From: Nautiliaceae bacterium | Lineage (GTDB): Bacteria > Campylobacterota > Campylobacteria > Campylobacterales > Nautiliaceae | Length of the DNA: 58,059 nt | Direction of reading: 5' to 3' | Assembly: GCA_039831155.1 (NCBI GenBank) | Contig: JBDONT010000013.1 | Location: 1-58,059, forward strand | Shown here: piece after piece, positions 1-58,059 of the stretch | Layout: each line of letters opens with the position of its first letter | Numbering within the stretch: position 1 is the stretch's first letter | The notes under the pieces: generated by a model | What the model was told of the DNA's origin: nothing | Seen by the model: the letters and a program-made list of their open reading frames with translations, nothing else | Databases searched by the model: none | Translations under genes and position numbers: made by a program

Positions 1-33
1 GGTATGTCTCCTGTATGTCCTTTTCTTTCTCAT
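1..33 (-). CDS. 5' end of a gene running off the left edge (MRKKRTYRRHT...)
   Basis: ATG at 33 on the minus strand preceded by SD-like AAAAGGGG; frame open to base 1. Confidence 0.5.
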   Translation of the reverse strand, partial: MRKKRTYRRHT

Positions 34-95
34 TTTTACCCCTTTTAGTTATTTATTCTATCATATCTTTGTCTGAATATTTAGGGGCATTATAG

Positions 96-185
96 GGAAA
101 AGAAAAAGCGAAAAAAGCCGTTTCTTTAATTGAAGAGATTGTAAGAAAAAGTGAATTTATCCAAAAAGAGGTTTCAAGAAGCTGA
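96..185 (+). pseudogene. Possible 3' remnant of a deleted gene (GKEKAKKAVSLIEEIVRKSEFIQKEVSRS*)
   Basis: Open frame with protein-like codons and no start codon; its TGA overlaps the next ATG (TGATG). Confidence 0.3.
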
Positions 186-502
186 TGTTTAGGAAAGTTT
201 TAGACGGTGGGAGTAAATGGGTTATTAACAGGATAATAAAGGAGTTCGGTAAGATGTTGAAATTTGAAGTTGATAGTAAAAATAAAACTATTTACGCACT
301 ATTAGAGTTAAAAGGCGAAAACGAACCGGTAGAGATAAAAATATCCGGGTATGAAATAGTAAAAGAAAATGAAGAGTATTATTTTACAATGAGTGATATT
401 TCCGTTTCGAAAGAGTGGATGGAGATTTTGGCAAAAGAGTATTTACACAAAAAAATAAAAGTGCCTTTGAAGTTAATTCCTTTTATTAAAGTGCTGTTAT
501 GA
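185..502 (+). CDS. Hypothetical protein
   Basis: 105-aa ORF; ATGA overlap with next gene. Confidence 0.8.
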   Translation: MFRKVLDGGSKWVINRIIKEFGKMLKFEVDSKNKTIYALLELKGENEPVEIKISGYEIVKENEEYYFTMSDISVSKEWMEILAKEYLHKKIKVPLKLIPFIKVLL

Positions 503-1248
503 AGCTTTTGATAGCCGGTTTGGTTGTTGGAGGTTTGAGTTTACTTTGGCTTTTTACGTATAAGTTTACGTGTTTGAGTGTTTTTTTTATGTTTGTTATG
601 ATTGTTGTGATTTTAATAAACGAATTTAAGTTAAAGCTTACCCAAAGGAGATGTTTTGCAAACTGTTATATAAATCAAAACTCCTTTTGGTATACGTTTT
701 TTCAAGGTAGGGTTTTTGCGTTTTTGTCTGCGTTTTTCAGTTCGGTTGTTTTTGGCGTAGCTTATGGCGTGTATTTGGTAAAAGGTGGCGTTTTTGATTA
801 TGTTTTTGTAGGAGTTAGTATTTTATTTTCATACGGGATTTATTTTCTTTTTAACAAAAACGGGATTTTATCAGAGAGTGTGAAGTTTATTATTTCCAAA
901 AACTTCGCTTCTTTTTCGGCTGCTTTAATCGTAGCCTTTTTGATAGTGGTAATTGAATTTAACCAAACTCCACCGGCTTATTTGGATAACTCTTTGTCTC
1001 AAACGATAAAAAACGCCTCTTTAATTTACTCTTCTTGTAGTTATTTAAATGATTTTTTTGAGCTTTTAAGAGAAATTGAGGCACTTGAATGGTGGGGGAT
1101 AATGAAGTTTAGTGCGAGTAACGTAAATTTTTACGTAAAGTTTATCGTATGGGCTTTGTTTTTGTTTGGTAACGTACTGGCTTTAATAGGAGTTAATAAG
1201 ATGTTTTTAATAATTTATGAAGGAAAGCTTTTTAATGGAAAAAAATGA
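499..1248 (+). CDS. Multi-pass membrane protein of unknown function
   Basis: About 6 hydrophobic segments; coupled to neighbours. Confidence 0.8.
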   Translation: MKLLIAGLVVGGLSLLWLFTYKFTCLSVFFMFVMIVVILINEFKLKLTQRRCFANCYINQNSFWYTFFQGRVFAFLSAFFSSVVFGVAYGVYLVKGGVFDYVFVGVSILFSYGIYFLFNKNGILSESVKFIISKNFASFSAALIVAFLIVVIEFNQTPPAYLDNSLSQTIKNASLIYSSCSYLNDFFELLREIEALEWWGIMKFSASNVNFYVKFIVWALFLFGNVLALIGVNKMFLIIYEGKLFNGKK

Positions 1249-2278
1249 TAAAAATAAAAAGTTTAACTGGAAAATCTTTTGGGTAACTATTGGAGTTTTG
1301 ATAGGGGTTTATGTTGTTTTAATCGCTCTTGGGAATATGAATATGCTAAAACATCAAAAAAAGAGAGTCGTTTTAGAAGATGTTATAGCAAAAATCCAAA
1401 AAGAAAACCCACAGTTTGCAAATTTGATTAAAAACCTCGATAAAGAAGCTAAAAACGAAATAGCCAAATATATCTATTCTCAAGTAAACGAACTCTATAA
1501 GCCGGTTTATGAGCATTTGGACGCTTTTGTGGATTATCACTACTCTTTAAGGGGAGAATATTCGGAGATTATAGCCGCCGCTACTAATAATTTGGGGGAT
1601 TTTATCTATACTCACATCTACAAACCGGCAAACTTTGATGAAAATTATAAAAAAATGATGGTAAATATAAACTCCAAAGTAAAAGAAATAGCCTCAAAAG
1701 AGTATGATAAATTAAAAGAGGGGCTTAAAAAATATAATTTAAACGAAGATGAATCGGACGCTTTATTGACTAAAATTCTTAATTATTCAAAAGAGGATAT
1801 GATAAGAAGATACGAAAACTTTTCATATAATACCTTAAGAGGGCTTGGAATTGCAGGTGGAGTTAGCGGAGTTTTGCTTGCAAAGGTTTTGGCTAAAAAA
1901 ATTATTCAAAAAATCGCTATTAAAACGGGAGCGAAAGTTGCCGTAAAAGGGGCTAGTGTCGCAGCCGGAGCGGCGGCAGGGGCTGAAAGTGGGCTTTTAT
2001 GTGGTCCCGGGGCTGTGCTTTGTTCGCCTATAGGGGCTGTGATAGGTGGGTTTATAGGTTGGATTGCCAGTGATAAGATAGTTTTAGAGATAGACAAGGC
2101 GTTAAATTCCGAAAAATTTAAAAAAGATATTTACAATATGGTTACGAATCAGAAAAACCAGTTTGCAAAGACATTAATTTACGCTTATGCTAAAGGGGTT
2201 GATGAAGTAAATAAAGAGCTTCAAAAATCGTTTGAGGAGCTAAAAACAAAACCTATAAAAGAGATAATAACCCATTAG
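1235..2278 (+). CDS. Membrane-anchored helical protein with C-terminal glycine zipper
   Basis: N-terminal TM segment; GASVAAGAAAGAESGLLCGPGAVLCSPIGAVIGG; ATG 1235 follows AAGGA. Confidence 0.8.
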   Translation: MEKNDKNKKFNWKIFWVTIGVLIGVYVVLIALGNMNMLKHQKKRVVLEDVIAKIQKENPQFANLIKNLDKEAKNEIAKYIYSQVNELYKPVYEHLDAFVDYHYSLRGEYSEIIAAATNNLGDFIYTHIYKPANFDENYKKMMVNINSKVKEIASKEYDKLKEGLKKYNLNEDESDALLTKILNYSKEDMIRRYENFSYNTLRGLGIAGGVSGVLLAKVLAKKIIQKIAIKTGAKVAVKGASVAAGAAAGAESGLLCGPGAVLCSPIGAVIGGFIGWIASDKIVLEIDKALNSEKFKKDIYNMVTNQKNQFAKTLIYAYAKGVDEVNKELQKSFEELKTKPIKEIITH

Positions 2279-2317
2279 CTCTTTTTTTTGCTATAATCTT
2301 TGAAAAAAGAGGTTTTT

Positions 2318-3274
2318 ATGCTGGTAGATTCTTACAATCGCGTGATAGATTACATAAGGGTTTCTGTTACAAGCAGGTGTAATTTCAGGTGTTTATACTG
2401 TATGCCCAATACCCCGTTTGAGTGGGAGCCTAAAGAGAATGTTTTAAGTTATGAAGAGATGTTTGAGTTTTTGCGTCTTGCAATTGACGAGGGGGTTAAA
2501 AAGATAAGAATTACCGGGGGTGAGCCTCTTTTGAGGAAGAATTTGGACGTTTTTATAAAGATGCTTTACGCTTATAAGCCTTCTCTTGATTTAGCACTTA
2601 CTACAAACGGGTTTTATTTAAAAGACCAGGCTGTAAAGCTAAAAGAAGCCGGACTTAAGAGGGTTAATATTTCTCTTGACAGTTTAAAACCTCAAATCGC
2701 TAAAAAAATAGCTCAAAAAGATGTTTTGCAAAAGGTGCTTGAGGGGATAGACGAAGCCTTAAGGGTAGGTTTTGAAGTAAAGCTTAATATGGTTGTTATG
2801 AAAGATTTAAACGATGATGAGGTTTTGGATATTTTCGAATATGCCAAATCAAAAGGCGTTGTTGTAAGGTTTATTGAGTTTATGGAAAATGAAAGGGCGT
2901 ATCCCGGAATAAAAAGAGTTGACAGTAAAGAGATTTTACAAAAGATATCTTCTAAGTACTCTTTTAAAGAGTTACCAAAAGATAACAGTGCAAGCAGGTA
3001 TTTTAAAACGAAAGAGGGGTATAAGTTCGGAATTATAGAACCTCACAACGAAGATTTTTGTAAAAGCTGCAATAGAATTCGTTTAACGGCCGAAGGGTAT
3101 TTGATACCGTGTTTATTTTTTATTGAAAGTTATAATATAAAAGAAGCCTTAAGAAAAGGGGATATAAAAAAGGCTGCCGAAATTTTAAAAGAAGTTGTAA
3201 AAAACAAGCCCGAAAAAAACGACTGGCAGGAAGAGAAAAGCTCCGATAGGGCATTTTGGGAGACCGGAGGATGA
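2318..3274 (+). CDS. moaA: GTP 3',8-cyclase (molybdenum cofactor biosynthesis)
   Basis: CNFRCLYC radical-SAM motif, CxxCNRIR..C second cluster, C-terminal GG; GAGG SD before ATG 2318. Confidence 0.97.
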   Translation: MLVDSYNRVIDYIRVSVTSRCNFRCLYCMPNTPFEWEPKENVLSYEEMFEFLRLAIDEGVKKIRITGGEPLLRKNLDVFIKMLYAYKPSLDLALTTNGFYLKDQAVKLKEAGLKRVNISLDSLKPQIAKKIAQKDVLQKVLEGIDEALRVGFEVKLNMVVMKDLNDDEVLDIFEYAKSKGVVVRFIEFMENERAYPGIKRVDSKEILQKISSKYSFKELPKDNSASRYFKTKEGYKFGIIEPHNEDFCKSCNRIRLTAEGYLIPCLFFIESYNIKEALRKGDIKKAAEILKEVVKNKPEKNDWQEEKSSDRAFWETGG

Positions 3275-4065
3275 TAGAAATAAGAGAAGCTGCAAAAGCC
3301 ATAAAAACGGCAAAATATCTTTTAATAACGGCCGGTGCCGGAATGGGGGTAGATAGTGGGCTTCCGGATTTTAGAGGGGATGAGGGGTTTTGGAAGGCTT
3401 ATCCTATCGCTAAGAAACTAGGACTTAACTTTCAAGCACTGGCAAATCCCAGATGGTTTGATATAAACCCTCATCTTGCATGGGCGTTTTACGGGCATAG
3501 ACTTAATTTGTATAGAAATACAACTCCTCACGAGGGGTTTAATATTTTGCTTAATCTGCCTCATAACAAATTCGTATTTACCTCAAATGTCGACGGGCAG
3601 TTTCAAAAAGCCGGATTTAGTGAACTTAAGATAGTCGAAATTCACGGAAGTATTCATTATTTGCAGTGTAGTGAGCCTTGTTGTGATAGTATTTGGGAGA
3701 ATAAAGAAATTATAGAAGTCGATATGAAAAAATTCGAAGCTAAAAACTATTCGTTGTGTAAGTATTGCAAAAAGATAGCAAGACCTAATATTTTGATGTT
3801 TAGTGATTTTAGGTTTGTGGATAAGAGGGTGGATTTGCAGCTTGCCAGGTTTAATTACTGGCTATCTCAAATAGACGATGAGATGGTAATAATCGAAATA
3901 GGTGCCGGAAAGGCTGTACCTACAGTTAGAAGATTAAGTGAAAAGATAAGAGGGGATTTTAGTGCTAAGTTAATTAGAATTAATCCTAGAGAATCGGAGG
4001 GGGCTGATATTGAAATAAAAAAAGGTGCCCTTGAGGCTTTAAGAGAAATTAAAAAATATCTATAA
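3271..4065 (+). CDS. Sir2-family NAD-dependent protein deacylase (CobB-like)
   Basis: GAGMGVDSGLPDFRG, SNVDG, EIHGS, CxxxC..CxxC zinc site, RINP. Confidence 0.92.
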   Translation: MIEIREAAKAIKTAKYLLITAGAGMGVDSGLPDFRGDEGFWKAYPIAKKLGLNFQALANPRWFDINPHLAWAFYGHRLNLYRNTTPHEGFNILLNLPHNKFVFTSNVDGQFQKAGFSELKIVEIHGSIHYLQCSEPCCDSIWENKEIIEVDMKKFEAKNYSLCKYCKKIARPNILMFSDFRFVDKRVDLQLARFNYWLSQIDDEMVIIEIGAGKAVPTVRRLSEKIRGDFSAKLIRINPRESEGADIEIKKGALEALREIKKYL

Positions 4066-4074
4066 AGGAAAAAA

Positions 4075-4461
4075 ATGAAAAAATTATTGCTGGTAATACT
4101 TAGCGTGTTTGCTTTTGGGAAATTTGAAACAGGGAAAAGTTATAGTTGTGAGATAGTCGCTTTTAGCAGTGGTAATCAGTTAATTAAGGCTTCAAATTTA
4201 AAGCCCCAAACTTTAACGAGTATTTTAAAAGATTTGGTAAACGTTAAAATTAAAAAAGATCAAAAAAAGTATGAAGTTGAGAGCGGGAAATATAAAGATG
4301 TGTTTTATTATGTAGGAGAGAAGAAGTGGGCTAAAAATTATATGACAAAAACAAAAGACGCTATTTTAATGGTGGATAAAAACGACTCTTCTTCTCAAAT
4401 AGGACTCTTTTTTAAAGCTAAAAATAATAAAGTAATTTCGCTTTTTTATAAGTGCAAATGA
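4075..4461 (+). CDS. Exported hypothetical protein
   Basis: Signal peptide MKKLLLVILSVFAFG; AAGGA SD. Confidence 0.75.
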   Translation: MKKLLLVILSVFAFGKFETGKSYSCEIVAFSSGNQLIKASNLKPQTLTSILKDLVNVKIKKDQKKYEVESGKYKDVFYYVGEKKWAKNYMTKTKDAILMVDKNDSSSQIGLFFKAKNNKVISLFYKCK

Positions 4462-4811
4462 TTGTTTTTGTGTATGGAAGTTTAAAAAGAGATAAAAATT
4501 TGCACTCTTTTTTAAAAAACGCCCGGTTTTTAAGAGAGGCTTACACAAAAGATAAATATCCTTTGATTCTTAGTCGTTATGGGTGGTATCCTTATATGTT
4601 GGCTAAAAATTCTAAAGGAAAACTTATAAAAGGCGAACTTTATGAGATTAATTATAATACTTTAAAAAATCTTGATAGGTTAGAGGAAGTCCCTTTTTAT
4701 TATAAACGGATAAAAATCAGAGTAAAAGCCAAAAAAACAATGGTCGTTTGGAGCTATATTTACGCTAAAAAGAAAAAATTTTTAAAAAGAGAGCTTTTAA
4801 TTGAGTTTTAG
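4458..4811 (+). CDS. Gamma-glutamylcyclotransferase (AIG2/YtfP-like)
   Basis: VFVYGSLK, GELY, LDRLE..YYKR motifs. Confidence 0.9.
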   Translation: MIVFVYGSLKRDKNLHSFLKNARFLREAYTKDKYPLILSRYGWYPYMLAKNSKGKLIKGELYEINYNTLKNLDRLEEVPFYYKRIKIRVKAKKTMVVWSYIYAKKKKFLKRELLIEF

Positions 4812-4828
4812 TTTAGATTCGGTTTATA
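4807..4828 (+). promoter_or_regulatory. Putative OmpR-family operator (two 11-bp direct repeats)
   Basis: TTTAGTTTAGA-TTCGGTTTATA; matches repeats at 6582-6614. Confidence 0.45.
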
Positions 4829-4859
4829 AATGTTTTGTATTTTTAGCAAAAAGGCTGAT

Positions 4860-5519
4860 ATGAAAAGGAAAATTTTAGTAGTTGAAGACGATATCTCTTT
4901 GAATGAGACGATTAAAGAGTTTTTAGAATTTAGTGGATTTGAAGTAAAGAGTGTTTATGACGGTGAAGAGGCTTTAAAAGAAGCGTATGAGAGTAGTTAC
5001 GATTTAATAGTCCTTGATGTAAAACTCCCAAAACTCAACGGTTTTGAAGTGGCAAAAGAGATTCGTAAATTTTCGACTATTCCTATTGTGTTTTTGACTT
5101 CTTTAGACAGTGAAAAGGATGTTGAAAAAGGCTTTTTAAGTGGAGGGGACGACTATATTAGAAAACCTTTTTCCTTAAAAGAGTTGAAATTTAGAATAGA
5201 CGCTATTTTTAAAAGACTTTACGGCAATAGAGAGGTTGTAGATTTGGGAGACGGGTTTTTATTTGATGTCGTTAATTTGGAGCTTTTAAAAGACTCCAAA
5301 GAAGTTCATTTAAAAACAAAGGTCGCAAAACTTTTAAAGCTATTTTTAGAGCATAAAAACGAAGTTTTGAGTAAAGATAGGATTTTAAACGAAATATACG
5401 ATTATGACGAAACCCCTAACGAAGCTTCTTTAAGAACCTTTGTTAAAACTTTGAGAAATATTTTAGGAAACGATAAAATCCAAACGATAAAAGATGTAGG
5501 ATATAAATTTGTCGGCTGA
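4860..5519 (+). CDS. OmpR/PhoB-family response regulator
   Basis: ILVVEDD, LDVKLP, DDYIRKPF, winged helix ending GY. Confidence 0.95.
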   Translation: MKRKILVVEDDISLNETIKEFLEFSGFEVKSVYDGEEALKEAYESSYDLIVLDVKLPKLNGFEVAKEIRKFSTIPIVFLTSLDSEKDVEKGFLSGGDDYIRKPFSLKELKFRIDAIFKRLYGNREVVDLGDGFLFDVVNLELLKDSKEVHLKTKVAKLLKLFLEHKNEVLSKDRILNEIYDYDETPNEASLRTFVKTLRNILGNDKIQTIKDVGYKFVG

Positions 5520-6585
5520 AAAAAGAGCACTCAAAAGGTTTTTGTTTATTTATATATTCTCCACTCTTTTGGTAGTGGGAGTTGGAGAGTGGTTTTATTA
5601 TAAGCTTGCTTTAAATAACATAGAATCTCAAGAGCATACTCTTTTAAAAAACGAGCTTAAGATGTTTTTGGAGAGAAATCCTTTTTTAACAAGAGCTATT
5701 AGGTTTGGAAATTTCGATATTCCTAAGGGTTTGAATTTAATTATCTATCTTAATAATGAAAAGATTTTTTCAAATACGAAGCTTCAGGATATAAAAGAAG
5801 TTTATATCGAAAAAAAAAGATGGAGAGAGATAAAAATTATCGCTACAAAAAAATTTCCTTACGAAAAATTAAAAAACATCTTTTTTTCTTTGATGATTTT
5901 TAATCTTTTTTTGTTGGTTTTTCTTTTTGGAGTTGCTTATTTTTTAGGAAAGCTCTTTTTAAAGCCTATGAAAGAGAGCATCGAAAATTTGGAAAACTTT
6001 ATAAGAGACTCTACGCATGAGATGAACACTCCCATTAGTATTATTAATTCAAATATAGAAATGCTTGAGATGAAAGGAGTTGAGTTTAAGGAGTTTGAGA
6101 GGATAAAGTTTGCAACCAAAAGGCTTGATAAGATATTTCAGGATTTGAAGTTTTTGAGGTTAAATTTTGCTAAGAATATAGAAGATGTGAATTTAAAGCC
6201 TTTAATAAAAGAGAGATTAAAAGTTTTTGAAACTATTATGGAAAAAAAGAGATTGCGTTTGGATGTTGAGACGGATGATTTTGTGGTTAAAATAAATAAA
6301 GAAGAGGCTTTAAGGATTGTAGATAATCTTCTCTCAAACGCTTTTAAATACGCTCCAAACGACTCTAAAATAGAGGTTTATTTAAAAAACGGATGTTTTA
6401 GAGTGGTTAATGAGGGGGTTATTAAAAACATAAATAAACTCACTCAAAAATTTTACAGAGAAGACACCTCCGAAGGAGGGTTCGGGCTTGGGCTTTATAT
6501 AGTGAGTGAGATTTGTAAAAAATACGGATTTGAGTTTCAAATAAAAAATCAAAATAATCGGGTAATTATTCAAATTTGTTTTTGA
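5509..6585 (+). CDS. Sensor histidine kinase
   Basis: 2 TM segments, H-box HEMNTP, NLLSNAFKY, GFGLGL. Confidence 0.95.
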   Translation: MSAEKRALKRFLFIYIFSTLLVVGVGEWFYYKLALNNIESQEHTLLKNELKMFLERNPFLTRAIRFGNFDIPKGLNLIIYLNNEKIFSNTKLQDIKEVYIEKKRWREIKIIATKKFPYEKLKNIFFSLMIFNLFLLVFLFGVAYFLGKLFLKPMKESIENLENFIRDSTHEMNTPISIINSNIEMLEMKGVEFKEFERIKFATKRLDKIFQDLKFLRLNFAKNIEDVNLKPLIKERLKVFETIMEKKRLRLDVETDDFVVKINKEEALRIVDNLLSNAFKYAPNDSKIEVYLKNGCFRVVNEGVIKNINKLTQKFYREDTSEGGFGLGLYIVSEICKKYGFEFQIKNQNNRVIIQICF

Positions 6586-6614
6586 GTTTATATTCAGTTT
6601 ATTTTCAAGGTGTA
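6582..6614 (+). promoter_or_regulatory. Putative OmpR-family operator (three 11-bp direct repeats) directly upstream of a -10 (TATTAT)
   Basis: TTGAGTTTATA-TTCAGTTTATT-TTCAAGGTGTA. Confidence 0.5.
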
Positions 6615-6647
6615 TTATTTTAAAAATTAAAAGTTTGGAGGTAAACA

Positions 6648-7046
6648 ATGAAAAAAACAGTTCTTTTATCTATGGTTGCAGCAGCTCTTTTTGGATTTAA
6701 TTCTTTAAATAACTCTTCACATTCAAATTATCAAACCACTTCACCTAATTTAAAAGGGAAAGTTATAAAAGCCTATATTCAACCGGGATACGGTCCTAGA
6801 GGATATAACTGGTTGTTTATGGATGTAAAAAGCGATAACGGAAACGTTTATAAAGTTGGTATAGCTCCTACGTTTGTTTATTCGAATTTACCGATAAATG
6901 AAGGCGATGAAGTTGAAGTAAGTGGAGTTACTCCTCCGACTTGGCCTAGTGATTCTATAAGAGCGTGGGATATTTATGACGTAACTCAACACAAAGATTA
7001 TCCTATTAGAGGTATGGCTAGAGGATATAGATGGGGTTGGAGGTAG
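6648..7046 (+). CDS. Exported small OB-fold-like protein with Gly/Arg/aromatic tail
   Basis: Signal peptide; GIAPTF..INEGDEVEVSG; tail RGMARGYRWGWR; GGAGG SD. Confidence 0.8.
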   Translation: MKKTVLLSMVAAALFGFNSLNNSSHSNYQTTSPNLKGKVIKAYIQPGYGPRGYNWLFMDVKSDNGNVYKVGIAPTFVYSNLPINEGDEVEVSGVTPPTWPSDSIRAWDIYDVTQHKDYPIRGMARGYRWGWR

Positions 7047-7048
7047 TG

Positions 7049-7195
7049 ATGAAAGAGAATTATAAAATAATTTTATTTATTTTTCTTCTTTTTCTTTTAT
7101 TGCCTTTTTTCAGATTTTTAATGTTTAAGCTTTTCGGATTTTTGGGACCGGGAGCTTTTGGATTCGGATGTTGTGGATGCAGAAGATTTTTTTAA
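7049..7195 (+). CDS. 48-aa membrane micro-protein with Cys-rich tail
   Basis: GGAGGT SD; MKENYKIILFIFLLFLLLPFFRFLMFKLFGFLGPGAFGFGCCGCRRFF*; below the size of ORFs in the supplied track. Confidence 0.6.
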   Translation: MKENYKIILFIFLLFLLLPFFRFLMFKLFGFLGPGAFGFGCCGCRRFF

Positions 7196-7204
7196 AGGGA
7201 TAAA

Positions 7205-7282
7205 ATGAAAAAGTTTTTATTATTGCTGGTTTTAATTATAATTTTGGAAGGTTGTGGGTGTAGATGCGGAAGATGTTTTTAA
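7205..7282 (+). CDS. 25-aa putative lipoprotein micro-ORF, Cys-rich
   Basis: AAGGGA SD; MKKFLLLLVLIIILEGCGCRCGRCF* with lipobox-like LEGC. Confidence 0.5.
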   Translation: MKKFLLLLVLIIILEGCGCRCGRCF

Positions 7283-7296
7283 TGAGTAAAAAATGA

Positions 7297-7438
7297 AAAG
7301 AAAACGGAATTGATATTGATTCGGTAGTGACAAAAATTGAATCAAAAAGGAATTAAAGCTTTAAAAAATAAAATTTTAAGGCAAGTAGCGGATAATAACG
7401 AATTAAAACCAAGGAAAATTGTGAAAATTTTAAAATAG
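7297..7438 (+). pseudogene. Frameshifted C-terminal remnant resembling the tail of DUF4405-type proteins
   Basis: ENGIDIDSVVTKIESK / GIKALKNKILRQVADNNELKPRKIVKILK* joined across one extra A near 7345; no in-frame start. Confidence 0.4.
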
Positions 7439-7489
7439 TTTAACTTTAGTTTAACCGGCTCTTTTATAATAAAAGAAAATTGCTTCCTC

Positions 7490-8656
7490 TTAAATTGCTC
7501 TTTTGAATTCAGGGTAACTCTCAATTCCACATTCGCTGACATCCAGTCCTTCGATTTCATTTTCTTCATCAATTCTAAACGGAGTTATTTTGTTAATTAC
7601 CCAAATTACTATAAATGAAGCTACAAAAGCAAAAACTCCTACAACTATAATCCCTTTGATTTGAGCCGTTAAGCTTACATCTTTACCCCAAATTCCGGTA
7701 GCGATAGTCCCCCAAATTCCGTTTACCAAGTGAACTGAAAGGGCACCTACCGGGTCGTCTATTTTTAGTTTATCAAAAAATGGAACTGCAAAAAACACTA
7801 AAGCTCCACCAACTGCACCTATAATTAAAGCGGCATAAGGACTAACCACATCGGCACCGGCTGTAATTGCTACAAGTCCGCCTAATGCTCCGTTTAAAAT
7901 CATTGTAATATCGAATTTTTTATATCTTAAATATCCTAAAATCATCACTACAAGCCCACCTATAAGACCGGCGTTGTTTGTGTTCATTACAACAAAAGCT
8001 ACACTATTTGCAACTTCTTTAGTTGAAATACTTCCTACACTTCCTCCGTTAAATCCAAACCATCCAATCCATAGTAAAAATGCTCCAAGCACTACAAGAG
8101 GAATATTGCTAGCAGGAATTACTCTTACTTTTCCGTTTTTTGTATATTTTCCTTTTCTTGCTCCAATTAATAAAATAGCCGCAAGTAAAGCCCATCCTCC
8201 TGTTGAGTGAATTACTGTGCTTCCTGCTAAATCGTGCATATTTGAAATATCAAGAAAAGTTTCTTTTAAGATATTTGCACCCCAAGTCCAATTTACTATA
8301 AGAGGATAAATCAGACCTGCCATAAATATCGTAAATATTGCAATTGGAATAACTTTTGTTCTTTCACTAATTCCACTAGTCATAATATTTACAGTTTTTC
8401 CTACAAATGCCATTTGAAATAAAAATGCGGCATATATACTCATATTTTTACTACTCCATTCTCCAAAAGCCAAAGTATAGCCCCAAAAGAAAAATAATAA
8501 ACTTGCTACTATATAAATCATTGTATTAATTGTTAAAACGGTTGTAACATTTTTAGTCCTTACAAGCCCGGCTTCAAGCATTGCAAAACCGGGAACCATA
8601 AAAATAATTAAAGTAAACGCAAAAAGTGCAAAAAAGGTATCAACAACCCAAGTCAT
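7490..8656 (-). CDS. amtB: Ammonium transporter
   Basis: PGFAMLEAG, DLAGSTVIH, GWFGFNGGS, DDPVGALSVH twin-His; next to a PII gene. Confidence 0.95.
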   Translation of the reverse strand: MTWVVDTFFALFAFTLIIFMVPGFAMLEAGLVRTKNVTTVLTINTMIYIVASLLFFFWGYTLAFGEWSSKNMSIYAAFLFQMAFVGKTVNIMTSGISERTKVIPIAIFTIFMAGLIYPLIVNWTWGANILKETFLDISNMHDLAGSTVIHSTGGWALLAAILLIGARKGKYTKNGKVRVIPASNIPLVVLGAFLLWIGWFGFNGGSVGSISTKEVANSVAFVVMNTNNAGLIGGLVVMILGYLRYKKFDITMILNGALGGLVAITAGADVVSPYAALIIGAVGGALVFFAVPFFDKLKIDDPVGALSVHLVNGIWGTIATGIWGKDVSLTAQIKGIIVVGVFAFVASFIVIWVINKITPFRIDEENEIEGLDVSECGIESYPEFKRAI

Positions 8657-8667
8657 TACAACTCCTT

Positions 8668-9081
<414 letters not shown>

Positions 9082-9089
9082 TTAAGCAG

Positions 9090-10259
9090 TTATTTTAAAG
9101 AGATTTTTTGGATTAATTCTTTTGCTTTTGTTAATGCGTTTTTGGAAGACGAATCACTTACTAATAAAACTCCCATTCTACGCCCAGGATGTGCTACGGG
9201 TTTTCCAAATATCACAAATCTTGAGTTTTCCCCAAACACTAAAGGGTCTACTTCGAAAGTAGGAGCGATTGAGTCTTTGTCGGCTTTAAATGCGGCACTG
9301 GCACCCGGAGTTATAAACTGAAATTTAAGAGGCAGGTTAAGTACCGCTCTTATATGAAGGGCAAATTCGCTTTGAGATTGTGTTATAAGCGTTACAAGCC
9401 CCGTATCGTGAGGGCGAGGAGAAACTTCACTAAAATATACCTCATCCCCTTTTACAAACAGTTCAACTCCAAAAATTCCTCTACCACCAAGCCCTTCTAC
9501 TATTTTTTTGGCGATTTCTTTTGATTTTTGTAAAGCAACTTCGCTCATTTCCATTTCTTGCCATGAGAATATATAATCTCCTCCGCTTTGGATATGTCCG
9601 ATTGGAGGACAAAATACTGTTTCTCTGTTGTTTTTTGCGGTAAGGAGTGTGATTTCGTAATCAAAATCGATAAATTCTTCAACTATCAACTCATCGGCAC
9701 TTCCTCTTGCGTCCTCTTTTGCGAATTCCCAAGCGTTAATTACTTCTTCGGGGCTTTTTACGATACTTTGTCCGTGTCCAGATGAAGACATAATAGGTTT
9801 GACTACTACCGGGTATTCTAATTCGTCGCAGGCTTCTTTTAACTCTTCGTAAGTTGAGACGAATTTATATTTTGATGTTTTAAGTCCAAGTGTTTCAGCT
9901 GCAAAAACGCGAATATTTTTTCTATTCATTGTTTTGTTTACGGCCTCTGCGTTTGGAATTACATAAAACCCTTCTTTTTCGGCTTCAAAAAGAGCGTCTA
10001 TGTTTATTGCTTCAATTTCCGGTAAAATAAAAGAAGGTTTTTCGCGTCTTATAACTTCAAGCACTTCGTTTTTGTTTTTCATATCGATTACGTAACTCTT
10101 TTGTGCCACAAGCATCGCAGGTGCGTTTGGGTATCTGTCTACTGCGATAACTTCACATCCTAGGCGATTTGCTTCAATTGCAACTTCTTTACCTAATTCT
10201 CCGCTTCCAAGCAGCATTATTTTAACTGAATTTGATTTTAATGGTGTTGTTAGAATCAT
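9090..10259 (-). CDS. purT: Formate-dependent GAR transformylase
   Basis: [34 protein letters not shown]. Confidence 0.97.
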
Positions 10260-10798
10260 TTTCTTCTCCTTAATTTTTTAAATACATTATCAAAATCTAT
10301 CTCCACTTCGCAATTTAAATTATCATTTAATTTTAAAGTCTCTTTTGAAAAGTCTCCTATTTTTCTGAATTCGGAATTTTCGTTTTTGTATATTTTTGCG
10401 ATAAGTCTATCAGGGTAGGCTAATATATAATATTTCACATTTTCTTTTTCGTAAATTTCGAATTTTATCTTTTCGTCTCTCTTGGCACTGCTTTTACTTA
10501 CAACTTCTACCACAATCTCCGGTGCTTTTGTAATAAAGTCTCCATCTTCATTGCAAACAACGCTTACATCGGGTTTAAGGATAGTATCTTCATATACGAT
10601 GTAGTCTTCTTCTACTAAAACTTCACACTCTTCACAGTCTTTTAAAGTCTTATTTAGTTCATAAGCAAACATTCCAAGTAGATTTTGATGTGTTCTTAGG
10701 GGAGACGGAGCCATAGCTATGGGTTGTCCGTATATTAGCTCCCAGTCTCCTTCCCAGTGTTTGTAATCGTCGTAGGTGTAGTATTCGATTAAGCACAT
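10256..10798 (-). CDS. Uma2/DUF820-family PD-(D/E)xK protein
   Basis: [28 protein letters not shown]. Confidence 0.9.
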
Positions 10799-10810
10799 TT
10801 TCTACCTTTT

Positions 10811-10824
10811 TTGATATATGTCAA
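10811..10824. promoter_or_regulatory. Crp/Fnr-type box between the Uma2 gene and feoA
   Basis: TTGAT-ATAT-GTCAA, one mismatch to TTGAT-N4-ATCAA. Confidence 0.4.
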
Positions 10825-10883
10825 TAAATTTTTATACTTATATTGGTATTATACCAAACAAAAACGGCTAATAAAGGTTGGTT

Positions 10884-11105
10884 ATGAGACTTAACGAATT
10901 AAAAATAGGCGAGAGTGGGGTTGTAAAAAAAGTTTATGCCAAAGAACCTTTAAAGAGTCGTCTTTTTGCGTTCGGTATAGCAAAGGGACAGAGAGTAAAG
11001 GTTTTAAAACACACTTTGGCAAAAAACACTTATGAAATAGAAATAGGAAATACCAAAGTGGCTTTAAGAGAAGAAGAAGCGGCAGAAATTGAAGTTGAAA
11101 AATAA
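10884..11105 (+). CDS. feoA: Ferrous iron transport protein A
   Basis: SH3-like FeoA pattern RLFAFGI..G..VKV..ALREEEA; upstream of feoB. Confidence 0.95.
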   Translation: MRLNELKIGESGVVKKVYAKEPLKSRLFAFGIAKGQRVKVLKHTLAKNTYEIEIGNTKVALREEEAAEIEVEK

Positions 11106-11114
11106 GGAAATTAG

Positions 11115-13178
11115 ATGAGAGAAATTGTAGTAGCACTTGTAGGACAACCAAATGTCGGAAAGAGTCATTTAATTAATTCTATCTCCGGGGCTCAACTTCA
11201 CGTTGGTAATTTTAGCGGTGTGACTGTTGAGAAAAAGGAAGTCGTATTCGAAAGAGACGGTTATAAGATTAAGTTTATAGATTTACCGGGTACTTACTCT
11301 TTGCATACTTATACCCCGGAAGAGGAGGTTACTAAAAAATTTTTATTTGAAGAGAAGTATGATTTAATATTAAACGTTCTTGATTCGAATCAGCTTGAGA
11401 AAAACTTAACTCTAACCTGGCAGCTTAGCGATTTGCAAAAGCCTATGGTTGTGGCTTTTAATATGTATGACGAATTTGCAAGAGAGGGTGGAGAGATTGA
11501 TACCGATAAGTTCGCAAAACTTACAAATATATTAGCTCAAAACGTATCGGCAAAAGAAAAATTCGGACTTGAAGAGCTTTTTAAAAAGGTTATAAAAACT
11601 TTTGAGGATAAAAACATCCCAAACGTTTATTATAGCGAGATAGTGGAAGAGGAGATTGATTCTCTTCAAAGAAAAATCAAAAACTGCAAATTTTCAAAAA
11701 GATTTGTGGTTATCAGACTCTTAGAAGATGATGAGTATATGTATAGGTTTGTTCACGAAAAACCTTGGTTTGTGGATATTATGTCTTCTCTTAACTCTTC
11801 AAAAGAGAGATTAAGAATAGAATACGACGAAGAAGATACGAAGACTATTTTATTTGAAGAGCGTTTGGCTTTGGCTAAAGGAATAGTAACTCAAGTCGCT
11901 AAAAAAGCGAAAAAAGAGACCGTTACGGAAAAAGTTGACAAAATTTTAATACATCCGATTTTAGGGCTTCCTCTGTTTTTATTTATTATGTGGGCTATAT
12001 TTCAGGCGACTTTTAGTCTGGGTGCCATTCCTATGGAGTATATCGATAAGGCTTTTAGTGCTTTTGGAGAGATACTCTCTAACGCTTTGCCAAAAGGGCT
12101 TATAAATGATGCTATAGTAAAAGGGGTTATTCCGGCGGTGGGTGCCGTTGTTATGTTTTTGCCGAATATTTTAATTCTGTTTTTAGGGATAAATCTACTT
12201 GAACAGACCGGTTATATGGCAAGGGCCGCTTATATTATGGATGGGGTTTTAAAGCGTTTCGGACTTCAGGGAAGGGCCTTTATACCTCTTGTGAGCGGGT
12301 TTGGATGTAGTGTACCGGCGTATATGGCTGCCAGAACTCTTAAAAACCCAAAAGACAGACTCATAACTATGCTTGTAATAGGATTTATGAGTTGTGGAGC
12401 CAGACTACCTATTTACGTGCTTTTAGTGAGTGCCTTTTTTCCGAAGGATATTCAAGGAAACGTTTTGTTTGCTATTTATATAGGCGGGGCTATAACGGGA
12501 CTTGTTGTGGCTAAGATTTTAAGAAACGTACTTTTTAAAGGAGAGCCGGAACCATTTGTTATGGAATTGCCTAAGTATAGGTTTCCTAAATTAAAAGCGA
12601 TAATTTTTGATTTATGGCTTAAGAGTAAACTTTATTTGAAAAAAGCCGGGACTTTTATTGCCGCCGCTAGTTTGGTTGTTTGGTTTTTAAGTTCTTTTCC
12701 AAGGGAAAGTATCGTAAAAAAATATGAGGCTTTAATTGAAAAAGAACCCTCAAAAAAAAGTGAGTTTGTTTTAAAAATGAATAAGGAGATACTTGAAAAT
12801 TCGTATCTTGCAAAAATAGGTAAGGCTATTGAGCCAGTTTTTAAACCTCTGGGGCTTGGTTGGAGAGAGGATGTCTCCCTTATGGCCGGACTGGCTGCAA
12901 AAGAGGTTATAGTATCGACTCTTAGCGTCTTATACGGAAGCGATAATAAAAGCTCAAAAGAGGTTGCAGCCACTATAAAGTCTCATATGAATGTTAAAGT
13001 GGCTATTGTGATGATTATAGTTATTATGTTTTATTCTCCTTGTCTTGCGGCGATGGGGACGTTTTGGGCTGAAGTGCCACAATGGCAGTGGAGGATTTTT
13101 TATACGGTTTATCCTAATATTTTTGCTTATGTGGCAGCTTTAGTTGCAGTGGTTATTATGAAAATTTTTAGTCCTTAA
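11115..13178 (+). CDS. feoB: Ferrous iron transport protein B
   Basis: GQPNVGKS, GVTVE, DLPG, NMYD, GFGCSVPA, FVMELP. Confidence 0.97.
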   Translation: MREIVVALVGQPNVGKSHLINSISGAQLHVGNFSGVTVEKKEVVFERDGYKIKFIDLPGTYSLHTYTPEEEVTKKFLFEEKYDLILNVLDSNQLEKNLTLTWQLSDLQKPMVVAFNMYDEFAREGGEIDTDKFAKLTNILAQNVSAKEKFGLEELFKKVIKTFEDKNIPNVYYSEIVEEEIDSLQRKIKNCKFSKRFVVIRLLEDDEYMYRFVHEKPWFVDIMSSLNSSKERLRIEYDEEDTKTILFEERLALAKGIVTQVAKKAKKETVTEKVDKILIHPILGLPLFLFIMWAIFQATFSLGAIPMEYIDKAFSAFGEILSNALPKGLINDAIVKGVIPAVGAVVMFLPNILILFLGINLLEQTGYMARAAYIMDGVLKRFGLQGRAFIPLVSGFGCSVPAYMAARTLKNPKDRLITMLVIGFMSCGARLPIYVLLVSAFFPKDIQGNVLFAIYIGGAITGLVVAKILRNVLFKGEPEPFVMELPKYRFPKLKAIIFDLWLKSKLYLKKAGTFIAAASLVVWFLSSFPRESIVKKYEALIEKEPSKKSEFVLKMNKEILENSYLAKIGKAIEPVFKPLGLGWREDVSLMAGLAAKEVIVSTLSVLYGSDNKSSKEVAATIKSHMNVKVAIVMIIVIMFYSPCLAAMGTFWAEVPQWQWRIFYTVYPNIFAYVAALVAVVIMKIFSP

Positions 13179-13200
13179 TTTAGGGCTTTTTTCTTTTTTC
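13171..13200 (+). terminator. Putative intrinsic terminator after feoB
   Basis: AGTCCT-taattt-AGGGCT followed by a T-rich run. Confidence 0.55.
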
Positions 13201-13304
13201 CTTAAACTTTACTTTTAATAAAAAAGGTTTATTATGGTAGCTTTAAGGAATAAATGCTATTATTCGCAAACTACAAATACTACTTTTAACTTCAAAGGAG
13301 AATA

Positions 13305-15746
13305 ATGTATCCAGGTATTACGGTGATTAAAAGAAACGGAAGACGAGAACCTCTTGATATTTCTAAAATCAGAAAATATACAAAGGCTGCTTGTGAGGGG
13401 CTTAAGGGGGTTGATTATACGGAACTTGAACTTGATGCCAAACTTCAGTTTCGTGACGGAATTACTACGGCTGAAATTCAAGAGACGTTAATTAAAACGG
13501 CAGTTGATAAAATTGATGTCGATAGACCTAATTGGAACTTTGTGGCAGCAAGACTTTTTTTATATGATTTATATCATAGGGTAACCGGATTTACGGGATA
13601 TAATCATTTAAGAGAATATTTTGAAAGAGGGGAAAAAGAGGGGAGAATTTTACTTGGGCTTAAAGAAAAATATGATTTGGATGATTTAAACGATTATATA
13701 AAAACCGATAGGGATTTGCAGTTTACTTATCTTGGGATAAAAACGCTTTATGACAGATATATTATAAAAGACAGACGAGGAAACCCTATTGAGCTTCCAC
13801 AGCAGCTTTTTATGGGTGTTGCTATGTTTTTGGCTCAAAACGAGATAAATCCTAATAGCATTCCTAACGCCGATAAAGATAAAGTTAATTTAAACGACCC
13901 GAAATCCATTAGAGGGTATTGGGCTAAGAAGTTTTATGACGTTATTTCCAAATTCGAGGTAATGGTAGCAACTCCTACTCTTAGCAACGCAAGAACGACG
14001 CGTCACCAATTAAGCAGTTGTTATGTCGGAAGTATGAACGATAACATTGAGGGGATTTTTGATGATTATAAAGAAATGGCTTTACTTAGTAAATTCGGTG
14101 GAGGAATCGGATGGGATTTTAGTAAGATAAGAGCCCTTGGGAGCTTTATAGACAATCATAAAAACGCAGCCGGTGGGGTTGTGCCTTGGCTTAAAATTAC
14201 AAACGATATCGCAATTGCAGTAGACCAGCTGGGAACTAGAAAAGGTGCGATTGCCGTTTATCTTGAGCCGTGGCATATGGATATTTTGGACTTTTTGGAT
14301 TTGAAGAAAAACTCCGGAGAAGAGAGACGCAGGGCTCACGATTTGTTTCCGGCTTTATGGATTAGCGATTTATTTATGAAAAGAGTTCAAAACGATGAGC
14401 TTTGGACGCTTTTTGACCCTTACGAAGTATCGGATTTAACAGACCTTTACGGTGAAGAGTTTGAAAAAAGGTATATAGAATACGAAAACGACCCAAATAT
14501 CACAAAAGAAAAAATTAAAGCGAAAGATTTATGGAAAAAAATTTTAAGAGAGTATTATGAAACTGGAAATCCTTTTCTTTGTTTTAAAGATAATGCAAAC
14601 AGAAGAAATCAAAACGACCACGCCGGAATTATTAGAAGCTCAAACCTTTGTACCGAAATTTTTCAAAACACAGAACCGAATCATTATAAAGTAAAAGTCG
14701 TTTATGAAGATGAGAGCTTTGATTTGTTTGAAGAGGAAGAGGATGTTGAGGTAACTCAAGGTGAAGTGAAAATAGTTAAAAAAGCGAAAAAAATAACTTC
14801 TATTGACGAAATTAACGGTAAAAGAGTTTATATCGTGGAAAAAGTGTCGGTGGAGGGGAAAACTGCCGTTTGTAACCTTGCTAGTGTGAATTTATCTAAA
14901 GTAAATACACCGGAAAAAATTGAAGAAGTTGTTCCGATTGCCATTAGAATGCTTGATAACGTAATTGATTTGAACTACTATCCGGTTAGAAAAACAAAAG
15001 ATACGAACCTTAAAAACAGAGCCATAGGTCTTGGTGCTATGGGTGAGGCTCAAATGCTTGCCGAAAAGCAGATTCACTGGGGAAGTGACGAGCATTTAAG
15101 AGTGATTGACGAAATTTTTGAGGGGATTAGTTACTGGGCTATAAAAACAAGTGCTTCTTTGGCTCAAGAAAAGGGAATTTATCCGGAATTTAATGGTAGC
15201 AGATGGTCTAGGGGAATTCTTCCTATAGACAGTGCGAATGAAGAGGCTAAAAAGCTGGTAAACAGGGATTTATTCAGTGCTACTGCTTATGATTGGGAAG
15301 GGGTAAGAGAAGAGGTTAAAAAAGGAATGAGAAACGGATATTTAATGGCTATAGCTCCTACTAGTTCCATTTCTATTCTTACAGGAACCACTCAAACGAT
15401 AGAGCCGGTTTATAAAAGAAAATGGTTTGAAGAGAATTTAAGTGGATTAATTCCAGTGGTAGTGCCTAATCTTAGTGCCGAGACGTGGATGTTTTATACT
15501 CCGGCGTATGAACTTGACCAAAGAATACTTGTAAAAGCGGCGGCAATTCGTCAAAAATGGATAGACCAGGGACAAAGTCTTAATATCTTTATTACAACCG
15601 ATAAAGCAAGTGGAAAATATTTAAATGAAATTTATATGCTTGGATGGAAACTAGGACTTAAATCGTTTTATTATTTAAGAAGTCAGTCTCCGGAAATTAA
15701 AGAAGAGGTAATGGATAGAAGCGTTGAGTGTTTCGGGTGTCAGTAG
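13305..15746 (+). CDS. nrdA: Class I ribonucleotide reductase alpha subunit
   Basis: ATP cone (VIKRNG), LSSC, SNLCTEI, CNLAS, APTSSIS, YYLRS, C-terminal CxxC. Confidence 0.98.
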   Translation: MYPGITVIKRNGRREPLDISKIRKYTKAACEGLKGVDYTELELDAKLQFRDGITTAEIQETLIKTAVDKIDVDRPNWNFVAARLFLYDLYHRVTGFTGYNHLREYFERGEKEGRILLGLKEKYDLDDLNDYIKTDRDLQFTYLGIKTLYDRYIIKDRRGNPIELPQQLFMGVAMFLAQNEINPNSIPNADKDKVNLNDPKSIRGYWAKKFYDVISKFEVMVATPTLSNARTTRHQLSSCYVGSMNDNIEGIFDDYKEMALLSKFGGGIGWDFSKIRALGSFIDNHKNAAGGVVPWLKITNDIAIAVDQLGTRKGAIAVYLEPWHMDILDFLDLKKNSGEERRRAHDLFPALWISDLFMKRVQNDELWTLFDPYEVSDLTDLYGEEFEKRYIEYENDPNITKEKIKAKDLWKKILREYYETGNPFLCFKDNANRRNQNDHAGIIRSSNLCTEIFQNTEPNHYKVKVVYEDESFDLFEEEEDVEVTQGEVKIVKKAKKITSIDEINGKRVYIVEKVSVEGKTAVCNLASVNLSKVNTPEKIEEVVPIAIRMLDNVIDLNYYPVRKTKDTNLKNRAIGLGAMGEAQMLAEKQIHWGSDEHLRVIDEIFEGISYWAIKTSASLAQEKGIYPEFNGSRWSRGILPIDSANEEAKKLVNRDLFSATAYDWEGVREEVKKGMRNGYLMAIAPTSSISILTGTTQTIEPVYKRKWFEENLSGLIPVVVPNLSAETWMFYTPAYELDQRILVKAAAIRQKWIDQGQSLNIFITTDKASGKYLNEIYMLGWKLGLKSFYYLRSQSPEIKEEVMDRSVECFGCQ

Positions 15747-15754
15747 GAGATAAA

Positions 15755-16591
15755 GTGAGTAAGATAGTAGCTATATTTGTTTGTATTATTATAGGAATTC
15801 TCTCCCTTTTTGTTGGATTTTTAGTAATAAATGAGCTATCATTTGAAGTTTTAGAGAAATTGAAAATTTTATCTTATATATTAATCTCTTTTTCTGTGAT
15901 GATTGCAATTTTGCAATATAGAGAGAACCTAAAACAAAATGAAAACATATCTAAATGGAACAAAAAACAGATTACTATTACACAATTACATAATTTAAGA
16001 CAATCTCTAAACGAAATTACAAAAGAATTAAATAATTATCTAAATACCAGAAGAAAAGAGCCTTATAGTGTAAGAGAAATTCACTCTTTATTCGGTATTA
16101 TTATTGATTGGAGTAAATTGAGCGATTCGGAAAAGGAAAAGTTGGAAAATTTTTTCGGAAGTTATATACAAAAAGAAGATGATATTCCCAATGCCGGAAG
16201 TGTAAGAGAAAATTTTAGATTTGTTTTTTACAAAGAGGATATTCCGCAAAATGTTGAAGAAATTATTGATAAAGTTAGATTAACCAATAAAAGATTGGAA
16301 GAAGAAAAATTAAATGACTTATATTATCATCAAGAATGGAAAAATTATGACGGGAAGTTTTTAAACAAGTCTTTACATAGCTTTTTAAGTGAATATGAGT
16401 ATTTATCTACCGGTGTTAATAATAATATTTTTGAAATAAAAATTGTAGACGATTTAATGGGAAGTCCCGTTATAAGAGCTTATGAAACTTTTAGTTTGTA
16501 TATTTCTCATTTAAGAGAATATCATCAATTAAAAACGTTGTATACTCAATTTCAAAAACTTTATGAAACTATAAAAAGAGAAAGAGGTTAA
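15755..16591 (+). CDS. Membrane-anchored DUF4760-like protein between nrdA and nrdB
   Basis: GTG 15755 after AGGAG; 2 N-terminal TM segments; FLSEYEYLSTGVNNNIFE..YTQFQKLY resembles DUF4760; visibly AT-rich. Confidence 0.75.
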   Translation: MSKIVAIFVCIIIGILSLFVGFLVINELSFEVLEKLKILSYILISFSVMIAILQYRENLKQNENISKWNKKQITITQLHNLRQSLNEITKELNNYLNTRRKEPYSVREIHSLFGIIIDWSKLSDSEKEKLENFFGSYIQKEDDIPNAGSVRENFRFVFYKEDIPQNVEEIIDKVRLTNKRLEEEKLNDLYYHQEWKNYDGKFLNKSLHSFLSEYEYLSTGVNNNIFEIKIVDDLMGSPVIRAYETFSLYISHLREYHQLKTLYTQFQKLYETIKRERG

Positions 16592-16626
16592 AAAGGAGGC
16601 CAATCTTGAAAAATTTTACACATCAT
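16588..16626 (-). CDS. Candidate 12-aa micro-peptide MMCKIFQDWPPF
   Basis: AAAAAGGAG SD and own promoter; its stop overlaps the stop of the DUF4760-like gene. Confidence 0.45.
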   Translation of the reverse strand: MMCKIFQDWPPF

Positions 16627-16641
16627 AACTCCTTTTTGAAT

Positions 16642-16670
16642 ATAATATAAAAAATCAGATATTTTGTCAA
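16642..16670 (-). promoter_or_regulatory. Sigma70 promoter for the antisense micro-ORF
   Basis: Minus strand TTGACA-17 nt-TATTAT; overlaps plus-strand TATAAT (16641-16646) ahead of nrdB. Confidence 0.55.
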
Positions 16671-16679
16671 GGAGAGAAA

Positions 16680-17720
16680 ATGCAAATAAAAAAACTGTTT
16701 AACTATAACTGCCCTATTCATAAAGGTAGTACGACTTCAATTATTAACGGATGTACGGAGGGTATAATTAACTTAAATAACCTTTCTTATCCGTGGGCTT
16801 ATAATTTGTGGGATATAATGCTTGCAAACACTTGGTTCCCAAGAGAAGTGGATTTAACGGAAGACGCAAGACAATATAGACAACTGCTTCCAGCAGAAAA
16901 AAGAATGTACGATAAGGCTTTAAGTCAGCTTATTTTTATGGATAGTATTCAAACGAATAATACTCCAGACCACGTTAATCCTTGGATTACGGCACCGGAA
17001 GTTAATATGTGTTTGGTTCGTCAAGCTTTTGAAGAAGCACTTCACTCTCAAAGTTATGCCGTAATGGTTGATAGTATTTCTCTAAATACCGAAGAGATTT
17101 ATGAGATGTGGAGGGCTGATGAGAATTTAAGAAAGAAAAACGAATTTATCGGAAACGTTTATGAAGAGTGGGGGATTAAGGCTTTAAACGGGGATGATGA
17201 GGCTAAAATTTATATGATTGTCGCAAACCAGGCGTTAGAGGGGATTTATTTTTATAACGGATTTGCAGCGTTTTATGTGCTGGCAAGAGCCGGAAAAATG
17301 ATTGGGTCGGCTCAAATGATTAGGTTTATTCAAAGGGACGAGGTTACTCATACTTTACTTTTTGCCAATATTTTTAAAGAGATAAAAAAAGAGTATCCGG
17401 ATTTGTTTACTCCAAATGTTATTAAAAATATAAAAGAAATGCTTTATGCGGCATATGAGCTTGAGAGAGACTGGGGGTATTATATAACAAACGATGAAAT
17501 CCTTGGAATGAGTAAAGAACTTATCGACAGATTTACAAAATATCTTGCAAATAGGCGTGTAAATGCTATGGGGCTTGAGCTTTTATTTCCTGAAGTCGGG
17601 CTTAAAAATCCTATTACGTGGTTTGATAGTTTCAGTTCTTTTAACGAACAAAAAACAAACTTTTTTGAAGGTAACGTCGTAAATTACTCTAAAGGGAGTT
17701 TAAATCTTGATGATTTTTAG
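16680..17720 (+). CDS. nrdB: Class Ia ribonucleotide reductase beta subunit
   Basis: D, EEALHSQSY (radical Tyr), LEGIYF, RDEVTH, NFFE..Y tail. Confidence 0.97.
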   Translation: MQIKKLFNYNCPIHKGSTTSIINGCTEGIINLNNLSYPWAYNLWDIMLANTWFPREVDLTEDARQYRQLLPAEKRMYDKALSQLIFMDSIQTNNTPDHVNPWITAPEVNMCLVRQAFEEALHSQSYAVMVDSISLNTEEIYEMWRADENLRKKNEFIGNVYEEWGIKALNGDDEAKIYMIVANQALEGIYFYNGFAAFYVLARAGKMIGSAQMIRFIQRDEVTHTLLFANIFKEIKKEYPDLFTPNVIKNIKEMLYAAYELERDWGYYITNDEILGMSKELIDRFTKYLANRRVNAMGLELLFPEVGLKNPITWFDSFSSFNEQKTNFFEGNVVNYSKGSLNLDDF

Positions 17721-18126
17721 GCAAAAAGAAATTAATGTAAAAGCTCCTAAAAGGGGTTTTTTTATTATTACTGACAAAGTTTTAAGTGCAGTTGAGATAG
17801 ATGATATTAAAGTCGGGATGATGAATCTTTTTTTAAAACACACTTCAGCATCTCTTACAATAAACGAAAACGCTTCACCCGATGTTAGGGTTGATATGGA
17901 AGAGATTTCAAGTTCTCTTGTACCTGACGGATATAATTACGTTCATTCACTTGAAGGTTCTGATGATATGCCGGCACACTTTAAATCTTCGATTTTTGGG
18001 GTAAGTCTTAATATCCCTATAACAAACGGGCGTTTGAATCTAGGTACGTGGCAAGGGATTTATTTAAACGAACACAGAGATTATCCAAGTAGCAGAAAAA
18101 TTATAATTACAGTATGGGGAGTTTAG
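17710..18126 (+). CDS. yjbQ: YjbQ/UPF0047 family protein
   Basis: HTSASLTINEN, H..EG.DD..AH, LGTWQGI..E. Confidence 0.92.
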   Translation: MIFRQKEINVKAPKRGFFIITDKVLSAVEIDDIKVGMMNLFLKHTSASLTINENASPDVRVDMEEISSSLVPDGYNYVHSLEGSDDMPAHFKSSIFGVSLNIPITNGRLNLGTWQGIYLNEHRDYPSSRKIIITVWGV

Positions 18127-18127
18127 T

Positions 18128-18676
18128 ATGGAAATAATTGATTTTAATAAAATTGAGAGTAAAGAGCGTTATTTTTTAATGGCCGGAAATATTATTCCTA
18201 GACCGGTTGCGTGGATTGTAACTGAAAATAACGGAATTATAAACGTGGCTCCTTTTAGTTATTTTACGGGAGTATCAAGTAAGCCACCACTTCTTATGGT
18301 AAGTATCGGAAGAAAAAAACCAACCCTTGATGAGCCTAAAGACACGTATAAAAACTTGCGTGAAACAAAAAAAGCAAGTGTTTGTTTGGTGCCACTTGAT
18401 ATGTATGAAAAAATGGATAAAACGGGAGAAGTTTTGCCCTCAAATTTAAGTGAAGCCGAAAAATTCGGTATTGAGCTTGAGAGGGTTGATGAGAATTTTC
18501 CTCCGATTATCAAAGGATGTAAAAGAGCCTTTTTAACAACGCTTTATGGGACGTTTGAAAATGACGAGATGGCTACAATTCCTTTTTTTCTGGAGATTAC
18601 AAAAATGATAATGGATGGTGAGTTTGAGCCCGTTGCAAGAGTTGGAAAAGGGTATGCGAGGCTATGCGAGATATAA
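18128..18676 (+). CDS. Flavin reductase-like FMN-binding protein
   Basis: PRPVAW, NVAPFSYF, KDTYKN. Confidence 0.9.
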   Translation: MEIIDFNKIESKERYFLMAGNIIPRPVAWIVTENNGIINVAPFSYFTGVSSKPPLLMVSIGRKKPTLDEPKDTYKNLRETKKASVCLVPLDMYEKMDKTGEVLPSNLSEAEKFGIELERVDENFPPIIKGCKRAFLTTLYGTFENDEMATIPFFLEITKMIMDGEFEPVARVGKGYARLCEI

Positions 18677-18678
18677 AA

Positions 18679-19263
18679 ATGAATGCAAATAAAAATGCAA
18701 ATAAAATAGTATGTGTCGGAAGAAATTACGTAGAACATATAAAAGAACTAAACAACGAAATACCAAATGAGCCCGTTTATTTTATGAAGCTTTTTTCAAG
18801 TATCGGTAAAGATATTGTTTTACCGGGATATTCTCCTATGCATTATGAAGGGGAGATTTGTTTTTTGATAGGAGAAGAGCTTAAAGTAGGATTCGGGTTT
18901 GATTTTACTTTAAGAGAAGTTCAAAGTGAGCTTAAAAAAAGGGGACTTCCCTGGGAGAGGGCGAAGGCTTTTAAAAATTCTGCCGTATTTAGCGATTTTG
19001 TGGAGTTTGATGATATAAATTCACTTGGAGTTGAAGTTTATAAAAACGGTAAGCTTGTTCAAAAAGGTGATGTTAGTTTGATGATGTATAAGCCAGAGTG
19101 GCTTTTTAGTGATATTGATAAGATTTTTGGACTAGATTTTGGTGATATTGTAATGACGGGAACTCCTAAAGGTGTCGGTGTTGTAGAAAGTGGAGATGAG
19201 TTTGAAGGAAGGATTTTGGAAGGTAAAAAAATACTTGTCAGTAAAAAATGGATAGCAAAGTGA
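18679..19263 (+). CDS. Fumarylacetoacetate hydrolase family protein
   Basis: KIVCVGRNYVEH, HYEGE, DFTLR, WERAKAF, TGTPKGVG. Confidence 0.92.
   Translation: MNANKNANKIVCVGRNYVEHIKELNNEIPNEPVYFMKLFSSIGKDIVLPGYSPMHYEGEICFLIGEELKVGFGFDFTLREVQSELKKRGLPWERAKAFKNSAVFSDFVEFDDINSLGVEVYKNGKLVQKGDVSLMMYKPEWLFSDIDKIFGLDFGDIVMTGTPKGVGVVESGDEFEGRILEGKKILVSKKWIAK
18682..18705 (+). repeat. Perfect 12-bp tandem duplication (AATGCAAATAAA x2)
   Basis: Encodes NANK-NANK in frame. Confidence 0.85.
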
Positions 19264-19943
19264 TACCGATTAGTGAAATTTTTTATTCAATTCAAGGAGA
19301 AGGAAAGTTTGTCGGGCGTCCTAGTATTTTTGTAAGGGTTGGCGGGTGTAATTTAAAATGCCCCGGATTTGGTAAAAACGGATGTGATAGTTACTATGCA
19401 GTAGACAAAGCTTATAAAAATGAGTGGAAATTGATGACAATAAGTGAAATAAAAAAAGTAATAGAGGATTATCCTAAAAAAGTGCACTTGGTTTTAACCG
19501 GGGGAGAACCTATGCTTTATTATAAAGAGCTTTATCCTTTGATTGAGTGGTTTAGTGGAGAGATTACGATTGAAACGAATACGACGATTGAAGTTGACTT
19601 TGACAAATATCCGCAATATAAAGATGTAACTTTCGCTATGAGTGTAAAGCTTAGTAATTCGGGTGAAGAGTATAAAAAAAGAGTAAAAAAAGAGGTAATA
19701 AAATCATACGCCCTAAATGCGAAGAAAAGTTTTTTTAAGTTTGTAGTTGATAGGGATTTAAAAGAAGAGATTGAGGATATTGTGGGTAATTTAAAAAACG
19801 AAATTTATTGTATGCCGCTGGGTAGCGATAAAGAAGAGCTTGAAGTTAATGCTCCGTTTGTATTTGAATTTTGTTTAAAAAACGGGTATTGTTATAGTGA
19901 TAGGATTCATATTAGGCTTTTTGGAAAGAAAAAAGGAGTTTAA
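19248..19943 (+). CDS. queE: 7-carboxy-7-deazaguanine synthase
   Basis: EIFYSIQGEG, GCNLKC..CDS, TGGEP, ETN, R.H; upstream of queD. Confidence 0.93.
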   Translation: MDSKVIPISEIFYSIQGEGKFVGRPSIFVRVGGCNLKCPGFGKNGCDSYYAVDKAYKNEWKLMTISEIKKVIEDYPKKVHLVLTGGEPMLYYKELYPLIEWFSGEITIETNTTIEVDFDKYPQYKDVTFAMSVKLSNSGEEYKKRVKKEVIKSYALNAKKSFFKFVVDRDLKEEIEDIVGNLKNEIYCMPLGSDKEELEVNAPFVFEFCLKNGYCYSDRIHIRLFGKKKGV

Positions 19944-20524
19944 TGATAATAAGAAAACTTTATAAATTTGAAAACGCCCATATTGTACGGGATTGTACAA
20001 GCAGGCGTTGCAGTCGTTCAATTCACGGGCACAGTTATAAAGTTGAAGTAAAGCTTAGGAGCAATTTTTTGGATAACGCCCAGATGGTGTATGATTTTGG
20101 GCTTATGAAGCTCAGTATTAAAGAACTTATCGATAGTTTTGACCATGCCATTACTTTGTGGAGTAAAGATAATCCGGAATATAAAGAATTTGCCAAAAAA
20201 TTTAGTGAAAGATGGATAGAGCTTCCAATAAATCCAAGTGCAGAGCAGTTTAGCAGGGTCTTTTTTGTAATGATTGACAGGGTGCTTGAGTGTATGGAGT
20301 TTAGGAATGGAGAAAAGGAAGTTAAACTTTATTCAATTGTAGTGCACGAAACGGATACCGGGTATGCCGAGTGTTTTAGAGAGGATGCTTATAATAAAAA
20401 TATGGGTGAGATAAGGCTTGAAGATATTATTTTTAGTGACAGAATAAAAGAAGAATGGAGTGATAAGAGGCTTTTTGAAAAGCTTATAAAAAGAGAAAAC
20501 ATTGTTCCTCCTAATGAAATATGA
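19943..20524 (+). CDS. queD: 6-carboxytetrahydropterin synthase (long QueD form)
   Basis: FENAH, C..IHGHSY, DFG, FDH, PSAE, HET. Confidence 0.92.
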   Translation: MIIRKLYKFENAHIVRDCTSRRCSRSIHGHSYKVEVKLRSNFLDNAQMVYDFGLMKLSIKELIDSFDHAITLWSKDNPEYKEFAKKFSERWIELPINPSAEQFSRVFFVMIDRVLECMEFRNGEKEVKLYSIVVHETDTGYAECFREDAYNKNMGEIRLEDIIFSDRIKEEWSDKRLFEKLIKRENIVPPNEI

Positions 20525-20544
20525 GTGTTTCTCTGATATTAACC

Positions 20545-20573
20545 TTGACAATATCTCACTAAAAGTTTATAAT
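20545..20573 (+). promoter_or_regulatory. Consensus sigma70 promoter
   Basis: TTGACA-17 nt-TATAAT; -35 flanked by GATATT-N9-AATATC inverted repeat. Confidence 0.75.
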
Positions 20574-20599
20574 TATAAAAAACTAAAGGAGATAAAGTT

Positions 20600-21289
20600 A
20601 TGATAACTGAATTAAGAGAAACACAACTTTTAAACACACTTGTGTTTGAAACATTAGGAGAGCCTTCAAGAGAAAGAGAATTTAAGATAAAATCTCTAAA
20701 AAAATGGGGATTTGATTTGGTATTTGGTAAAAAAGACGGAGTTGAGACTTTTTGGGGAGTGGAAGAAGGAAGCAAAAAAGCAGGGGATACGTATGTAGAA
20801 GATGAAGTAAATCATGAAGTTACTGAAATTCTTGAAAAACTTCCAAAAAATAAAAAAATGTTTGCAAAAATTGAAATGGTTGAGGGGAGAGCTTATTTAT
20901 ACGTTTATTTAAGAGAAGACGATATTGATACTCCAATTTTACATGTACCGGCTGGTGAAGTATTACTTGCGTTTTTAAAAAAACACAAATTTATAAAAAT
21001 CATAGAAGCTATAAGAAATCTTGGAAGTGCTGCCAGTCTTGTTAAAAAGCACGGAGATGAAGGAAAGTCTATTCCTTATGAAGAACTGCCACCGGTTCCA
21101 AGAAGATTTTTAAGAGATGCTAAAAAAATAGAAAAAGAGATGGGCTTTGGTAGAATTGCGTTAGCTTACTTTGGGGAAAATAAAAGTGGGGAAGCAAGAT
21201 ACTGGATGGAGTGGATGGTACCTACGATTGCTTTATTTGATGAGAAAATTAGTGAGAAAATAGATAAAGCTTTAGCTGAATTTAAGTAA
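20600..21289 (+). CDS. Soluble hypothetical protein, first gene of a 4-gene operon
   Basis: 229 aa, AAGGAG SD, no motif recognised. Confidence 0.85.
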
Positions 21290-21298
21290 GGAGAAAAG

Positions 21299-22021
21299 AT
21301 GCTTATATTTTGGAGTGGAACTTCTTTTGAAAAAGAGGGGTTTTTAGAAGATGATAACGGGATGTTTATCCCAAGAAATGCCCTTTTAGAAGCCCTTGAG
21401 AGTGCTGTTGTTTTTTATTACATCAAAAAAGATAAAGCGTTAGAGAATTTAGTAAAAAAATACCTAATGACAAAACCAAAACTAAAAGAAATCTCTAAAG
21501 AGGTTAAAAAAAGGGTATTTGAAAAATACCCTGTGCTTGATGGGATTGAAATACCTGAGAAAATCTATCTGGATAAAGATAAAATCTCAAACGAACTTGT
21601 AAAAGTTTTTGATTTAGAAAAAAAAGAGTTTACCGGTAGTTTTAGAATGGATGTTTTTAAGGGTGTATTAGAAGATGTTAAAGTAAAATCAAACAATATG
21701 GAAAAAATTAAAAACGCTTGTAAAGCTTATGCAAGGGCGCTTGCTGAATATGAGCACAAAGCCCTAAAAGATACTGAATTTGAAGATTTAATAACTGAAA
21801 TTCAAAATAATATTGCAAATGAGTGGGAAATACCTGTTCGTGTTGGATACTGGACAAATACTCCTTATAAAGGAGATTTGCTTTTCTTTTGGAGAGTAAA
21901 AGAGGTTAGAGATTATTTATTAAAACATCTTCATATTGACATACGTCCAAAAGATGTGCTATATTTACCACGCACAAACGAATTCCTAGGACTAGGAGAA
22001 ATAAAGGAAGAAAATGATTAA
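21299..22021 (+). CDS. Hypothetical protein resembling a degenerate Csm5 (Cas7-group RAMP)
   Basis: FIPRNALLEALESAV, VRVGYW, PKD..FLGLGEI parallel Csm5 blocks; the CDS is solid, the family call is tentative. Confidence 0.6.
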   Translation: MLIFWSGTSFEKEGFLEDDNGMFIPRNALLEALESAVVFYYIKKDKALENLVKKYLMTKPKLKEISKEVKKRVFEKYPVLDGIEIPEKIYLDKDKISNELVKVFDLEKKEFTGSFRMDVFKGVLEDVKVKSNNMEKIKNACKAYARALAEYEHKALKDTEFEDLITEIQNNIANEWEIPVRVGYWTNTPYKGDLLFFWRVKEVRDYLLKHLHIDIRPKDVLYLPRTNEFLGLGEIKEEND

Positions 22022-22391
22022 AGTAGCAGTGCCTGTAAAAGATGAAAGTTTAGAGATTGTGACAAGAACGGGACGTGCTCCTTATTTTGCTATATTTAAG
22101 TGTGATGAGAGTGGATGTAAATTGCTTTCATTAAATGAAAATACACACGCACACGAACACGAGCACGAACACGGACATGCTGAAGAGCATACGGCAGATG
22201 AAGTGGAACACCACCATAAACACGTAAAAGCAAGCAGACTTAGCGGAGTTGATTATATAGTGGTTAGAGCACTCGGACAGAATATGGAAGATGCTCTTAA
22301 GATGGAGGGTATTAAAATTATAAAAATCAGTAAAAAAGACGGAGAAAAAGCAGACGAGGTTCTTGAAAAAATCAAGGAGCAGTTAAAATGA
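22014..22391 (+). CDS. NifB/NifX-family protein with His-rich insert
   Basis: KVAVP..GRAPYFAIF, GVDYIVV..LG..L..GIKI; HAHEHEHEHGH..HHHKH. Confidence 0.85.
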   Translation: MIKVAVPVKDESLEIVTRTGRAPYFAIFKCDESGCKLLSLNENTHAHEHEHEHGHAEEHTADEVEHHHKHVKASRLSGVDYIVVRALGQNMEDALKMEGIKIIKISKKDGEKADEVLEKIKEQLK

Positions 22392-22753
22392 GACTTGTGA
22401 TTCCGAGCGATACGCCAGACGGATTATTGGCAAAAAGAGGAGCTCACTTTGGAAAAGCTCCTTTTTATGTAATTGTCGATATTGAAAATAATGAAATTAA
22501 AGATGTTGATTTCGTTCAAAATCCCGGTCACGCTGGTGGGGCGTGTGGTAATGCTGTAATGAATATAAAAAATCTTGGTGCCGATACATTGATAGTAGCA
22601 GGAATTGGGGCAAGACCATTAATTGGATTTAAAGAAGCTGGGATAAAAGTATATTTTGATAACGTCTCACCTACGGTTGGAGAAGCGATTGAGAAGTTTT
22701 TAAGAGGTGAAATAGAAGAGATTAAACCTGAAAATACTTGTGGAGTTCACTAA
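22388..22753 (+). CDS. NifB/NifX-family protein
   Basis: HFGKAPFY, NPGH.GGAC, GIG.R..GIKV, C-terminal CGVH. Confidence 0.9.
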   Translation: MRLVIPSDTPDGLLAKRGAHFGKAPFYVIVDIENNEIKDVDFVQNPGHAGGACGNAVMNIKNLGADTLIVAGIGARPLIGFKEAGIKVYFDNVSPTVGEAIEKFLRGEIEEIKPENTCGVH

Positions 22754-23123
22754 AAAGTCTTTTTTTTATCTCTTCTTTTGTTTTTATAAACTCTTCATAC
22801 CCTTTGCCGTCTGGGTCTTCAAAAGGTATATGAACTGTTTTTACTCCTGGAATTGTAGGGCAACTTTTAGCAGCATTATCACATACGGTTATGGCTAAAT
22901 CAAAAGGTGCGTATTTCATAGCTTCTTCTATACTTTTTGAGTGATATTTTTCACTCCATGCATCTTCTTGGATTAAAACTTTTTTTGCATTCGGATTTAC
23001 TTTGCCACTTGGATTGCTTCCGGCACTGTAAGCTTTTATGTTTTTGAAGTATTTATTAATTAATCCTTCTGCTATTATCGAGCGGCAGCTGTTGCCCGTG
23101 CATAAAATTAAAATTTTTTTCAA
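22722..23123 (-). CDS. arsC: Arsenate reductase (thioredoxin-linked, LMW-PTPase fold)
   Basis: CTGNSCRS, TVCD..CP, DP; TTG start at 23123 after AAAGGA. Confidence 0.9.
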   Translation of the reverse strand: MKKILILCTGNSCRSIIAEGLINKYFKNIKAYSAGSNPSGKVNPNAKKVLIQEDAWSEKYHSKSIEEAMKYAPFDLAITVCDNAAKSCPTIPGVKTVHIPFEDPDGKGYEEFIKTKEEIKKRLFSELHKYFQV

Positions 23124-23186
23124 AATTTTTCCTTTTTTGTCTTGAATTTTAAAATAAATTTGATATAATTTCAATCCACAGCTAAT

Positions 23187-23277
<91 letters not shown>

Positions 23278-23329
23278 TTACTTCAAAAACTCCGTAATTT
23301 CGGTATCTTTCAAAAATAAATGAGGTAAG

Positions 23330-23373
23330 TGTCAGTCGTTTTGGGCAGATTTTTACTGACATTTTAACTGACA
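23330..23373. repeat. ACTGACA motifs (two direct, one inverted), resembling integrase arm-type sites
   Basis: TGTCAGT 23330-23336; ACTGACA 23355-23361 and 23367-23373. Confidence 0.45.
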
Positions 23374-23795
23374 GTTAAATTCATAATTAAATTAATCATT
23401 ACTTCTTTCTCATTAGGATGTGATTTTGCAATTAGTAAAGTCAAACTTGTTAATGTTGCAAAATTGATATTTTCATTTAATAAATTGTTTTTATCTAAAA
23501 AACTGACAAATATATAAGCACTGATTCTTTTATTTCCATCTATAAAAGGATGGTCTTTTACAATATAGTAAAGCAAATTTGCCGCTTTTTCTTCGGTTAA
23601 TGGTAATAGTTCTATTCCATCAAATGTTTGGAAAATATGTTCAAGTATTTCTTTGAAACTTTCATCTTTTTGCATTCCTAAAAGTTCGCTTGCCTGATTT
23701 TTAGAAATTAGATAGTGCTTTAATTCTTCAATTTCATTCGAAACTTGATGAAAGTTTAATTTTTTAATAGTTTGTTTCCTTTGGGTTTAGGAATG
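23364..23795 (-). pseudogene. N-terminally truncated RhuM/Fic/Doc-family gene
   Basis: EEKAANLLY..KDHPFIDGNKRI Doc-type motif; frame extends to TIKKLNFHQVSNEIEELK, then frameshift near PKPKG. Confidence 0.8.
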
Positions 23796-23957
23796 CTGCT
23801 TACATTATAGTATGTGCCAAATTCGGTGTATAGGCTGGAGTGTTACAGGTAGGTTTAATTTTTTAAATTCTTTTTCAATAAACTTTTGGGCTTTAAAAAT
23901 TTCTTGACTTTGGTAAAATCTGTTAAATGAAGTAAGTTTTTCTACTATTTATTTCAT
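23796..23957 (-). pseudogene. 5' fragment of a gene resembling an M28-peptidase N-terminus
   Basis: MK*IVEKLTSFNRFYQSQEIFKAQKFIEKEFKKLNLPVTLQP; stop at codon 3, then frameshift. Confidence 0.35.
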
Positions 23958-24285
23958 ACTTTCCCTTGTTAGGGGAAATAGGCTCCCTCAATAAAACTGT
24001 GTAAATCCTAAAATAAGTTGCTAAAATAAAAAATAATATTAAAAGGATTTACATATGGGAATTTTGAATCTTGAAGAATACAAAAGAAGACTTGAATCAG
24101 GAAATCCCGTAACAATCCAGGAATTGGAAAACGAACTGAAAATATTAATCAAAGAGATGATTGAAGCTGCAACCCAGGGTGAGCTTACTTCTCATTTGGG
24201 TTATGAAAAGAATGAAAAATCAGATACTGACAATTACAGAAACGGATACGGTAAAAAAAGTCTGAAATCCAAATACAGAGAAATT

Positions 24286-24329
24286 GTCCTCAGACTTCGT
24301 CTTGCGGGATTGTCGCCTTCGGCTCGGAT
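24286..24329 (+). repeat. 44-nt hairpin mini-insertion in the IS256 transposase
   Basis: Removal restores EI(K/E)VNIPRDR in frame; contains AGAC-TTC-GTCT and GCC-TTC-GGC. Confidence 0.8.
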
Positions 24330-24556
24330 AAAGTAAATATTCCAAGGGACAGAAATTCAACGTTTGAGCCAAAGTTAGTAAAAAAAGAGACAAAGACTGT
24401 TGGGTGGACGGAAGATTTGATTTTGTCCTTATATGCAAAAGGAATGAGCGTAAAAGACATACAACACCATCTTGACGATTTATACGGATATGAACTCTCA
24501 ACCGAAACAATTTCAAACATTACCGAGAAAATATTAGAAAAAGCGATAGAATGGCA

Positions 24557-24592
24557 TACTGCGTAGCTTTATCCCGCAACGAAGTGAGGACA
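24557..24592 (-). repeat. 36-nt hairpin mini-insertion in the IS256 transposase, opposite orientation
   Basis: Removal restores EWQNRPLEP; reverse complement TGTCCTCACTTCGTTGCGGGATAAAGCTACGCAGTA shares its core with the first insertion. Confidence 0.8.
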
Positions 24593-25318
24593 AAACAGAC
24601 CCTTAGAGCCGATATATCCCATTATTTTTATGAATTCCACCGTATTAAAAATAAAAATCGAAAGAGCTATAAAAAATACATCCTGTTATATAATGCTTGG
24701 AATTAACCTTGAAGGCAAAAAAGACATTTTAGGCATATGGATAGCCGAAGAAAACGAAACTTCCAAATACTGGCTTTCAATTCTTAATGAAATAAAAAAC
24801 AGAGGCGTGGATGATGTTTTAATATTTTCAATAGACGGATTAAACGGATTTAACGAAGCTATAAAAGTCGTATATCCGAAAGCTGAAAATTCAAAGATGC
24901 GTGGTTCATCAGATAAGAAATTCACTTAAATTTGTATCTTACAAAGACAGAAGAGAAATAGCCAAAGATTTAAAATCCATCTATCAGGCCGATACGGAAG
25001 ACATTGCACTTCAAAACCTTGAATATTTCAATGATAAATGGTCTAAAAAATATCCTCACATCTATGATTCCTGGAAAAGAAACTGGGATGAGCTTTCCAC
25101 CTTTTTTAAGTATCCAAAGGCTGTAAGAAAGCTCATATATACCATTAATCCGATAGAATCTTTAAATTCTATCATAAAAAGAAAAAACAAGGCAAAAAAG
25201 CTCGTTTCCTTCAAAAGAATCGGCTTTTAAAGTACTTTTTACTTCAACATAGGAGGTTATGGAAAAATGGAAAAGCTCCAGAATCGGAATTTCTAATAGT
25301 CCCAGTTTAAATTTTATA

Positions 25319-25954
25319 CTATGAGAGTCTATAACCAAGATTTATGTAAGTTTTAATAAAATCTTTTCCAAACACTTTCCTTAAATTGTAAACTAAAACC
25401 TCAATAACGTTGCTCTCATTAATTATATCAAGTTCGTCGGCTATAAGCCCTTTTGAAAGAAAAGAATTTTTATTTTTTATAAAAAGCACTAAAAGTTCAT
25501 ATACTTTCGGTTTTAATATAACTTCTTCGTTTTTGTATTTGACTCTTTTAGAATCCAAATCAATTTCAATATCTTTATATTTAAGAATATTTGAAGATAG
25601 GTTTTTGCTTCTTCTGTAAACACTTATGACCCTCGCTTCAAGCTCTTCCAAATCAAAAGGTTTTGTGACATAATCGTCCGCCCGGTTTTTAAAGCATCAA
25701 CCTTGTTTTTAACGGCGTCTTTTGCAGTAAGCATAATTACCGGAATGTTTGGATTTTGCCTGATGTCTTTAAGAATTTCAAACCCGCTTTTTTTAGGAAG
25801 CATCCAGTTAAGTATTATTACGTCGTAATTTTCATAACAGCAAACATCCCCGTCATTCAGAACATCCGTTTTATAACCTTGTTTTATAAAATATTCCTGA
25901 ATAAAAAATAAAATCAGCCAAATTTATTTCGTCTTCAACCAGTAAGATTTTCAT
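25319..25954 (-). pseudogene. Frameshifted OmpR-family response regulator
   Basis: MKILLVEDE.., IILNWMLP (acceptor Asp replaced by Asn), DDYVTKPFD, winged helix; frameshifts near 25905 and 25690. Confidence 0.85.
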
Positions 25955-26046
25955 TTAATCCCCTTTGAAAATTATTTGTTATTTTAGCTAAATTGTTTTA
26001 ATATAAGTCATCTAAGTGTCATTTCATTTAGATAAAATTTCAAATA

Positions 26047-26071
26047 GGGGGGGGACGGTCTTTAAGACCGT
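26047..26071 (+). repeat. G8 homopolymer followed by a hairpin
   Basis: G8 at 26047-26054; ACGGTCT-TTA-AGACCGT at 26055-26071. Confidence 0.7.
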
Positions 26072-26235
26072 TTAATTTATTAAGTTAAATGATAATTTTT
26101 ATTAAAAAAATATATTTTGAAATTAATAAAATTTTAATAAAATTATTGTAATTTAACAATTTCGTTTATAGAAAAATTAAAAATTCTCAAATCCGTTTTT
26201 TTCTTTATTAAATCATTTTTTTAAAGGAGTTTTTT

Positions 26236-27183
26236 ATGAATTTTGTGAATTCAATTAAGTTGACGTTTAACGATATCAAACAAAAGGATATAATTTCTCT
26301 TATTTTGTTAAACGGAATATTTTGGAGTGTGTTTTGGATAATAGCAGGAATTTATATTTTTAAATATATAAATTATGCGATTATGTTTGTAGTGGATATG
26401 TTGCCTTTTACTTTTTTAGAATATGACGGTGCAGATTTCTTTTTAGTATTTTTGTGGTTTCAAGTTGTATTGGTTAGTATAGGATTGTTTTTTTCCATAT
26501 TTAGAGATTTATATCAAGAAAAACGTACGTTTGTAATTAGTTCTGTTGTGATAGCCGTTTTTTGGTTGTTGTTTTTTATAGTGAATTATAATTTCGTTTC
26601 TAATTTTTTACAAAATTTAATTAATATTTTTCCTTTTAAAAATATAGAGGAGATTATAGCTGCTATAGTTAGTTTATTTATTATTTATTCTTTTTATGTT
26701 TCTACTTTATATTTCGGTTTTATGGTTATAATACATAAACGTTTAAAAAAAATGAAATCGAGTCAATATCCTAATATTCGATTCAGAGATAAAAAAGTCT
26801 CTTTTTTTAGTCTTTTTATGATAATGTTTATTGATTTGATAATTGTTTTAATTTCTATCTTTATTACATATCCGGTTTTATTTATTCCTTTTTTAAATAT
26901 TTTATTTGTAGTTTTTATTTGGTCTTTTTTAACTAAAGAGATAATTAGTGAATTTATAATTCAAATGTTCGGTAAAAAAACTAAAATAAAAACAGTGTGG
27001 TGGAGTGCCGTATTTAGTGTTGTTTTTAATTTTATACCGTTTGTTAATTTTTTCGCCCCGGCTATAGGTGTTTTCTTTTTATATCATTATATTTTTGAGA
27101 AAGAAATTAAAAACAATTCTTCCGTTCAAAATGAAAATGATGAAAAAAAAGTTCTTTTTAAAAATAAGAAAAAAGTATTGTAG
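26236..27183 (+). CDS. EI24/CysZ-like multi-pass membrane protein
   Basis: Many TM segments; LFIPFLN and NFIPFVNFFAP motifs; AAGGAG SD. Confidence 0.7.
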   Translation: MNFVNSIKLTFNDIKQKDIISLILLNGIFWSVFWIIAGIYIFKYINYAIMFVVDMLPFTFLEYDGADFFLVFLWFQVVLVSIGLFFSIFRDLYQEKRTFVISSVVIAVFWLLFFIVNYNFVSNFLQNLINIFPFKNIEEIIAAIVSLFIIYSFYVSTLYFGFMVIIHKRLKKMKSSQYPNIRFRDKKVSFFSLFMIMFIDLIIVLISIFITYPVLFIPFLNILFVVFIWSFLTKEIISEFIIQMFGKKTKIKTVWWSAVFSVVFNFIPFVNFFAPAIGVFFLYHYIFEKEIKNNSSVQNENDEKKVLFKNKKKVL

Positions 27184-27212
27184 TTTTTTACTTCTTATGG
27201 TATAATTTCACA

Positions 27213-27307
27213 TCCTCAGCCCTGTGCAAGGATGGTAGGAAGCAACGCTTCAGGCCCGGAAGGGAGCAGAGCACTTCCTACCATCTTGTGCCGCAGGTGT
27301 CTGGGGA
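27213..27307 (+). ncRNA. ffs: Signal recognition particle RNA (4.5S)
   Basis: TCAGGCCCGGAAGGGAGCAG helix-8 motif inside a long hairpin; TGGTATAAT upstream. Confidence 0.93.
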
Positions 27308-27327
27308 CCTTAATTTATCACATAAAT

Positions 27328-27376
27328 AGTGACAGTCACTTTGTTGTGAAAGTTTGCTATGAGATGGTGTCTGGCA
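27328..27376. repeat. Pair of short REP-like palindromes
   Basis: AGTGACAGTCACT (27328-27340) and GTGTCTGGCA (27367-27376); the latter also at 42047-42056. Confidence 0.5.
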
Positions 27377-27412
27377 AAAATATTTGATAAATAAAAATCC
27401 CGGGAAGAGGGA

Positions 27413-27763
27413 TTATAAAGCCGCTTTTGCTTTTTCTACGATTGAAGCGAAAACCTCAGGTTCGTTCATTGCAAGGTCTGCAAGAATTTTTCTGTCTAAA
27501 TCAATATTTGCTTTTTTTAGACCGTTAATAAATCTTGAATAGCTTATATCATTTAATCTACAAGCAGCGTTAATTCTAACAATCCAAAGCTTTCTGAAAT
27601 CTCTTTTTTTCTGTTTTCTGTCTCTGAATGCATAAACTAAACTTCTTTCAACTTGTTCTTTTGCTTTTCTGAAATGTTTTCTTCTACCGGAGTAGAAGCC
27701 TTTAGCCATTTTTAAAATTTTTTTATGTCTTCTTCTTCTAACCGTACCAGTTTTTACTCTCAT
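27413..27763 (-). CDS. rplT: 50S ribosomal protein L20
   Basis: MRVKTG.., [22 protein letters not shown]. Confidence 0.99.
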
Positions 27764-27852
27764 TTTGTCTCCTTATCGTTTTGGCGTGCATCTATGCAAC
27801 TTAACGGTTTTTACCGTGAGGCTTTATCGCCTTCTTTGCCTCTTCTACACTG
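27764..27852 (-). promoter_or_regulatory. Structured rpmI-rplT spacer, candidate L20 leader
   Basis: Three hairpins (AGGC/GCCT, ACGGT/ACCGT, TGCA/TGCA) before the rplT SD. Confidence 0.4.
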
Positions 27853-28047
27853 TTATATAGCTAGTAAGTCTCTTACTGCTTTGATGTTTGTATTATCAAC
27901 ATATTTTGGGGCTCTTAAGTGTCTTTTTCTTTTTTGTGATTTTTTAGTTAAGATGTGGCTTCTGAAAGCTGCACCTCTTTTTATTTTTCCACTTTTTTTA
28001 ACTTTAAATCTTTTTGCCGCCCCTCTGTTTGTTTTCATTTTAGGCAT
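27853..28047 (-). CDS. rpmI: 50S ribosomal protein L35
   Basis: MPKMKT..AAKRF..SHILTKK. Confidence 0.99.
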
Positions 28048-28134
28048 AGCTTCTCCTTTAAAGAATTGAGATGAAATTATAGCATAAACTCCATTTTTCT
28101 GCTACAATAAAAAACTTTTTTTTAAAGGAGAAAG

Positions 28135-28947
28135 ATGGTATTGAGAGATTACTTAGAACCGATTTGTTATAAAGAATATGAAAAAATAGAGGGGTTGGAG
28201 GTAAAAGAAGTAGCTAATTTTATGAAAAAGTGCGGGAGTTATACATTTTATATAGTAAAAGATAATAAACCTATTTATATTTTTACCACTACTGATATTT
28301 TGGAAATTATTATTAAAAATTTAGAATGTATAAAGATATCGGATTATATGTCAAAGTACCCTAAAACTTTAAAATCTTTAAAAATTTCCACTCATATTTT
28401 GGATGTTTATAATTATATGAGAAGTAATCGATTGAAATATGTTCCTATTATTGATGACAATAACGAGTTGGTGGGGGAGGTTGCTTTTAAAACTTTAAGT
28501 TTAAAAATTGCTGATATTGCGATAAAAGATTCTTTAACGGGACTTTATAATAAAAAATATTTTGATGTTTTATTGAAAGAGTTTAATGAGTTTAATAAGC
28601 CGTTGGGAATTATTTATATAGAATTTTTAAATTTGGATATCATAGAAGATTTTTATTCTCCGGATTTTGCAAAAGCTCTTTTAAAACTTTATGCAAGAAC
28701 AATTAAACAATGTGTTAGAGATATAGACTTTGTTTTTAGGATAGAAAAAAGGTTTAAAATTTTAACTTTTAATGATTTGGAAGATACGGATAAAATTGCA
28801 AAAAGAATTAATAAAAAATTGGAAGAAACTTCTTTTAATGACGTTAAAGCCGCTTTTAAAATAGTTTTGTCTCAAGTACCGGAATTAGAAGATAATATTT
28901 TAATGGCTATAGAAAGTTGTGAGAAGAGGTTAATTGAAAGGAACTAA
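28135..28947 (+). CDS. CBS-pair protein with degenerate GGDEF domain
   Basis: CBS repeats, DSLTGLYNK, active-site loop reads FRIEKRF. Confidence 0.8.
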   Translation: MVLRDYLEPICYKEYEKIEGLEVKEVANFMKKCGSYTFYIVKDNKPIYIFTTTDILEIIIKNLECIKISDYMSKYPKTLKSLKISTHILDVYNYMRSNRLKYVPIIDDNNELVGEVAFKTLSLKIADIAIKDSLTGLYNKKYFDVLLKEFNEFNKPLGIIYIEFLNLDIIEDFYSPDFAKALLKLYARTIKQCVRDIDFVFRIEKRFKILTFNDLEDTDKIAKRINKKLEETSFNDVKAAFKIVLSQVPELEDNILMAIESCEKRLIERN

Positions 28948-29895
28948 AGCACTTCCCCAGGTAAAACCTCCTCCGAATGCATCAAGAAGCATTATATCGC
29001 CTTTTTTTATTTTTCCGTTTTTAAACATTTCATTGATAGCCATAGGAATGGAAGCTGATGAAGTGTTTCCATATTTTTGAACTGTTAAAACGGATTTTTC
29101 AGGAGGCATTTTAATTGCTCTTGCTACTGCATCTATTATTCTGTAATTTGCTTGATGAGGAATAAACCAATCTATATTTTCACTTGTCATATCGTTTCTT
29201 TTTAAAATGTCTCTTACACTTTGAGATAAAGTTTTAACGGCTACTTTAAAAGTTTCGTTTCCTTTCATTTCAAGCCATATTTTATTGGTTTCACATCCGT
29301 ATTTTACGCCACGACCAGGGGTTATTAAATAATCTTTATATTTTCCGTCGGCATTGATGTCAATATCAATAATTGCTTCATTTTTGTTTTCCGTGGCACT
29401 GATAATAGCAGCTCCCGCTCCGTCTCCAAATAGTACGCAAGTTGTTCTGTCTTGCCAGTTAACTACTTTGCTTAATGTTTCCGCTCCGATAATTAATACG
29501 TTTTTATACATACCGCTTTCTATGAAAGCTTTTGCGTGAGCTAGTGCGTATATAAATCCGGTACAAGCCGCACTAATATCCACAGCCGGTTTTACTATAC
29601 CTAGTTTTTCAGCTACTACACAAGCGGTTGAAGGCATTGTGAAGTAATCAGGAGTAATAGTTGCTACTATTATCATATCTATATCTTCCGGTTTCATATC
29701 AGCATTTTTTAAAGCATCAAGGGCAGCATTGTAAGCCAAATCACTGGTTACTTCATCCTCTACTATATGACGCGTTTTTATACCTGTTCTTTTTGTAATC
29801 CATTCGTCACTTGTATCTACAATTTTTTCTAAATCTTTATTCGTTAAAATTTTTTCAGGAACATAAGCACCGATACTTTTAAATTTTGCATACAT
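28930..29895 (-). CDS. fabH: 3-oxoacyl-ACP synthase III
   Basis: AACTGF, PHQAN, GNTSSAS, GGGFTWG. Confidence 0.98.
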   Translation of the reverse strand: MYAKFKSIGAYVPEKILTNKDLEKIVDTSDEWITKRTGIKTRHIVEDEVTSDLAYNAALDALKNADMKPEDIDMIIVATITPDYFTMPSTACVVAEKLGIVKPAVDISAACTGFIYALAHAKAFIESGMYKNVLIIGAETLSKVVNWQDRTTCVLFGDGAGAAIISATENKNEAIIDIDINADGKYKDYLITPGRGVKYGCETNKIWLEMKGNETFKVAVKTLSQSVRDILKRNDMTSENIDWFIPHQANYRIIDAVARAIKMPPEKSVLTVQKYGNTSSASIPMAINEMFKNGKIKKGDIMLLDAFGGGFTWGSALVPFN

Positions 29896-30878
29896 TAATG
29901 AACCTTTAATGACTCTTGTATTTTATTTGTTACGTCGTTTTCAATATATTTAATTGCTTGGAAAATAGCGTTTTTAATAGCTTTTGAATTGCTTTTTCCA
30001 TGACTTATTATAACACAATCGTTTACTCCAAGAAGTGGGGCACCACCGTATTCCGCATAATCGGTTGTTTTTTTAAGTTCTTTAAATACCGGTTTTAAAA
30101 GTAAAGCACCTATTTTTTGTAAGATACCGGCTTTTTTAATCTCTTCTTTTATTAGTTTACTTATTGTATCCGCTACCCCCTCGCTTGTTTTAAGTACGAT
30201 ATTTCCTATAAATCCGTCAGTTACGACAACATCTACGTCACCTTTGAAGATATCTCCGCCTTCTACGTTCCCTATGAAGTTTTCAAGGTTGGTTAATAAT
30301 TCATATGCTTCTTTTGTAACGGAGTTTCCTTTGCTTTTTTCTTCTCCGTTGCTTAGTAGACCTATTTTTGGAGTTTGGGTATTTAGTACTACTTTGGCGT
30401 AAACATCACCCATAAGGGCAAATTGATATAAGTTTGTTGCGTCGCAATCTACATTTGCTCCCACATCCAGAACAAGAGAGTATTTTTTTTTGATAGTAGG
30501 CATAAAAGTAACAATAGCCGGTCTTTTTATGCCCTTAATTCTTCCGAGTCTTAAAGTAGCAAGACTCATTGTAGCACCACTATGACCTGCCGAAACGACA
30601 CCGTCGACTTCTTTGTTTTTTAAAAGTTCGATAGACTTATAAATAGTGGATTCTTTTCTTTTTAAGGCTTCTGTGGCACTATCACTCATTTGTATGACGT
30701 CGTCACTATTTATAAACCTAACACGAGAGTGATATTTTTGAGGTAAAAGTTTTTGAATTTCTTGATTTCCTACAAGATATGGAGTGAAGTTTTTATTTTC
30801 TTCTAACGCTTGAATAACACCTTCTATTATCGGTGCGGGACCGAAGTCCCCACCCATTGCATCAATTGCTATTTTCAT
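29895..30878 (-). CDS. plsX: Phosphate acyltransferase
   Basis: [26 protein letters not shown]. Confidence 0.98.
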
Positions 30879-31027
30879 TAATACTCACCACAGCTAGGGC
30901 ATACTCTATGAGGTCTTTTGTAAGCACCGCATTTTGAACATTTAACTACCGAACTTAATCTGATTTTATAATGAGTTCTTCTTTTTGCCGCTCTTGTTTT
31001 AGAGTTTCTTCTCTTAGGAACCGCCAT
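30878..31027 (-). CDS. rpmF: 50S ribosomal protein L32 (zinc-ribbon form), missing from the ORF track
   Basis: [35 protein letters not shown]. Confidence 0.97.
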
Positions 31028-31036
31028 TACTTCTCC

Positions 31037-31366
31037 TTAGTATTCTTTATTGAATTTTTCATTTTCGCATTTAGGACAGACATTGTAATCGTTTTGAATA
31101 GATTCATATTCGCTTTTTAAAAGCTCTTCAATGTCGAATTTGTCCATTTCAATAATATCATATTCTTCGTCAAACCCTTTATACGGAGGTTTTACGATTT
31201 TAAAATTTACATCTTCTTTAATAGGTTTTGTGTATTTTTGTAAACATTTAATACACTCAACTTCTACATTACCTTTTAAAGTACCTTTTACTATAAAAGA
31301 AGCGTCTTTGAGTTTTTCGCTTGAGCCTTGAAGCTCAAGACCTTTGAAAGTTTTTTTTACTTCCAA
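31037..31366 (-). CDS. YceD/DUF177-family protein
   Basis: CxxC..CxxC; canonical position upstream of rpmF. Confidence 0.85.
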   Translation of the reverse strand: MEVKKTFKGLELQGSSEKLKDASFIVKGTLKGNVEVECIKCLQKYTKPIKEDVNFKIVKPPYKGFDEEYDIIEMDKFDIEELLKSEYESIQNDYNVCPKCENEKFNKEY

Positions 31367-31780
31367 TTATAAAATCTCTCTTTCGGCAAAGAAAAATGCA
31401 ATTTCTTTTTTAGCGTTTTCAAGACTGTCACTTCCGTGAACTGCGTTTGCTTCGATACTTTCGGCAAAATCAGCTCTAATTGTTCCGGGAGTCGCTTCTT
31501 TAGGGTCGGTTGCACCCATAAGTTCTCTGTTTTTTGCTACGGCATTTTCACCTTCAAGTACCATAACGACAACAGGACCACTGCTCATATATTCGCATAA
31601 GTCGTTAAAAAACGGTCTTTCTTTGTGAACTTCGTAGAATTTACCGGCATCTTCTTTTGTTAGTTTAATTTTTTTCATTGTAGCGATTCTTAAGCCATTG
31701 CTTTCGAATCTATCAATGATTTTACCTATAACATTTTTTGCTACCGCATCCGGTTTTATGATTGAAAGAGTTTTTTCCAT
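31367..31780 (-). CDS. ndk: Nucleoside diphosphate kinase
   Basis: [20 protein letters not shown]. Confidence 0.99.
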
Positions 31781-31848
31781 ATTTTCTCTCCTTGAGTTTT
31801 TAGAGAGGAATTATATCAAATTTTGAAGAAAAAAAAAGAGGAAAAGAA

Positions 31849-32121
31849 TTACTCGATTACCGGTTCTCCCGGTTCTCCTCTGTTTTCAGCACAAGTTTGA
31901 CCTTCTTTGCACTCATCCCAAACTATACATCCTTCAGTCGGACATGCTGCTGCACATGCAGGTTCGTCATAGTATCCTACACATTCAACACATTTATCCG
32001 GATATACATAATAAATTTCTTCACCAGTTGGGTTTTCGCTGTCATCAACGATTGCTTCTACCGGGCACTCATCCAGACATGCACCGCAGTTAATACAAGT
32101 ATCAGTAATTTTTACTGCCAT
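31849..32121 (-). CDS. 2[4Fe-4S] ferredoxin
   Basis: CINCGACLDECP and CVEC..PACAAACP. Confidence 0.95.
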   Translation of the reverse strand: MAVKITDTCINCGACLDECPVEAIVDDSENPTGEEIYYVYPDKCVECVGYYDEPACAAACPTEGCIVWDECKEGQTCAENRGEPGEPVIE

Positions 32122-32371
32122 TTTAACTCCTTTTTGTTGTATTTGTAATAGAAATATATCATTTATTTCTTAAAAATTGCTTAAATTTGCTCTATTAAAG
32201 GGGATTGTAAAATTAAATTTTTAGGATGTGTTACATTTTCGGAAATATGGGGAATAAATAGAAAATATATGGCAGGAGTGTAAAAAAATTGAAAATACAA
32301 AATAAAAATTATATTTAAATGGCGAAATGAGCAACAGATTAATTTAAGGATTTTATTTATGATATAAGTGA

Positions 32372-32448
<77 letters not shown>

Positions 32449-32465
32449 ATACTTGGCATTGTAGA

Positions 32466-32541
32466 TGGTGGTCGCTGCAGGGCTCGAACCTGCGACCCCC
32501 AGCTTGTAAGGCTGGTGCTCTCCCAACTGAGCTAAGCGACC
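32466..32541 (-). tRNA. tRNA-Val(TAC)
   Basis: Cloverleaf, loop CT-TAC-AA, encoded CCA. Confidence 0.97.
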
Positions 32542-32549
32542 GTAAAAAA

Positions 32550-32625
<76 letters not shown>

Positions 32626-32628
32626 AAA

Positions 32629-32704
32629 TGGTGACCCGTGTTGGATTCGAACCAACGGCCCTCTGCTTAAAAGGCAGATGCTCTACCGACTGAGCTAACG
32701 GGTC
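32629..32704 (-). tRNA. tRNA-Lys(TTT)
   Basis: Cloverleaf, loop CT-TTT-AA, encoded CCA. Confidence 0.97.
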
Positions 32705-32739
32705 AGTTTTTATTTCACAACTTGCCGTTGTGGACTGAA

Positions 32740-32768
32740 ATTATAAGAAAAAAATTTTTTAATGTCAA
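32740..32768 (-). promoter_or_regulatory. Consensus sigma70 promoter of the tRNA operon
   Basis: Minus strand TTGACA-17 nt-TATAAT. Confidence 0.8.
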
Positions 32769-32775
32769 GAGAAAA

Positions 32776-34170
32776 TTATAAATTTTTTAAAATTTTTATA
32801 ATTTCTCTTTTATTTATTCTGTTTTTTTTGTTTTGGTAGATGTTTTCTTCCAGTTTTTTAAGAATTTCTTCTATTTGAGGGTTGTTTGAGTATTCAAGTA
32901 AAATATTAAAAAGCTCTTTATCGTTTGCTTTTTTTATTTTTTTTATGACGGAAGGTTCTTTTTTTATTTCTATTTTGCTAATACCAAAACCTATTAAAAT
33001 TCCTACAACAAGCATAATAATACTTAGAGTATAATCTTTTTTTACTTTGTAGATTACTTTTTCTTTTGTAATGATTTTTGGCGAATGGTATTTTGGTGTG
33101 AGGCTTTTTACTTCTATTAAGAGAGGGTTTGTTTTTATATGGATGATTTTTGTTTTGAAACTGTTAAATTCAATCGGTTTTATAGATATGTTACGGTCGG
33201 AAATAAGGGTAAAATTTTTAGTGTATTCTCCACAAAGGGTATTGTCTTTTATAAAAGTCTTTATTATCGGTTTATGAGTGTATATAGTTACGTTTGGGAT
33301 GTTTAATTTAAATTGAGGCAGATTATAAAAATCCCCGCATCCTTTGATATTCAGTGTTACGTTTACCGGTTCGTTTGCTTTTACTTTTGTTTTGTCGCTG
33401 CTTAAATAGGCGTTGAATTCTCCAAAAACCGTATTTTTCGGAATAGGTTTTACGCTTACGTTTATTTCGTTTGAGAAGATATTTTTATACTCTATGGAAG
33501 CGGCTATTAAATTAAAAAACGGGTCGTTTGTTTTTTCCTGTTTTAAATAGCCTATTTTGGCTAAAATAGGACCTATTTGGAAGTTGCCAGCTTTTTGAGG
33601 GATTAATAAAAAGTTATATTTTGTTATTGTGTATCCGTCTTTTTTGAATGTTTTTGTGGAGAGTTTTTTGGTGAAAAAGTTATCGAAATTCGGTTTTCTT
33701 ATTTCTATGCTTTGAGGGTTTGTATTGTCTTTTTGGAAAAATTCTATAGAAAAGATAAGAGGTTCTTCTATATAGGTTTGTTGTTTGTTTACGGATAGTA
33801 AGAGTTTAAAATTGGCGTCTTTTGATTGAACGGGTTTTAATACTTTTATATGTATGGGTTTTGTTTTATAGGCTTTATTGTCTATAAAAACTTCAAATGA
33901 AGGAATGGTGACGTCTTTTGTCGGGAAGAATATATAGCTTTTTGAGATGTTTTTTTGCATATTACCGTTTAGAATCGTAATATTTTGCATTATGGCAGTC
34001 CCTTGGACGGGGAAAGGACCTATTTTTTGGATATTTGGGAATTTTATATCGTTTCCACTTGCTTGTATGGTAAATACGACTTCTTCTCCGGGATAAACCT
34101 TTTGTTTATTGACGGATACGTTTACATAAGCCATAAGTAAAAAAGGAATAAGCAAAATCAGTTTTTTCAT
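32776..34170 (-). CDS. BatD-family protein
   Basis: Signal peptide, Ig-like repeats, C-terminal TM; last gene of MoxR/Bat operon. Confidence 0.85.
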   Translation of the reverse strand: MKKLILLIPFLLMAYVNVSVNKQKVYPGEEVVFTIQASGNDIKFPNIQKIGPFPVQGTAIMQNITILNGNMQKNISKSYIFFPTKDVTIPSFEVFIDNKAYKTKPIHIKVLKPVQSKDANFKLLLSVNKQQTYIEEPLIFSIEFFQKDNTNPQSIEIRKPNFDNFFTKKLSTKTFKKDGYTITKYNFLLIPQKAGNFQIGPILAKIGYLKQEKTNDPFFNLIAASIEYKNIFSNEINVSVKPIPKNTVFGEFNAYLSSDKTKVKANEPVNVTLNIKGCGDFYNLPQFKLNIPNVTIYTHKPIIKTFIKDNTLCGEYTKNFTLISDRNISIKPIEFNSFKTKIIHIKTNPLLIEVKSLTPKYHSPKIITKEKVIYKVKKDYTLSIIMLVVGILIGFGISKIEIKKEPSVIKKIKKANDKELFNILLEYSNNPQIEEILKKLEENIYQNKKNRINKREIIKILKNL

Positions 34171-34793
34171 CGTTCGCCTTTTAGTGGTATTAGTAAGGTT
34201 TTAAATTCAAGGGAGTTTAACTCTCTTTCGTAAAATTTTTCTCTTATATCTTTTGTTTTTTGAGGGTTACTCTCTTTTTTTATTTTGTTTGATTTGGATT
34301 TTTTTTGTTTGTTTTTAGATTTTTGATTTTTTGAATTGTTTTTTATCTCTTTTTTGTTTTTACCGTTTTTATTTTTTTTATGGTTTCGGTTGTTTTTTTG
34401 CTTTTTTTTCTTTAAAAGTTTTTCTAGAAGTTTTAAGTTATATAAAGCGTCTTTATCTTTTTTTATTTTAAGGGCTTTTTTGTAAAGAATTATCGCTTTT
34501 TGAAATTGATGTAAATTGGCATAGGCGTTTCCCATATTGTATAGTTTATCGAATTGTAACTTTTTATCGTTAATTTTATCGTAAAGTTTAATAGCCTCTT
34601 TGTATTTACCGGCTTTGTAGTAGGAGTTTGCTGCATTTAACAAAGCTTTTTGTGAGTTTATTTTCAAATACTCTTTTGCGGCTTTTAAGTATTCTTGATT
34701 TTTAAAATAGCTGTCTGCTTTTTTAATGGTAAAATAGTCGAAACTGAATAAAAGAGAGGTAAAAATTATAAAAAGTATCAATAATTTTTTCAA
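34167..34793 (-). CDS. TPR protein (BatC-like) with Lys/Asn-rich linker
   Basis: YNMGNAY, YKKALK..DALYNL. Confidence 0.85.
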   Translation of the reverse strand: MKKLLILFIIFTSLLFSFDYFTIKKADSYFKNQEYLKAAKEYLKINSQKALLNAANSYYKAGKYKEAIKLYDKINDKKLQFDKLYNMGNAYANLHQFQKAIILYKKALKIKKDKDALYNLKLLEKLLKKKKQKNNRNHKKNKNGKNKKEIKNNSKNQKSKNKQKKSKSNKIKKESNPQKTKDIREKFYERELNSLEFKTLLIPLKGER

Positions 34794-35548
34794 ACTTTTC
34801 TCCTTTTAAAAGGGTAAAAAAGAGTTAAAAACAGAATAATAACAGTCAAGATTAAAGGATAATAGAAAAGCTCTTTATAGGATTTTATCTTTACCGTTTG
34901 GTTTTTTGTATCGTTTAAGGCTTTTGCCAAATCTTTTAGACTCTCATCATCATAACTTGCCACAAATATGTTTTGACTTTGGGGAGCTTTGTTTAGTAAA
35001 TAGACGTAAGCTTTATTTGTCGGTTTTGTGCTGAAAATTACTATTTTAGGGTTTTGGGCGATTTTTTTTGCTTTTTGTATGGCGTTTTGAATGTTTGAAT
35101 CTGAATTTATAGAGGTCTTTAGATGGTTTAAAAGATAAATTAAAGAGTTGTAATCGGTTGTGGGAGGGGATATCAAATAAGCTTTATTAGAAAAAGCCAT
35201 AAGGGCTACTTGTTGGTGTTTTAGGAGTTTTAAGAGTTTTTCTATTTTTTGTACGGCGAAACTTTCGTTATTCGGATAAAACTCTTTTTTTTGCATATCT
35301 TTTGAGATATCAAGGGCGATTACGATGTTTTGAGGGATTTTTATAACTGTTTCTTTGTTTTTAATAACGGGTCTTGATAAAGCTAGGATAATTAGAAGAT
35401 ATACTAAACCGAAAAGATAAAATTTTACTTTTTTGGAAATTTCTCCTTTTATTACGATTTTTTTAGGGTAAATAAGGGTAGGTTTTATAAAAAATAAAAA
35501 AACTAAAAAAATTATTCCGAATAGATAATAAGGTTTTAATAACTCCAT
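34790..35548 (-). CDS. vWA-domain protein (BatB-like)
   Basis: ALSRP, IALDISKDM (degenerate MIDAS), SPPTTD. Confidence 0.85.
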   Translation of the reverse strand: MELLKPYYLFGIIFLVFLFFIKPTLIYPKKIVIKGEISKKVKFYLFGLVYLLIILALSRPVIKNKETVIKIPQNIVIALDISKDMQKKEFYPNNESFAVQKIEKLLKLLKHQQVALMAFSNKAYLISPPTTDYNSLIYLLNHLKTSINSDSNIQNAIQKAKKIAQNPKIVIFSTKPTNKAYVYLLNKAPQSQNIFVASYDDESLKDLAKALNDTKNQTVKIKSYKELFYYPLILTVIILFLTLFYPFKRRKV

Positions 35549-36396
35549 AAACTTTTCCTATATCTTAGAATGTATAACCATAAAAGTACTAAAGTGATCA
35601 TTAAAGGATATTCGTAAAAGTAGTGTTTTTGAATGTAAGTTTCGTTTTTTATTTTTGATTTGGTAAGTTTATTTATAGTGGTAAATATATTGTTAAGCGT
35701 TTGAACGGAATCTGCTATAAAAAACTTGCCGTTAGTTTTTTGGGCTATATTTTGAAGGACATTGAAGTTAGCGTCGCTTCCTATTGCTATTGTGAATACT
35801 TTTATATGCTCTTTTTGGAGTTTTTTTAATACAACTTCCAGTGGTACCTGGCTGATATTGTCTTCTCCGTCGGTTAGTAAAATAATTATTTTTTCTCCTT
35901 TTACGTTTTTAAACAGATTTGCAGATAAAAACAAAGAGTCGTAAATTGCCGTTTTTTCTCCGGCTATGGTAGGGTAGATTTTATCTACTATGGTGTTAAA
36001 TATTTTTTTGTTGTATGTAAGAGGAGAAGCGATATAGGCTATATTTCCGAATACCACAAGTCCTATGGAGTCGTTTTTTCTTTTGTTTACGAACTCTTTT
36101 GTTAATTCTTTAGCGACTAAAAGTTTATTAAATTCAGCCATCGAACCGCTAGTATCCAAATCTATTACTATATGGTATCCTTTTGAGAAGTGATTTTTTA
36201 TAATCTTAACTGTAACCGGGCTTGCTAGGGCAAAGGATAAAAACAGAATGATAAAAAATTCTAAAAAATCTATTTTGCTTTTATTTAGCAAGTATGCGTT
36301 TGGAAAAATTATTTTATCTTCGTTTGATAAAAAGAGGTATTTAAATGCTATGTAAATAATAGGAATAGTTAAAGCCAAAGGATATTCGAAATTCAT
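35536..36396 (-). CDS. vWA-domain protein (BatA-like)
   Basis: DTSGS MIDAS, SPLT, TAIYD, LLTDG. Confidence 0.9.
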   Translation of the reverse strand: MNFEYPLALTIPIIYIAFKYLFLSNEDKIIFPNAYLLNKSKIDFLEFFIILFLSFALASPVTVKIIKNHFSKGYHIVIDLDTSGSMAEFNKLLVAKELTKEFVNKRKNDSIGLVVFGNIAYIASPLTYNKKIFNTIVDKIYPTIAGEKTAIYDSLFLSANLFKNVKGEKIIILLTDGEDNISQVPLEVVLKKLQKEHIKVFTIAIGSDANFNVLQNIAQKTNGKFFIADSVQTLNNIFTTINKLTKSKIKNETYIQKHYFYEYPLMITLVLLWLYILRYRKSLWSY

Positions 36397-36746
36397 TCTA
36401 TTTCCTTGATAAAGGATAATATTTTTTCTTTTAGCTCTTCTTTAAGTGGAGGAACTTTTCTTTTATATTTATACTCTTTAAGCTCTTCGCATATTTGATT
36501 AAAAGCCGTTTGATTGTTTTCGTTTACAAATTTTCTTGCGTATTCGCAGAATTTATAAGCAACCTCTTTTGAATCTTCAAAGGTTAGGGTTTTTAATTTT
36601 TGAAGTTCAATCGGCTCTTTTTTTCTTAGATGTTTAAAAAGTAAATATAAAATTACGGCAAAAACTATTACAATCAAAGCTAAAAATATAAAAAACTGAT
36701 AATCTACAATGGTAATGTTTGGTTTTATATCTTTTAAGCCTTCCAT
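36393..36746 (-). CDS. Small membrane protein of the MoxR operon (DUF4381-like)
   Basis: LKDIKP followed by a TM segment; operon position. Confidence 0.75.
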   Translation of the reverse strand: MEGLKDIKPNITIVDYQFFIFLALIVIVFAVILYLLFKHLRKKEPIELQKLKTLTFEDSKEVAYKFCEYARKFVNENNQTAFNQICEELKEYKYKRKVPPLKEELKEKILSFIKEIE

Positions 36747-36749
36747 TTT

Positions 36750-37553
36750 TTACCTTATAAGCTCTTTTAGTTTATAAAAAGCATCTTCGTGGGTGTAAAT
36801 TTTGGTAAAGGGAATGTGATTTTTTATAAACTCTTTTTTTAAGTAAGAGTCGTTTTTGTGGATAAACTTTTGGATTTTCTTTTTTGAAAAAGGATTGAAA
36901 TTTACAGAATAGGTATTGAATGTTATAGGGTCTACGGTTTGTAAGTTTCCTTCAAATGTAGGGTTTTCCTCTTCTAAATCTCTTACGATAATAGCGTATG
37001 TTTCGTGTTTTAAAACGGATAAGTCTATTTTTTCGTAAAAATCACTTATAATAAATAGAATGGATTTAGGGAAAGTGTTTAAAAACTCTATCTCTTTTTG
37101 CGAGTAGGTTTCTTTTAAATATTCGGTATTTAACGTATAATCTATAAAAGCGTAAATCGATTTTTCGGATTTTGTAGGTTTAAATACTTTTTTCTCTTTG
37201 CCTAAAAACACCAGACTTACTCTGTTATCGTACATAACGGCACTTAGTCCTAAAATAGAGATAATTTCTGCGATAAGTTCGGTTTTTAATTTTTGAATTC
37301 CAAAGTGTAAAGTCCCGCTTTTTAAAACCGCTATTAATATTTTTAGTTCTTTTTCTTCATTATACTCCCGAACATACGGTTTGTTTGTTTTTGCCAGCAT
37401 TTTAAAGTCTATTTTTTTGGCATCTTCTTGGTAATTGTACTCTCTAAATTCCCTAAAATCCAATCCTTCTCCTTTGAATTTAGAGAGATATCTTCCGTTT
37501 AGATTTCCGAAAAGTTTTCTTTTTGTTGTTATTACTAATGTTTTTGCATTCAT
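36750..37553 (-). CDS. DUF58 protein
   Basis: G.GLDFREFREY..D..ID..VREY.EE. Confidence 0.92.
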   Translation of the reverse strand: MNAKTLVITTKRKLFGNLNGRYLSKFKGEGLDFREFREYNYQEDAKKIDFKMLAKTNKPYVREYNEEKELKILIAVLKSGTLHFGIQKLKTELIAEIISILGLSAVMYDNRVSLVFLGKEKKVFKPTKSEKSIYAFIDYTLNTEYLKETYSQKEIEFLNTFPKSILFIISDFYEKIDLSVLKHETYAIIVRDLEEENPTFEGNLQTVDPITFNTYSVNFNPFSKKKIQKFIHKNDSYLKKEFIKNHIPFTKIYTHEDAFYKLKELIR

Positions 37554-38485
37554 GGCAAAGGTATCGTAGATAATATATCCTGAATTACGTCTTCTGTTTT
37601 TATGTTGTCGATATCGGCTTTGTAGTTTAGAATAATTCTATGTCGTAGGACGTCTTTTGCTATATGAATGATATCAAGGGGAGTTACGTACTCTTTATTT
37701 TGAAGCATTGCGTAGGCTTTTGAACATTTATAAAGTCCTATACTTGCTCTAGGAGATGCTCCTAAGTCTATATATTCGGCTGTTTTTAGGTTGTATTTTG
37801 AAGGGTTTCTTGAAGCGTCTACGATTTTGGTTATATATTTTATAAGCTCGTCGTCTATGTGAATTGTATTTAATTTTTCTTGCAGTTTTAAGATGTCTTC
37901 TTTTGTTGCTACTTGATTTACCTCTTTTTTTAACTCCATATTTTTTATTATTAAAAACTCATCTTTCAATGAATTGTAAGTAACGTTTACTTTCATTAAA
38001 AATCTGTCAAGCTGGGCTTCCGGAAGAGGATAGGTACCTTCTTGTTCTATAGGGTTTTGGGTTGCTATTACTAAAAAAGGAGGTGTGAGTTTGAATGTTT
38101 TGTCTGCTATTGTGACCTGTCTCTCTTGCATAACTTCAAGCAAAGCCGATTGTACTTTTGCCGGGGCTCTGTTGATTTCGTCAGCTAAGAGTAAGTTTGT
38201 AAATATAGGACCTTTTTTTATTTCGAACGTTTGTGTTTTGGGGTTGTAAATTTCTATTCCGGTTATATCGCTTGGGATTAAATCCGGAGTGAATTGGATT
38301 CTTTTAAACTCAAGACCTATTGTTTTTGCAAGGGTTAAAACGGTTGTGGTTTTTGCAATTCCCGGTACTCCTTCTATAAGTAAGTGCCCTTGGGTAATAA
38401 GTGATATAAGCATAGAGTCTATTAGATAAGAATGACCTATTATTATTTTTGAGACCTCTTTTTTTATCTCTTCTAAGATATTCAT
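37550..38485 (-). CDS. moxR: MoxR-family AAA+ ATPase
   Basis: EGVPGIAKT, RIQFTPDL, LLADEINRA, ATQNP.EQEGTYPLPEAQLDRF. Confidence 0.96.
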   Translation of the reverse strand: MNILEEIKKEVSKIIIGHSYLIDSMLISLITQGHLLIEGVPGIAKTTTVLTLAKTIGLEFKRIQFTPDLIPSDITGIEIYNPKTQTFEIKKGPIFTNLLLADEINRAPAKVQSALLEVMQERQVTIADKTFKLTPPFLVIATQNPIEQEGTYPLPEAQLDRFLMKVNVTYNSLKDEFLIIKNMELKKEVNQVATKEDILKLQEKLNTIHIDDELIKYITKIVDASRNPSKYNLKTAEYIDLGASPRASIGLYKCSKAYAMLQNKEYVTPLDIIHIAKDVLRHRIILNYKADIDNIKTEDVIQDILSTIPLP

Positions 38486-38570
38486 TTACCCCTCTTTTTT
38501 TTTATTATCATATATTATCGGAGTTAAAAGTAGATGAAAAAATACTATAATTCTGAAAAAAGGAGATAAA

Positions 38571-38996
38571 TTGAAAAAATTTTTGCTTATAGCTTTTTTA
38601 ATTTTTAGTGGTTGTACGAAGATGCACAATTCAAACGAAGTAAGTGTGGCTCAAACAAACGAGGTGTTAAGCTTTAAAACCGGAGTTGTTGTAGATACGA
38701 AAAAAGTGATTATTAAAGACAACGGAAACGGAATGATGAGCGGACTTATTACGGGTACCGTTTTAGGGTCTCTTTTTGGAAACGGAAAGGGAAATGTACT
38801 TTCTACTTTAATCGGAGGGTTAAGTGGAGCGTATGCCGGGTATGAACTTGACAAGGCAAACGGAGAAGAGCTTTTTATTAAATTGGATGACGGAGAAAAT
38901 ATAGTTACTATAGTAAAAGGTATCAATATAAAAAAAGGCGATAGAGTTAGAATTATTTTTGAAGGAAGAAGAGTGGTTAGGGTTGAAAAGCTTTAA
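38571..38996 (+). CDS. Glycine-zipper lipoprotein (SlyB/Pcp-like)
   Basis: Lipobox FSGC; G..TG.VLGS.FG.GKG..GG..GA.AG. Confidence 0.88.
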
Positions 38997-40168
38997 GTTT
39001 TAAATTTGGAGACTTTTTCTTGAAGTTTTTTAAATACGTTTCTTAAAGCGGTCATAATTTTTTCTATTGATTTTGCTATGGATACGTTGGCGGATGAAAT
39101 TTCCGTCAGTTTTTCCGTATGATTCATTAATTGTTTTGCTTCGAAAGCCATAACGGTTACGTTTTTGGTGGCATCTTTTGCGTAGTTTATATTGTTTTTG
39201 TTCATTTTAAGGATGTTTTCGAGTTGAGACGTTATTTCTGTGGTATGTGAAGCGAGTTCGTTCATTTTTTCCGAGTTTTTATTTATTTCTTCCGAGGTTT
39301 TATTAATTGTGGATGTTATTGTAATGACGATATTTTCTATTGAACTTAAAGAATCAGCACTCTCTTCAGCTAGTTTTCTCACTTCATCCGCCACAACCGC
39401 AAACCCGCGTCCGTGTTCTCCGGCACGTGCCGCTTCAATTGCCGCGTTTAGAGCTAAAAGTTCTGTTTGTTCGGTTATATTGGAAATTATTTTTAATACG
39501 TTTTTTATCTCTTCCGTTTGAGAATTTAGGTTGTTTAAAAGTTTATTTAATTCTTTTTCTTTGGAATTTATATCTAAAATTTCATCGGTCGTTTTAATGA
39601 GAGCGTTACTGAATTCTTCTAGAAATTCCGCGGTTTTTATTAATGTATTCGTTGTAGAAGCTACCGATTCTTCGGTTTTATCTAAATGTTGAGCCAGTAT
39701 TTCTGAAATTTTGGCGATTTCACTTGCTTCTATATCCGTTTGACGAATCGTTTTTTTTAGTTTATTTACGATTTCTTCCAATTCTTTTGTATTTTTTATT
39801 ACTTGAGTGTGAGTGTTTTTTATATCTATAATAACATTTCTTACGTTTGATATGAATTTATTTATTAAATCCGCTGCCAGTTTTATTTCGTTGTTTTGTT
39901 TTATGTTTATCTGTTTGGTTAAGTCTCCGTCTCCTTCGCTTAACTCTTTTGCAATAGAAATGTATTCTTCAACCGGTTTTACTATGTAGTGTTTCAAGAG
40001 TAAATAAGCGGTGATTTGTATTACGATAGCCACTATTATGTGTTCTATTGCGGTCGATAAGAATTCCGCTTTTGTAGCGGTAAAGTAAGTATAAATTAAT
40101 AATATGACGCTGGTTATTATATTGACTATAAGTAATTTTAGGTTAAAATCTTTGATAATCGAGTGCAT
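38993..40168 (-). CDS. Methyl-accepting chemotaxis protein (2 TM, HAMP, no periplasmic sensor domain)
   Basis: [42 protein letters not shown]. Confidence 0.95.
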
Positions 40169-40446
40169 TATCGCTTCCTTATGTCGAATTTGGAGGTTAA
40201 ATTAAGAGCTTCGAAGAGTTCGTATAAAGTGTTGTCGTAAATATTTATAGTAATTTTTACATTAGAATCGGCAAGTCTTAAAAGTTCACCTATTATACTT
40301 GAAGGTAGGGAAAACGATTTTATATTTAATATGAGATGAGAAGCGTTTTCTTTAGAGTTTAACACTTCTATTAATTGATGAGCGTCAGCTATCGTTGCGA
40401 TAGGAGAATTGATGTTAATTACGTTTCCGTTTACTTGCATATCCAT
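40168..40446 (-). CDS. STAS-like anti-sigma-factor antagonist
   Basis: 92 aa; SLPSSIIG parallels the STAS DSSG motif; LFEALNL..F. Confidence 0.65.
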
Positions 40447-40448
40447 TG

Positions 40449-41981
40449 TTACACCTTTATGAAGATTTTTATTAAAGTTCCGTTTTCGTTAAAAAACAGT
40501 CCGTCGGCGAGATGTTTTATTATTTTTATACCTCTACCGTGATATTTATTATAATAAGCGTCTTTTATTTTTTGAATCTCAAAACCTTCCGTGGTATCTT
40601 CGTATATAATTTTTATTATACATTTATCGTTTTTAAAAATTTTTACTTTAGCTTTAAAAGAGGTATTTACTTTAAAATTTATACTTAATTTTTCTTTTTT
40701 TAGTTTTTCTTTGTTTTTAATTTTTAATATGTTATGTTCGTAGGTGTTGGTTAAAAGTTCGTGTAAAATAAAATGAATTTTTTCCACCCCGGGAATATCG
40801 GTGTTTAATAGTTGTTCTAAAAAAGTGTCTATACCTTTGATATCCAACTTAAATTCGAATTCTTTTATTAGTTGATAATCATATTTTTCTTTGGTAATAT
40901 ATACTATACTTGTGTCGTCATGAATTTTTGATTTTTTTAAGTCTTCCGTTAATTCTTTTAAAAATAGTATTTTAGGAAAAAGTTCTTTTAAACGTTTAAA
41001 ATATAAAGTGTTTTGATAAAAAGCTTCAAAAAGACCGTCGCTTGCTATTAAAAGTTTATCTTCGATTTTAAACGAATCTATTTGTATTTTTTGTGTTGAA
41101 GTTTGTATGGGATGGTTGTTGGTTTTGACTATTTTTGATGATGTAAGTAACGGAGGATTTCCGAAACAGGCGTATAGAACCGTCTCTTTTTCTATATAAA
41201 TTAAAGAAGCACATAAAATTTCGTTATTTAAAAGAGTTGTTTTTGTATATTCTACAAAATCTTTTACCAATTTATTAAAATTAAAGTCGTTGTATTCTAT
41301 CGCTTTTTTTAAAGAGTGTTTTAAAAACGCCAGGGCGTTAAAACTTGTAAGAGAGGCTTCAAGACCTTTTCCCATAGCGTCAATAACCGATATAAAATAG
41401 GAATGTTCGTTTAGTTTTTTTGTAAATATCGTATCTCCGGTTAGAAGGTCTTTTGGTGCAAAGTAGGTTTCGAATAGAAAGTTTTTATCAAAATACATTT
41501 CAAGTTCGTTTTGCATAATTTTGTTTTGTTTTTGTTTTATGATTTTTTCTTGTTTTTGTTTAAATTGAAGCATTTGCTTTAGTTCTTCTTTTTCTTTTAA
41601 TTCTTTTTTGATAAAGCTTATCAGTTTTTTTACGGTATTTAAAAGAGCTTGCAAGTTGATTAAATCTATTTGTTTATTAATAAAATAGTCATAGCCTAAT
41701 ATAAGGGCTTTCTCTCTAAGAAGATTGTCTTCATCCGAGGTTATCATTATTTTATAAGTATAAGGGAAATCTTTTTTTATTTTTCGGAGTATTTCGAATC
41801 CGTTTAGTTTTTTCAGATGATAATCTATAAAAATTAAGTCTACGTCTTTATTTTCGTATATCCATTTAAAGAAATCATCTTCGTCTTCGAAAAGATTAAT
41901 ATCTTTAAAACCTATTTTATTAAGTTGCATTTTTATATAACTTAAAAAAATTTTATTATCGTCCAATACGGCTATTTTCAT
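40449..41981 (-). CDS. REC-PP2C(SpoIIE)-GHKL Ser kinase fusion (HsbR-like)
   Basis: IAVLDD/FIDY receiver; TGD, DAMGKG, SDG, DD phosphatase; ELLTN..EH, GF, HGRGI kinase. Confidence 0.85.
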   Translation of the reverse strand: MKIAVLDDNKIFLSYIKMQLNKIGFKDINLFEDEDDFFKWIYENKDVDLIFIDYHLKKLNGFEILRKIKKDFPYTYKIMITSDEDNLLREKALILGYDYFINKQIDLINLQALLNTVKKLISFIKKELKEKEELKQMLQFKQKQEKIIKQKQNKIMQNELEMYFDKNFLFETYFAPKDLLTGDTIFTKKLNEHSYFISVIDAMGKGLEASLTSFNALAFLKHSLKKAIEYNDFNFNKLVKDFVEYTKTTLLNNEILCASLIYIEKETVLYACFGNPPLLTSSKIVKTNNHPIQTSTQKIQIDSFKIEDKLLIASDGLFEAFYQNTLYFKRLKELFPKILFLKELTEDLKKSKIHDDTSIVYITKEKYDYQLIKEFEFKLDIKGIDTFLEQLLNTDIPGVEKIHFILHELLTNTYEHNILKIKNKEKLKKEKLSINFKVNTSFKAKVKIFKNDKCIIKIIYEDTTEGFEIQKIKDAYYNKYHGRGIKIIKHLADGLFFNENGTLIKIFIKV

Positions 41982-42073
41982 ATAATGCTCCGTTTTTTCT
42001 TTAAGTAATTGTAACATAAAATTATGATATAATTTCAAATACTAGAGTGTCTGGCACTGTGAAAGGAGCTAAA

Positions 42074-42814
42074 ATGGCTAGAAAACCTAGAGTAAACGAC
42101 CCAGGATTTTATCATATTGTAAACAGAGGAGTAAACGGAGCTGAAATCTTTAATGAAAAAGAGGATTATTTTAAGTTTTTGGAATTGATGTTAAAAACAA
42201 AATATGATTATAAGGTAATTTTTCACGCTTTTACGATTTTACCGAATCATTATCATATTTTGCTTGAAACTACTCTTTCGAATTTAAGTGAAGCTATGAG
42301 GTTTTTAAATTCGGCATATGCTGCGTGGTATAACTATAAAATCGGCAGGATAGGGCATTTATGGAAAGGGAGATTTGAGAGTTATATGATGTTTGATAAT
42401 GACCACGCCTGGAAGGTTGTAAAATATATAGAAAGAAATGCATATGTTTTAGGGCTTGTTGATGATATTACGAAATATGAGTATCAGTCTTTAACTTTGA
42501 GACTTAAAAAAACAAAATTCAGTGAGATTATCGAAGATAGTATGATTTTAACAAAACCTATTGAAGAGTATATAGAATGGCTAAATAAACCTCTTGAAAA
42601 ATTTGAGATAGAAGAGATTTATAAAGAACCTAAAATTATAAAAGTTGACGGTGAAATAAAAGTCATAAGAAAAAAAATTTCAGACTTTTTTGAGGAGTTT
42701 GAAGATAAAAAAGAAGCAATAAAAGCCGCTAAGGAAAACGGATATAAATACAGTGAAATTGCAAGATATTTGGGAGTTAGTAACTCTTATATAACTAAGC
42801 TTTTAAAAAGCTAA
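42074..42814 (+). CDS. REP-associated tyrosine transposase (RAYT, Y1 HUH) with C-terminal HTH
   Basis: MARKPR..YHIVNRG, PNHYH, GHLWKGRF, YIERN, SEIARYLGVS. Confidence 0.88.
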   Translation: MARKPRVNDPGFYHIVNRGVNGAEIFNEKEDYFKFLELMLKTKYDYKVIFHAFTILPNHYHILLETTLSNLSEAMRFLNSAYAAWYNYKIGRIGHLWKGRFESYMMFDNDHAWKVVKYIERNAYVLGLVDDITKYEYQSLTLRLKKTKFSEIIEDSMILTKPIEEYIEWLNKPLEKFEIEEIYKEPKIIKVDGEIKVIRKKISDFFEEFEDKKEAIKAAKENGYKYSEIARYLGVSNSYITKLLKS

Positions 42815-42820
42815 AAAGCC

Positions 42821-43834
42821 TTAGAGGCTTTTTGCTACTAAGTTTGTAAGTTCAAGTACTCTTCCGGCATATCCGAATTCATTGTCATACCAAGTAAGAA
42901 TTTTTGCTTTGTTTCCGTCCACTACGCCTGTAGAAAGGGCATCGATTGTGCTTGAATTCGGATTGTTTATCATATCGCTTGAAACAACTTCATCATAAGT
43001 AATTCCAAGAATTCCTTTCATTTTACCATTTGCGTATTCTTCGAATTTTTTATTCAGCTCTTCTGCAGTTGTCTCTTTTTTAAGTGTTACAGAAATATCA
43101 GTTACGGCTACATCAGCTACTGGTACTCTTAGAGCCATTGCGTGCATTTTTCCTTTAAGTGCCGGAATTACCTCGATTGTCGCTTTTGCCGCTCCGGTTG
43201 TTGTAGGAATGATATTAATTGCAGCCGCTCTTCCACGTCTATGTTTTCCCGGTTTTTTTCTATCAATTGTTACTTGACTTGAAGTATATGCGTGAACAGT
43301 AGTAACAAGTGCACTCTCAACTCCAAATTCGTCTTCTAAAATTTTCATTACCGGTGCAAGTGAGTTTGTAGTACAAGAGGCGTTTGAAATTACGTGATGG
43401 TTTGTAGGGTCGTATTCGTTATCGTTTACACCAAGGACGATTGTTTTATCTACGTTTTTACCGGGAGCGGAGATTATTACTTTTTTTGCACCGGCAGTTA
43501 TATGTTTTGCTGCGTCTTCTCTTTTTGTGAATTTACCGGTCGCTTCAATTACGATATCAATTCCCATCTCTTTCCAAGGAAGTTTTTCAGGATCTCTTTC
43601 ACTTACTATTTTAATCTCTTTTTGGTCTATAATTAGGCTGTTATCCGTATATTCAACGTTTGCCGGAAATCTTCCGTGAACTGAATCGAATTTTAGCATA
43701 TATGCTAAATCTTCCGGAGTGCCGCTTCCCCCGTTTGCGGCTACTATTTCTATATTTTCGGGTTTATTTACAACATAATGCCAAAGAACCATTTTTCCGA
43801 TTCTTCCTAGTCCGTTTATCGCAACTTTTACCAT
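42821..43834 (-). CDS. gap: Type I glyceraldehyde-3-phosphate dehydrogenase
   Basis: INGLGRIG, SNASCTTN, TTTGAAK, WYDNEFGY. Confidence 0.97.
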   Translation of the reverse strand: MVKVAINGLGRIGKMVLWHYVVNKPENIEIVAANGGSGTPEDLAYMLKFDSVHGRFPANVEYTDNSLIIDQKEIKIVSERDPEKLPWKEMGIDIVIEATGKFTKREDAAKHITAGAKKVIISAPGKNVDKTIVLGVNDNEYDPTNHHVISNASCTTNSLAPVMKILEDEFGVESALVTTVHAYTSSQVTIDRKKPGKHRRGRAAAINIIPTTTGAAKATIEVIPALKGKMHAMALRVPVADVAVTDISVTLKKETTAEELNKKFEEYANGKMKGILGITYDEVVSSDMINNPNSSTIDALSTGVVDGNKAKILTWYDNEFGYAGRVLELTNLVAKSL

Positions 43835-43954
43835 TTTTTCTCCTTTTTTTAGTTTGTTGAAATTTTATCATAAAGAAGTAAAAAAAATGAAAAAGAGTTT
43901 TTACTCTTTCGAAAAGATAAAAAATATTGTATAATTACGCCTCAATTTAAAAAA

Positions 43955-44003
43955 TGCCTCCTTGCTCCAAAAAGCAGGGGCTAAAAAGCCAAAAGGAGAT
44001 TTA
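43955..44003 (+). promoter_or_regulatory. Structured rpsF leader (candidate S6:S18 site)
   Basis: GCCTCCTTGCT/AGCAGGGGC stem; CTCCTT is complementary to the SD AAGGAG. Confidence 0.45.
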
Positions 44004-44339
44004 ATGAGCTTAAGACATTATGAAACGATGTTCGTTTTAAAACCTACGTTAACGGACGAAGAAAAAGAAAAAAATATAGAAAACATCAAAAACGTTATTA
44101 CTCAAAACGGTGGAGAAGTTGCGGCACTTGATAAAATAGGCGTAAGAGAACTTGCTTATCCTATTAATAAATTCGAAAGAGGTGATTACAATATAATTTA
44201 TTACAAAGCACCGGCAAGTGCGGTACTTGAACTTGAAAGACAAATGAGATATAACGAAGATATTTTAAGATTTATGACCGTAAAATATGAAAATAAAAAA
44301 GAGATTAAACGCTGGGAAGAGATGGTAAAGAATGTATAA
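44004..44339 (+). CDS. rpsF: 30S ribosomal protein S6
   Basis: HYETMFVL.P, G.R.LAYPI.K, ILRF. Confidence 0.98.
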   Translation: MSLRHYETMFVLKPTLTDEEKEKNIENIKNVITQNGGEVAALDKIGVRELAYPINKFERGDYNIIYYKAPASAVLELERQMRYNEDILRFMTVKYENKKEIKRWEEMVKNV

Positions 44340-44799
44340 CAAAGTTATTCTCGTAGGTAACCTTACAAGAGACGTAGAACTTAAATATACTCCTACGGGG
44401 ACTGCTATTGCTAAATTTGGTTTGGCAACCAACAGAACCTATAAAGATAGCGTAACAGGTGAGAATAAACAGGAAGTAATGTTTATAGACATTACGGTGT
44501 TTGGTAGAAGTGCGGAAATAGCAAATCAATACCTTAGAAAAGGTAGAAGAGTTTTAATTGAGGGTAGATTGGTTTTAGACCAATGGGTGGACGCTCAAGG
44601 TCAAAAACGCTCAAAACATTCTATCGTAGCTGAAAAAGTGCAGTTTATGGAAAGTAAAGCGAGTGCTGAAGATAATAGTGGTTACCAACAAACGAATTAT
44701 CAGCAACCACAACCGGCACCACAGCCGCAGATGCAACAACCACAACAACAAAACAACATTCCGTCAATCGATATAGATGACGAAGAAATACCATTTTAA
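44332..44799 (+). CDS. ssb: Single-stranded DNA-binding protein
   Basis: NKVILVGNL.RD.E, IEGRL, DEEIPF tail. Confidence 0.98.
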   Translation: MYNKVILVGNLTRDVELKYTPTGTAIAKFGLATNRTYKDSVTGENKQEVMFIDITVFGRSAEIANQYLRKGRRVLIEGRLVLDQWVDAQGQKRSKHSIVAEKVQFMESKASAEDNSGYQQTNYQQPQPAPQPQMQQPQQQNNIPSIDIDDEEIPF

Positions 44800-44809
44800 A
44801 GGATAAACA

Positions 44810-45094
44810 ATGGCAGCAGATCCAAAGAAAAAATACGGAAAAAAAAGATGTAAATATTGCGAAATGAAAGTAGATTACATCGGGTATAAAGACCTTGAAT
44901 TAATTAAATATTCATTATCCGAAAGATATAAAATTATGCCAAGAAGACTTACAGGTACTTGTAAAAAACATCAAGATATGGTAACTAAGGCTATTAAAAG
45001 AGCTAGACAAGTTGCACTTATCCCTTATGTAGTTGACAGACACAGAGTAATTGAAAATCCGTTTGACGCAATTAAACCTTTAAAATCTAAATAA
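44810..45094 (+). CDS. rpsR: 30S ribosomal protein S18
   Basis: [19 protein letters not shown]. Confidence 0.98.
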
Positions 45095-45137
45095 TTTTTT
45101 TTTAGGGGTCTTCCCCTACAAATTAAAAAGGCTTACA

Positions 45138-46115
45138 ATGGCTACTATTTACCTTCATAAAAATAAACTTTTTAATAATCTAAATAAAATCTCTTCAATA
45201 AACCCCAATATTTTAGCAGTTATTAAAGATAACGCTTACGGGCATGGAATCATTTCTATTTCTAAACTTTTAAAAGAGTACGGAATTAAAAAGGTTTGTG
45301 TTAGAAATATAAATGAAGCTGAAATTGTAAGAGATTTGTTTGAAGAAGTACTTATTTTTTTTCCTCACACAGGACGTAGTTTTAAGAATTTTTCTTTTGC
45401 GATAAACTCTTTGTCTCAACTTAAAAAAAACCGTCATCCAAGTATTCATTTAAAAATAGACACCGGAATGCATAGAAACGGAATTGCTTTGGATGAGGTT
45501 GATGAGGTTTTGGAGATTGTTTTAAAAAAAGAGTTTGATTTAAAAGGTGTTTTTAGCCATTTTTGCTGCAGTGATGAGGATTGTAACGATACTTTTATTC
45601 AGTATAGAAGATTTCTGGAAGTAAAAGAGAAGGTTTTGGAGTTTATAAATAAGCACTCTTTAAATAAACCTTATTTTCATTTGGCAAATTCTGCAGCTTT
45701 AAATAAGTTACCTCATACGTTTGATTATGTACGTCCCGGTATTGCGATTTACGGAGGGATTGAAGGGTATGAGGGGGTTATGGAACTTAGAGCCAATGTC
45801 ATCTCTTCTAGAAAATTGCACTCTAAAGAGGGGTGCGGGTATAATAAAATGTTTATGAGCAAAAAAGATATTACAATATCTACAATAGACGTGGGATATG
45901 GAGACGGGATACCTTATTTTAAAAACGGATGTGAATTAAAACAGGCAAAAGCTTTGGGAAAAATTTCTATGGATTCTATGATTGTTGAAGGAGAATTTAA
46001 AAAAGAGATTGTCGTTTTTGATGATGTAAAAGAGTTTGTTAAAAATTTTGAGACGATTACTTATGATATTTTGGTAAAAATGTCTCCTAGAATAAAAAGA
46101 GTGATTAAGGATTAA
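45138..46115 (+). CDS. alr: Alanine racemase
   Basis: AVIKDNAYGHG, DTGMHR.G, GYGDG, ISMD. Confidence 0.96.
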   Translation: MATIYLHKNKLFNNLNKISSINPNILAVIKDNAYGHGIISISKLLKEYGIKKVCVRNINEAEIVRDLFEEVLIFFPHTGRSFKNFSFAINSLSQLKKNRHPSIHLKIDTGMHRNGIALDEVDEVLEIVLKKEFDLKGVFSHFCCSDEDCNDTFIQYRRFLEVKEKVLEFINKHSLNKPYFHLANSAALNKLPHTFDYVRPGIAIYGGIEGYEGVMELRANVISSRKLHSKEGCGYNKMFMSKKDITISTIDVGYGDGIPYFKNGCELKQAKALGKISMDSMIVEGEFKKEIVVFDDVKEFVKNFETITYDILVKMSPRIKRVIKD

Positions 46116-46116
46116 A

Positions 46117-47448
46117 TTGAAGGCTATAAGTGTTAGTGAGCTTAATAATCAGATAAAAAGCATAATGGAGTCCCATTTTGAAATAGTTTTGCTAAAAGGT
46201 GAGGTTAGTAAGGTTGTGTATCACTCTTCCGGGCATTTATATTTTACGTTAAAAGATGAAAGCTCTTCTATTAACTGTGCTATGTGGAGGAGTAATTTAT
46301 CTAAAATGAAATTTAAGTTAAAAGAGGGGGAGGAGGTTGTAGTTTATGGAGCTGTGAGTTTATATGTTCCAAGGGGTGAATATAAAGTTATAGCCCAAAG
46401 TATAGAACCTAGTGGAATAGGTGCTTTACAAAAGGCTTACGAGCAGTTAAAAGAGGAGTTAAAAGCTTTAGGGTACTTTGATGAATCCAGGAAAAAACCT
46501 CTTCCTAAATTTCCAAAAAGAGTGGCTATTGTTACATCTTCTACGGCTGCTGCATTACAGGACATGCTTAGAATTGCAAAAAAAAGATGGCTTTTGACGA
46601 AGTTTTATCTTTTTAACACTTTTGTTCAAGGAGAAAATGCTGCTGAAGATATAGCGGAAAATATAAAAAAAGCGGACAGTTATCTTTTTGAAGACAACAG
46701 AGGATTTGATTTAATTATAGTGGGAAGAGGAGGAGGGTCTAAGGAGGATTTGTGGCCTTTTAATGAAAGAGTGGTAGCTGATGCTATTTTTAATGCCAAA
46801 ACCCCTATAATTTCTGCCGTCGGTCACGAGATTGATTATTTAATCAGTGATTTTGTAGCCGATGTAAGGGCGGCAACTCCTAGTAACGCTATGGAAATAG
46901 CCCTTCCGGATAAAAACGAAATATTGATGACCCTTGATGATATGCAGGGTATGTTTAGAGAAAAGTTTTTTAATATTTTAAATAAAAAGGAAAAAGAGCT
47001 TTTTCATTTAAAAGAGCTTATCAGCAGTGCTTCTCCTTTAAAAAAACTTGATATTAAACTGCAAGAGTGTGAACTTTTGAAAAAAGAGTTTAAAAACTCC
47101 TATATAACCATTTTAAAAAACAAAATTTCTTTGCTTGAGAGATTAAAAAATGAATTTTTCCGTTTTTCTCCGGTTATAAAAATAAAAACCTACGAAAGTG
47201 AAGTTGAGAATTTAAAAAAAGTTTTTAATTTAAAAATGCAAGAGGTATTGAGTTACAAAGAAAAAGAGATAAAAAATTTAAAAAAGGCTTTTGAGACTTT
47301 AAATCCTAAAAATAGGGAAAAAGAGGGGTTTGCAGAAGTTATAAAGGGAAATAAAAGAATTTCTTTAAAAGAGATAAAAAAAGGAGATGAGTTTAATATT
47401 CAAAATAGTGAAGTGAGTATCAAAGTAAAAGCGTTGGAGGTTAAATGA
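46117..47448 (+). CDS. xseA: Exodeoxyribonuclease VII large subunit
   Basis: SGHLYFTLKD, RGGGS.EDL, AVGHE.D, ATPS. Confidence 0.97.
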   Translation: MKAISVSELNNQIKSIMESHFEIVLLKGEVSKVVYHSSGHLYFTLKDESSSINCAMWRSNLSKMKFKLKEGEEVVVYGAVSLYVPRGEYKVIAQSIEPSGIGALQKAYEQLKEELKALGYFDESRKKPLPKFPKRVAIVTSSTAAALQDMLRIAKKRWLLTKFYLFNTFVQGENAAEDIAENIKKADSYLFEDNRGFDLIIVGRGGGSKEDLWPFNERVVADAIFNAKTPIISAVGHEIDYLISDFVADVRAATPSNAMEIALPDKNEILMTLDDMQGMFREKFFNILNKKEKELFHLKELISSASPLKKLDIKLQECELLKKEFKNSYITILKNKISLLERLKNEFFRFSPVIKIKTYESEVENLKKVFNLKMQEVLSYKEKEIKNLKKAFETLNPKNREKEGFAEVIKGNKRISLKEIKKGDEFNIQNSEVSIKVKALEVK

Positions 47449-48272
47449 AAGTTTCTTTGGTTTTAAGTGGAGGAGGTGCTAGAGGATATGCCCATATAGG
47501 AGTTATTGAAGAGATAAAAAAAAGATACGAAATAGTCTCAATCAGCGGTACTTCTATGGGGGCTTTGATAGGGGCTTTGGAGGCTTGCGGAAAACTTGAT
47601 ATTTATAAAGAGTGGGTTGAGTCTCTTGATATTATCGATATTTTAAAATTTTTAAAATCCCCTTTTATGCTTGACAGTGAAAAAATATTTAACAAAATAA
47701 AATCATTAGTCGGAGATTATTACATAGAAGATTTGCCTATAAAATTTACGGCAGTCGCTACGGATTTAAACAAAGGAAAAGAGGTTTGGTTTCAAAAAGG
47801 TCCTTTGTGGGAAGCCGTAAAAGCTTCTTCTGCGATTCCCGGGGTATTTGAGCCGGTTGAATTTAAAAATATGAAATTAGTAGACGGAGGGGTTTTAAAT
47901 TTAATGCCCGTAGCTCCCGTTATGAGTGATTTTAGCGATATGATTATAGCCGTTAATTTGTACGGGGAAAATAGTGGGATTGATTTAAAATTGGAATATG
48001 AAAAAAGAAAAAAAGTAACTATTTTAAATACTATTTTTGATAAAATATTTGATGAAAAAGAGGATAGTGTAAATTTATCTATTAATTTAATGATGGAGGC
48101 GATTTTCAGATATCGACAAGCCGAATATAAGCCCGATATCGAAATAAAAATACCTAAAAGCTGTGCTAAGTGGTATGAGTTTCATAGGGCTTTAGAACTT
48201 ATCGAAATCGGTAGATATTTTGCCAAAGAAACTTTACAAAGGAGAGAAAATGGAAAAAATTCATACAAATAA
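47445..48272 (+). CDS. Patatin-like phospholipase
   Basis: GGGARG, GTSMG, DGG. Confidence 0.93.
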
Positions 48273-48621
48273 CGCCCCTCAAGCCATAGGGCCTTATTCT
48301 CAAGCTATAAAGGTCGGGAATTTTATTTATACTTCCGGTCAGATAGCTTTAACGCCTAAAGGGGAGTTTTTAGACGCTGATATAAAAACCCAGACAAAAC
48401 AGGTGTGTGAGAATTTAAAAGCAGTACTTGAAGCAGCCGGGGCAAAAATAGAAAATGTTGTAAAAACCACAATTTTTTTAGATGATATTAATAATTTTGT
48501 GGCGGTAAATGAAGTTTATGGAGAGTATTTTTCCCATAAACCGGCTAGAAGTACTGTTGCTGTTAAAGAGCTTCCAAAGGGAGCTAAAGTTGAAATAGAA
48601 TGCGTTGCATTTGTTGAATAA
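48250..48621 (+). CDS. ridA: RidA-family deaminase
   Basis: [20 protein letters not shown]. Confidence 0.93.
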
Positions 48622-48705
48622 AGCTTAAATAAATCTTAATTTAAGTTTATTTTAAGAAACTATAGGTAATATTTCATCCTAAAAAACCAATAAAGGGTTA
48701 ACACA

Positions 48706-49017
48706 ATGTATGCAGTTATTAAACACGGTGGAAAACAATATAAAGTAAACGTCGGAGACGTATTAGAACTTGATAGAATCGAAGGTGTTGAGCCTAAATC
48801 AAGTATTGAATTTAACGAAGTTTTACTTGTAAAAGGTGATGATACTAAAATAGGAACACCTCTTGTAGACGGTGCTAAAGTGGTAGCGGAAGTTATTAAT
48901 CACGGAAGAGGTAAAAAAGTTATCGTTTTCAAAAAAAGAAGAAGAAAAGACTCTAAGAAAAAAAGAGGCTTTAGAAGAGATTTTACTAGAGTTGTGATTA
49001 AAGAAATCATAGCATAA
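48706..49017 (+). CDS. rplU: 50S ribosomal protein L21
   Basis: MYAVI..GGKQYKV. Confidence 0.99.
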
Positions 49018-49031
49018 TTTAAGGAGAAGAA

Positions 49032-49295
49032 ATGGCACATAAAAAAGGACAAGGGTCAACTCAAAATAACAGAGATTCAGCCGGTAGAAGACTTGGCGTT
49101 AAAAAATTCGGAGGAGAGTTCGTAAGAGCCGGAAATATTATTATCAGACAAAGAGGAACTAAAGTTCATCCTGGTAATAATGTTGGTATGGGTAAAGACC
49201 ATACAATCTACGCTTTAATTGACGGATACGTAAAATTCGAAATTAAAGATAAACAAAGAAAAAAAGTTTCGGTTTATCCGGTAGAAAACAACTAA
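49032..49295 (+). CDS. rpmA: 50S ribosomal protein L27
   Basis: [20 protein letters not shown]. Confidence 0.99.
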
Positions 49296-49421
49296 TTTCC
49301 CCTCTTTTTCCTCATTTTTCGCTCATAATTTGATAAAATACTTTTATGTTTAGTGCTTAATGTTCAGTTAGTTTAAGTGATATAATTAATATTAAAGATT
49401 AAATTTATATTAGGAGTATGG

Positions 49422-50492
49422 ATGTTTGTAGATAATGTAAAATTGCGTGTAAAATCCGGAAAAGGTGGCCAGGGGTGCGTTAGTTTTAGACGTGAAAAGT
49501 TTGTAGTAAAAGGTGGGCCTGACGGAGGAGACGGAGGAAAAGGTGGAGATGTAATTGTCGTATGTGATAAAAACACCAATACCTTATCTCATTATAAAGG
49601 AAGAAAGCTTTTAAAAGCTAAAAACGGAAGACCGGGAGAAGGTAGAAAAAAACACGGTGCAAATGGAGAAGATTTAATTCTTAAAGTACCACCGGGGACT
49701 ATTATAAAAGACGCAAACACCGGAGAAGTTTTACTTGATATGAAAGAAGACGGTGAGAGAAAAGTTTTACTTGAAGGTGGAAGGGGAGGACTTGGGAACT
49801 GGCACTTTAGAGGTCCTAGAAACCAGACTCCTAGATACGCTCAACCGGGAGAAGATGGGAAAGAACTTGAGATTATAATGGAGCTTAAATTAATAGCGGA
49901 TGTAGGGCTTGTAGGGTTTCCAAATGTCGGGAAATCGACTCTTATAAGCACTCTTAGTAACGCAAAACCGGAAATTGCAAACTATGAATTTACAACTCTT
50001 ACTCCAAAGTTGGGGGTTGTGAGAATTGATGAATACAGAAGCTTTGTAATGGCAGATATTCCGGGAATTATTGAAGGAGCCCACGAAGGAAAAGGGCTTG
50101 GAATTGAATTTTTAAAGCACATAGAAAGAACCTCCACTATTCTTTATATGATTGATTTAAGTTCTTATAGAGACCCGGTATATCAGTTTAAAACTCTTCA
50201 AAAAGAGTTAAAAGAGTATAGTGAAGAGCTTTTTACAAGGCCTTATGCTATAGCTTTGAGTAAATGTGATAGTATTGAAGTTGAAAGAATAGAAGAGTTT
50301 TTTGAAAAGTTGGATATTAAAAAAACCGAGCCTAAATTTAAAGCCGACCCTAATTTGCCGTGTCATTTTAGTGAAAAAACGTTTGTACTTCCTATAAGTT
50401 CGGTTGCAAATATTAACATAGAGCCACTTAAATTCGCACTTTTTGATTTAGTGGAAAAAAGCAGAAAAAGTAATGAAGAGAATAGTTTTTAA
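49422..50492 (+). CDS. obgE: Obg/CgtA GTPase
   Basis: Gly-rich Obg fold, [17 protein letters not shown]. Confidence 0.98.
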
Positions 50493-51258
50493 AGTAGGTA
50501 CCGCTACTTTATATGAAAACGGAAAGTTAAGCGGTAGAATTGATGAAATTGTAAAACTGCTTAGCGAATTAAATGGAGAGTACGAAGTTTTACTTGTAAG
50601 CAGTGGGGCTGTGGGTGCCGGGTATACAAGATGTAAACTTGATAAAAGTCGCTTAGAAAACAAACAAGCCCTGGCGGCTATAGGACAGCCCCTTTTAATG
50701 AAAGAGTATAAAGAGAGATTTCATAAGTATAATGTGATTGTGGCTCAAGTGTTGGTAACGGCAGCTGATTTTGACAGCAGAAAAAGAACTGAAAACGCAA
50801 AAAAAATGATAAATGTTTTGCTTGAAAATAAAGTCATTCCGATTATAAACGAAAACGATTCCGTGAGTGTTGAAGAAATTTTGTTTGGAGATAACGACCA
50901 GCTTAGTGCTTATGTGACTTACTATTTTGATGCCGATATGCTTATAATACTTAGTGATATTGACGCTTTTTATACGGATAATCCCAAAACAAACAAAAAT
51001 GCAAAACCTTTAAAAGTGGTAAACGAAATAAAAGATGAATGGCTAAAGCAGGAGTGTAATCCAAATGACGAGTTTGCAACGGGAGGTATAGTTACAAAAT
51101 TAAAAGCCGCTAAATTTTTAATGGAAAGAGGTAAATCTATGTTTTTAACAAGCGGGTTTGATTTATCGGATGTAAGGGCGTTTTTAAAAGGCGTTCATAA
51201 AGGTGGGACACTATTTATCGCTAAAGGAGAAGAGAGTGAAAGTTGTAGCAACAAATAG
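50473..51258 (+). CDS. proB: Glutamate 5-kinase (no PUA domain)
   Basis: KVGT, VSSGAV, INEND, FGDND.L, TGG..TK. Confidence 0.96.
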
Positions 51259-51691
51259 AAAAGCGTATCACGATTATGATATTTTTGATAAATATGAAGC
51301 CGGGATTGAGTTAAAAGGAAGTGAGGTTAAAGCTTTAAGAGAAGGTAGAGTTAATCTTAAAGACTCTTACGTAAGAATAAAAGACGGAGAGGTTTGGTGG
51401 CTTCAGGGACATATAAGCAATCTTGATACGACTTATTCTGCTTTTAGACATGATGAAAAAAGACCGAGAAAACTTCTTTTGCATAAGCAAGAAATTGCAA
51501 AACTTGCAGGATATACGAGTGAAAAGGGGTATACTCTTGTGCCTCTTAGAATCTATTTTAACAACCGTAACCGTGCAAAGCTTGAAATTGCCGTGGCAAA
51601 AGGTAGAAAACTCCACGATAAACGTAGAGTTATGAAAGAAAAAGAGTTAAAAAAAGAAGCGGCGGCTGCTATGAAGAGATACGGTTTTTAG
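51236..51691 (+). CDS. smpB: SsrA-binding protein
   Basis: NRKA, EAGI.L.GSEVK, RKLLLH, DKR; GTG after AAGGAG. Confidence 0.97.
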
Positions 51692-52014
51692 TTGCAGCTG
51701 TCGATTAAAACTCTGAAGATAAGATTATCGTAAATATAAACGATTTCTACTTTATAACCGTTTTTTATTTTTTCTTTCAAGTTTTTCATATTGCATAAAT
51801 TTGTTTTTAGTTCATCTTTCATTTTTGTAATTTTAGTCGGGTCCGTAATACTTTCTCCGTTGTATCTTGTTAAAAAAAATAGAGTTTTGTCCGAAGTAGT
51901 GGCATATCCTCTGTATTTTATTTTCGGTTTGTTTGATTTTTCTATAGGAATAATTGAGATGTTGTTTGCTAGGGAAAAAGTAATTAAGCTTAAAATTAAC
52001 AGTAATTTTTTCAT
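51688..52014 (-). CDS. Exported hypothetical protein
   Basis: Signal peptide, two Cys. Confidence 0.7.
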
Positions 52015-52469
52015 TTTTTATCCTTTAAATTTTTTAAATCTTCCAAAACTTTTTTGGCGTGTCCTTTTGCCCTTACGTTTTTGTACTCTTTTACTATGTT
52101 TCCGTCAGGGTCTATTATGGAAGTTGAGCGAATAACTCCTTCATACTCTTTTCCGTACATCTTTTTTTTGCCCCACGCTCCGTATGCTTTTAACACTTCT
52201 TTATTTTCATCGCTAAGAAGCGTTACGGTTAAATCGTGTTTTTCTATAAAATTGCAGTGTTTTTTAGGAGAATCCGGGCTTATGCCTATTACGATAGCGT
52301 CTAAATTTTCAAACTCATCCAAAAGTTCGCTAAACTCTTTTGCTTCCGTGGTACATCCAGGGGTATTGTCTTTTGGATAAAAATACAAAACAATCCATTT
52401 TCCTCTTAAATCCCTTAAGCAAATTTCGACATTGTCTTGATTGGGAAGACAAAATTCGGGTGCTTTCAT
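52011..52469 (-). CDS. bcp: Peroxiredoxin Bcp
   Basis: YFYPKDNTPGCT.EA, GISPD. Confidence 0.95.
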   Translation of the reverse strand: MKAPEFCLPNQDNVEICLRDLRGKWIVLYFYPKDNTPGCTTEAKEFSELLDEFENLDAIVIGISPDSPKKHCNFIEKHDLTVTLLSDENKEVLKAYGAWGKKKMYGKEYEGVIRSTSIIDPDGNIVKEYKNVRAKGHAKKVLEDLKNLKDKK

Positions 52470-52538
52470 TTAATTTCCTTTTTTCACATTATATCAAAAA
52501 GGTTAAAAATTTAGTACAATAAATAAAAAGGATATTTG

Positions 52539-52946
52539 ATGTGGCCACCACTTACACCTTATTTAACGGTTGACGGGATTGTTAAGGTTTTTAATCCCGA
52601 GTTTAGTGGAATAGTACTTATTAAAAGAAAAAATCCTCCTTTAGGTTTTGCACTTCCTGGAGGTTTTGTGGATAGGGGAGAGACGGTTGAAAATGCTTTA
52701 AAAAGAGAAATGAAAGAGGAAATAGGTGTTGATGTAACAATTGAAAAACTATTAGGAGTCTATTCCGACCCTAAAAGAGACACCAGACTTCACAGTGTAA
52801 GCTGTGTTTTTGTATGCAGGGCTGAGAGTTGGCCAAAAGCCGGAGATGACGCCAAAGAGGCTTTTGTTGTAAAACTTGAAGATATTCCGTGGGATGAGTT
52901 GGTATTTGACCATTCTAAGATTTTAAGAGATTATTTAAGAAGCTAA
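52539..52946 (+). CDS. NUDIX hydrolase
   Basis: GGFVD.GE..ALKREMKEEIG. Confidence 0.93.
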   Translation: MWPPLTPYLTVDGIVKVFNPEFSGIVLIKRKNPPLGFALPGGFVDRGETVENALKREMKEEIGVDVTIEKLLGVYSDPKRDTRLHSVSCVFVCRAESWPKAGDDAKEAFVVKLEDIPWDELVFDHSKILRDYLRS

Positions 52947-52949
52947 GGA

Positions 52950-54017
52950 TTATAATCCGGCTTCTTTTAAGGCTTCCGCCTGGTAATGGGCAATTAGAGG
53001 GTCTATTATTTCGTCAAAAAGCCCTTCACTCATAATTTGTTCGAGTCTGTAAAGAGTTAGTCCTATCCTATGGTCTGTGATTCTGTTTTGAGGGTAGTTA
53101 TAGGTTCTGATTCTCTCACTTCTATCACCACTTCCTACTTGGCTTTTTCTGGCTTCTCCGATTGCCGCTAATCTTTCGCTTTCAAGTTTTTCGTATACTC
53201 TTGCTTTAAGAATTTGAAGAGCTTTTTCTTTGTTTCTTTGTTGGCTTCTTTCATCTTGCATTGAAACTGTAATTCCGGTTGGAATGTGAGTCATTCTAAC
53301 GGCACTTTCGGTTTTGTTTACGTGCTGACCTCCGGCTCCTCCGGCTCTCATTACTTCTATTTTAATGTCTTTCGGGTCAAGTTCTATATCTACATCGTCA
53401 ACTTCCGGCATTACGGCTACCGTTACTGCAGAAGTGTGAATTCTTCCTTGGGATTCCGTTGCAGGGATTCTTTGTACTCTGTGAGTTCCCCCTTCATATT
53501 TTAAGCGTGAATAGACGTTTTCACCTTTTATTAAAAGAATAATCTCTTTATATCCACCTACGTCGTTTTTGCTTTCGCTTACTATTTCGACTTTCCAGCC
53601 TTTATTGTCGGCGTATCTTAAATAAGCTTTTAATAAATCCCCCACAAACAGTGCCGCTTCATCACCTCCGGTTCCGGCTCTTATTTCAAGGAATATGTTT
53701 TTATCGTCATTCGGGTCTTTTGGAAGAAGCAGTATTTTAATCTCTTCTTCAAGCGTAGGAAGCTTTTCTTCGGCAACTTTAAGTTCTTCTTTTGCAAGTT
53801 CCGCCATTTCCGGGTCGTCAAGCATAGCTTTTGCTTCTTCTATCGTTTGGATTAGGTTTTCATACTCTTGTGCTTTTTCAACTATAGGCTCAAGACTTCT
53901 TGCTTCGCGAGATAGTTTTGTCATTTTTTTTATGTCTTGTGTAATTTCCGGTGAGCTTAACATTTGATTGATTTCGTTGTATTTATCAACGAAAGGTTTT
54001 AGTTTTTCAAGTAACAT
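52950..54017 (-). CDS. prfA: Peptide chain release factor 1
   Basis: PAT tripeptide, GGQ, RTYNYPQ. Confidence 0.98.
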
Positions 54018-54081
54018 TTTATTCCTTTAATGGAAGATTTTTAGAATTATAACAAAGAGGAAAAAAAGAGAAAAAGAAGAA

Positions 54082-54354
54082 TTACGCTGACGGTTCGATT
54101 GATTTTACTAAATGATGAAGTCTTGAAATTTTTCTTCTTGCAGTGTTTTTCTTAAGAATACCTTTATTGATGTAACCTTGGAATTTTTTATTTGCAACTT
54201 TCCACGCTTCAAGAGCCGCTTCGTAGTTACCTTCAGCTACTGCTTTTTCTACGTTTTTAGTGATAGTTTTGATTCTTGTTCTATAGTATCTGTTTCTTTC
54301 AGTTCTTTTTTTAGTTTGTCTGATTCTTTTTTGAGCTGACTTTGTATTTGCCAT
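54082..54354 (-). CDS. rpsT: 30S ribosomal protein S20
   Basis: MANTKSA.KR, KNTARRK.SRL. Confidence 0.98.
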   Translation of the reverse strand: MANTKSAQKRIRQTKKRTERNRYYRTRIKTITKNVEKAVAEGNYEAALEAWKVANKKFQGYINKGILKKNTARRKISRLHHLVKSIEPSA

Positions 54355-54433
54355 TTATGTCCTTTTTTGAAGCGTATTTTATAAAAATTTGGTAAAATTT
54401 GCAAATAAATATTTCTTTTTTTAAAGGAAACAT

Positions 54434-55756
54434 ATGAAACTATTCGGAACGGACGGGGTTAGAGGAAAAGCCGGAGAGTTTTTGACTCCTATTTTGGCGT
54501 TAAAACTCGCAATGGCTTTTGGTAAAAGTATAGACAAAAAAACAGGTAAAATTTTAGTTGGAAAAGATACAAGAAGAAGTGGATATATGATAGAAAACGC
54601 TCTTGTAAGCGGGCTTACTGCAATAGGGTTTGATGTTATTCAAATAGGACCTATGCCAACTCCGGCAGTTGCGTTTTTAACGGAAGATATGAGGTGTGAC
54701 GGTGGGATAATGATAAGTGCTTCGCATAATCCTTATTATGATAACGGAATTAAATTTTTTGATAGTGAGGGAAATAAACTTTCAAATAAAGTGGAAAAAA
54801 AGATAGAAGATACATTTTTTGAAGACAATTTTGAGTTTAAAACCGAAAAAGAGATAGGAAAAAGTAAAAGAATAGACGACGTTATCGGAAGATATATAGT
54901 TCATATTAAAACTTCTTTTCCTAAACATCTGAATTTAAACGGAATTAGAATCGTAATAGACGCCGCAAACGGTGCTGCTTATAAAGTGGCTCCTACTATT
55001 TTCAGTGAGCTTGGAGCCGAAGTTATTACGATTAATAATAAGCCGGACGGATTTAATATAAACCAAAACGCAGGAGCTATGCATCCGGAGTTTTTAGCCT
55101 CAAAAGTTATAGAATATAGGGCTGATATAGGGTTTGCACTTGACGGGGATGCCGATAGATTGGTCGTTGTAGATGAGAAGGGAAATATTGTGAACGGGGA
55201 TAAGCTTTTAGGTTCTTTGGCTTATTATCTTCATAAACAAAACAAACTTAAAAATTCCGGAATTGCAGTTACCGTTATGAGTAACGGGGCGTTGGAGGAT
55301 TTTTTGGCTAAATACGGGATTAAAGTTTATAGAAGTCAGGTGGGGGATAAATACGTGCTTGAAGTTATGAAAGAGAAGGATTTAAATTTTGGTGGAGAGC
55401 AGTCCGGGCATATTATTTTTAGTGACTATGCAAAAACGGGAGACGGGCTTGTAAGTGCTCTTCAGGCAGTTGCTTATTTAATAGAAAGTGGCAAAAAAGC
55501 GAGTGAGGCTTTTGATTTGTTTGAGCTTTATCCGCAGGTACAGGATAATATAATAGTCTCTTCAAAAACCCCTTTAAAAGAGATAAAAGGAGCGAAAGAA
55601 CTTTTGGATTCCGTAGAAAAAGAGGGGTATAGACATTTAGTAAGATATTCGGGAACCGAAAATAAACTTAGACTTTTGGTTGAAGGTAAGGAAGAGAAAA
55701 AAGCAAAAGAGCTTTTAAACAAATTAAGAGAATTTTTTAAAGCAAAGCTTTCTTAA
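54434..55756 (+). CDS. glmM: Phosphoglucosamine mutase
   Basis: [33 protein letters not shown]. Confidence 0.97.
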
Positions 55757-56202
55757 TGAAAACGGTTAAATTTTTAATCGTTTTTTTGATTGTTTTGTTT
55801 ATAGATCAGGGATTGAAGTATCTCTTTTTAAAAGGGTTTGAGTGGCATAGTAAATGTATCTCTTTGGTTTTGGCTATTAATAAAGGGGTTGCGTTTTCTA
55901 TGTTTAGTTTTTTGGGAGAATATTTAAAATATATTCAGCTTGGGCTTATAACTTTTTTAGGCTATGTTTTTTATAAAGAGAAAATATTTGTTAAACATCC
56001 GATAATTAATGCGATTTTATTTGCTGCGGCTTTTTCTAACGTTTTGGACAGGTTTATAAGAGGAGGGGTGGTTGATTATGTGTATTGGCACTGCTTTTTT
56101 GATTTTGCTATTTTTAATTTTGCCGATGTTTGTATAGATTTTAGCATTTTAATGTTTGGATATTACTATTTTTTTGGTAAAATTTCAAAGAAGGTCGCAT
56201 AG
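55756..56202 (+). CDS. lspA: Lipoprotein signal peptidase
   Basis: DQ..K, N.GVAFS, N..DR, VVDY, FNFAD. Confidence 0.96.
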   Translation: MKTVKFLIVFLIVLFIDQGLKYLFLKGFEWHSKCISLVLAINKGVAFSMFSFLGEYLKYIQLGLITFLGYVFYKEKIFVKHPIINAILFAAAFSNVLDRFIRGGVVDYVYWHCFFDFAIFNFADVCIDFSILMFGYYYFFGKISKKVA

Positions 56203-56268
56203 CTCAGCTGGTAGAGCACTACCCCGACACGGTAGGGGTCGCTGGTTCGAGTCCAGCTGCGACCACCA
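56193..56268 (+). tRNA. tRNA-Val(GAC), probable integration site
   Basis: Cloverleaf, loop CC-GAC-AC, encoded CCA; overlaps the last 10 nt of lspA. Confidence 0.93.
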
Positions 56269-56438
56269 CTGATTATAACTTACATTTTCTATTCTTTACA
56301 AAATCCCCGAAAAATCGAAACTTTAAATTTTAACTTTTTACATATATTCCTATTCTTTTACATACTTGCACTTTATTTTAGGGTAATATAGGGGTATAAT
56401 TTTAACAATATGAATAAGTTACCCTAAAAGGATTTGTG

Positions 56439-57620
56439 ATGTCTAGGCAAGTAGTTCCTTTAACCGATAAAAAGATTAAAAACGCTAAACCTGCTGAAAA
56501 AACGTATAAATTGTTTGACGGGGGCGGATTGTATGTGGAAATTAGGAAAAGCGGTAAAAAGATATTCCGCCTTAAATATAAAAATAAAACTTATACAATA
56601 GGGGAATATCCTATAGTAACCCTTGCGGAAGCGAGGAAAAAAGCTGAAGAGATAAAAAAGAATCTATTTTTAGGTATAGACATAAGAAAAAAAGGTTATA
56701 CATTAGAAGAGGTTACAAGGGAGTTTTTAACAAAAGCAGAAAAGGAGTTAAGCCCTAAATATTTTAAGTCTCAAGTGCGTAAATTAGAAAACTATGTGTT
56801 ACCCTTTATAGGGGGTAAGGAAATAGAAAAAATCACAAAAGCCGATATTGTTAAAATTTTAAAGAATGTCAAAAATATTAAAGTTCCTCTCTCAAAGCCG
56901 ACTGATAAAACGGAAGCTACAAGACGTGTATTTATACTTCTTAGACAAATATTCAAATATGCTCATACAAATGATTATATACAAGCAAACATAATAGACA
57001 AAATAAATATAAACGACATAATCCCTAAAAGAAAAGTGGAGCATATTGAAGCGATAATAGATGAGGAAGAATTGAAACATATTGTAAAAGATATTTTTCT
57101 CTATGATAGAGGATATGTTTTAACAAGGCTTGCATTTAAATTTTTAATTTTGACTGCATTAAGAGCAGGTAATATAAGAAATCTGAGGTGGGAATGGATA
57201 GATTTTAAAGAGAGGGTAATTGTATATCCTGCAAATACTATGAAAGCAAAAAAAGAATTTAGATTACCGCTTACGAATAGTCTTGTAGAAATTTTAAAAG
57301 AGGCTAAAAAATATAGTAGGGGTAAAATAGTGTTTCATTCTCCGAAAGAGCCAAATAAACAATTAAGCGATATGACTTTTAACATGATTTTACGGCGTTT
57401 GGGGATAGAAAATCATAAACCGCACGGATTTAGAAGTAGTTTTAGCACGATATGTTATAAATATATGCATGAACATAGATTTAGTGCTGAAGTAATAGAA
57501 ACGCAGCTTGCACACAGTGTAGGTAATGCAGTTATGAGGGCGTATATGAGAGGGGACTTTTTAGAGGAAAGGCGAAAATTGTTAGAGTGGTGGGAGAAAT
57601 TTATTTTGTCGGATTTTTAA
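56439..57620 (+). CDS. P4-type tyrosine integrase
   Basis: Arm-binding domain (DGGGLY..SGKK..IGEYP.VTL..AR); catalytic R, K, HGFR, LAH, Y all present. Confidence 0.96.
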   Translation: MSRQVVPLTDKKIKNAKPAEKTYKLFDGGGLYVEIRKSGKKIFRLKYKNKTYTIGEYPIVTLAEARKKAEEIKKNLFLGIDIRKKGYTLEEVTREFLTKAEKELSPKYFKSQVRKLENYVLPFIGGKEIEKITKADIVKILKNVKNIKVPLSKPTDKTEATRRVFILLRQIFKYAHTNDYIQANIIDKININDIIPKRKVEHIEAIIDEEELKHIVKDIFLYDRGYVLTRLAFKFLILTALRAGNIRNLRWEWIDFKERVIVYPANTMKAKKEFRLPLTNSLVEILKEAKKYSRGKIVFHSPKEPNKQLSDMTFNMILRRLGIENHKPHGFRSSFSTICYKYMHEHRFSAEVIETQLAHSVGNAVMRAYMRGDFLEERRKLLEWWEKFILSDF

Positions 57621-57873
57621 GCCATTTTTCAACATCGCTTTTTCTCCATCTTCCCAGTGCCGCACGTTTAGGAAATTTACCTTTCCTTTCTAAGTCATAA
57701 ATTGCTTTTATAGACTTATAACCTGTAACCTCAAGGATTTTTTTTGCGTTATAAAAAGCCTCTCCGCCGAGATTTATTTTACTTTCAAGTTCCTCAATTT
57801 TTTGCAAAAGAGGGGTAATTGCTTCGATTACCGCTTCTTTTACATCTTCTTTTGTTGCTACTTGAATAGGCAT
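57601..57873 (-). CDS. AlpA/excisionase-like protein
   Basis: AIYDL.RKGKFPK..RWRKSDVEKWL; AAGGAG SD. Confidence 0.85.
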   Translation of the reverse strand: MPIQVATKEDVKEAVIEAITPLLQKIEELESKINLGGEAFYNAKKILEVTGYKSIKAIYDLERKGKFPKRAALGRWRKSDVEKWLKNPTK

Positions 57874-58005
57874 TTTTACTCCTTTATTTAAACTCTTCAA
57901 GCAGTTTTCTTGCTTGTGAATCGAAAATTCCTATGGGAGTTAAAATAATTTTGTGTCTGTTATGTAAAAATTTACTAAAATAAACTTTAGAAAAGGAGGA
58001 GTAAT

Positions 58006-58059
58006 ATGAACAGAGAAATGATAAAAGAATTAATGTCAAATATGGATTTGGTTAAAGAA
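58006..58059 (+). CDS. 5' end of a gene running off the right edge
   Basis: AAGGAGGAG SD then MNREMIKELMSNMDLVKE. Confidence 0.55.
   Translation, partial: MNREMIKELMSNMDLVKE

Follow-up and report, generated by a model that had tools for sequence, protein, structure and literature searches.

A probable two-gene module of a DUF4760-family gene and a convergent 11-codon micro-gene in Nautiliaceae

Results

A micro-ORF convergent with a DUF4760-family gene

The window that we analysed is a 58,059-nt stretch of DNA from a Nautiliaceae bacterium (contig JBDONT010000013.1 of assembly GCA_039831155.1). Within it, a DUF4760-family gene lies between the genes for the large and small subunits of ribonucleotide reductase, nrdA and nrdB, and is met tail to tail by a micro-ORF on the minus strand (Table 1). 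A preliminary description of this DNA had listed TTGACA-17-TATTAT, a Shine-Dalgarno (S-D) sequence and an ORF on the minus strand from 16670 to 16588, with the stop codon of the ORF overlapping that of its partner; all of these are found where they were placed.

Table 1 Features of the micro-gene, its partner and the flanking genes
Feature	Position	Strand	Details
nrdA, class I ribonucleotide reductase large subunit	13305..15746	+	PF02867, E 4e-181; upstream flank of module
DUF4760-family gene, 278 residues	15755..16591	+	GTG start behind AGGAG; TAA at 16589-16591
TTAA containing both stop codons	16588..16591	both	4-nt overlap of micro-ORF and DUF4760 gene
Micro-ORF, MMCKIFQDWPPF-stop	16588..16626	-	ATG ATG TGT AAA ATT TTT CAA GAT TGG CCT CCT TTT TAA
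Conserved core D-W-P-P-F-stop of micro-ORF	16605-16588	-	
Promoter-like site TACACA-18-TATAAT	16617..16646	+	10/12 match; possible nrdB promoter
S-D sequence of micro-gene, AAAAAGGAG	16629..16637	-	
-10 hexamer TATTAT, putative micro-gene promoter	16642..16647	-	overlaps plus-strand TATAAT at 16641-16646
-35 hexamer TTGACA, putative micro-gene promoter	16665..16670	-	11/12 promoter match
nrdB, ribonucleotide reductase small subunit	16680..17720	+	PF00268, E 5.4e-74; downstream flank of module

The partner protein matches Pfam PF15956 over residues 186-280 with 51.4 bits (cut-off 25; E 1.6e-13), making it a DUF4760 member; its relative in another Nautiliaceae genome, G024, scores 77.6 bits across the full profile. 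An earlier start for the partner, at 15728, was rejected in favour of the GTG. The closest named partner protein, P0001, comes from Caminibacter profundus JCM 11957. The family is rare, with 193 representatives at E <= 1e-3 among 1.84 billion proteins, and its members at the loci compared below have 218-300 residues. In the AlphaFold2 model of the partner (mean pLDDT 93.7), an N-terminal helical hairpin looks membrane-spanning and is followed by a helical bundle and a small sheet. Foldseek found no match to this model in the PDB at E <= 1e-3, nor was there one in BFVD at that threshold (best 2.8e-3, to an unnamed protein), and the best Z of a wide VIA-align search, 8.5 (EDS1-PAD4 helical domain, GST C-terminal domains), falls in the range of unrelated helical bundles. 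A search of PADLOC-DB gave no defence-system assignment (best match of the partner Unk_03, E 0.011; none for P0007), PADLOC, PHROGs and NCBIfam returned nothing for the partner beyond phrog_2284, a family of unknown function, and the protein atlas held only DUF4760-like unnamed clusters. No TPR family match was found in the partner. In the portions of the published literature available to us we found no account of DUF4760 function or of these peptides; the family is named there in a single paper, on genomic islands.

Expression signals and the likely start of the micro-ORF

The two hexamers of the putative micro-gene promoter are separated by 17 nt, and the -35 hexamer lies just upstream of the nrdB S-D sequence, which is on the opposite strand. 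Transcription would begin near 16635. This promoter-like site is the best of the 13 found between 15000 and 18000 (11/12 positions). Given that 13 sites are no excess over shuffled sequence (12.7 +/- 3.2), the promoter match alone is weak proof. The -10 hexamer is overlapped by the plus-strand TACACA-18-TATAAT, which may serve as a promoter for nrdB; GAATATAAT is present upstream of nrdB in G001 too. TTGACA-N17/18-TATTAT is absent upstream of nrdB in both G004 and G001, two genomes that do not carry the module.

The preliminary description had read the micro-ORF as 12 codons. An ORF of that length is present at 16626-16588, but translation more probably starts at the second ATG, at 16623. GGAG is separated from the first ATG by 2 nt and from the second by 5 nt, and the distance from GGAG to ATG is exactly 5 nt in six of eight distinct loci, which argues that 16623 is the homologous start and that the peptide, MCKIFQDWPPF, has 11 residues. 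This product is hydrophilic. In the whole 1.53-Mb genome, searched on either strand, the micro-ORF is the only reading frame that ends W-P-P-x-stop. Downstream of it on the minus strand there is no ORF, only the antisense of the DUF4760 gene and of nrdA.

Contigs from two metatranscriptome runs on one sample contain the stretch at 100% identity, with strand and transcript ends not readable. These RNA contigs cover 16179-16672 and 16179-16626 and then nothing until ~16852, a gap from which we draw no conclusion, since the contigs show neither strand nor transcript ends.

The micro-ORF is conserved at the level of the peptide

We compared ten loci with readable DNA that encode relatives of this DUF4760 protein at 35-100% identity; G005, described below, is excluded from the counts. 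The preliminary description held that its proposal of a protein plus micro-peptide module missed by annotation would fall if homologues lacked such ORFs. They do not: a convergent, S-D-led ORF of 11-20 codons ending [DE]-W-P-P-[F/L/Y]-stop is present in nine of the ten loci, which supports the proposal. These nine encode eight distinct peptides: MMCKIFQDWPPF, MKKIYQDWPPF, MKTINKDWPPF, MKNIIKRDWPPF, MNLIKKINMDWPPF, MARVVRLVKKDIRLEDWPPL, MARRVTIQKNIRLEDWPPF and MKAFIKRIKEEWPPY. Across the eight distinct loci, the first and second positions of the D, W, P and P codons are invariant, and three of the four codons have third-position changes (GAT/GAA, and CCT/CCA twice). Variation confined to third positions of the core points to purifying selection on the peptide, as expected of a translated small protein gene. 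Consistent with this, the in-frame S-D sequence, the ATG and the open frame are kept in all nine loci despite the change in length, with GGAG or AGGA ahead of the start in each.

Coding by the partner does not account for this conservation, since the conserved stretch lies outside the partner ORF in six of eight distinct loci; only in L014 and L016 is it in the partner's frame. The two ORFs of the pair overlap in six of the eight, by 4 nt where the stops share TTAA (G000, L017, L015 and G024) and by 26 nt in L014 and L016, and are separated by gaps of 13 and 24 nt in L018 and L019. TTGACA-N17/18-TATTAT precedes the micro-ORF in five of nine loci (G000, L014, L015, L016 and L017), and extended -10-like sites are found in the remaining contexts. 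In L018 and L019 a hairpin and U-run stand directly at the micro-ORF stop (folds of -20.4 and -24.2 kcal/mol), the W-P-P-[L/F] codons forming the 5′ arm of the hairpin, so that the micro-gene is a self-contained unit there. In these two loci its transcript would not reach the coding region of the partner, and the antisense RNA into the partner that the preliminary description had envisaged is therefore unlikely to be general. It is this conservation across loci, not the window alone, that places the micro-ORF beyond chance. We conclude, from the comparison of DNA and predicted peptides, that the micro-ORF is a real gene conserved at the peptide level. Annotation does not see genes of 11 codons, and for few of them has selection at the level of the peptide been shown; this one is conserved though the partner proteins share only 35-60% identity, and it has its own promoter-like site, ribosome-binding site and sometimes its own terminator.

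The micro-gene is paired with its partner and the pair changes sites

Whereas the surroundings of the pair differ, the DUF4760 gene is constant beside the micro-ORF (nine of nine loci). Six of the nine loci, in Caminibacter-like genomes, have the pair between nrdA and nrdB. At that site nothing separates nrdA from nrdB in G004, and a GH5 gene occupies it in G001. In a prophage-like element of G024 the pair is flanked by a P22 antirepressor-like gene on one side and a phage integrase on the other, and the 3.3-kb locus read has no nrd gene; L018 and L019 are short contigs in which the few hundred bases past the micro-gene contain no nrdB. Among 30 Nautiliaceae genomes, the three with a DUF4760 relative are the same three that have a genuine [DE]WPPx-stop micro-ORF. 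A fourth match to this pattern, in G014, was rejected as chance because it lies inside a 444-residue ORF for a membrane protein; the reversed control pattern gave two matches. We conclude that the micro-ORF and the DUF4760 gene most likely constitute a previously undescribed two-gene module, and the loci compared show the micro-gene to be strictly paired with its partner and the pair to be mobile between sites.

We also searched more widely for the pair. No micro-ORF was found near four more distant PF15956 loci in Campylobacteria. A search at the level of the phylum covered the same 401 genomes as that at the level of the class and added nothing. A protein scan of genome contigs for DUF4760 relatives, tblastn against phages and plasmids, and viral scans with P0013 and P0014 likewise yielded no relative, no match and nothing useful, respectively. 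A search for the pattern SD-ATG-...GATTGGCCNCCNYTNTAR matched 14 genome and two viral stretches. Eleven of these 16 matches are out of frame, one in-frame match has an internal stop, and L027 alone encodes a DUF4760 relative; L027 is the same Nautiliales MAG sequence as G005. Many indels interrupt the DUF4760 copy of G005, whose micro-gene promoter has changes in each hexamer (TTAACA and TTTTAT). G005 is a co-assembled MAG, 88% complete, in which the 5′ half of the DUF4760 gene is 76-79% identical and the indels are clustered; the broken pair could reflect joint decay of the two genes or may be an assembly chimera.

Discussion

A peptide that may act in trans on the DUF4760 protein

We tentatively favour, at somewhat under an even chance for the cassette reading as a whole, a model in which the DUF4760 protein is the target of the peptide, acting in trans. 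The micro-ORF would be translated from its own strong promoter and ribosome-binding site to give a soluble peptide, 11 residues long here and 11-20 in relatives, whose C-terminal I-x-x-[D/E]-W-P-P-[F/L/Y]-COOH would be the functional part. Peptide and convergent membrane protein would together make up a small accessory cassette that moves between genomic sites. The peptide, if abundant, would bind the cytoplasmic helical domain of the DUF4760 protein and regulate it, probably by holding it inactive in the manner of an antitoxin. In a separate clade of the family, a site of this kind would be taken in cis by the [D/E]-aromatic-x-x-P-F motif of the protein's own C-terminal tail, and the peptide would take it in trans. 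Convergent transcription may add antisense coupling where the TTAA is shared, although this would not be the common denominator of the loci. The biological role is possibly phage exclusion or defence.

The proposed site in cis comes from comparison within the family. The motif [YFW]xxPF occurs in the last 22 residues of 11 of 156 family representatives, as against two matches in the other 29,705 residues, and 13 of 14 rows labelled tail-bearing form one clade (SH-aLRT 99). The 14 rows are the 11 strict matches minus the 100-residue P0051, plus four near-motif tails added by eye. AlphaFold2 models residues 241-260 of the P0030 tail with a pLDDT of 95-96, as would be expected of a docked rather than a floppy tail, judging from pLDDT. 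Prediction of a complex between residues 1-234 of P0030 and its own 30-residue tail (235-264) returned no answer (scores of 0.00 and 0.01) and speaks neither way. The likeness between the tail in cis and the peptide may be superficial, given that the tail has one extra residue between the aromatic residue and P-F and usually 1-9 residues more after it.

Other observations weigh against action in trans. Since the fold of the partner matches nothing informative, no known peptide-binding site backs the idea of binding. The S-D sequence of the partner gene abuts the nrdA stop codon, so that the partner is apparently co-transcribed with essential nrdA, which would be unusual for a toxin and counts against the antitoxin-like sign of regulation. 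In addition, the peptide-bearing proteins fall in two places on a quick tree, a Caminibacter/L018/L019 clade and G024/P0016, and the range of the pairing given here is that of the loci with readable DNA.

A more speculative extension of this model, to which we would give only about a one-in-five chance, is that the DUF4760 family gates a membrane-anchored effector by a short acidic-aromatic-Pro-Phe ligand, carried by one clade as its own tail and externalised by the Nautiliaceae clade as a strongly expressed 11-residue peptide transcribed on its own. The effector would be off only while the labile peptide is made, and the mobile cassette, serving exclusion or defence, would work as a peptide-antitoxin switch. 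Supply of the peptide could be tied by the W-P-P codons to translation capacity, through the state of EF-P or the ribosome, such that an insult to translation, as in phage take-over, frees the effector. If the relation of tail in cis to peptide in trans is true, nature would have provided a clear example of a short linear motif that became a separate gene. The micro-peptide would be the first functional handle on DUF4760, and the module a compact, testable model of a free micro-peptide possibly controlling a membrane protein in a thermophilic vent bacterium.

Alternative explanations

We consider it unlikely, though worth weighing seriously, that the act of translation is what matters and not the free peptide. 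The nascent ...[DE]-W-P-P would slow or arrest the ribosome at the end of the ORF, and the parked ribosome would block a hairpin or terminator, as in L018 and L019, or shield the RNA from Rho; the extent of antisense transcription through DUF4760 and nrdA would be set in this way, and with it the expression of both genes, possibly in answer to EF-P activity or a small molecule. Conservation is packed into the last 5-8 codons, as in arrest peptides, of which SecM and TnaC are natural examples; the W-P-P codons are part of the strong hairpin of L018 and L019; and the stop shares the partner's TTAA in four of eight distinct loci. The engineered E. coli arrest peptide FXXYXIWPPP has W-P-P at its core (PMC11669330), and WPPP is among the strong XPPP stallers of E. 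coli ribosomes (PMC4176338). However, arrest as published depends on a third proline, in the A site, where the micro-ORF has F, L or Y and then a stop; there is no same-strand ORF downstream to regulate; the hairpin at the stop is present in only two of eight distinct loci; and the conserved acidic residue before W and the aromatic or Leu end have no obvious part in a Pro-Pro stall. Very short length and C-terminal conservation that includes W-P-P are shared with the arrest peptides, but the micro-ORF converges on its associated gene, whereas an arrest-leader ORF lies upstream of the gene that it regulates, on the same transcript.

It is improbable, and about half as likely as arrest in our estimate, that the peptide is real but has a target other than the DUF4760 protein, with adjacency reflecting shared carriage on a mobile cassette. 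The peptide might, for example, mimic the acidic, Phe-terminated tail of NrdB (...NLDDF) and dock on NrdA. C-terminal peptides of the class I reductase small subunit compete for the large subunit, NrdB here ends ...SLNLDDF, and the peptide likewise ends in acidic, hydrophobic and Phe residues; the position of the pair between nrdA and nrdB in most loci would also fit. Yet the peptide and the NrdB tail have no more in common than one acidic residue and the final residue, the pair is found apart from nrd genes as well (G024, by the integrase, and L018 and L019), and the feature that stays constant is the DUF4760 gene.

Very improbable is that the conserved GGNGGCCAATC and the S-D-like sequences that flank it are an RNA or DNA element (a stem or terminator at the 3′ end of the DUF4760 mRNA, an antisense sRNA or a site for protein binding) with an incidental open frame: the S-D sequence can pair with CUCCUUUUU over 9 bp in G000, as the preliminary description had pointed out, and type I toxin-antitoxin loci are known to be regulated by convergent RNAs that overlap at their 3′ ends, but the stability of this stem does not exceed that of shuffled sequence (minus strand, z = 0.19; plus strand, z = -1.21), the pairing is lost where proline is encoded by CCA (L015, L016, L018, L019 and G024), a search of 16300-16900 on both strands with Rfam 15 covariance models gave no match at E <= 1, and neither third-position variation nor an open frame kept through changes of length is what such an element would predict. 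Because the stem is neither conserved nor unusually stable, the view that AAAAGGAG..CTCCTTTT is only a terminator-like stem finds no support. A plus-strand ORF with AGGAGG ahead of its TTG start at 16606 is conserved in neither L014 nor L015, which also counts against this reading. We rejected a DNA palindrome in the GGCCAATC core, since palindromic sequence is limited to TGGCCA and to those variants that have CCA.

Comparison with known systems

In type I toxin-antitoxin loci with convergent, 3′-overlapping transcripts, such as par Fst/RNAII of pAD1 and TxpA/RatA and BsrG/SR4 of Bacillus subtilis, the tails of two units likewise meet at a shared terminator or inside it, one of the partners is targeted to the membrane, and the locus lies on mobile or prophage DNA and is often missed by annotation. 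However, the small partner there is an untranslated antisense RNA, whereas here it appears to be a conserved, hydrophilic peptide, and the type I toxin is a hydrophobic peptide of <60 residues, whereas the membrane partner here has 278, a departure from that class. Type I transcripts also overlap, while those of the module need not overlap the coding region in L018 and L019.

Phr/Rap and PapR/PlcR, of the RRNPP systems of Bacillota, have pro-peptides of ~40 residues with a signal sequence that are exported and re-imported to act on a cytoplasmic TPR receptor. As in these pairs, a small gene stands beside a presumed receptor gene, and the active part would be a conserved C-terminus, of 5-7 residues in RRNPP peptides. 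The module differs in having a peptide of 11-20 residues with no signal sequence or hydrophobic leader, a membrane-anchored helical partner without TPR, and a host in Campylobacterota, and we do not assign it to RRNPP. The enterobacterial regulators MgrB/PhoQ, AcrZ/AcrB, KdpF and MgtS are hydrophobic single-pass membrane peptides of ~30-50 residues. With them the module shares an unannotated micro-protein and, as proposed here, a larger membrane protein as target; unlike them, the peptide is shorter and hydrophilic and would have to bind a soluble domain.

Within the DUF4760 family itself, tail-bearing relatives such as P0030, P0041 and P0046 carry [D/E]-[Y/F/W]-x-x-P-F, a motif near the end of the chain for which the model has high confidence. 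In contrast to the micro-gene arrangement, these proteins have the motif within their own chain, as a rule some residues short of the C-terminus, and they belong to a separate clade.

A convergent short ORF ahead of nrdB

The window is part of contig C22 of a 1.53-Mb Nautiliaceae genome, and among named homologues of its DUF4760-family protein (hereafter the partner), those of Caminibacter profundus and C. pacificus are the nearest. The partner gene follows nrdA directly; the start most likely used is a GTG with AGGAG ahead of it, which gives 278 residues. The spacer ahead of nrdB is 88 nt long and carries the signals of a micro-gene on its minus strand. The promoter hexamers, S-D sequence and short ORF that the preliminary description had claimed here match the window sequence exactly, and its claim that the two genes overlap at their stops is also borne out, both stop codons lying within one TTAA (16588–16591).

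Features of the nrdA–nrdB region in the window
Feature	Position	Strand	Detail
nrdA	13305-15746	+	PF02867, E 4e-181
DUF4760-family gene	start GTG 15755 (most likely)	+	PF15956, 51.4 bits, E 1.6e-13
Micro-ORF	16626-16588	-	ATG ATG TGT AAA ATT TTT CAA GAT TGG CCT CCT TTT TAA
S-D sequence	16637-16629	-	AAAAAGGAG, read in sequence
-10 hexamer	16647-16642	-	TATTAT, read in sequence
-35 hexamer	16670-16665	-	TTGACA, 17-nt spacer to -10
nrdB	16680-17720	+	PF00268, E 5.4e-74

The promoter-like site of the micro-gene scores 11 of 12 matches and is the top site within 3 kb; 13 such sites were observed against 12.7 ± 3.2 in shuffles, so the match alone proves little. Across both strands of the whole genome, the micro-ORF is the sole W-P-P-x-stop frame. 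Contigs identical to 16179–16672 and 16179–16626 occur in two metatranscriptome runs of one vent sample; because strand and transcript ends cannot be read from these contigs, and carry-over of DNA is possible, they indicate presence in an RNA library only.

A plus-strand promoter-like sequence, TACACA-18-TATAAT, uses the same -10 DNA as the micro-gene promoter (ATATAATAT; 16617–16670), and the micro-gene -35 hexamer sits just upstream of the nrdB S-D sequence. Given this arrangement, RNA polymerase occupying either unit may shut out the other and collide head-on with read-through from nrdA to nrdB. The -35 hexamer (TGTCAA on the nrdB strand) was not found upstream of nrdB in G004 or G001, two genomes that lack the module.

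Conservation of the micro-ORF across loci

Readable DNA encoding a partner relative was available for ten loci: the window, three other genomes (G005, G024 and G032) found among 41 relatives searched, and six vent-metagenome contigs (L014–L019) whose partner proteins show 37–59% identity. The preliminary description proposed looking beside homologues for convergent, S-D-led short ORFs with a conserved C-terminus, whose absence would refute the module, and nine of the ten loci have one, each with GGAG or AGGA ahead and the ending [D/E]-W-P-P-[F/L/Y]-stop. Because the G005 peptide is identical to that of the window, these loci give eight distinct peptides: MMCKIFQDWPPF, MKKIYQDWPPF, MKTINKDWPPF, MKNIIKRDWPPF, MNLIKKINMDWPPF, MARVVRLVKKDIRLEDWPPL, MARRVTIQKNIRLEDWPPF and MKAFIKRIKEEWPPY. 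The ORFs span 11–20 codons with an in-frame S-D sequence and ATG every time; Ile stands eight codons ahead of the stop at six of eight loci, and the distance from GGAG to ATG is exactly 5 nt at six of the eight distinct loci. Since this spacing fits the second ATG in the window, the peptide there is probably the 11-residue MCKIFQDWPPF.

In a table anchored by codon, the triplets for D/E, W, P and P show zero variation at positions 1 and 2, and three of these four codons vary at the third position (GAT/GAA, and CCT/CCA twice). The conserved core lies outside the partner ORF at six of the eight distinct loci, and therefore partner coding cannot explain its conservation; only in L014 and L016 is it read in the partner frame, giving the tails ...KKEANLY and ...KMEANPC. 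Judged by this cross-locus conservation, the micro-ORF is very probably a real gene under selection at the peptide level. The WPP micro-peptides are a new small-protein family, on the theme of a micro-protein plus its partner.

At the tenth locus, G032, the short ORF is another one, of 10 codons (MLTNYDWGDE), and the DUF4760 frame is apparently split (80 + 141 residues). This ORF is convergent, on the minus strand downstream of the split frame, and a near-perfect ~18-nt inverted repeat precedes it (...AGTAGTATATACTAAAAC / TAGTTTTAGTATATACTACT; L004, ~785–753 and 850–805). The ORF may represent a micro-gene that has decayed or diverged, together with an operator or terminator.

Expression signals at the other loci

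TTGACA-N17/18-TATTAT is present at five of the nine loci (the window and L014–L017), and at L018, L019 and G024 its place is taken by extended -10-like sites. At L018 and L019, a strong hairpin with a U-run after it takes its 5′ arm from the W-P-P-[L/F] codons; whole-transcript folds give -20.4 and -24.2 kcal/mol, and the partner stop lies 13 and 24 nt, respectively, past the micro-ORF. These two micro-genes are predicted to be self-contained units of promoter, S-D sequence, ORF and terminator. A TTAA is common to both ORFs in the window, L017, L015 and G024, and the ORFs overlap by 26 nt in L014 and L016. Between promoter and S-D sequence, the minus-strand L016 leader is ~45 nt longer than at the other loci, with GC-rich, self-complementary stretches (GCAGGCTCGCAGC...GCGAGAGGTGC...); the extra sequence looks like an inserted structured element.

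Possible roles of the micro-peptide

An AlphaFold2 model of the partner (66-sequence alignment; mean pLDDT 93.7, pTM 0.83) predicts an N-terminal helical hairpin running into a very long helix (residues 6–34 and 39–101), followed by a helical bundle and a small sheet. No informative match was found to its fold in PDB or BFVD or to the protein in PADLOC or NCBIfam, and PHROGs returned only phrog_2284, of unknown function there. DUF4760 proteins are rare; of 1.84 billion proteins, 193 representatives belong to the family at E up to 1e-3 and three at 1e-30. In a full-text literature search, a single paper, on Serratia genomic islands, names DUF4760; the search gave nothing relevant on the peptide motifs or on Caminibacter small ORFs.

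The likeliest of the readings considered, which we put forward tentatively, is that the micro-peptide acts in trans as a ligand or inhibitor of the partner. A [Y/F/W]-x-x-P-F motif, usually preceded by Asp or Glu, occurs in the last 22 residues of 11 of 156 family representatives, with two matches in the remaining 29,705 residues. In a quick maximum-likelihood tree of 95 rows, one clade (SH-aLRT 99) holds 13 of 14 rows labelled tail-bearing, a set made of the 11 strict matches minus the 100-residue P0051 plus four near-motif tails chosen by eye (P0055, P0018, P0035 and P0103). Neither the peptide-bearing Caminibacter/L018/L019 clade nor G024/P0016 falls within it. In an AlphaFold2 model of one of the tail-bearing proteins, P0030, residues 241–260 form a mostly non-helical tail with D-Y-L-V-P-F at pLDDT 95–96, as expected if it were packed on the domain rather than floppy. 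Because the free peptides end in a similar [D/E]-W-P-P-F, this suggests that in Nautiliaceae a peptide in trans might be the counterpart of the cis motif, although the two spacings are off by one residue and the likeness may thus be superficial. Many short-type DUF4760 proteins end in another motif noticed by eye, ~[K/R][K/R]-x-P-T-[A/G/S] (P0027, P0044, P0053, P0071, P0119 and others; e.g. ...ERKPTA, ...KRKPTA, ...KRNPTS).

A translational or antisense switch acting in cis appears unlikely. The engineered E. coli arrest peptide FXXYXIWPPP is built around W-P-P, and in that organism WPPP counts as one of the strong XPPP stallers, according to two studies (PMC11669330, PMC4176338); by analogy, the micro-ORF might stall ribosomes too. 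Conservation confined to the last codons, the stop embedded in the L018 and L019 hairpins and the overlap with the partner stop would suit translation-dependent control of antisense read-through. However, the micro-ORF lacks the third proline of WPPP, no ORF lies downstream in cis, and the hairpin is found at only two of the eight distinct loci. Mechanisms beyond any considered here hold a similarly small share of the probability, and action of the peptide on another target is more doubtful still. The pairing of the S-D sequence with the micro-gene's own 3′ end, which the preliminary description had pointed out, exists over 9 bp in the window (with CUCCUUUUU), but the fold is no better than that of shuffled sequence (z = 0.19, minus strand; -1.21, plus strand). 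As the pairing is also gone at loci with the proline codon CCA, and Rfam gave zero matches at E up to 1, we rejected a stem alone as the explanation, and that the micro-ORF is some non-coding element is highly improbable.

The micro-gene is paired with DUF4760 in a mobile cassette

A DUF4760 relative is present in 3 of 30 Nautiliaceae genomes, and these three are also the ones in which the [DE]WPPx-stop micro-ORF is genuine; two matches came from the reversed control pattern. The pattern matched G014 as well, within a 444-residue ORF, and this fourth match was rejected. With a stricter, S-D-anchored pattern we obtained 14 stretches in all species-representative genomes and two in viral contigs; 11 of these 16 are out of frame, and only a Nautiliales MAG matching G005 has a DUF4760 neighbour. 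PF15956 is present in 5 of 401 Campylobacteria genomes, and the micro-ORF is absent at four more distant PF15956 loci from them. At one locus (L046, G332:C105), a 268-residue DUF4760 gene is followed, ~20–45 nt after its stop, by a convergent 9-codon ORF, MRMRDVTRV, with a strong S-D sequence (AGAAGGAGAAAAT). This ORF does not resemble the WPP peptides and could be a chance occurrence. We conclude that the micro-gene belongs to a small mobile cassette, where its strict companion is the gene of a DUF4760-family membrane protein.

Sequence comparison shows the module to be an insert. In G004, nrdA and nrdB are separated by ~55 nt with nothing between (L010 ~1434–1500), and in G001 a 303-residue GH5 cellulase-family gene occupies the same site (L011 557–1468; PF00150, E 2.1e-16). 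In G024, the pair is flanked by a P22 antirepressor-like gene and a phage-type integrase. The nrdA–nrdB spacer (window 15746–16680), which holds the DUF4760 module in the window and in G005, is an insertion hotspot in the genus. The G005 copy of the DUF4760 gene (L009/L005, G005:C23) is 96–99% identical to the window in its 3′ half and 76–79% identical, with many small indels, in its 5′ half; it may be a recombinant or a strain-chimeric assembly and not a true pseudogene.

Follow-up and report, generated by a model that had tools for sequence, protein, structure and literature searches.

The stretch of DNA analysed here (the window, 58,059 nucleotides from a Nautiliaceae bacterium) holds, at 21299-22021 on the plus strand and as the preliminary description of this DNA had it, an open reading frame for a 240-aa protein. 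The frame begins with ATG, carries a GGAG ribosome-binding site 8 nt upstream and uses a start common to its homologues, whose names, for the closest of them, point to a Caminibacter-like member of the Nautiliaceae. We call it the Csm5-like protein, or Csm5L. Immediately before it, at 20600-21289 (+), lies its conserved upstream partner, a 229-aa protein of the UPF0128 family that matches both Pfam PF03673 (full-length, E 4.5e-89, 298 bits against a cut-off of 21) and TIGR00703 (E 5.7e-82, 274.5 bits against a cut-off of 155.4). The Csm5L start, with its own GGAG site, comes 9 nt past the UPF0128 stop, and 27 nt before the UPF0128 start is a promoter-like TTGACA-17 nt-TATAAT (20545-20573, +; a match to the sigma-70-type consensus only, at 12/12 positions), followed by an AAGGAG ribosome-binding site. 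Given the 9-nt gap and the promoter-like site 5' of UPF0128, both genes look like one transcription unit. RNA-library contigs of one vent sample (runs X1 and X2, from a single study) match 19876-23274 in overlapping pieces with zero differing letters, and one of 792 nt spans the UPF0128/Csm5L junction; in two further runs, X3 and X4, short parts of the region are present in diverged form. This is a weak hint of expression, as carried-over DNA could also yield such contigs.

Downstream, two small NifX/NifB-like (Nitro_FeMo-Co) genes follow in the same direction at 22014-22753 (+; PF02579 E 3.7e-11 and 1.9e-17), the first of which shares 8 nt with the 3' end of Csm5L and so overlaps its stop. 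These neighbours are confined to the Nautiliaceae loci (L007-L018), where QueE/QueD stand on one side of the Csm5L pair and the two NifX-like genes on the other, all in one direction; the QueD/QueE/NifX context is missing from the loci of Nitratiruptor, Aquificota and Thermodesulfobacteriota, which places it outside the conserved module.

A few other features of the window deserve a mention. Between the genes for the two subunits of ribonucleotide reductase is a 287-aa reading frame (15728-16591, +) whose N-terminus is hydrophobic; in the closest relative, L007, the corresponding region is split into four pieces of 65-96% identity. A 103-aa reading frame at 23364-23675 (-) contains HPFIDGNKR, which we take to be a likeness of the Fic/Doc motif, the frame being short for a full Fic protein. 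Three successive short reading frames (93, 99 and 109 aa) at 24055-25230 (+) look, judging from their translations, like one transposase-type gene split by frame changes. At 56230-56362 (-) the Rfam antisense-RNA family HPnc0260 matches with 63.1 bits (gathering score 59), and overlaps a tRNA gene encoded by the other strand.

Resemblance to Csm5

The preliminary description had called the 240-aa protein Csm5-like. That name is strongly supported, by the fold and by remote sequence homology together. An AlphaFold2 model built with 30 homologues reached pLDDT 92.3 and pTM 0.88. Of the 48,161 representative chains of solved structure with which it was compared, just four gave a Z of at least 8, all of them deposited as Csm5: 6mur_F (Z 16.3, rmsd 3.0, 225 residues aligned), 7uzz_E (15.5), 6ifk_H (14.6) and 9ash_J (14.5), with alignments that cover 187-225 residues of the model. 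The next fold, the type IV Cas7 chain 8rc2_A, came in at Z 7.1, and other Cas7-group RAMPs came after it at Z 4-7. The Foldseek comparison proposed in the preliminary description likewise recovered the Csm5 RAMP fold, with seven matches at E<=0.001 (4.8e-5 to 7.8e-4), all Csm5 chains or entries and among them the crystal structure of Thermococcus onnurineus Csm5, 6ldn. The predicted fold, in other words, is that of the RAMP domain of solved Csm5.

The sequence evidence comes from profiles. A broad one, A3, was made from 29 sequences reaching down to 24% identity, and its hhalign alignment with an Aquificota Csm5 (probability 97.0%, E 9.7e-11) extends over 211 columns and pairs Csm5L residues 13-237 with Csm5 residues 98-328; that Csm5 is itself recognised by TIGR01899 (E 7.9e-39) and sits in a csm2-csm3-csm4-csm5 operon. 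Run over 121 Aquificota genomes, the same profile found 37 strong Csm5L matches and, beyond these, weaker ones in reading frames of 330-430 aa (best E 2.2e-11); all five of the weaker matches that were retrieved are TIGR01899 Csm5 proteins (E 7.9e-39 to 2.8e-26). Real Csm5 proteins also match the window reading frame in tblastn at E 2e-4. Against 16 Campylobacterota Csm5 proteins a profile reached a probability of only 28-46%. Against PDB sequences, A3 reached Csm5 chains only at E 0.23-0.72, and the two profiles A1 and A2 gave nothing significant.

The idea that a resemblance of this kind arose by chance, or as an artefact of modelling, has two points to draw on: no curated family model matches Csm5L, and profile A1 aligned with the source genome's own Csm5 at a probability of just 1.7%. 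We nevertheless regard it as extremely improbable, considering the gap between Z 14.5-16.3 and 7.1 over alignments of such length, the separate testimony of 211 co-linear columns, and the fact that each weaker profile match retrieved turned out to be a true Csm5. That Csm5L is a genuine remote homologue of Csm5—a RAMP domain either derived from Csm5 or related to it, perhaps as an older sister—is strongly supported.

The preliminary description rested its case on five sequence blocks in Csm5 order. Four of them are co-linear with real Csm5 in the profile alignment: FIPRNALLEALESAVVFY pairs with YIPGSEIKGAIRTALLY of Csm5, EKIKNACKAYARALAEYE with the Csm5 segment W-K-R-S-C-Y-E-F, PVRVGYWT with LLRIGRFTG, and IRPKD...FLGLGEI with LLPKTRR...PLGWIKL. 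Block 1 (LIFWSG, likened to HIGSG) is not part of that alignment, whose first Csm5L residue is 13, and is backed only by the range of the structural superposition, model residues 1..236.

What has been kept, then, and what lost? The elements still recognisable are the loop and helix alpha-1 (FIPRNALLEALESA in Csm5L, YIPGSEIKGAIRTA in Csm5), a helical stretch, a long beta-hairpin made of strands 96-105 and 110-124, the R181-x-G183-x-W185 loop that answers to LRIGRFTG, and the C-terminal D-I-R-P...G-W motif that answers to LLPKTRR...PLGW; the 23 columns that are invariant in the Csm5L family fall mostly within them. Missing are about 97 N-terminal residues of Csm5, since the alignment begins only at Csm5 residue 98, and Csm5L is correspondingly short, at 240 aa against 329-488 aa for Csm5. 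[quoted passage not shown] Going by those named SeCsm5 residues, the N-terminal part that Csm5L lacks would hold the capping domain, and Csm5L would then correspond, as far as its sequence allows one to say, essentially to the RAMP domain.

Even within the retained domain a crRNA grip may have faded. In the consensus of the family the glycine-rich signatures, described beforehand as eroded, indeed show no conservation. The beta1-loop of Csm5 has two conserved glycines; after strand 1 the Csm5L consensus has no Gly-x-Gly, and a single glycine, at about position 14, is common in the family. In helix alpha-1 the positions that read K-G...R in Csm5 read L-E...E in Csm5L. With these replacements, and with glycine-rich loops that are not conserved, contacts of the crRNA type may be lost. 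The window protein is mildly acidic (pI 5.85, net charge -3); the pI of the family has a median of 8.3, and that of Csm5 a median of 9.0 (n=16).

Partners, distribution and distance from CRISPR-cas

Csm5L belongs to a small family. We found 73 homologues at 42-91% identity, all named 'hypothetical', in Caminibacter, Nautilia, Nitratiruptor, Persephonella and other Aquificota, and among 1.84 billion only 32 representative clusters with E<=0.001, one of which is spurious (P0101, a 1609-aa RTX-repeat protein that we have rejected as a member). Carriers make up 9 of 301 Campylobacterota genomes and, by strong profile matches, 37 of 121 Aquificota genomes; the family also occurs in Thermodesulfobacteriota, and a distant homologue is named in Thermus. 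Every genome and locus with Csm5L in this dataset is from a thermophile, of vents or hot springs. At the level of genera the distribution is patchy; the gene is single-copy, with no mobile-element genes beside it in the loci inspected, and purifying selection on it is clear in Campylobacterota, Aquificota and Thermodesulfobacteriota. No fused form appeared among proteins of 421-2000 aa, which is weak evidence. In seven genomes of genus g12 (G012, G027, G117, G161, G180, G198 and G220) the Csm5L profile has weak matches (E 1e-4 to 6e-4) over 54-62 profile positions, within positions 28-89, in reading frames that range from 319 to 824 aa, with five at about 820 aa; we counted these seven as not Csm5L.

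Existing databases pass the family by. Csm5L drew nothing significant from Pfam or NCBIfam and no PF03787 or TIGR01899 row at E<=1, and in a TIGR01899 search of the 301 genomes none of the matches listed fell at a Csm5L gene, those of the source genome being on contigs C19 and C25 only. In PADLOC-DB 2.0 Csm5L has just two matches, both marginal and partial (HNH_I-A, E 0.0039; HamB, E 0.0045), and UPF0128 has none. Csm5L is most suitably classed as a new family, Csm5-like and stand-alone; neither the family nor its gene linkage is in Pfam, NCBIfam or the literature searched.

It is also, as had been proposed, an orphan. In the window no 18-mer occurs at least three times on the plus strand, and a tblastn search with 14 type III proteins, which covered the window together with 98 related loci (730 kb), matched nothing but the Csm5L genes. 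The earlier statement that the window has no array or other cas gene thus holds for type III genes and repeats, and the homologues in those 98 loci do not lie in ordinary type III operons. The source genome does have CRISPR machinery, and has it elsewhere: a type III-A csm2-5 operon with its own full-length Csm5 of 404 aa, together with type III-B genes, is on other contigs, and its matches to the RAMP family PF03787 are confined to C19 and C25 (the window is C22). Among the eight other Campylobacterota carriers five have RAMP genes, and three (G031, G043 and G072, each 100% complete) have no PF03787 match; two of these three have no TIGR01899 among the matches listed. Csm5L, that is, occurs in cells with no RAMP gene at all.

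If not cas genes, what does Csm5L keep company with? The preliminary description asked whether homologues always follow the 229-aa gene. In the main they do: of 55 genome loci from Nautiliaceae, Nitratiruptor, Aquificota and Thermodesulfobacteriota four are too truncated to judge, and in 43 of the 51 informative ones UPF0128 is directly 5' of Csm5L. "Always" fails in the other eight, seven of which have no UPF0128 in the flank and one of which has it 3 kb upstream, and UPF0128 was elsewhere in the genome in four of the five exception genomes tested. Across the 301 Campylobacterota genomes Csm5L and UPF0128 occur in the identical nine, adjacent every time; across the 121 Aquificota genomes 35 have both, two have Csm5L alone, one has UPF0128 alone and 83 have neither. 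(Such co-occurrence counts, here and below, take in related genomes, which are not independent samples.) Four Aquificota genomes (G305, G306, G307 and G411) have two UPF0128 paralogues, with E of about 1e-97 and about 1e-67, and in the first three Csm5L and UPF0128 are non-adjacent. UPF0128 is about 60% identical between phyla. Its AlphaFold2 model is good (pLDDT 87.2), and the search of that model against solved folds returned no convincing relative: a best Z of 5.5 for partial ferredoxin-like pieces, no RAMP chain among the best 50 matches listed, and nothing from Foldseek at E<=0.001.

A third member of the module, absent from the preliminary description, is DUF505. It came to light in metagenome loci with more distant forms of Csm5L (for that scan we used a narrower profile, A4, because A3 was too divergent), where it is directly 5' of Csm5L in 11 of 43 loci as a protein of 643-665 aa matching PF04458 at E 1e-205 to 1e-243. 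The order UPF0128-DUF505-[164 aa]-Csm5L is reported for L097, L123 and L124, and the order UPF0128-Csm5L-DUF505 is found in two Aquificota genomes, G365 and G401. Distance along the chromosome notwithstanding, the two families go together: DUF505 is present in 9/9 Campylobacterota carriers of Csm5L (16/301 genomes over the cut-off in the whole sample), in 37/37 Aquificota carriers (52/121 in the whole sample) and in all five carrier genomes reached via loci, one of them from Thermodesulfobacteriota. The reverse is not so, as seven Campylobacterota and 15 Aquificota genomes have DUF505 without Csm5L. In the source genome DUF505 stands alone amid housekeeping genes on contig C20. Of the control genomes, Thermotoga maritima has DUF505 and Methanocaldococcus jannaschii carries both UPF0128 and DUF505. 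DUF505 has weak winged-helix (PadR-like) matches only; searches of PDB sequences gave nothing significant and the ESM Atlas only its own family and sub-threshold leads. We found no functional literature on either family, and their identities give no biochemical clue to the role of Csm5L.

Some looser neighbours were seen in the metagenome loci. A 164-aa protein without a Pfam or NCBIfam match stands between DUF505 and Csm5L in six of them (L092-L094, L097, L102 and L123; for example L123:4495-4989); the idea of a Cas11-like small subunit finds no support, at probabilities of 0.2-0.4% against Csm2 and Cmr5. A rhomboid gene adjoins the DUF505-Csm5L cluster in nine loci (L092-L094, L096, L097, L102, L120 and L123 are named), on a side that varies with lineage, and in eight loci, L094 not being one of them, an SDH-type ClpP-like serine protease gene (PF01972) accompanies it. 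Directly 3' of Csm5L in two loci (L099:2893-3678 and L107:3769-4614) is a ParB-N / GmrSD-N-like gene, a weak match at E 2e-5 to 2e-4.

Possible roles

The reading that we prefer, and hold with somewhat more belief than doubt, is that Csm5L is a stand-alone, shortened homologue of Csm5 in a CRISPR-independent module of thermophiles with UPF0128 and DUF505, and that its RAMP domain binds RNA. Its steps would be these. Csm5L keeps the RAMP domain, does without the capping domain and would work outside the Cas10-Csm complex; UPF0128 is probably co-transcribed from directly upstream, and DUF505 (about 620-660 aa) is usually encoded elsewhere in the genome. [quoted passage not shown] By analogy, an RNA-processing adaptor is made attractive by the recruitment of PNPase and RNase R by Csm5, as described in PMC9762709, PMC5389561 and PMC10289348. 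The preliminary description had gone directly to exaptation for a non-defence role, which we find plausible: housekeeping synteny and the want of a convincing match to any defence model favour such a role.

But must a RAMP fold still bind RNA? It might now serve as a protein scaffold, or provide a subunit to, say, a cofactor or metabolic pathway that handles no nucleic acid, and its RNA binding might be gone. The acidity of the window protein (pI 5.85) would suit such a change, as would the acidic and aliphatic residues at once-basic alpha-1 positions, the erosion of the glycine loops and, in Nautiliaceae, a place between QueE/QueD and two NifX-like genes. We think it unlikely all the same, given that the QueD/QueE/NifX context is limited to L007-L018, that the family median pI of 8.3 is basic, and that Csm5L has no conserved partners other than UPF0128 and DUF505, the latter with weak winged-helix matches of a kind typical of nucleic-acid binders. 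Defence is another thought that comes readily with a protein of probable Cas origin, patchily spread among genera: UPF0128, DUF505 and Csm5L could be a CRISPR-independent innate system with a Cas-derived RNA sensor. The PADLOC matches (E 0.004) and the ParB/GmrSD-N-like gene after Csm5L in L099 and L107 point that way, both weakly, and the former are marginal and partial, with none for UPF0128. Against this stand the housekeeping synteny (ribonucleotide reductase, QueDE) conserved throughout Nautiliaceae, the cross-phylum identity of UPF0128, which is unlike that of fast-evolving defence genes, and a single-copy gene with no mobile-element genes adjoining it in the loci inspected; we consider a defence system decidedly unlikely.

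Could Csm5L instead serve the resident type III-A complexes in trans, as a spare for their head subunit or an alternative to it? The source genome has III-A and III-B loci on other contigs, and five of eight other Campylobacterota carriers have RAMP genes. We give this very little credence. Three carriers with complete genomes have no PF03787 match, the resident operon already encodes a full-length Csm5, the part of the protein that would have touched Csm2 and target RNA (on the account in PMC10289348) is missing, and the linkage, in the loci examined, is to UPF0128 and DUF505 and never to cas genes. More ambitious than the stand-alone, RNA-binding homologue that we prefer is an extension of it: UPF0128, DUF505 and Csm5L (plus the 164-aa protein in one clade) might form a hitherto unrecognised, CRISPR-independent RNP machine of thermophiles, in which a RAMP surface of the Csm5 type carries one specific cellular RNA. 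That machine would be either an ancient housekeeping relative, the source of the type III head subunit, or what remains of a class-1 effector, now given over to maintaining RNA at high temperature. We offer this as a speculation with rather long odds. Were it true, it would give a first function to two old orphan families, both of which are present in Methanocaldococcus jannaschii.

Comparison with known systems

That Cas proteins can be put to use outside immunity is recognised, if thinly documented, and to studies of CRISPR evolution Csm5L offers a clean case, a RAMP domain on its own. It also offers an experimental handle on the orphan families UPF0128 and DUF505, in the shape of a partner that is predicted to be a likely RNA binder. 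We found no published account of a Csm5L-like family, or of a link between UPF0128 or DUF505 and Cas proteins, in the main texts searched.

With the other Cas7-group RAMPs (Csm3, Cmr4, Cmr6, Csf2 and the Cas7 domains of gRAMP/Cas7-11) Csm5L has the RRM-like RAMP core in common. Yet its similarity to them, at Z 4.7-7.1 for 8rc2_A, 9g9a_D, 6o7h_C, 3x1l_H, 6ae2_B and 8d9g_B, is far below its similarity to Csm5, and it has no PF03787 match. Next to Csm5 it has the same RAMP-domain fold (in the model) and co-linear homology over about 225 residues, in which the alpha-1 motif, R-x-G loop and C-terminal P...GW motif are all included; it differs in scoring below every curated model, in the probable absence of a capping domain and in having no csm operon. 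Csm5 is encoded beside cas10 and csm2-4, and Csm5L is linked instead to UPF0128 and DUF505.

The repeated exaptation of Cas proteins and modules outside adaptive immunity has been noted (PMC12669027), in an account whose main text makes no mention of Csm5 or DUF505. Like those exapted modules, Csm5L is a Cas-derived, or at least Cas-related, protein kept under selection away from CRISPR-cas; what sets it apart is that here the head subunit of a type III complex stands alone, with no guide array, no Cas10 and none of the other backbone subunits.
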